A stretch of DNA of 38,106 nt from the NCBI GenBank assembly GCA_026025795.1, contig JAPEUG010000141.1, positions 1 to 38,106 of the forward strand, read 5' to 3'. The number at the start of each line of letters is the position of its first letter. Position 1 is the first letter of the stretch. The DNA is from Thelocarpon superellum (Eukaryota). Shown here in pieces: positions 1 to 38,106 of this stretch. A program made the translations under genes and the position numbers. The notes beneath the pieces were generated by a model, which saw only the letters and a list, made by a program, of their open reading frames with translations, was not told the DNA's origin and did not search any database.

Positions 1-258
1 GTCCGCGCAAAGTACTGGCTCGGCGTGGGAGCACAGCCGTCGGATCCTGCGTGGAGGCTACTCTCGATGGTGAGCCATTGCTGGTCGCAATCATGCCTAG
101 TGCAGGCAATTCTCAGGAAGAGAGACATTGGTCGCGCTGACAGACTCCTCATTCAGATCGGCCTGCTCGAACCAAAATATCGGATTGGCCAGCTCGGGAA
201 GGCGGCGCAGGAGCCGGCCCCATCAGAGGCCGCGGCCCCGTTGATGACGGAGGCATAG
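1..258 (+). CDS. MRPS16: Mitochondrial small-subunit ribosomal protein bS16m, 3' part (truncated by window start)
   Basis: Frame 1 reads VRAKYWLGVGAQPSDPAWRLLSM, matching the S16 'YWL..GAQPS' motif. Intron 70..156 (GTGAGC..GCTGAC..TTCAG) joins it to IGLLEPKY. Stop TAG at 256-258. Confidence 0.85.
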   Translation, partial: VRAKYWLGVGAQPSDPAWRLLSMVSHCWSQSCLVQAILRKRDIGRADRLLIQIGLLEPKYRIGQLGKAAQEPAPSEAAAPLMTEA

Positions 259-526
259 GCGACACGTCGGCGTTCAACGGCATGGTAGCATTGGTCGGAA
301 TATAGACGCCATCGTGGCGGCATCGCGGCCCCGTTTGAGTACTCTGTACGCAAGCAAAGGTATTGGTTCCATCGCGGTTTATGCGCTGGCTGCGTGGCTC
401 AATTAGAGGGCATCTACAAAGACTTCTCCATCACCTATAGATGCTCAATCTCGGAACAATCCGCCGACGGAGTCGTGCACGTCCAAGTGAAAGACAACGC
501 CGCGCTATGTTCAGACGAACCCTAAT

Positions 527-2378
527 CTAATGCGCCAAGATGAAAAAGGTGTTCGTCACCAGGCACACAATCATCACGACGACGCCGTAGATGGCCAGTG
601 CCAGACTCAGTCGTCGGAGCAACTTCCGCCGACCGTGCCGGGTGTTCAGGCTGTTTCCGCCAAGGAGACGCTCTTCTTCCTCATTGGTCGGGCCATCGTT
701 TTGGTCATCGTCCTCCTTGAGGAGCCGTTGGTGATGGATTGAATCGGGGGCAGATATCTTGTAGTAGAACAAGCCGGGAAGGATGAAGCTGATGCTGGTG
801 CTTCCGGTGCTCCCCACATACGCCAAGACTCGCTCCAGCGAGGAGACGGTCATGGCCACGGCGTAGCTCAAAATCAGAATCGCGGCAGTGAGGGCGGCGA
901 AGCGGGTGTCGCTCATGGCATCGGGATTGGTGTTTATGCTCGGTCGGGTGGACGCCGGGACGATCCGTTCGTGGGGCGGAGAAACGCCTCGGGATTCTGT
1001 CGATGTGTGTCGCGTGCTTGGCCACCATCGGAGCACCGCATCCACCGAGGCGCGACAGGGGTGAACTTGCAGGGGAAAGGAGAACATGACGAGTACGACA
1101 ATGGCCGCCTTGCCAATCGTTGATGCAATCGACGCCGGGTCTAGCCCTTCTCAGCCAAAGTCCGACTCTTTTTCTCCACGCGACGGATACTCACACATGC
1201 CCATGATATTTCCCGTCACATTGTCACCAAATGACAGGTAGCCCGTGATCGCGACCAGGACGTAGATGAAGAAGGCCGATCCAATGCTCGTGGCAACGGC
1301 ACCCGTGGTTTGCGCGTGGGAGTTATCTTTAATCTCGTTCAAGATGGAGAACATCTAGTTTCGATCAGCAAGCATCCTTCCAATTGCTGCAGCCGCATGG
1401 ACCGGGCAGCAGCATAGTCTTGGACCAGCCTTACGTTCTGATGGCACGTGTAGGCAAACACAATGACGGGAAAGCTGCTGAGAGTGGGCAAGGCGCCTGC
1501 CCATTGAATGACACGAATCTCTCCGCGACCCTCCATGGTGTCGCCTTTGATACAGTGCACCACGACGAGCACCACGAGATATCCAATGGAGATCAACGCC
1601 ACGATGCTCGTGTACTTGAGCGAGTCGAGGCGTCGTAGGAAGGAGAGGGGGATCATCACGAGCCTGATGTGGAAAGTCCAGGTTAGCGCTGCCGCCCTGC
1701 TTCCATCCGCTCCGTTTATCTTGGAGGGTCGGGTGCACGCGCGACTCACATAAAGGCCGTGATCCAAAATCCACGGTCCACGAGAAACGACACGTCCCCG
1801 GCCCGCCCATTGAACGCTCGCACAACCTGGGGCATCAGCTCCCCTATAATGATCAAGTAGCTCACGCCAACGCCAAAGCACTTGATGGCGATGGCACCGT
1901 CGAAGAAGATGGCCGCGTTGGGATAGGTTATCTGGGAGAGTGCGAAGAAGGAGGCAGATCCCCGATCAAGATATCTTGCACAACGGGTTTGCAGGTACAG
2001 CCCAAAGGCCGCGGTGATGCCGGCCCAGGCAATGACGATGATACCCAGCAGGATGCCCATGTGGGACATGGCCAGCGGCATGGCAAGGACTCCAGCTCCC
2101 ACAACTGCGTACCATCGTCAGCGCGTACTCAGAATCGTACCACGTCGTCTCTCACTGGTATTGACCAGGTTGACCACGCTGCTGCTCCAGCTGGCGTGCC
2201 CGGCGATACCAACATCTTTCCTGCCTCGACTGTAGTGTCGCCTTTCATGAAGAACATCAGTGACCTGCCGACATGTCGACGCGAAGAAGCGTGCGTACCG
2301 GGTGCCCCGGGTAGGAGAGCTCCTGCTTCCCGGTGGTCCGACCTCATCGTCGCCCGGTATCGCGGAGAAGGTAGCCAT
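527..2378 (-). CDS. Amino-acid transporter of the AAAP/Aa_trans family, Avt5/Avt6-like (vacuolar)
   Basis: Spliced product contains SSVVNLVNT-IVGAGVLAMP, AIKCFGVGVSYLIIIG, FAYTCHQN-MFSI, FSFPLQVHPCR and VGSTGSTSISFILPG, with many TM segments. Predicted introns 2242..2298 (tentative), 2105..2155, 1664..1749, 1355..1434, 1141..1194. Confidence 0.9.
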
Positions 2379-3416
2379 GCTTGTCGCGCCGTCGGTGACC
2401 TCTAGCTACCCACATGAGGAGAAGAGATGAAATTTCAGGCACAGGTGCAGACGACACTAGACATGTCTCCTCAAGTTATGGAATGAGGGAGCAAATTAGC
2501 CAATGGCGTCGTACGTCACGCGATAACGATGGGCCACCTTGCACGACTCGGGTAGGAGTATGTACTTCGTGCCACTCAACGTCTCAAGTCCTCGCTACAC
2601 CCTCTACCCGCGACTACCCGCCTAGCTGAAGGGACTCAACGCGGATCCCCTCGTTACCCAGACCACTGCTGTAGAGACAGAGTCTAAACTGAACGGGTTT
2701 TCAACATGTCGCCTACCATTGAGCATGGGATACTGTTAGTCATTTACACCTTCATCTGCAATCCGCACAAGCCTTTGAATGCTCTGTATCGAGAGTATAG
2801 TTCTGGGATCACCTCTAAGGGGTCCTCAAACGTAGGATCTCGTCCCAAGCTGGACAGAATCATGAACATTCCCAAAGCTCCACAGGGCGGCTTGGAGTTA
2901 TGTTACGGCAAGGTTAGATGACATCCTACTAGGAAATTATCGTAGTACGAGACGCGTTTGTTCTGAGTGCTGGAAGTCGCTTCGAGAGCCGCCGACGTCA
3001 TCGACTCTCTCCATTCGCGTACAAGTATAAGTACAGCCTCCAAACTCGCATGCGATACCGCATCATAGTATGGTTGGAGAGACCTCTTTGCTGCTTTAAG
3101 ATATGTATTGGCTGGGCGGAATCACTAATAAATCAGCCACTTCTTTACCCCCAAATTCCCGTCTTGGTGACAATGTGGCCCCAGCGATGATCAAGTGCTT
3201 CCTGGCCCTTAATCTTGGAGATCTAACTCGCCGTCAGCCGTCTAGGTAGCTGGATCCGAGTGCTGATTAGAAATAGACCAGGCCTGGACATCTTCGAGTG
3301 TAAAGGATGCCCTTTGTATATACCATATGACTCAATATAGAAGGCCTACCGCTATCCAACCAGGCCTGCTCGAGTGCTTCTTTACACTGCTGTTCCCTTT
3401 CCTTGGGGTTTACTCA

Positions 3417-4704
3417 ATGGAGAAGGCCAATGTGCTTGTGACAGGCGCAACGGGCTACATGTGCGCACCGCTGTTCTACTTGTCTTGATCGACGCGTTCG
3501 CTAATGAGGATCGATAGCGGTGGCTCGGTGTTGTCGACGATTGTTGATTCGAAACTCGGACTGTCGGAGATGGCGACCATCTCCACCCTCGTCCGTGGAA
3601 AGGGCCGGGCTGACGTTCTTGCATCACGGGGGGTGACGCCGGTGCTGTTCAACAGCCTCGACGAGACAGACGTCATCGAGCAGGTGGCTACTCAATATGA
3701 CGGTAGGTTTCTCGCGGCAATCAAAGTCGGTGTGAAGCTAAGAGGTGCTCCAGTGATCATCAACACGGCGTCAGGATTCCATGACGCCTCGGCCAGAGCC
3801 ATGGTTCGGGGCCTAGGTGCTCGGAGAAGGCAAACAGGTAAGGATGTGCACTACATTCACGTGTATCTCTCCTGCCCTTCCTCCTGCGAGCGGAAAGCTG
3901 ATGTGGATTACCCAAGACCTCTGGCACGTCGAATCTTGCCGATCAGCCTGTCACCGGAAAGTATCACGAGACTCGCATCTTTTATGACCGGGACGACATT
4001 TATTCCTACAAAAAGTCGCGAGAAGCCCTGCAGCCTTATGCACAGCGCACCACCAATGTTGTCGTGATCGAAGAGGGATCGCGAGCGAGCGTCAAGACAT
4101 ACGTTCTCATGTCACCCACCATCTACGGCCTCGACAGTGGCCTGTTTAACGTCCAGTCGACTCAAGTTCCAACCCTCATCCGCGTGGCCATACAAGAGAG
4201 TCAAGCGGAAGTGATCGGAGCAGGCGGTGCGACTTGGGACCATGTCCACATCGCTGACGTCTCCCGCTTGTATGAACTGGTGTTGTCGAAGATCCTCCGC
4301 GGCGAAGCAATTCCCCACGGAACTCATGGGTGGTACTTCTCCGAAGCCGGACGGCATACCTGGCTTGAGATGTCACAAGGCGTTGCCGATGCATTGTATG
4401 CAAAGGGCGAGATCAAATCCAAGGACGTCCGCAGCATTGAACTTCAGGGTGCTGTGTTCAAATGGGCCGGGGGCAGCCTGTTATTTTGCGAGCTTGGCTA
4501 CGCGTCCAAGTAAGCCAGTCCCAATCTCCGGGGTTCCGGGCACGTGCGAAGCTAATACGCCGACTTGCGTTCAGCTCCCGTACACAGGGTGATCTCAGCC
4601 GTAACTTGGGCTGGCTGCCCGAGAAAACCGACGAGGACTTCCGCAACCATTATCGCGCCGAGGTCCGAGCCATCGTTAAAGACTTGGCCCGTAATTATGC
4701 CTGA
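3417..4704 (+). CDS. NAD(P)-dependent epimerase/dehydratase (atypical SDR, Rossmann fold)
   Basis: ATG at 3417 gives MEKANVLVTGATGYI-GGSVL (TGxxGxxG across intron 3461..3517), then IH-TSGTSN, PTIYG, WDHVHIADV and SN-SR..LGW.P. Other introns 3703..3753, 3861..3916, 4510..4574. Confidence 0.88.
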
Positions 4705-5310
4705 TGGAGGTAATGTGGATTTCAAATTCAGGTTGGATATGGGATGTGGGATGGGCGTCATGTGTAGAGCTCTGTTATGGATCTCTATCTAATGCCAAAC
4801 CGTGTTGATTATACATTATCATTCAGAGCGGCCCCAGTTCGTAAGAGTCGTGATAATAGGCCTAGGTGAAAGCCTGCCATAATTCGAGGCAATCGACATA
4901 CACGCTTAGTAAATGGCATCCGACACGACCGCAGCACCAGTCTTGATAGATCTTCGAGGTTGTTAAAGTACCCGTGAGATCCAACGCATGCCCCACACAG
5001 TGAGGGACTCCTGAAACACTCTGTGCTTGCACAATTTCTCCGTACACATTAGCGGCACCACAACTCTGCGCCGCGGGTATTAGCTCCGGATAATCGACGC
5101 ATGACTAAGCAAACCGGGGATTCTCTTCGGTCTCCATGAGTCGGACTGCCCATGTGTCACAGATTCGCAATACTGCCTGGTTGGGACGACGGCGGTTGTT
5201 GTACCAAGAGATATGCCCCACTTGGCCCAGTAGGGATGTTGACGATGCACCGTCAGACACGCGATACCTGATTGGCAGGCGGTCCGCTGCTGATGTCTCG
5301 CATCGGCACG

Positions 5311-5982
5311 ATGGACGCGGCCATGGACAACACGGCCGTCAAGACCATCGACCTGCTGGAGGCTCGACTCATGCGTATCACCTATGTCCTCAGTGGCTTT
5401 TCGGACGAGCCCGACTCCGCGCTGCTGCCCTCGCAGGAGCGCGAGGCTGAAGAGACTGTCACGGTGCGGTTGGGGCGGCTGGAGCATGCACTGGCTCGAC
5501 TGGCTCACAAGTCCAAGGTCGTCGAGGATATCCTTGCTTGGTGTACGTCGGCAGCCACCCCTTCCCGTCTGTGCATGTACTGACGAGCGAGAGACGCTCG
5601 ACACGCCAGTCTCCTCTCGCCAGACTCCACCCACGATATCCCTTCTTCGCTCGATCCCGAAGCCTTACTCGCCATCATCATGACCCAGGCGACCATGTAT
5701 CCCGCAGTCTCATCCTCGCTGACCTCCATCCTGGACATTCCCATTCCACCTGCGGACTCATCGGCCCACCTGATCGCCCACGGTCCAAAGATGGCGGAGT
5801 TGGATGGGTCCTTGGAGCGGCAGGCCGCAGAAGTGGCCGACCTTCGTCGGCGTAGTGCAACTGCGTGTTGGCGTTGGTATCGAACGACGGTGTTAGCCGG
5901 AGGAGATTGTTGGGCTGCATGGGAAGAGCGCGTTGCACATCTTGAGCGTGAGATTCGAAGACTGGAGGTAAGCCAAGAATGA
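5311..5982 (+). CDS. ro-10: Nuclear distribution protein RO10-like (dynactin p24/p22-type coiled-coil subunit)
   Basis: TIDLLEARLMRITYVLSG N-terminus, YPAVSSSLTSILDIPIP, and C-terminal LRRRSA..W.W..WEERV..LEREIRR resemble the fungal RO10 family as I recall it. One intron from 5543 to 5593 or 5623. Start could be 5293, 5311 or 5323. Confidence 0.7.
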
Positions 5983-8029
5983 TGCAGTAGTTATTTCCGG
6001 GGATGGCTCGACCACTCCAGTGCCACGCGGTTTACGACGGTTTCTCGACACGGTGAGAGCCCAGACCGTGGAGTGGATCCTGATCCTCCTGCCGACACAT
6101 ACTGGCATGTTCCAGGACATGCGTCAGGGTAGATGGAACAGTAGGTACAAGTAGCCCTCGTACTCGATGTCGCAGAGTGACGCGTCTGACGCCAAGAAAT
6201 GCCCTCACCTTCCCTTACGTGGTGGGTGGCAGGAGACGAAGGCAAGAGGCGTTAGATGTAGTATGACCACGCCTGACGACGCACTTCGGAAGTGCAGTAC
6301 TTTGCATCGTCGCAGTGAATCACGTACGACATCCTTGTTTTTCATGTCATTGCGAAGGTTCGGTGGGATTCGTAGGTCATGGTCGCGTCATCACTTGCCA
6401 TCATCTCGCATCATCCTGCTCGCGGAGAGCGAAGCCCCACCGAAATCGTGTCCACGAGCGAACCACAGAAGGAGTTGGAATGGTCGGTCCTTGAAATCAG
6501 GCTGGTGGCGGAACGAAACGCCACTCGACTGTGGCTTGAGCCTGCATCACGCCAACGAGCCCATAGTGGACCAGTAGCCTGAGAGATCGACGGGACTGAA
6601 GCGAGGTTGCAATGAGGCTAATCGGGGTCCCTTTTGCACCAACCGAGTCAGGTGGAGCCCATTCGAGCACCGAGTCCGTGTACCAGAGGATCGAGTGCAA
6701 TCGAGTACGAGCGGTCGTTGGACCTGACATACAAGGTAAAGTGGGACAGGTGCGCTGGACAAGGGGATGAATGGCAGCAACCGGGATGTGACGCGTTAAG
6801 GGCGCCAGTGGTGGGACGTGAACAGACGATGACCGGACCAGGGAGGTAGGATTGAGTTGGAGGAAAGTACAGGTACGAGGAGGAGGGGTGGCACCAAGAC
6901 CGCTCGCTGGCCAATGGTCGGCGACAGGAACCACAGAAGCAAGCAATAGCGGGTGGCACTTTCGGAGGAGACGCCAGCATCGACGGTATGGTACCATATA
7001 CGTTCGGCGCCCCGGTGATACCGGGTCACGCATATTGGACTCGTAGGGAGTACAGGTTCTCGGACTCGTCTTGCGGAGGAGATAATTCGCGCGCCCGTCG
7101 ACTGCGCCCCCGCTCCCAGGTGCCTGGCAGTCCAGAGTGGGCAAGAGTGGGCAAGAGCTAATTTGTACTTGGTCGTCTGCCCGCCAGCCGTTCCTCGCCT
7201 AGGACCGTAGTCCCGTCGGTCCCATGCTGGGTCTACTGCGAGCCATCGAACCCCGTCCACCAATCCGCGTGGCAAGTGACCCGGTGGAGGTTGGTTGGTG
7301 GCCGCTGGCTTTGACTCTCCGGCTGCTTCCTTCGTCGGAGTCGTCGGTGCTTCGCCATTTGCCCCAGGCCCACGCCCATGCCCATGCTCATCCGGCTTTG
7401 CTGCCTCCCTCTCGCCCATCCTGCGACGGTCACGTCAACATAAAGACCCGCATCGCGGCTCATCCACCTAGTCTCGTACGCCCCCGCTCTCACGATCGCG
7501 ATCGGATCCCGGCCGACGTTGTAACCCGGAGCGCGCGGTACGAGGTCCCGACACCAGTGTCGAGCGAGACGGTGAAACGGGCCCCTGTGCCGTCTAGTCG
7601 CTGCATCTGTCTCGAGCGTGCCACTACTGAGCTCCTTTTTCGCGAGCCCGCCCACCAACTTGCCCTCGAAACCCGTCGAGCCCGTCCGGAGCAGCCAGTC
7701 CAGCTAGGCCAGCCAGTCGACCGCCTCGCCTGACCCGACCGAACAAGTCTTCATTGTCGCATCGCCGACGACACTACTCCTCCCATCACCGGTCGGTGGC
7801 CTCATCCTGCGGCGACGTCTCCTCGAGTTGGCGCCGACGACGTTTGCAGCCGGGCAGACGCGCTCCCCATCGCTCTCGCCACCTCGGTGGACTCGTCGCA
7901 GCCTCCCACGCCCAGCGCCGGTCCCTTTGACCCCTTCGTGACCGTGCGACCGCCACGACCCACGGTCGGCCTGCCGCGGGCCACTTTCTCGACCGTTCTG
8001 CGCGCCACGTCGACAGCGTCGCTCCCTCC

Positions 8030-9175
8030 ATGCCATCGTACGGCTCTCTTCACTCTCCTCAATCTCCCTCGCTGCGCAAGAATATGACGGGAGCGATGGA
8101 TGGCTCGGGTCGCCGACGGAACGGCGGTCGCGCCCCCAGCATCGGGCACATCATCGGTGATCCGTTTGCGCTGGCCACCATCTCGATCTCAGTGGTACGT
8201 AGGCCCACAGTGCGAGGTCTCATTACCCGCGGATACTGATGTGGCGAACAGCTCGCCTGGTTCATCGCCTTTGTCGGCTCCGTCATCGCCGCGATCCACT
8301 CCAAAGGCGACCTCACCAACCCTTTCCCCAACTACGTCTGGTGGACGAATGTATATATGTTCTTCTGCATCATCGGCGTCATCTACGTCATCACCACAGC
8401 GACCATCCGGACCTATTCGATTGCGATAGTGGGCTTCATGGGCGCCGGCATCGTGCTGACCTCGTCGGCCGTGCAAGCCTTGGTCTACTCGTCGGATCCC
8501 CGACGCGAAGCCGCTGCTGCCGGGCACATCTTGTTGTCCATGATTACGGTTGGTGTCGCCAGAGCGTGGAAGGAATGACGCGAGGCTAACGCACTGGATG
8601 GGTAGATTGTGTGGGTCTTCTACTTTGGCTCGCGACCGGAGTCAGGATCACGGGCGTATGTCGACTCGTTCGCCTTGCACAAGGAGAACCGCCAATCGCG
8701 CGCCAGCCGTCCGATGGCAGATGCGTATGGCAACAATCGGCCCAACACGTCCATCTCGACGAACCCGGCACCGCAGATGTACACGTCGGCACAATTGAAC
8801 GGCTTTGAAACCTCCTCGCCCGTGTCTGGTTACCCGGGAGGTCCGGTCGGGGTCGAGTCACGCGCGCCGCCACCGCAACAACGATTTGGGACGGGAGCGA
8901 CGCAGACGCCACCACCACAGCAACCGTCGATGCAGACGACCGCGCCGGTGAGCCAGAGGATGCCGGAGCAGAACGAGGTGATTCCACCGACGGAATACCC
9001 GTATCGCGCCAAGGCCATCTACTCGTACGAGGCCAACCCAGAAGACGCCAACGAGATCAGCTTCTCCAAGCACGAGATCTTGGAAGTCTCGGACGTGAGC
9101 GGGCGATGGTGGCAGGCCAAGAAGGAGACGGGAGAGACGGGGATCGCACCGTCAAACTACCTGATCCTGTTATAA
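8030..9175 (+). CDS. SHO1: High-osmolarity signalling membrane sensor Sho1 (4 TM segments plus C-terminal SH3)
   Basis: [11 protein letters not shown], four hydrophobic segments, [20 protein letters not shown], and SH3 domain [43 protein letters not shown]. Introns 8195..8251 and 8549..8605. Confidence 0.96.
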
Positions 9176-9352
9176 CCGTGTCGTCTGGCACGCCACATGC
9201 TACCGATCTGCTGAAATGTAGCACGACCACGACGCTAATGTCTCTCTTTTTCATTCGGTTTACGCGATGGGATCCTCATTCGCCATGTCGACGGCAGATG
9301 CGTGCGGCTTGAAATCGACCTGATTTACGGGATCGCGGATTTAGCTGGCCAA

Positions 9353-9388
9353 CATTTCGGTCGGCATCTCGGTCGGCATTTCCGTCGG
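9353..9388. repeat. 12-bp tandem repeat x3 (CATYTCSGTCGG)
   Basis: catttcggtcgg / catctcggtcgg / catttccgtcgg read directly. Confidence 0.8.
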
Positions 9389-9924
9389 CACCTAACCCCT
9401 CGGCATCTCGGCGGCGCCAGCGCGACCTCTCGGCTTTCTGTTCCCGGATCACCTTCTCTCGGACTGACTCGGGCGATGTGAGGAGTCCTTAATACTGCCA
9501 GGGGGTCGTGAGTCATCTGTGAGGTGGTTCACGAAAGACTGGAGAGGAGGAAGGGGGGGTGGAGGGATGGAGGGAAGGAGGAGGGCAGGAAAGCAGAGCC
9601 AAGCGTACTTACTCGTCTTCTGTTTGACGTTCTTCCGTCGCTTCGTTGGTGTTGACCCTAGTGCGACTGGACTTTGACATCTTGGCGTTGTTGTCTTTTG
9701 TTTTCTTTCTTTTCTCATTCCCGCAGTGAATACCCTTCACCGCACTGCACCGCGCAGCGCTGCGCAACTCCGGTCCCGCCTCCCAGGTCCCTTCACCTGT
9801 CTATCCACCCCACCCTTGTGCGTTCTCTACGCCTCAAGACTCTGTCACCAGTACATATGTTTGACTGTTTCCTTTCTGTCTCTGTCTCTGTCTCTGTCAT
9901 TGGCACTGTCGATTTCGATGTCTA

Positions 9925-9972
9925 TCTTGATCTCTTGATCTCTTGATCTCTTGATCTCTTGATCTCTTGATC
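9925..9972. repeat. Perfect 8-bp tandem repeat (TCTTGATC)x6
   Basis: Six exact copies read directly, preceded by a short (TCTCTG)n tract at about 9875-9898. Confidence 0.95.
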
Positions 9973-10400
9973 CACCGGACAGAAATGGCTAGGTAGGAGA
10001 GAGAGAGTAGGAGATACGGCCGTTCGACAGACGCAGTTTCCGTCTCAGTTGCGCAGGTACTTAGATTTCTAGTTCCAGTTCGGCAGACTTGGCAATCGAA
10101 TGTGAAGGTGAATGCACGTCGACTGGAGATGCACCGTACGTGTTTCACGCCCCTTGTCTGACCAACCATCGTAGTACGACCGCTGCATGTCTGCCCACAA
10201 GACTTTACGAGGGCTCGACCAGCTGTTCCGTAAGTTGCCGATTAGCCTCTCTTCTTCTGAAATGAACCGGCCTCTCCCGTGCGGAATAGAACAGAACAGA
10301 ACATTACTGACTGACTGATGACGGATGAGAGACGAGAGACAAGAGGTGCAAGATGAAAAGGGCGGGTATAGGAATTGTGGTATAGTTATGCGGGATAGAA

Positions 10401-13201
10401 TCAAGTAGCAATAACACCACCACCGTTCTCTACCCTTGCCCTCTCTTTCTCCTTTTCCTTTGTACTCGTATTCGTCTTCGCCTTGCTGGCCTTGTTGGCC
10501 TTGTCGGCCTGTGCTTTGCTCGACTCCTTTTCCCTGCCCTTGTCCTTGTCCTTGTCCTTTTCTTTCTTAGATCCTGCTGATGTGGGTGTCGTCGTCGTTG
10601 CTGCTACTGACGTAGGGGCGGCCGTGGCCGTGGTATTGGAAGAAGAAGAAGATGAAGGAGGAGGTGGAGGGGGAGAGACAACATCAGAGATGCTAGACCG
10701 GCTGCTGCGGTGGTCCTTGTCCCGACGTCCTTTTCCGCGTCCTGCCGCGTGTCCGCCTTGCCCCAGCTGTCCTTGTCCCTTTCCCGGTCCCTGCCCCTGG
10801 GCTGCATTTACGCCTGTGCCCGTGCCGGTGTTGATGTGCGGTAATGTCTGATTACTATGTCCTGTCATCGCCGTTGGATGTGAGGGCGACGTGATGGTCG
10901 TTGTGTGGTTGAGGCTGTTGTTGATGTCGGTGGTGGTGGTGGTGGTAGTGTACGCGGTGGAGTTGGAATTAGAATTAGAGACCGTGGCGGCGGTGATGGT
11001 GGAGGAGGAAGATGTAGAGGGTGGAATGGGCGGTTTATTGCCCTTGTTGGAGTTGGATTTGGAGCCGGCGCTGGAGCTGTGGCTGACGTCCGCTGCTTTG
11101 CCCTGGGAGAAATCCTTCCATTTTCGCCACCCGTCAAAGTCAATCAAGGCTTGCATGCATCCCCATTCCATTACCTTGCTCTCTAGCCAGACGAAGTTGA
11201 CGGGCTGATTGGACGCGAGGTCAGTTGCTTGCTTTGATATCCAAAGGAAAGAGAGCAAAGCGGAGTGAGGGTTGTACCTTGGTCAAAAAGTCGTTGCATC
11301 CCGCTGCCAACGCCTCATGTCGATCGCTCTGTAAGGAGGAGGCCGTGAGGGCGACGATGATGACGGGCGACTTGAACAGCACGGTATTAGGCAGTTTGTC
11401 GTCCCCTTCTGGCTCGAGGCTTGCTGATTCCGGCGCCGACGAGGAAGCCGATGAGGAAAAGACCCCGATGGAATTCAGACGCTCCAGTCGTCGAATCTCC
11501 TTGGTGGCGTCCAGCCCGTTCATCACCGGAAGTTGAATGTCCATCAAGACCAGGTGGAAGCCCCCCGCGCGCCATTTCGTCACCGCTTCCCGCCCGTTCA
11601 TCGCCGTCTGCCATCGCACCTTGAGCCGCTTCATAAAGGCCTCGAGGAGCTTCAGGTTGATGATGTTGTCCTCGACGATGAGCACGTTGATCGGCGGTAC
11701 CGCTCCTTCCAACAGACCGGCCGGCAGGTGGGGCGGCTCCGCAATCTTCTTCGCCTTCCGCGCCTGTCGAGGTCGGGGTGATGCCGTTCGTGCCGGAGGC
11801 GTCCCGGCTTTGTGAGCCGTTTCAGCCAATGGCGGCGTGGGCAAGGGCGGTGGTCCTGGGGGCACTACGTACAGATTAGCGAAAGCTCTACAAAGCAAAG
11901 CCAGCGTCGTTACCCTGAGTCATCGTGCTCGGTGCTCCGTTGAGGATCGGCGGTGACGTGGTGTGTGTCCGACCCATACGGGGTCGGCCGCTGTGACGAG
12001 GCCCTCGCAGGCCCGGCGATGGAAGCGACGGGACTTGTCCCGTGCTGATGACCGCGATCGAGTGCACTGGGGGATGATGCGAGCCTTGAGAGGTGCCGTG
12101 CGTGGCCACCGACGCCGACGGCAGATGAGGGGAGCCGATGGCAGGCATGGGCGGAAAGTAGTCGCCGCCTTCCCCTGGTCGGGGCTCGTCGGGGTAATAG
12201 GCGGTGTGATGGCCGGCGCGCGGAGATGCCTTGGGGGTGCGCTTGGTCGGCACGTCAATGACCAAGGCTTCATCCACCGTCTGTCCGCCAGGATAGTACG
12301 AGTCCAAGGTACGCCCGATGGATTCCTCGGGTCCGAGCACGCGTTGTCCTTCTCGTGAATGTCGCTGCATCGACTCGCGCGTGACGATACATAGCATCAC
12401 GTCCGGCGCATCGAAACATCGGCCCAGGGAATTGGCATACTTGGACAAGATCTTATCTCGCACGTCGTCCACCAGGTCGTCGTCGTGGATTGGCACCAGC
12501 GTCGCCGACGCGCCGGGCCGCTTGACCCAGATCTTGCGGGTCGCCATGTGGGGCAGACGACCGTCGTATCCTGGGGACGCTACATTCACCCCGAGGATGG
12601 ATTGGATGGCACCCGCCTCCGAGGCGGCGACCAGGGATTGATGTCGGCGGATGGGTCGAGGGTGAGGGTGGAGCAATGGAGCGTCTGCCGGGCACAAGGT
12701 CGGAGGGAGCGTGGCCTTCGGGCGCTCTATCGGGGAGGAAGGTGAGACCGCTGCAAGGATGGAGGTGGAGAGGACTGGCGGAGAGTCACTGGCGATCGGT
12801 AGGTCTGCAATGGCCCGTGGCGGGGATGCAGCAGAGGGTATCGACGATCCATGGAGCTGGAGGCGTGGAGGAGTGATCGCTAGCGGACGTTGGCCGGCGT
12901 GTCTTGTGCCTTCGCTTGGCCCCGGCGCGCCGGGCGTGGCGACGGCGTCATCCCTGCCGTCGTCGTTTACCCTGGTGGAATGGGTACTTTGGGACATCAG
13001 ATCATCTTCGGACTTCCTCGGCCGGCGGCGGTGCGTCAAGGGAAGGATGTTCACAGACTCCTCTCGTGGCAAAGGTGAGGATGCGTCGTGATCAGAAGGG
13101 CCATATGCTCCGGAAGCTGAGCTGCCCCTGGGAGAGTTGGCAGCTGGCCAAGGTAGAAACCTGGCACAGGCATTGGTGAGCCTTGTCCTCAGCTCACCCA
13201 T
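10401..13201 (-). CDS. SSK1: Two-component response regulator Ssk1/SskA (HOG pathway)
   Basis: RKIWVKRPGASATLV N-terminal domain and receiver domain PPINVLIVEDNIIN..FHLVLMDIQLPVMNG..PVIIVALTASS..GCNDFLTK-PV, followed by EWGCMQALIDFDGWRKWK. Introns 11865..11913 and 11205..11277. First in-frame ATG is 13201 (the track's 13231 is TTG). Confidence 0.95.
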
Positions 13202-13364
13202 ATTGTTGGCGCCCGCGGATCCAGCGTCCAACCATCCAAGCCTTCACTTCCCTCGTGGCCGTGATCACCGACCACATCTTCCCGCGACATCTGGAGCTCG
13301 CATCGATATGCAGAAATGAGCCAGCGGTGTCATCAGCATGTCTTGATGTTTCGGCACGCTTGGA

Positions 13365-13403
13365 TCTACGACTTGCTTCTACGACTTGCGTCTACGACTT
13401 GCT
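13365..13403. repeat. 13-bp tandem repeat x3 (TCTACGACTTGCK) upstream of SSK1
   Basis: tctacgacttgct / tctacgacttgcg / tctacgacttgct read directly. Confidence 0.9.
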
Positions 13404-14567
13404 TCGCACTCCCCGGCCACTTGTGGTCACCTGTGATCGCGACCACTCGTCACGTTCTCCACCGGTCCTTCCTCCCTCCACCGCCGCAACGCGAACCTTA
13501 TTTGCCAGGCGAAGGTGAGCGACGGATAGAACAGGCCAACCTCCATGTTCCCACCGTGACCCTGTAGCCGTGTACGGGATACTCAGTAGGGTGCTACGGA
13601 CCTGGTCCAGCCACCTTTTCTCTTCTACATCCCTTCCTACCCATCTGAGTTGTGCCTACAGCTCAACGTCGTAAGCAGATCTTCCCCGGTTACCCTCGAC
13701 GAGTCTATCGCGCGTGGACACAGACAGTAGCTACTCGATGGAAATCAGTCGTGTAGATGGCTCATTAATGAATAAGGTGAAATGCCTCTCGTTGCCGTGC
13801 AGATCTTAAGAGGGAGAGAAAGCATGCACGCAAGCAAGCAAGCACACAAGCAAGAGACGACGCCCGTCTGATGACGCCGAAATCGCGACTTCGCTTTTGA
13901 TGCCGACATTACCTGTGCCATCATTTCCCGAGCCAAAGAAACACACAAACCCCCTCCGCATGAGACCCGTGCGACATGGATACCTGCAACCCCCCCCCCG
14001 TGTTCCTGAAACGATGATCCGCCACCGTCCGGCATGAGCACTCCTCGCCCAAATCAACGACGCACCATGCACCATGGAAAGACCCAGCGAGTCCATCGGT
14101 CCGTGGAGACCCATCGACCGACTCTCTATTGCCTTCCCGTCAAAAACGTATACGCACACGCACGAACGAGCATCGCAGCATCCGCCACCGCCAGGACCGG
14201 GGCTGGACCCCGAACGCCTTCGTGTCCCACCTCTGACACGGACGGCGCCCCCCCCCCCGCCTCCCCGGCAGGCCACGCCACGTGGCCAAACACTAGCGCT
14301 GACCTCCCGTCGCTGCAGATGCCCGGCAAGGATGAACGCAAGATGGGATATCACGCACGCGTCCGAACCCTAATGCCCCGGAGAGAAAGACGACCGCACC
14401 CACTCCTGCTCCCGCTCCCGCTATCGCTCCCGCTCCCGCTCAAGGACCGGAGAGAAACACCACGCAAGAGAGAAACGCAACATGGACCAGACACCGACGC
14501 ATGAGTAAGTGAAACCGAAGTGAGCAGAACTGCCGATGCGCGTTGGGACCAAACTCGATGCTCCCGC

Positions 14568-16217
14568 TTATCGTCCCACCATGTATTCGGGGTAGGCCCC
14601 GTCTCCCGTCCGCATCGGGCCCGCCGGGCCGCCCGTCGTGATGCCGCCCACCATGTGATGGCCGCGCATGCCGTTCATCCCATGCCCATTCATCCCGAAG
14701 GGACTGCCGGGATACGGGCCATGCATCATGCTGCTGTTGACCGGACTGCCGAGATTGTTGATGGCACCGCCGCTGAGGCCTCCGAGCGGGCTATTCAGAC
14801 CCGGCGGCGCCGAGAGCCCAGGCGGCGGCCCGCTCGCCGTGGTGAAGGGTAGCGCAGAGCCAGCGCTGACCGCCCCATTCATCCCTGCCATCCCGCCGTG
14901 TGCTGTCGCCGCCGACGACAGGCCAGCGCCTGTCCCCGGCTGGCCCGTCCGCACCCCCAGCGGATTTTTGGAGAAGCTCAGCCGGATCCCGCCCTTGACG
15001 CTGTTGTGTAGCGGGTGGCCATAGAGCTCGTTGAGCGCTTTGGTGGCAAAGGAGACGTCTTCGAACTCCACAAAGCACATTGGCCCGTTTTGCTTCGTCC
15101 GGAAGCAGAGTCGTTTGTAGCCACGCTGCTTGGAGAACATCGCCTTGAGCTCATCTTCCGACGTGTCGATCGGCAGGTTGCCCACGTAGAGCGTGTTGCA
15201 GGGCGGATTCTGGTCGGCCGGGTTGACGGGTGGGTAGTTGGGTCGCTGAAAATGCTGCGTCGCCATTTGGTACGACGCCGTGGGCGTGAGCGGACCCAAC
15301 GACGCCGCCGGAAGCGCGGACGAGGGCGACTGGAGGGACAGGCCGGTACGGGGAGAGGCAAAGACGCCCGGCGCCGACGGTGGGCCGTTGTTGGTCGTCA
15401 GCGACAGGCCGGCGAAGCGCGACACCGGCGGTTGCGAGCCGGCCGTCCGACGGGCCGCATGGGCCGCCGCCGTCGCATTTCCTCCCTTGGCGTACGCAAC
15501 GGGGTCTTTGAGGAGCTCACCCGTCTCATCATCGTCGACCGAGTCGTCATTGATGACCGACTTCCCCGTCACTCGAGCCCCTTCGGTCGTTTGATTTCCG
15601 ATGGGCGATTGCGGCGAGAAGAGACTCTTGAAGTGCGAGCCCGACTCCGGCGTCGGGAGGTCGCCGTTGACCATGTGCGTGCTCGCGTTGAGCCCGGCCG
15701 CGGCCCCCGGTGGCGAGAGTCGCTCCATGCTCTGGAAGGTGCCGTTGTATCGCGACGATTGCCGGCCGCTGGCGCCATTGGAGGAAGCCGTCGAGGAGGC
15801 TGAGCTCGACGGGCCGCGGTTAGTGGACGCATCATTCGTGCTACGCCGGGATGCCTGGGAGGTGACGGCGCCCGAGCCGTGGAGAATGTCGACCACCATG
15901 TTCGCCTCCGTGGCGGTGTTGGGCTTTCCGTCAAGCATGGCCTTGGCCTCCTGCGCCGCCGCGGGCGACTTGAAGCGTGCCACGGCCGACATATACCCCG
16001 GATCCTCGACGGCGTCGAGGGGAGCGAATTCGGAGTCGACGAAATCTTTGGCGAAGAGAAACATGCTCCGCAACTCTTTTTCCGTCATATTACGTGCCAG
16101 CTTCCGGATGAGGATCGCCGACGAGCCGTTGCCCGCGACCGGCGTCTCCCCACGCTCTGATGAGGCCAGATGGTTGTGATCCAGGCTGAAGGAGCCGGCC
16201 TCCACGACAAGAGACAT
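14568..16217 (-). CDS. WHI3: Whi3/Whi4/Scw1-like RRM RNA-binding protein
   Basis: 549-aa ORF with [65 protein letters not shown] (Whi3-family RRM) and a degenerate N-terminal RRM-like region. Confidence 0.92.
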
Positions 16218-19200
16218 GTTGGATCGCTAGAGGCAGACGGCGGGATAAGGAACGACGGCGGTGCTCCACGGGTGCGGTTGAGCTGCGGATAGGGGTAAGG
16301 CAGCCGGAGGCGGTAGGGATGCGGTCGTTGTCACAAGAGGTTGAAGGCGTGAGCGATACAGATGCAAAAAGCGGTGCTCACAGATCGTGAGCTGGGTCCG
16401 CCTGGGCCGGTGGATTCTCGTACCCTCAACGGTGTATGCGGCCCAAGAGATGTGATGCGCTGCTTTCGACGTCTTAAGCGCCTGGCGGCGGTGAATGTCA
16501 ACCTCACTGATGGACCAAGGCCGCTATATTTGGATGCTGCCACGAGGTGAGTCCGATCAGCGGTGCTGGTCGCACCAAGCAGGAGAGGCGAGCGGTTGTG
16601 CGAGGTGAGCAATCGATCGGGGCAGGGCGTGCGGGATCAGAACGAATCGCAGGGGAGCGTTGCACGTCTTCGGCCCGTGAAGGAGTGCAATTGAGCCGAT
16701 ATCTGCGCCGGGCACGCTGCCCTCCGATCTACTCGTCCACGCGTGTGGGGAAAAGAGACAGCCGGGGAGGGTGTGCGTGCTGCGTGGAGCTGAGCCGGGC
16801 CGCGACCGCGACGGTAATCTTGAGGTCGCTGAGAGCGGCGGATGGGGAGCGCAGGGTGAACGCGATTGAGATCGGATGGGAACTTTGACAGATCCTGATG
16901 CAATCACACCGCACAGGTTGGTGGGAGGGTACGGATGGGCGTTTGCGCGCGCCGACGGTGGTGAAGATAATGCAGTGGCAATGGAAGTGCGAGCGCTGTG
17001 GGATTCACATCGAGTGCGCAGCGCAGGAGTCGTGGTGGAGCCGAACGAACGTGACGGGGGAGGTAGGTTGCCGAGATGAACGGCAGTCGAGGTGAGTGAG
17101 CGAGTCGAGGAATGGGACGTGCTGCTGCTCCGACCACTGCTGCTGGAAGGCTGCGCGCCGCGGGCTGCAGGTCGGGGCGTCCGGGACAGATGCAGCGGCG
17201 GGTGCGATTGAGGCGTGCTGATGGAACCGTTGGACGTAGACGGCGTCGTGGGTGTGGACGTCGACGTGGACCTGGGCTGGACGGGGGGAGTGGGACGGAG
17301 ACGGCGACCGGGGGACGGGGGATTGGGACGAGTAGTGGTGCTGCTGCTGCACACTGCGGGAGTGGGGGAGGGCGCTGGGAGGGAGGGAGGGGGGGGTGTG
17401 TGGGTAATGGGCCAATCACGCTGCTTGCGTCCTACGGAAAACGCCTACTGCCTTATCGCATGGGCGGCTGCCAGTACGGGAGTACTGTGTACAGGACAAG
17501 TACGTGCGGTCGCCGACACCGCTGCTGCTGCTCCGGCTCCACTACGATCAGAGGGCGGCCGGGCCTCTAATGGACGATCCCGCGCTGGCGGCCGTGGCGC
17601 ACCCGATCGATTCGATGTACAAGCACCCGCACTGGCACGCCGACGACTACAGATGCGAGTGCAGCGACGATGGCGGCAAATTGACGCGATGGGCGGCGGC
17701 GCTCGACCGTCGCCCCGATGCTGCTTTGATGGCTAAGCTGATGGGGGCGCGATGGCGACAGCGCGACGGTCCGACAGAAACAGAAAGGCAAAGGAAGCGG
17801 GCTGCGGCAACTGGCATAAGAGCCCGTGAGAGAGGGAAGGCAGCTGCAGGGCTAATGTTTAGCTAAGTAGCGAGACGGCACTACTGGGAAGTCACTACAA
17901 TGTCCGCGAACGAGAGATCTGGTCGGCGGGTGTGAGCGAGGCCGAGGAGAGGACTGGTGTGGGTGGGCCAGTTCGAGAGGAGGGCGGGGTTCGAGAGGGG
18001 CGAGAAGGGGGGTGGGATAGCGGCCCTGGTGGGTGGGCGTGGGCTGGCCATGCCACCCCGCAGACGATCTGCTTCATCGCACACGACCGACCGACCGACC
18101 GACCTCACCCACGCCGGGATCAATGTCCGAGGGTCAAGTGCGTGTACGGGTACGCTGGCCTGCCGTAGGACATCCAGCGCGAGAGCCCTGGCTGGTGGAC
18201 CAACGGCGGGGTGCATGAATAATCCTGTCGAGGGTCGAGTGGCGCGAAGGAGGGGAGCAATGGTCAGGTCTAATCTCGACGGGCGCCACGCCTCTCCGGC
18301 CCCGAGGCGCCATGCTGGGCAGGAACCAGTGGGACGTCGTGCTGGTCGGCGAGGGTCGGGTCAAGGGTCAGTCGAGGGTCGAGGGGTGCGGACCACGTCG
18401 GAAGTCGAGAGGTAACTCGGAGGAGCAGGTGCGCACGCTTTGACGCACCCAGATCCCTACCGCTGCCCCGCACAGCCAGTTAGAACAGCCTTGCGAGGAG
18501 CTCGCTTCAATCTCCAACGAACTCTGTGTTGAGCCAGAGGTTGACAGCTCCAGCGGCGTCTGGTCGCCTAAGCCTTAGTGAACTAGTGCCGAGGCCGGTT
18601 CGGCCGCGCTCAATGCCACTGCCCGCTTGACTTTCTGACTAACGGCTACGCGAGCTGACTTTGGCTACCTGGACCACCATTGCGCCGCACGTCCATCGGA
18701 GGACTGCGCCAGGTCCTGCCCGATTCTCGGACCTGGCCATGGCCAGTAGCGACCGAATTAGGTACTTCGTGGTCGGTCATGAGGGCCGGGGGACCTGAGC
18801 AGGCACGAAGGAGTTGCGTACTGGGCGATGAAGGAAGAGCAGCACCGCGCGGTCTTGGGGCGGACGCACTGGTTGCGTGCTCGTAGCGACTCCGGGCGAC
18901 GCGCACAAACGTCAAAGGACCCTGTCACCTCGCGCGGTTGTTTCGATTGCGCGAGGATGGGGCATGTCCCGCCTGCGACCCTATTCCAAACACAATACCT
19001 GGATGATGCATGCGACTCGGATCATCCCATGTACGAAGTACCATACAATTCCACCCTCGCGTTGCCGCATCCTGCTGGCCGCTGGGAGGCCAAGTCTCCC
19101 ACAAAGCGAGGGCTGTTGAGTGGACCGCGGGCCGTGCCCAATCGCTTGCGGCGCGATGTTACGACGCTGGACTGTCAGACAAGGCCCGAGCAGAGGGACC

Positions 19201-20800
19201 CCCACTCCCCCCAGTCCAGCAGAATGCGGTGCCAGCGAGTCAAATCATACCCTCTGGCAGAACCATCCGATCTGCAAAAGGCGATGCGTGCCCAACGGGC
19301 GAGATGGGACGAATTTACTGCCCGCATCGCTCCCCTCCCGATGCGGCATGTCTCGGCGGGCGTGCGGTGGCCGCGGTGGAGCTAAGGCAGGCGGATGCAG
19401 TACCAAGTTCTGGTGCTCTGTCGCAGGTCGCTACGGCTGCGACGGCGGCACACGCCCTCTTGGTTCCGGAAAGTCACCCTGGTTGCCGGGGCTAAAGCAT
19501 CGCCCCTCCCACCTTCGCATCCCGGTTGGCTTCAGGACTTGTCCAGTGGCTCTGGGCAGGACCGCTAGAGACGCCATCGACTGGCGCCGTCGGTCCTTGT
19601 CCCTGCCACGCCGCGAATAATCGCTGCGAGCGGTGCGCATCGACGCTCGCCCCAGCAAGGGCCCCTGGTCGGGCTTTCCAAAAGTCGTCGCTAGCCCAGG
19701 TTGACCTCTTGTACTGTTGCTCGCATGCCCTTACGCCCTCTGTCTGTGGAGACGTGCTGTTTGGGCCCTCATGCGACGACGAGTAGGAAGTGCGAGTCGT
19801 CCGGGTACCGGTCCTGCGGCGTTGGCCACTTGCGGTACTCGTCTCGTACTTGTGCGGATTCATGGACCGTCCAGTGGCTTCCGGTCCGCACCGCCGGCGC
19901 GAACCTACGAGTACGAGTACCCGGGTCTGACAATACCAGCTTGACCAAACCCGTGCCTGGGTTGGCACTTGGACGGACGGACCCGTACTCGTAAGCTCTG
20001 GGATGGTACAAATTCTTCATACGCCGTCGGAGGACAAGCAACCTACCGTACTCCTGGATACGGTCAAATGCTATGCAGCATTACCGGAGCCTGCCGGTCA
20101 CGTTATCTTTCGTCCCTGCGCATCATCGTGACCACCGAGTACTAACTTATCGGCGCCGTCTTTGACTTTCGTTTAGAGCTGGCCCTGTTCGGTCGGGCCT
20201 GGGGCCTCGGGCATCGAAGAGGTGGCGGGACGTGCTGACAGGACGGAGGGTCGCATCCAATAATTTCCAGTGGCGCGCCGCCCTGGCCACCTTCCCGCAT
20301 GACAGACGCAGGGCTAGATTGGCAAGGCTCAGGCCACCCATCATATCCGCGCATGACTTTCTAGTTGAATTCGCGGAGGGGGCAATGTCATTTAGTTACT
20401 TCAACTCCTACTCCCCCGCCAAGGGTCCAGCATGCTGGCCTTCAGTCTTCCTTGGCGAATCCATCATGGATGCCAGGCGCGACGTGGCGCAGACCCTGTG
20501 ATGACCACCACTAGGGAGAAAAGAGAAGCAGCCGCGATAGCCCGTAGAGAAGAGGTGGTTTGGCGAAGAAGAGTGGCTGAAAGGAAGGTTTCATCCGTCT
20601 GGGTCGCAACCAAATGTGCATCAGTGCCTCGTTACAGCCCGTACGCCGTTTCGCTATGTAAAATCCGACGTCACTCGTGAGTTTCCGACCCCCATTGCAC
20701 GCTTGGTATCTGGCAACCCCGTGACGTCATTCACCTCCAAAATCACAATGCCAGTGGCGCCGTCGATGTTGTAGGTGAGAAGCTTGGATGCGTCGGAGCA

Positions 20801-22362
20801 CTATGGCGAGCCTCCATGTCCCACGTCGGCCTGCTCCAGGCCGACCCCGCTAGCTGACCGTAGGTGATGGACGACCCGGCCAAACGCGTAGGCACTGTCG
20901 CTCCGACCATCGTTCGCACAGGGGCTATGACGTATTGGCAAGAACCAGTCAATCACTCGTTCCCCCATGACCGATCTCCAATTCGCCATGGCACCAAGAT
21001 CCCATGGATTCTGCCCGGGGTGAGTACTGAGAATGGCGAATGTTCGCCAACGACGGGGTGCATCGGCCGCCAGTTGGTCGTTCGGGTCTTGGATCGGGAA
21101 GGCACGCATCTTCAGTGGAGGCCGAGAGGTCGTGAAGGTGCTGTTCATCCGCTCCGGATCGGGAATGTACACGGCGAGATGCGTCACTTTCGAATGGCGC
21201 GTCACGTTTTCCACCGTGGTCAAGTTGAGGAGGGTCAATTGAGCAGAGCTCAGTGTCATTCCGATCGTGAAGGTCGCGAAAACTGCAGCGCTAAGGTCTT
21301 TTAGTCTGGGCGCTCGGCAGCAGGGCTCCGGGAGGCTTACAAAACTAACGTGGCGATCCAGTGGACGTTGACAGACTCGGCCTGTGTAGGATAGTCAGCA
21401 AATAGCTCCAGGGCGTTTGACTGCCGTTTGGTGACGGCTTCAATCATAAGGCTGGGACTAATGCGTACCGTCCTCTTCTGTTCCGATATGAAATATGCCA
21501 TGACGCACAACACGAAGCCGCAGTAGACAGCTGTGTATGCAACGAATTGGAGGAAAAACTTGAAGCTCGTTTTGGAGACGATTCCGCCCACCCTATTGCC
21601 GATGCCCCGGGTCAGCCTTCAAGTTCGCAAGGAGGGTTCGCGTCGAAACGTCGGCTGGGCACCTCCTACACGCTTACCAGGGGCAGAAGTGATCCATTTT
21701 TTCGACACATCGCGATATTTCGCTGCAGTGGTGCGCTCGGTCGGGCTTCCAGTTCAAGCACGTGGAACACCAAATGGGAAAGCCATCTTCCCTGCATACA
21801 AAGACGTCTTTAGAGTAGAAGGACTCCAGCCCGGGTATTGAAGCGCCTTTGTCGGACTCATGGTCAGGTGAAAGCGGCCGCTTCTCTGAGCCGGCGGAGG
21901 TATTAAGCCCAAGCCCGCGCTCGGCATCTGACGGGCTCGGCGGCAGGGTCTCCTTATTTCTTAGGCCCAACGTCTTGTCCAACTGATGTGAGGCTTGTGG
22001 GGCGTTCATCTCGCACCATTGCGGCCCTCGTGGCACCAGACCTGGATTGGTCAAAACCGTGGCCAAGAGACGGAAGTAGGTGGCTGCCATAGGAACAAGT
22101 AGAACCACATGCAGCACCAGGAGAGCGATCGCGAGTCCCGGGCGGTTACCGTGCGGTGCAGACACCCCGGGACGCAGCAGGTAATCGACTGATAAATCCC
22201 GAGTCAGCTTTCTCTTCTGATCAGCAGCAATGATCCCCGACGTTGCTTACTACAAAGTTGAGCGATAACAACGTATGTGCTGTAAACGGCGACGGCAATG
22301 AGGAACAAAGGAATGATTCGAGCTGTCCAGATGTTTGCGGATCGTTGGCTGTGCGATGACAT
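20801..22362 (-). CDS. PFA5: DHHC palmitoyltransferase, Pfa5-like
   Basis: [35 protein letters not shown] (DHFC variant of DHHC), NLTTVE and NPWDLG. ATG at 22362, introns 22189..22250, 21593..21677, 21382..21468, 21291..21340, stop at 20801-20803. Confidence 0.9.
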
Positions 22363-24150
22363 CGTGACCAGCGATCGCTACCGCCGCTGAGCAAGCAGGG
22401 GCAGCGATGCCAGGGGACAATGCAGACCCGCGCTCACGGGTCCAGGATGAGATGTGGAAGACACATCGCTTCCCAGATAGACAGCCCGCCAACGCAGACC
22501 AATGTTGATGGCGGAGGGCGCATAATCAGGAATCGGTTCCCTACTACCTGCTACACTAGCTAACATAGTAGGGAAACCATGGTCAAAGGTCGGTTGCTGA
22601 CCTCACCAAGCGCCGCTTATGCCGCGAAATACTCGTTCGTTACCAGTACGGCAAGCATGACCATTCACATCCCTGGAAGAGGGGCCACGGCACGTGAATC
22701 TGGCGTGCCGGGAACACGAGTAACACACTATGTTATTGGTATCAGGCGCGGAAGCAACCATGTGGTAACGTGACGGAGCGCCTCGTTTGGGATAATTCAG
22801 CCTGGGCATTTCGCTAGGGGCTGTGGCAAGTAATCGCCGCCGTGGTAGACATTTGCACGTCGAATTCGGCATCGGTCGGCTTATCGAAAGGGCTCTTGAC
22901 CGGTCGCCAGGCCCTGGTAGGGACCTTCGCAGGGTCTGCATGTAATCAAAAGGGTTTGACCGGATTCCTACCGTCATCTATCCCGACTACTTCGTAGATG
23001 CGTACCTGTCTACAAGGACGTGTTCCAGCGAAGTATCACGTCATCCACCTCCTCAATCTGCCTCTCTACACCGCCTTCGCGAGGCAAACTGGCCGAGAGC
23101 AAGTCGTTGAGGCCCACTGTCGCCGCGCCTCGACTGACGGTCTCTCACCCATCCCACGCATGCTGCCTACTTTGCAGCCTTATGATTGCGCCACAGTCTG
23201 CATCGTGTCGTCACGAAAGCAGTGTGCTGAGCCACGACCTCATCTGCCGGACGCCCATGAAGACGATGTAAAACACCGACTGCGCCACAGGGGAAGCGCA
23301 AGGCTGTCTGCCGCATCATTGGCGAAAGCAGAAGACAAACAAATTGCCGTGCTCTGCGGATTCAAAGGCAACCTCGGCCCTGAATGTTTCCCCAGGTTCG
23401 ACCTCGCTGCTTGACTAAAGCAATGTAATGTGCAGTCCACGGCGCGCGTGACTTCCTGAGAGATCAGGCCGGCATTACTCGTGTAGACCCAGCTGGTCTC
23501 TCAACGCCGTTCGGCTCTCCTTACTCTCGCGCTGCATTTCGACCGGTCTGCTCTCTAGCAGCCGGTGAAGATGAAAGTCGGATTGCCGGTCGTGTCAGGC
23601 GACTGAGGCCGCTAATGGACAGCCGCCCTACGCTTCACTCTCCCCTTTGGTCGCCTTACCAAACCAACGACCGTTCACGAACCATGGCTGTGCATTTTCT
23701 CAAGTAGTGTAGCGGTCCTTGCGCTACAAGTCTTCCCACTCTCAAGGACTCTGGTAGGCAGCCAGCCGCCGGTGGCCATGAGAAAAGCCTGTCGGAAATC
23801 CAGTGCGGACATGGTCTTCTGAAGCTAGGTCTGCGCCGCCCTTCGACAGTGATACGGGACCTGGTGGAAGCTGCCTTATTCCGCCCTGTCCTGGCCATGA
23901 TGGTTCGCCTCTGTTGGACCGTTGCCCCGATGGCCTTGTCTGCCTACATTCAATCTCTGCTGTGAAGATGCCATCTGATCCTGTCCTCGGCGGTGCGTCT
24001 CAGCACATAAAACCTGACCAGATCCTCGACTCTCCCTCCCTCTCGCCCCAAGAACTCTCCACGAAGTAGGCCGCTCTTCCGTGCACAGCAAAACTCCTAC
24101 CGTGCGTCGTCTCCTCACCTCTCGAAGTTCATCGTACGCCACTTCGCACC

Positions 24151-24510
24151 ATGGCTTGCTTCCGATACTGTCCCAACTATCCCTTGGGCTGCCCCGTCCA
24201 AACACTCGAGCCGCAATGTCTCCGATGCGGGGCAAACACGTTCCCTTTGCCGTCCGCGAAGTCATGCTCGAACCAGTCAGAAGCAGGGCGTTGGCCAGAA
24301 CGGACTGAAGGTCGCGCCTCGAACTCTTCACGCACTACCGCGCGTGCTGGGTCTAGGCGACAGCACCAACCGAATGTTGATCAACAGGAGGGCGAAGGTC
24401 GCCTGTATTGGCAATGCCACGAATGCCACGAGTGGGGAATGAGCGTCAAGCTTGTCACCAGATGCTTGAAATGCGAGCACGACATGTGTGGCATGTGTTA
24501 CTTCGAATAG
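24151..24510 (+). CDS. Small (119 aa) Cys/His-rich putative zinc-binding protein of unknown function
   Basis: Strong start context CACCATGG, upstream CATAAAA (24006) and a CT-rich tract. C-terminal W-x-CxxC..CxxCxHxxCxxC cluster and N-terminal C-x6-C..CxxC. Confidence 0.65.
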   Translation: MACFRYCPNYPLGCPVQTLEPQCLRCGANTFPLPSAKSCSNQSEAGRWPERTEGRASNSSRTTARAGSRRQHQPNVDQQEGEGRLYWQCHECHEWGMSVKLVTRCLKCEHDMCGMCYFE

Positions 24511-25099
24511 TAGGTCATGGAAGGCCTGCTCCCTTGTCAGTTTGTTCAGTTCTTCTAGCCTCCTACCACATGAACTGGATCACTTCCACTCATGAATTCC
24601 AGGCCTCAGTCGACGTTCACGTTTGTTCTAGACGCCCTTCAGTTCTGTGTTGCTCTCTCATCGACTGATCTCGGCGGAAGTTGTCCCTTTCCAACAGTTT
24701 GGATCAGCGTTGTCGTGGTTAGGTTTGTATGTTCCTTCGCTCCGCATTATAGATTGCCTGAGGTTTCCGAATCATATCCGTTACGACGTCGTGGTCCTTC
24801 TTGATGTGGTTCTCCTTTGTATAAGCTAGACTGCCTTGATTTTGCAGCTGCATCTATCTCTCGCATTCATCATGACCACAAGAAATTACCAGCTTCCACC
24901 CGTAGTGGTTTCTCGCATAGGCGGAATGTATAGGTCTCGCCCGTAAGGTCGATGGCGAGTACATTTCATCTCAGAAGTAGCCGGTTCGAAACTTCGGCTG
25001 GAGCTTCAATCAATGTTGCCCGTCTCAACAGACTGTTTTGGTTCAACCTGATCTACTTCCCTTCCTCGCTAGATGCATCAAGGTACCCCGGGTCCGTCT

Positions 25100-26683
25100 T
25101 CAAGCTGCCGAGGTGTCAAATACAAGTGATACGCCGCTACGATGTCACATGGTCAGCCGCATGTCCATCGAGAAGAGAAGACTCTCCTATCCGGACCGCA
25201 CTTACTCATCTCCGGCGGTCACGATTCGCCCCACGCCGCCACCTTGGACGAAGCCGAGCACGCCACCGCCCTCTCCACCTCCCCGGTGGCCCTTCCACTC
25301 TTTGATCAGACCATGATTGGCAGCGGCCGTACCGCCTCTCGTGTCCCACCGACGAACGACGCCATCCATGCCTGAGCTAGTCAAGAGCCATCCGCCGGTC
25401 CGCGGCTCGTCCACGAAATCGAGCTTCACCACGGCAAACTCCTCATGTGCCTCGCCGATCTGACGCCGAACGGCAAACCGGCGAGCGGTGTCAAAGAGGG
25501 TGATGGAGCCGTCTACCGATCCCGCGGCCAGAAGGGTCAAGGGTGCGGGGGAGAAGGAGAGCGTCTCAATCCCATCGGCTTGGGCTTGGAGTGACGCGAG
25601 AATCTGGCCTGCCTGGCCGGCACCGGCACCAGCACCAGCACTGGCTGCCGCCCGAGCCCCTGCTGCTCGTCCACCACCTGATCCGCTTCCTGCTCCCAAG
25701 GCATCGCCTCCAATCCGCGGCAAGCCGATGACGCGAATGTTACCGCCGGCACCTCCGATCGCCGCAAAGGCTCCGGTCGGCGCGACGGCGACACTAAACA
25801 GCCCGCCCTCGACGGCAAATCGCTGATCGGTGGCGGTGAGAGCGACGACGGCGGAAGTGCCCGGGCTGGCGACGAGGTCCGCCGCGCTGGCTTCTCCGAA
25901 CACGTCCCAGACCAGGAAGCTTCCATCCTCTGAGACCGTCGCCAGCATCTTTCCGTCCGGCGTCCAAGCGCCGGCGGTACAGCTCTGGGTGTGGAGGTAG
26001 AAGGCTTGGACGATGGTCAAGGGGGAGGTCGTATCCTCGTGGTTGATGGTGTAGACCCACACCGATCCGTCGTTGGCGCCCAGGGCAACGGTGTTGGGGT
26101 AATTCGGATGGGGACAGGAAATCAGCCAGTTGATCTCTTCCACCTCCTGGTTCTCCCCAATGAGACGCCAGGATCTCCCATCGCCGTCGCCGGAGCGGTC
26201 ACCATGGGCCCGTAACCGTCCGTCGAGCCCGGCAGACACGACATATTGCCCTCGTGGTAGAGTAAAGGTCACGGCAATGACCGAGTCGGCGTGGCCATCA
26301 AGCTTGTACAAGGGCGCGAGGGAGTCACGTTCCGCGGGCAGCGGTGTGTTTTGGTAGGATGGGGGCAAAACGGGGCCACTTAATGGTGTACTATCAAAGA
26401 TATACCCAACATCATCACCGCCGCCGGTGGCGATGATCTCAGGATGAATGGGATGCTGCGCGATGCAGAAGATGCTATCTTGATGGGCGTCAAAGTGAGC
26501 TACGCTGTCGTTCTGCAGGGTGATGACAGGGTCGGCGTCGACTTCATGCAGCGCCGCCTCCTCCGAGCCAGCTGAGCCCATTGGCTCGTCCGGGTCGGAG
26601 GCAATCTCTTCAGCGACTTCGGCTGGATTGATCATGGCATCAGGCTCCTCATCCTCGAAGTCTTGCGGAGTGGAGCTCGTCAT
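25100..26683 (-). CDS. SQT1: WD40 ribosome assembly factor Sqt1 (uL16/Rpl10 chaperone)
   Basis: Acidic N-terminus, then LQNDSVAHFDAHQDSIFCIAQHP..ATGGGDD, EVEEINW..HP, ALGANDGSVW and several WD repeats. Final intron 25137..25205 gives ..TAGD-DGVSLVFDTSAA*. ATG at 26683. Confidence 0.88.
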
Positions 26684-27038
26684 GGCAGGTCTCGGAGCAC
26701 CCAGAGTCAGGACAGGGTCCGAGCAGGTACGTGAGGTGGCAAGCGCTGGGACAAGCGGCCTGGGAGTGACAGAACGAGCAGGCAAACGGCTTCCCGGGAT
26801 AATCGTCCTGCACGACGATATGTTTCCTGTCGCGCCGCTTATGAATGTGATATGTTTTTCGATAGCTACCTGGCTTTAATGGACGCCTAGCTTCTCTAGA
26901 GGGCGAGGCGGCTGAGGTGGGGCGGATCGCGGGGCGATTGACACTTATGTAAGAATCGCGGTCTCAAACCCCGGCGCGCCTCTCTGGAAAGCTTCTCAGG
27001 CTCCACAGGAATGATCCGGCCGGGCACTGCTGTCGACA

Positions 27039-29132
27039 ATGCATATGGGCCCTTCCAATGCTCCTCATGTCACGCTCGCCGAGTCCTCGTCTTCCGAACG
27101 GTTTGTGCTCTCGTCGTCCCTGGATTCCAACGATGGCTCGAGCCGTCGGCCGAGTCGATCGCGCTTTACCTATCGACAGCTGGCCCAGCTCGGCGCATCT
27201 CAGACCTCGTGCCCGCTACGCGTCATTGCCCTGATCGACATGGATTGCTTCTACGCGCAATGTGAGCAGATTCGCCTGGGCTTGCCCGAGGACCAGCCGC
27301 TGGCGGTGCAGCAATGGCAAGGCCTCATTGCCATCAACTACCCCGCGCGCGCGTTCGGCTTGAGTCGGCACATCGACATCGCCGAGGCTAAGAAGCTTTG
27401 TCCGGAGCTCATCATGCAGCATGTGGCAACGTGGAAGGAGGGAGAAGACAAGTGGGCGTACCACGACGACGCCTCCGCACATCTAGCCACGCACAAAGTC
27501 TCGCTTGACCCCTATCGATTACAGTCCCGGAAGATCTTGGCCATGATCAAGGACACCCTGCCCCCATCGCCCATGCAGCGCGTTGAGAAGGCCAGTATCG
27601 ATGAGGTCTTCTTGGATCTCTCGGCCCAAGTCCACGCCATCCTGCTCCAACGATATCCCGAGTTAATGGCACCGGCCCCCTATGATGATCCCACCGAGGC
27701 TCTTCCCCGGCCGCCCACAACGGCCTTGGATTGGAATACGGACGCTTTGGTCGACCTGGACGACAAGGAGAGCGAGCACGACGATCCGGACTGGGACGAT
27801 ATCGCGATGCTCATCGGGTCGGAAATCGTGCGCTCGGTCCGGGCGGCGGTTCGGACGCAGCTCCAGTATACTTGCTCTGCGGGTATCGCGCAGAACAAGA
27901 TGCTCGCGAAACTGGGCGCCGGTCATCGCAAGCCCAATCAGCAGACGATCGTGCGGAATCGTGCGATTCAGCAGTTCCTGTCGGGCTTCAAGTTCACCAA
28001 AATTCGCAATTTAGGCGGGAAGCTTGGGGATCAGCTCGTTGCCAGCTGCCACACCGATGCCGTCCGAGACTTGCTCGAGGTGCCCTTGGACCGACTGAAG
28101 CAGTTGCTGGGCGAGGACACGGCCACGTGGGTCCACCATGTCATTCGGGGCATCGACCTGAGCGAGGTGAGCGCGCGCACGCAGATCAAGTCCATGTTAT
28201 CGGCCAAATCCTTTCGCCCAACCATCGCCACCGACGAGCAAGCGGTGCGGTGGATCCGCATTTTCGTCGCCGACATCTTCTCGCGGCTAGTGGAGGAAGG
28301 GGTGTTGGAGCACAAGCGACGACCCAAGACCATCAATCTCCACTATCGACACAGCGGCCAGACGCGCTCGCGACAAGGTCCCATCCCCCACGGACGCCCC
28401 ATCGACGAGGCGATGCTCTTCGACCTGGCCGTGTCCCTGCTCCGCCAGATTATCGCCGAAGGACATGTCTGGCCCTGTGCCAACCTCAGCCTCAGCGTGG
28501 GGGGCTTTGAGGACGGCGTCGTCGGCACCCAGGGCATTGGATCCTTTCTGGTGAAAGGAGATGAAGCAATCAGCATGCTCGCCGCCTCACGTCATGACGA
28601 GCCCGGCCTCTCCGATCCCATTGAATCGCACAAGAGGAGGCGCCTCGACCATGGCGGCATCCAACGATTCTTGGTCCAACAAAGCGAGAGCGTCGAACCA
28701 GCGGATGAGGACCCTAGTGTCGTACTCGGCGTTGAGACCGACCCAGCCGGAGCGCCAGGCGGCCCGCCCCCACGGGAGGACGGGGGTGAACGTCTGCACG
28801 TCCGACCGGCTGACCCCCTTTTGACGCGTCAACCGTCCATCACGTCCTACTTCTGCGACCAATGTAAGCGGTCCATTGGAGCGGCGGATAAGGAAGAACA
28901 CGACGATTGGCACTTCGCCAAAGATCTCCAAAAGAAGGAACGAACGACTGTCCATGCCGCTGGCGCCATGTCGCACTCTTCCTTGACCAATGCCCGACCC
29001 AAGAGCAAGGCTGACAGCGTTGGCCACGGCCGAGGTGAAGCGTCCAAGAAGGCCAAGATCTTGAGCTCGAGCACGGCTCTTCCGTCGGGACGGGTGGAGA
29101 AGGGGCAACGGAAATTGGCGTTTGGGCGTTGA
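27039..29132 (+). CDS. RAD30: Y-family translesion DNA polymerase eta
   Basis: Intronless 697-aa ORF with catalytic IDMDCFYAQCE and ASIDEVF motifs, AGIAQNKMLAKL, IKSMLSAKSF, UBZ finger CDQC..EHDDWH, and a C-terminal PIP-like QRKLAF. Confidence 0.95.
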   Translation: MHMGPSNAPHVTLAESSSSERFVLSSSLDSNDGSSRRPSRSRFTYRQLAQLGASQTSCPLRVIALIDMDCFYAQCEQIRLGLPEDQPLAVQQWQGLIAINYPARAFGLSRHIDIAEAKKLCPELIMQHVATWKEGEDKWAYHDDASAHLATHKVSLDPYRLQSRKILAMIKDTLPPSPMQRVEKASIDEVFLDLSAQVHAILLQRYPELMAPAPYDDPTEALPRPPTTALDWNTDALVDLDDKESEHDDPDWDDIAMLIGSEIVRSVRAAVRTQLQYTCSAGIAQNKMLAKLGAGHRKPNQQTIVRNRAIQQFLSGFKFTKIRNLGGKLGDQLVASCHTDAVRDLLEVPLDRLKQLLGEDTATWVHHVIRGIDLSEVSARTQIKSMLSAKSFRPTIATDEQAVRWIRIFVADIFSRLVEEGVLEHKRRPKTINLHYRHSGQTRSRQGPIPHGRPIDEAMLFDLAVSLLRQIIAEGHVWPCANLSLSVGGFEDGVVGTQGIGSFLVKGDEAISMLAASRHDEPGLSDPIESHKRRRLDHGGIQRFLVQQSESVEPADEDPSVVLGVETDPAGAPGGPPPREDGGERLHVRPADPLLTRQPSITSYFCDQCKRSIGAADKEEHDDWHFAKDLQKKERTTVHAAGAMSHSSLTNARPKSKADSVGHGRGEASKKAKILSSSTALPSGRVEKGQRKLAFGR

Positions 29133-30806
29133 ACCGAACCTGCACATTGATTACTAGCTTAGGACGGGCACAGCAGGGCGTTTGAAGATTGGATGCATGG
29201 AGCGAGAGGTGAATGTTTGGCGTTGGTCGGTGGGTTGATGGAGACCGGCGAGCATAGTTACGTCGCTACAATCAGGACATGGTCGTCCAGGATTCGCTCC
29301 ATCGATGCAGGCCTGCCTGACTGCAGGTACTCGTGTTGCCTCAACAGCGAACAAGTTTAAGTGTCTGACCCGTATCTCTGTCGTGGAGGCGCCTCGATTC
29401 ATGCCTTTTACGACAGGTCGCGACATGCCGCGGGGCTCGGGAGGTGGCGGATTATCTCCCTAATCGCGGCCAGTGAACGAGCCCCGGGCACTTTGAGGCA
29501 GAGATCTCCATGTCTTGATATGTCACCCGGCATCTACAGCGGCATGGACCAATGACGCCGAATGTTCGGTCGCATCCGCATCTGCCCGAAAGGATTTTGG
29601 CTTTGGTGGGCGCGCCAGTTGACGTTGGCGCCGGCAGCTGGAAGAAAGGGAGTACCTGCCACAAAGTACGAAGTATCTCGCTCCCCCGCGGTCGCAGCTG
29701 CCTGAATCACGCGAAAAATTACCGGAGTCGCAACCCAACCCAACGCATTGATGCCCGAGACCTCGCGCCGCTCGCTGCGATAGGTCGACCATCCGTGGTC
29801 CCGCACGGGGGATCTGCCATCGCTCACCGGTCTCTGCCTGCCACGACTCCGAGCGGAGTGCGGCCGCAGTCACCTTGCGCAGTCATCATGACGGGTGTAG
29901 TCGCCTGGCCAGGTGGCCAAGGAGCCGGCGCTCGCGTTGCAGACGGGCCGGCTGCCGAACGCACATCGTCAAAAGCCGCTCGCCACGTGAGGCTTTTGGA
30001 ATGCGGGCGTGGCAATCGAGGAAACGGGGCCGGGTGCTGCCGTTTCTGGCAGATACACCTGCCACTTGGGTGGACAAGTATACGTAAGGAGAACCAGACC
30101 CGTCAGTCATTGGGCTCAGTCAGCGGTTGAGGGAGTAAAAGCGCGTGCGGTCTGACCCAGTGCAACTGCTGTCGGTCACTGCCCCATATAGAATGATTCC
30201 ACTTACCGTTCCATGGTAAATCCGTCGCGACCGCGGTCGCGATCGGATCCACCGGCACCGTGGGCCTCGCATCCACCGCCGATCGAGAGTACCCGTCCCC
30301 CGTAGTTCGCGGGCGGAGCCGCATCTCGGCCGTGGCTTTCCGAGTCATCAGCGTCCGAAGATGTCATCCAGTGGAGCCACAGGCGAATCAGGCCGACTCC
30401 ATCATGCGGGCCTCAAAGGCTACTTCCTGGTACGTGCTACTACGGCATCTGCAGCGTCGCTTCCACTTGGCTCGAATCTAGAGGCTCTCGTTGATTGATC
30501 GCGATCCTCCCCGACAGCGACCCATCTATACCCAATCAAGCTAGCAAAACGCATGCCTGCACCTCTGCAGGTCTCGCTGGCCGCGCTGGCCTGCGCGAGC
30601 CCAAACGTTGACAGCGTACAAGGGCTCCTGTCCTCAGCTGCCACCGCCACCTCCGAACCGCGGATGCCCCCTCCACCCTCGCCAAGATCAGGCTCCCCTC
30701 CCCCTCCCCCCGATTCCCCCGTCTTCCCTCCCCCCCGGGCCCCCCAAACCCCCATCCCGTCTCCCTTGTAGCCTACCCCGTCTGCCAACCGGTGACTCCC
30801 GCCCAC

Positions 30807-30815
30807 CATATATAG
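30807..30815 (+). promoter_or_regulatory. Candidate TATA element upstream of rfeG
   Basis: CATATATAG between C-rich and CT-rich tracts, about 400 bp upstream of the ATG at 31216. Position and sequence only. Confidence 0.35.
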
Positions 30816-31090
30816 GGAGCAGTGGTCCCCTCGACCGATGTAGCCCTGCGCAAGAATCTCTGCCTCCCTCAGGATTTCTTTCTCCCGCCACTCCCAGCCG
30901 GTCTCCTGCCGACTGCGTGCAAGCCTGGTCTCGGCGCGTAGCCTTGTGAAGCACTTCCTGCCCGCGATTCGTTTGGTGGGGATTCATCCAGCCGCCACCA
31001 CCCTCGCGCGTGTGTCTTGGACCTGGAACCCGTGACCGGTGGTAGCAGCGTCGGGCCTGCTACTCTCTCCGAATCCGCCGGTGAAGCGGT

Positions 31091-31138
31091 CGCTGGACCG
31101 TGAGGAGTTCGGACCGCTGGACCGTGAGGAACTCGGAT
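31091..31138. repeat. 24-bp tandem duplication in the rfeG leader
   Basis: cgctggaccgtgaggagttcggac / cgctggaccgtgaggaactcggat. Confidence 0.85.
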
Positions 31139-31215
31139 CACTGCCCCGCGCTTTGCCACACCGGACGTGGACTCTCTGCTGCTCCTGCCGCTACTTCACT
31201 CCATCCGACGCAAGG

Positions 31216-32219
31216 ATGTCTAGACAGAACGCCTACTTCTTACCGGGCGAGGGCATCGCTCGTGAGGTCATCACCGCGGACATTTGTCGCTACCTTGGCA
31301 ATAATGCCCTCGTCAAGCCGGCCGTCCATGAGGTTCGCCCGTCCTCATACCAGCCTCGGCCTCGGCCTCGTCGCCTACTGACTGGAACAGGGAGTACACG
31401 GGTTCACCATCACGGCCTATCGTGCCCTCACCGCGGTACGTGTGGTCGAAGCGTCCCGTCTCGCTCCGTCTCGTCGCGTCCGGCCCTCGGTCGTGCGTAT
31501 CGCGACGCTGATGCTAACGGTACCCGTCGCAGGACATGATCGCCGATCTGAAATCAGATTCCGCCAACTGGCGAAGCGAAAGAAATCTGGCTCTCTCCTC
31601 GCGCAATGGAGCAGGTAGACCTGACCGTGCTGCCGAGACCCGTGGCAGTCCTGACGTCCCTTCAGTGCCTTACTCTGATTCCAAGACGCATCAGCGGAGG
31701 CAGTACTTTGGGCCCACGGAGGCCCAGACTCCCCAACAGGAACCGGCCAACCCGGCCCAGTACCCAGGCCACGGGACGCTGCCTCCGTCGGATCAAAATG
31801 TCCCGTATGGCCCCCACTCGGGCGCGGGCGGCTATAATCCCCAGGAGTCCCCTGCAGGTTATCCACCCAACTGGCAGTACCCTAATACCACGGCCGACTT
31901 CCAGGACGAGCAGTATAGTCACCACATCAACCTGGAGCCGGAAGAGAACCGTAATGTGCCGCGGAATGCCGTCAACGAAGCCGCCTACCCCAATCAGCAG
32001 GCTGGTCCAGACCGTCAGGGCTATCCGCCCCAGGGCTACCCGCCCCAGGGCTATCCGCCCCAGGGCTATCCACCACAGGGCTATCCGCCCCAGGGCTACT
32101 CGTCTCGGCAATCCAATCCTCCACACTTACCCCATGGACAACAATATCCACCACCACGGGAGCCGTATGGTTCACAACGGGAGCCGTACGGTGGCCGTGG
32201 CGATCATTATCGCCGGTGA
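31216..32219 (+). CDS. rfeG: RfeG-family putative transcriptional regulator
   Basis: MSRQNAYFLPGEGIAREVITADICRYLGNNALVKP..-GFTITAYRALT-DMIADLKSDSANW matches the conserved RfeG N-terminal domain as I recall it, followed by a P/Q/Y/G-rich tail. Introns 31333..31390 and 31436..31532. A further terminal intron at 32216 cannot be excluded. Confidence 0.82.
32016..32099 (+). repeat. Coding 15-bp tandem repeat (QGYPP)x5.6
   Basis: CAGGGCTAYCCRCCM units at 32016, 32031, 32046, 32061, 32076 and a partial copy at 32091. Confidence 0.95.
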
Positions 32220-34206
32220 ACATCCATTTCCATGGCCTTGGGTGAAGCAAGCCTTGCTCCCACCAGACTGCTCCTTGGCCCCATTCGAACTGCTGGCCCT
32301 CGAGGAATCCACCTGGATGCCGTCGTGGAGTGCCCGATACCTCTCAACTCATTTTGACCATCTGCACTTTCCTCATCTTATCTCTGTACCCGTGCTCTCT
32401 ACCCTCGCTCGTAACTCTGGTCCTATCCTGTTCCGGAATTCTTCTTGATGGATCGGCTCAAGGTTTATTCCCACTCACCCCGCCTGCGGCTGCGGCTACC
32501 AGAAATGGCCACGCTGTCAGTCCCGCGCGGTCTCCCTCCATCGATCCGGACCATTTGGACATCCCGCCGACTTGGCACCTGACTCGGCCGCCATATCCCT
32601 GCCACAAATACCGTCGGTCCACTGTACTGCGAGACTGGACTCACTCTTCCGGCGGCGACCGTTCATACGGTCCGCCGCTGATAATTTACGCCATGGATGT
32701 GTGACGAATTTCCTTGTTCTTCCCTTCGGTGTCGTATGGTCGTGTTCCGGGAGAACCTAGTTCGCCGTGAAGATGGCCTATGACCTGGAACTACTCCTTT
32801 CAAGGCCTCTCCGATGGACCCGCTCCCAATTTGTTTCTGCGCTTGCCACTAGGCTGGATCCCAATCCTCTTTCCATCCGGCTGTTCCGACCCCTTGGGTA
32901 CTATCCTCCACCGAGTGGTCTGAGTGTCCATGCCGTATGGTCGCATCCCTGGAGTTCAGTGCCATCTGATGTCGGCGCCGGTCTGAATTCTAGACGAGAT
33001 GGTTGGCCTGCGTTCGTCCGGAGGCCGGCAGTAGGGTGGATTTAGTTACGGCCGGTTGGAGGTCTGAGTTGATTTGAGCAGATACGGACTTTTTGTCGCG
33101 CCATCCGTTGTCTCTCTTCGTCCGGATTGTCTGGGTTGGTCTTTCTTTTCGCACAGACGCATGTGTGGGTGTAATTGTCTCATCATCTCGGAACAAGTAT
33201 ACGTCAATTCATCGTCCACCATCCATCATCCTTGGTTCATGGTCCACCGCCACGGTCCTCACACGCCAACAGCTGTCTTCGTAAGCGATACCGGTGGTGG
33301 CGACGCCACCCCATCACGATGGATCCGCCGTCACGGTAATCATATCGTATCTACCATGGCTGCTGCGTTCGACCCACCCGTTCTTGACGAGTGATGCGTA
33401 TATTACAGCGGACCCAAGCTCGTATCGCTTGACGATGGATGGCAGTAGGGCCGCGTACGAATCCACGAATCCCACTTCGTCCATCGACCGATGCCCGTTA
33501 CTTTCCCTTTGCTTGCACTGTGCGCTTGCCGTCCCCGGACCTTATCAGGTCGCCACGTCCGCCTGAACTCATTAGTAATGGCCACGGTGATCACGACGCG
33601 AAATCTGAAGATGAAGTCCGATGGTTTGAGAATGCTGGTGGGATTTTTCATGCTAGCTAATCGTACAGGCCCGCCGGAGTTTTTCCCCCCGCTTTTCCGT
33701 CTCTGTTCCCGTCTACCTGCCAAAGAAAAGAGGCGAGAAGGAAAAAAGACATGGCGTCGCCGCGCCGCTCCAGCTCCAAGAACTTCCGAGTGCCCAATGT
33801 CCACCGCCGAGCTTGCTCAAAGTAGGTACAAGATGAACCAAGAAAGAAAAGAACACTTTCCCGCCAGAGTCGTACAGGGGCATCATCGCCGCCGGCGCTT
33901 GGCCGCCACATTCGTTAGTTACTTACATGCTCAGTCCCCGAGTTCGCCCCAAGAACCATTGCTAGCCGAGGACGAATCTCGGACTGGCGCTGGCTCCACA
34001 CCAAGGCCTCGCCTTGGCTCATCGGGCTGTGCTCGATGGTCCGAATGCTCGTGATCAGCAGAAGAGGGCGGAGCCGCCCCTTCTTCACACGAACACCAGC
34101 AAGGGAGACGTTCTGGCTCATCGAGGGAGCCGCGGGCTCCCTCTCACCGTTGAACAGAGCGAGGAAGGCTCGGGACCAGTTGCGAGGCGCCGAGGCGCCT
34201 CGCAAC

Positions 34207-36843
34207 CTACCCGAGCATCCTCCTCTCGATCCCCGCCCATCGCTCGACCACCCACGCCGTCTGGGCAACCCAGACGGGCGGGCGGTCGGGCAGCCCGTCC
34301 ACCCACGCGAAGCCCACCAGCACGAGGAGGGCGAGGATCATCATCGCCAGCGCGAGCAGCCACCAGTCTGCTCGCGCGGGCTCCGACCCGCCATCCGCCT
34401 GCGTGGCGGCTTCCACGTAGCCAAGGCTCGCCACGCGGGCGACCTCGGGCTCGAGGGCTGCCACGGGAGCGGCAGACTCTGGCCCAAGGTCCGCCTGCGT
34501 GGCGGCCTCGGCATAGACGTGGCTGTGCCCCGCCTGCACAGCCACGTCTCGCGACTCATATCCCTCCCCTTTGGTGCCGCTCGCCGGCTCGCCAAAGGGG
34601 GCGGAGGACATGGCCCACTCCGCGTGGAGACGGTTCAGGGCCCGCTCGGCCCCGTCCCGCTCCGCCGCTCGAACCGCGGAGTCGAAGCTCCGGTCCTTGC
34701 TGGCCAGCTCCGCCTCGAGCTCACCGATCTGCTCGCACAAGGCGGCAACTCGGTCGCTCTCGGTGGAGACGCTGGCCAGCTCCTCCGAGAGCCGGACGTT
34801 GTCTGCTCGCACTGAGCGGACGCGGTCCTCGGTCTCTCGGAGGCGGACCTCCAGCGACGACGCCTTGGCCTCGAGGTTACGCCGCCCGGTCTCGCGACCG
34901 TCAGCGCCCTCACGGGCAGCGCGAGCTGCCCGCTCCGCCGCCTCCACGCGTGACTGAAGGCTCTCTGCATGCTGCAGAGCCTCCTTCAGTCGTAGCGCGG
35001 AGGAGGCGGCCCCCTCCTCCACCGCAGCGAGCCGGGCCCCCTCGAGGGCAGCCGCGGCGCGCTCTCGCTCCACCTCTTCCTGCAGCGTCCGGTTGGACGC
35101 CTGCAGATCCCGGAAGGAGGCACTCAGTGCCTCCTTCTCCGACGTGGCCCGCGCCACGTCGGCCTCCCACTCCTCCCCCCGCCCCTGATGGGCCTCCTTC
35201 ATGGCCCGAATCTCCTGCTCAAGGCAGGCGATCCGGGCCCCGGCGGCTTCTTGAACTGCGAGGAGACGGGACGCCGCCGCGTCCCGCTCCATCGCCGTGG
35301 AGGCGGCCGCCTCCTGCGCGGAGGCGGCCGCCTCTTGCACGGCCCGCAGTTCAAGCTTCGCCGAGGCGAGCTGCGCCGCCTCTTCCGACGGTCCCGTGCT
35401 TAGCACGGGCGCGTCTTGGAGACGGCGCACCTCCGCCTCGGCGGTGGCGAGGCTCGTCGTGAGCCGCGCCTCCTCGTTCCGCCAGAGCTCTTGCTCATGG
35501 CGGAACGAGGTTCGGAGGCCGCTGGTGGTGGTGTCCAGCGCCTCCTGGAACTTCTGCTGGTAGCCGTCCGCGACGGCTTTCTGGTCGGCGATCTCTTTCT
35601 GCAGACGCGCCACCGTGTTGATGGCGTTCTGCTGGTCGCCCGCGAGCTGCTGTCGCTCAGCGGATAGTCGCTCGATCTCCGCGAGCATGCGTCGGTTCTC
35701 TGCCGGGTGGTCGACCATGGCGCGTTTCTTCTCCTCCACCAACTCGGCGTTGATGGCGGCCAGCCGGGTCTTCTCGTCCTTCATCTGGTTGTACTGGCCG
35801 ATGATGCCAGTGCGCTCGTTGGTCAGCCGGGTGGTCACCTCGAGAGATTGTTGGAGCGCATTGCTTAGCCGCTGCTGCTCCTCCGGCCGCTCGGCGATGA
35901 ATTGCTCGTGGAGGCGGTGGATCTGATGTCGCTCGAGCGACACCCGGGATAACTCGGCCACGAGTCGTTGGCACTCCACGTGTTCCAGGTCTTTCTCTTG
36001 TCGCGCCCGGCTCAGGTCGGCTTTGATCTTATCGTGTCGCTTGTGCCACTCGACGGCGGCCTGCACCTGCTTGTTGGCGGATGCCTCCCACTTCTTGGCG
36101 TTTTGCGTCTGCTCCGCGACGAGCGCTTCCGTGTGCTTGAGCGAGGCGGTGGCCTCGTCCAGGGCCGTGGTCGCCTTCTGCACTTGCTTCTCCAGTTCTT
36201 CGTTCGATGTCTTGAGGGCGTTGATCTGCGCCGCGGCCTTCTTGTTGGTCAGCTTGGCCTTGCTCTCCTCTTTCACGCGCTCAAGATCTTTGCCCATGAG
36301 CTCCAGCTTCTCAGCAAATCGTGTCAACTGGAGCTGGGAGTCTTCGAGGTGTGCCTCCTGTCGTCGCACGAGGTCGTTCTTCTCCGCTAGCTCCGCCTGG
36401 AGCTGCTTGAAGGCGCCCTCGGGTTGTTTGAAAAAGGTGCGCTCCTTGTAGAGTGCCGCTCGCGTCTCGTCAAGAAGGATTTCTTGCTCGGCAATCTTCT
36501 CCTCAAGTCCTTGTGTCATGACTTCGTGCTCGATGCGATAGATCGCCTCCATCTCCTTCATCCGGTTGGAGATCTCAACCACACGTTCGGCGTCGGTGGT
36601 GGCGATCAGGTCGCCGAAGATGTCTTCCGCGGGGACGGATGTGTTATAGAGTGACGGGACCCGAGCGTCGGTCGGCATGTCGTCGTCGTCATTGTCGGCG
36701 GATCCGCTCGCCTCGGCCGTGTTGCTTGTGTTGCTCGCGCCGGTAAAGCTCTCGGCAGTCTCTCCGAACTCGATGGATCGGGGCCCTCGCTCGGCCGCTC
36801 GCTGGGCGAACTTCTTGCCCACTTTCGCCTTGGGTCGAACCAT
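34207..36843 (-). CDS. 878-aa long coiled-coil protein with a single C-terminal transmembrane anchor, family unassigned
   Basis: Uninterrupted ORF with E/A/K/R/Q/L-rich heptad composition over most of its length, hydrophobic WWLLALAMMILALLVLVGFAWV near the end, and a ~31-aa tail. Confidence 0.85.
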   Translation of the reverse strand: MVRPKAKVGKKFAQRAAERGPRSIEFGETAESFTGASNTSNTAEASGSADNDDDDMPTDARVPSLYNTSVPAEDIFGDLIATTDAERVVEISNRMKEMEAIYRIEHEVMTQGLEEKIAEQEILLDETRAALYKERTFFKQPEGAFKQLQAELAEKNDLVRRQEAHLEDSQLQLTRFAEKLELMGKDLERVKEESKAKLTNKKAAAQINALKTSNEELEKQVQKATTALDEATASLKHTEALVAEQTQNAKKWEASANKQVQAAVEWHKRHDKIKADLSRARQEKDLEHVECQRLVAELSRVSLERHQIHRLHEQFIAERPEEQQRLSNALQQSLEVTTRLTNERTGIIGQYNQMKDEKTRLAAINAELVEEKKRAMVDHPAENRRMLAEIERLSAERQQLAGDQQNAINTVARLQKEIADQKAVADGYQQKFQEALDTTTSGLRTSFRHEQELWRNEEARLTTSLATAEAEVRRLQDAPVLSTGPSEEAAQLASAKLELRAVQEAAASAQEAAASTAMERDAAASRLLAVQEAAGARIACLEQEIRAMKEAHQGRGEEWEADVARATSEKEALSASFRDLQASNRTLQEEVERERAAAALEGARLAAVEEGAASSALRLKEALQHAESLQSRVEAAERAARAAREGADGRETGRRNLEAKASSLEVRLRETEDRVRSVRADNVRLSEELASVSTESDRVAALCEQIGELEAELASKDRSFDSAVRAAERDGAERALNRLHAEWAMSSAPFGEPASGTKGEGYESRDVAVQAGHSHVYAEAATQADLGPESAAPVAALEPEVARVASLGYVEAATQADGGSEPARADWWLLALAMMILALLVLVGFAWVDGLPDRPPVWVAQTAWVVERWAGIERRMLG

Positions 36844-36849
36844 CTGCTC

Positions 36850-37026
36850 GGAAGGACCCCACGAATGGGGTTTGGGACCTTGAGATTTGTCTGCTCAAGG
36901 GGAGAGGGGGGGAAAGGAAGGACTCCACGAATGGAGATAGGGACCTTGAGATTTGTCTGCTCAAGGGTAGATCAGGAAGGACCCCAGCTCGTGCTGGGGT
37001 TTATGGACCTCGAGATAGTATCGAGG
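36850..37026. repeat. Three ~60-66-bp tandem units, each carrying two hairpins
   Basis: Units start GGAAGGA at 36850, 36916 and 36975. Each has a tetraloop stem followed by a CCTYGA..TCRAGG stem. Confidence 0.9.
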
Positions 37027-37309
37027 GTAGAAGGGTTGGTGTTGCTCTCGCAGTCCGGGTGGAAGGCTTGGCGTGCCACAGCGTCAAGAAGACGACGCGT
37101 TGGCAGAAAGCGATCTGAATGGTGCGAATAATCTCGTTCGAGGTAACCTTCTTCCGCTAGGATCGAGACTTCGAGTAGCTTGCTGTTGATCTACGTGAGC
37201 ATCGACTTGGAATGGGAACTGGTCAGGCAGGATCTCTTACCAGGGTCATGCGTCTGCTTTGTCTCGTCCGGCTACTTCTCTAGTCGTCAATGTGCAAAAG
37301 AATCTCGGG

Positions 37310-37396
37310 GAGGACAGATCTCGATCGAGGAAAGGATCTTGGTTGAAGGAAGATCTCGGTCAAGGAAAGATCTCGGTCGAGGGAAGGATCTCGGTA
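37310..37396. repeat. Degenerate 17-18-bp tandem repeat x5 (approx. GAGGAAAGATCTCGGTC)
   Basis: gaggacagatctcgatc / gaggaaaggatcttggtt / gaaggaagatctcggtc / aaggaaagatctcggtc / gagggaaggatctcggta. Confidence 0.85.
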
Positions 37397-37539
37397 AAGC
37401 GAAGAAGCGGATTCGAACAAGTCCTCGATGGAAGAAAGAATCAATGTCGATCACGTTGAAGAGGAACTATCGAACGTTCTGAAGTGGTGGGTAGCTCAGC
37501 GTCGGAGACGGGCGTTGTTCAGAAGGCTCGATGGTGGAA

Positions 37540-37587
37540 AAAGAGAAGAAGAAGAAGAGAGTGGGCGAGAGGAACAAAGCTTTTATG
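37540..37587 (-). promoter_or_regulatory. Candidate core promoter of the coiled-coil gene (CATAAAA plus CT-rich tract)
   Basis: The minus strand reads CATAAAA (37587-37581) followed by CTCTTCTTCTTCTTCTCTTTTTCC, a typical filamentous-fungal start-region layout. Confidence 0.4.
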
Positions 37588-38106
37588 TTGTTGTGGGCGT
37601 GCGATTTCTTTGTCTAGCAGGGCATAACAAGCAAGAACACACGCGTAACACTCGAGGCCTTAACCACAGCAACCGTTGCATCTCCAATTCACCCTCTCCG
37701 CAACACCGACTAGCTCTCTTCTCACTTGTGGCCAAGTGAGGAGAACACCCTCGACATCGTGAATGCCTGGCAATCCCAAGGACTTCATCGCAACGCAAAG
37801 GGCTTCACACGGCTTTCCATTCCCAATCGGGAACACATCTCCATCCATTGGCTCTGGGACGCCACGATACATTGATGAGGCATGGCTGCACTTGAGCAAA
37901 ACGCATTCAACAGGCGCCAAAACCCACCAAGTTCAACGTCTTTCTCGGTTTTCGATAGCCGCGAAAAGCTCCCGTTGAGTACCTTCACCACGCCGCTGCC
38001 CATTCCCGTCGCCCGGCCTGGCCTGGATCAAGGGTGACACGGGGCTCTTTCATCATCATCGAGAGCACCAGCATGGCGATCTTTTCACTTGGCTCCTTCC
38101 ACTTGG

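Follow-up and report, generated by a model that had tools for sequence, protein, structure and literature searches.

The window analysed here, 38,106 nt in length with a GC content of 52-70%, is the whole of a contig. Among its genes are those for a DNA polymerase eta with a UBZ finger, a WD40 protein and an RRM protein, a content from which the contig appears to be nuclear and eukaryotic. No protein in the collection exceeded 65% identity to the polymerase eta; its named matches included Thelocarpon impressellum (64%) and Sarea resinae (62%), and the best ones belonged to lichen-forming and other Pezizomycotina. Since identity does not exceed this level and the best named matches are Pezizomycotina, the host would appear to be a poorly sampled filamentous ascomycete of this group. 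Near-identical DNA is present in runs labelled moss metagenome. Dense micro- and minisatellites occupy positions 9350-10660 (for example, six copies of TCTTGATC at 9925-9972 and 3.2 copies of a 12-mer at 9353-9390), and the intergenic DNA of this genome is repeat-prone. A 15-nt tandem repeat (CAGGGCTATCCGCCC, 5.5 copies, 32016-32098) lies inside the open reading frames (ORFs) at 31536-32448 on the plus strand, which gave no Pfam match and whose product is probably a Gln/Gly/Tyr/Pro-rich repeat protein.

The feature studied here adjoins an ORF of 878 codons on the minus strand (34207-36843), the ATG of which reads CAT at 36841-36843. The predicted product is rich in Ala, Glu and Leu, with a coiled-coil character and a hydrophobic C-terminal segment. 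The GC content at third codon positions (GC3) is 0.825 over the ORF and 0.80 in its first 300 nt, compared with 0.67-0.74 in neighbouring genes and 0.475 in the 360 nt upstream. With a threshold for homologues of E 0.001 or better in both protein searches, a word-indexed search returned one hit, the protein itself, among 7998 scored candidates, and an exhaustive search of 1.84 billion representatives likewise returned the protein itself as its one hit. Pfam gave sub-threshold hits only. A protein atlas returned generic coiled-coil look-alikes with scores of at most 0.90, among which a golgin-like row at 0.87 is a lead only. On these searches, the ORF appears to be a lineage-specific (orphan) gene. 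A 482-codon ORF lies antisense within it (34014-35462, plus strand), probably as an artefact of GC content, and a 21-nt repeat is found at 35299-35342, in the same GC-rich part of the 878-codon ORF.

Directly upstream of this gene, three related units are arranged head to tail over 36850-37033, and all begin with GGAAGGAC on the plus strand. The array is placed on the minus strand, the sense strand of the gene; hairpin sequences are given below as read on the plus strand. Unit 1 (36850-36915, 66 nt) carries hairpin A at 36856-36871 (ACCCCA-CGAA-TGGGGT) and hairpin B at 36878-36900 (CCTTGAG-9 nt-CTCAAGG), followed by a spacer (36901-36915) that is G-rich on the plus strand and C/T-rich on the sense strand. 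Unit 2 (36916-36974, 59 nt) carries a hairpin A of 5 bp at 36923-36936 (CTCCA-CGAA-TGGAG) and, at 36944-36966, a hairpin B with the same arms and loop length as in unit 1. In unit 3 (36975-37033, 59 nt), hairpin A (36981-37000, ACCCCAGC-TCGT-GCTGGGGT) has 8 bp and a different and longer loop region, and hairpin B (37008-37026, CCTCGA-7 nt-TCGAGG) has 6 bp and a different loop. The array is separated from the start codon by 6 nt (36844-36849, minus strand); read directly, the context of the ATG has C at -3 and G at +4. All the hairpin coordinates given by an earlier reading made from the sequence only agreed with the sequence, as did its placing of the array 6 nt before the ATG at 36843 and its observation of TTCG, in minus-strand reading, as the A loop of units 1 and 2.

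The repeat search recovered the shared 12-mer at the unit starts three times, spaced by 66 and 59 nt, and aligned units 1 and 2 with 91% identity over 56 nt (36850-36905 and 36916-36971). The 26-mer containing hairpin B occurred twice, compared with no occurrence in 100 shuffles. None of the 57 rows that TRF returned for the 38 kb covers the array, presumably because unit 3 contains indels. A fourth, decayed unit had been spotted by eye at about 37062-37095; the covariance model of units 1 and 2 does not recover it, and it was discarded.

The array is non-coding. A coding repeat was ruled out by the 59-nt length of two units, which is not a multiple of three, by an in-frame stop 20 codons upstream of the ATG and by the lack of GC3 bias. 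An intron covering the array and ending at the CAG that precedes the ATG is unlikely, judged from a single donor-like site (37642) and the finding of no branch-like motif near the acceptor. The sense strand is free of ATG for 359 nt, the nearest upstream ATG having its A at 37202, and the interval 36844-37201 (minus strand) is accordingly a candidate 5' leader; an ATG-free stretch of 360 nt precedes 1.7% of window positions, a figure that becomes less impressive once the repeats, which shorten the independent length, are discounted. The array stands 7-190 nt from the ATG, and fungal leaders typically span this range. From this position, we infer that the array is more likely to be transcribed than to lie upstream of the start site. 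C/T-rich tracts often precede transcription starts in filamentous fungi; such a tract is present on the sense strand between units 1 and 2 (36896-36921), and it could mark a start site inside the array. No tRNA or tmRNA was found in 36000-38106. At the end of the contig, an ATG-initiated frame noted by eye on the plus strand (38074-38106) runs past the last nucleotide; it may be the start of a divergent neighbour, in which case 36844-38073 would be a shared intergenic region.

About 0.55 kb upstream of the ORF is composed of related short repeats. In 36844-37500, the motif TC[AG]AGG occurs seven times, compared with 0.76 expected by length, and GGAAGGA four times, compared with 0.19. A second tandem array, to which no strand was assigned, lies at 37311-37404 and consists of five copies of a 17-nt unit (consensus AGGAAAGATCTCGGTCG); the motifs GGAAGGA, GATCTCG and TCRAGG occur both there and in the double-hairpin units. 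Of its small CTCG..CGAG palindromes, those of units a and d are intact, whereas units b, c and e carry decayed copies; direct reading of units b and c showed decay by C>T and G>A changes that were not compensated. An inverted-repeat search of 36700-37500 (seed 7, minimum 10, so that shorter arms are undetectable) returned a single 11-nt pair, 37321-37331 with 37422-37432, outside the double-hairpin array.

The distribution of the unit was examined with a covariance model (R1) built from units 1 and 2 alone, which scored 89.8 and 89.1 bits, respectively. R1 recovered unit 3 with 34.1 bits and E 2.8e-9. Over the 38 kb, 29 matches were obtained at E up to 10, of which the three below 0.1 were the units themselves; the next match had E 0.13. 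Similarly, blastn-short gave 27 rows, six of them inside the array and the other 21 of at most 14 nt with E of at least 1.3. In run X1, the likely source, eight records match 36100-37600, and only one of these (record 6, 1468 nt, no differences) spans the array. The array-spanning unitig of this run had a depth of 149.5, compared with 148.6-188.8 in the flanking unitigs, and no second copy of the array was found at a likeness of at least 85% among the X1 contig records that passed the filter. These results speak for a single-copy locus, the filter on X1 omitting some records. Among metagenome contigs from near-identical strains, those of runs X2 and X3 end at 36865 and one of X4 covers 36963-37204, so that no contig of these runs bridges the array; about 87 of its 184 positions are covered in X2-X4 with no differences, which is uninformative at a contig divergence of about 0.4-0.9%, and the gap in the middle of the array carries no meaning of its own.

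No relative was found in the wider collections. A DNA pattern representing one unit gave no match in metagenome contigs, prokaryote genomes or viral contigs, collections from which this fungus and its close kin may simply be missing. A looser pattern of the three unit starts matched at least 115 loci, which were rejected as unrelated: among the matches listed, the best R1 score was 18.3 bits, the R1 alignments showed just the flank that the pattern had selected, and none had both hairpins. At gathering score, Rfam gave no match in the whole window, hammerhead and other small structured RNAs being included in the search; in E-value mode over 36600-37600 it gave two chance-level rows, both mammalian lncRNA models, which scored 19.2 bits (cut-off 45) and 14.1 bits (cut-off 80). 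A literature search returned no matching paper. In conclusion, the array is private to this locus, having no other copy in the contig or, at a likeness of at least 85%, in the X1 contigs, and it matches no known RNA family. The sequence-only reading had called for a covariance-model search, which found only the units of the array in the window, and had recognized no known family and no hammerhead core, with which the Rfam result agrees.

Perfect hairpins (stems of at least 6 bp, loops of 3-10 nt) were scanned in the whole window and in 20 local shuffles, and 149 were found in the 38,106 nt compared with a mean of 89 in the shuffles. Their density is highest at 34000-35500, a segment of 68-70% GC within the 878-codon ORF that holds 48 of the 149. 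The array (177 nt) contains five separate stems of this kind, compared with about 0.7 expected, hairpin A of unit 2 having only 5 bp. As the units are copies of one another, the independent event is a single two-hairpin unit; the presence of two hairpins in one unit of about 60 nt has roughly P 0.02, by our own arithmetic from the density scan, which makes it unusual by chance, not extreme. Folding of 216 nt of the sense strand gave -61.6 kcal/mol (z -3.87, none of 200 shuffles as good), with all six hairpins present in the minimum free energy structure, compared with z -2.27 for the plus strand, where 7 of 200 shuffles were as good. Individual sense-strand hairpins had energies of -8.9 (A) and -8.3 (B) kcal/mol in unit 1, -5.1 and -8.3 in unit 2, and -15.8 and -7.9 in unit 3. 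All six were slightly more stable on the plus (antisense) strand than on the sense strand.

Paired changes were counted over 13 model pairs on the model-fitted alignment of the three units, all of them paralogous at one locus. Two of the 13 pairs changed on both sides: a C:G to U:A change in hairpin A of unit 2, and a U:A to C:G change in hairpin B of unit 3. One outer pair was broken in unit 2 and one pair was gone in unit 3, and 97.4% of alignment cells pair. No G-U pair occurs among the 13 core pairs, hence no strand is marked. In the shuffle control, 52 of 500 shuffles attained the observed covariation; with three sequences this control is weak in both directions, and chance remains compatible with the result. 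The compensatory changes described in the sequence-only reading are real, though few (2 of 13 pairs).

The two events were also considered under a simulation of uniform, independent substitutions. At least one compensated pair was obtained with a probability of 0.03-0.055 between units 1 and 2 (five differences in 56 positions) and of 0.05-0.10 between units 1 and 3 (five differences in 41 non-loop positions). Both events jointly have a probability of about 0.001-0.005, by our own multiplication and for uniform substitutions, all these values being optimistic since the locus was chosen after the fact. The joint event being unlikely under uniform substitution, some process that respects pairing would have acted, selection being one candidate. 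Both paired changes are transitions between C:G and T:A on both arms, and that in hairpin B falls on the CpG of CCTCGAGG; by our own reasoning, decay of mirrored CpGs would give a compensated outcome half the time.

Between units 1 and 2, three differences fall in the 26 stem positions and two in the 30 others (17 flank or linker and 13 loop), so the stems are no better preserved than the flanks. Between units 3 and 1, both loops differ as much as shuffled loops do (edit distances of 6 and 6; means for shuffled loops, 7.0 and 6.15) and have changed in length, whereas outside the loops 36 of 41 positions agree (Fisher P 1e-4, treating positions as independent). Stems under constraint with loops free to change typically look like this, although just two complex events could have produced it instead; the replacement of the loops of unit 3 with retention of the non-loop positions is the strongest point for constraint. 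The spacing of the half-sites shifted as well, from 4 to 8 nt in hairpin A and from 11 to 7 nt between 6-nt arms in hairpin B, which speaks against a rigid site bound by a DNA-binding dimer and favours a hairpin, either in RNA or in extruded DNA. The claim of the sequence-only reading that pairing was preserved while the sequence diverged is supported by the proportion of paired cells and by the non-loop positions kept beside replaced loops. Of its inference of a structured RNA module, the pairing and the lack of a family match are supported; a selected module would have to be read from three paralogous copies.

We consider, with a probability of about 0.5, that the array is a young, locus-private minisatellite, its unit being a palindrome-bearing part of an orphan gene's leader, and that any structural effect on scanning is modest at most and dependent on copy number. 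A piece of leader or promoter of 59-66 nt would already have carried two short inverted repeats, and its duplication head to tail would have produced the three units. If the array lies in the transcribed 5' leader, as its position suggests, the mRNA could form up to six local hairpins of -5 to -16 kcal/mol, the last of which would end 12 nt ahead of the AUG. These hairpins may modestly slow the scanning 40S subunit, so that the number of units would tune protein output. In yeast reporters, translation is inhibited by stable stem-loops and by a leader that is predicted to contain several moderate stem-loops (PMC11722282).

In this minisatellite explanation, recency, transition-biased or CpG mutation, or template switching would account for the pairing-preserving changes with greater likelihood than long-term selection on an RNA fold. 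The step from paired changes to a selected RNA is weakened because the changes are transitions, one at a CpG, because palindromes in the second array decayed without compensation, because template switching is available as a source of such changes and because the locus was chosen post hoc. Repeat-induced point mutation (RIP) is known to act on far longer repeats than this one and was set aside as a source of transitions. In quasi-palindromes, template switching during replication creates, extends and repairs stems in single events (PMC8794818). The two G-C pairs by which hairpin A is longer in unit 3 would be explained likewise. The sequence-only reading had itself set template-switch correction of quasi-palindromes against its RNA inference; such correction would yield the same paired pattern, as would biased transitions.

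A selected, modular RNA element of the 5' UTR, in which each unit provides two hairpins and single-stranded tracts and acts as a multivalent protein site or a tuned scanning barrier, is possible, though we regard it as unlikely. The tracts in question are conserved on the sense strand (GGUCC after each hairpin and CCUUCC at the unit end). Two compensated pairs, jointly improbable under uniform substitutions, agree with such an element, as do the replaced and resized loops beside stems and flanks that are identical at 36 of 41 positions, a change of half-site spacing that a hairpin would tolerate and a rigid DNA-bound dimer would not, the better fold z-score of the sense strand (-3.87 compared with -2.27) and a leader without ATG for 359 nt. 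Against it, there are just three paralogous copies, and 52 of 500 shuffles reach their covariation; the core pairs include no G-U and every hairpin is slightly more stable antisense; hairpin A of unit 2 is weak (-5.1 kcal/mol); and neither Rfam nor the collections searched yielded a relative. The loop sequences are not conserved, which argues against loop-specific recognition. The extra-stable UUCG tetraloop requires a C-G closing pair; in units 1 and 2 the pair that closes the sense-strand UUCG loop is A-U, and unit 3 has an ACGA loop. A more specific version, in which the array is a lineage-private modular RNA device with selected stems, not loops, and the conserved tracts, serving as a multivalent platform for an RNA-binding protein that controls how the mRNA for a tail-anchored coiled-coil protein is translated or where it is placed, is quite improbable. 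In that case a regulatory RNA would have originated de novo, through tandem duplication, alongside the orphan gene. We regard as distinctly unlikely that the repeat acts at the DNA level, its palindromes binding promoter factors or forming cruciforms and its copy number tuning transcription. Tandem copy number reportedly tunes transcription in a study of yeast promoter repeats, and the perfect Watson-Crick symmetry of the hairpins is strand-neutral, as for sites in double-stranded DNA. The same half-site-like motifs are enriched throughout the 0.55 kb upstream. On the other side, the second array has not maintained its palindromes, half-site spacing varies between units, which is unusual for one dimeric factor, and with its distance of 7-190 nt from the ATG the array would more probably be transcribed than lie upstream of the start site. 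Each arm of hairpin A has a match to SYGGRG, which we take to be the CreA/Mig1 consensus, giving four sites in the array. This motif is common (251 sites on both strands of the 38 kb, or about 1.2 expected per 184 nt) and the four sites are copies of one another, so that CreA-type binding was retained as a lead only.

The remaining explanation, a remnant or end of a mobile element (a MITE, subterminal transposon repeats or a nuclear analogue of the mitochondrial double-hairpin elements), was the other alternative raised by the sequence-only reading, and it now appears hardly credible. The contig ends 1.07 kb past the array, and assemblies often break at repeats. Against this, the window holds no second copy on either strand, the X1 unitig that spans the array is at single-copy depth with no other X1 contig at least 85% alike, and the metagenome, prokaryote-genome and viral collections gave no match. 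The copies are in tandem instead of dispersed, in a nuclear setting with merely 50-56% GC. The two adjacent hairpins of each unit do resemble double-hairpin elements as described in PMC10085805.

The significance of the locus depends on which of these explanations holds. What is established is a local repeat with six palindromes; a selected RNA module is compatible with the array and goes beyond what the array by itself establishes. If this is a mere local minisatellite, as we favour, it is of little import, one more case of repeat-driven variation in the leader of a fungal gene. It also carries a caution: a handful of paralogous quasi-palindromes with paired changes is no proof of a functional RNA, since the same picture arises from template switching and from transitions at mirrored CpGs. 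Were the stems selected, one would see here what is rarely seen, a structured leader module that emerged through duplication beside a lineage-new gene.

Among known systems, inhibitory stem-loops of eukaryotic 5' UTRs act as barriers to scanning, and Ded1-dependent leaders are among them. The array would resemble these in placing local hairpins between cap and AUG, provided that it is transcribed. Its hairpins, of 5-8 bp and -5 to -16 kcal/mol, are far weaker than the 20-bp stem tested in PMC11722282. The closest named look-alikes are the double-hairpin elements (DHEs) of chytrids and Schizosaccharomyces, which PMC10085805 describes as mitochondrial GC-rich islands (windows above 75% GC), dispersed and possibly mobile. 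Like the array unit, a DHE is small and non-coding and can fold as a pair of neighbouring hairpins (PMC10085805), and this shape is the only common ground: in contrast to DHEs as characterized there, the array is nuclear, tandem and confined to a single locus, with a unit GC content of 0.50-0.56, so that the likeness fails on compartment, dispersal and GC content. Quasi-palindrome correction (PMC8794818) produces multi-base or compensatory changes in one event, of which the paired transitions and the extra G-C pairs of unit 3 would be examples; being a mechanism of mutation, it is not a class of element. Gene-proximal fungal minisatellites, including tandem repeats of promoters and 5' leaders, provide the remaining comparison. 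The unit described here differs from theirs in being long (59-66 nt), in having two inverted repeats per copy and in its two paired changes. It resembles them in being a short non-coding unit repeated head to tail directly upstream of a gene and private to its locus, in lying in a repeat-prone intergenic setting, and in a copy number that would be expected to affect expression.
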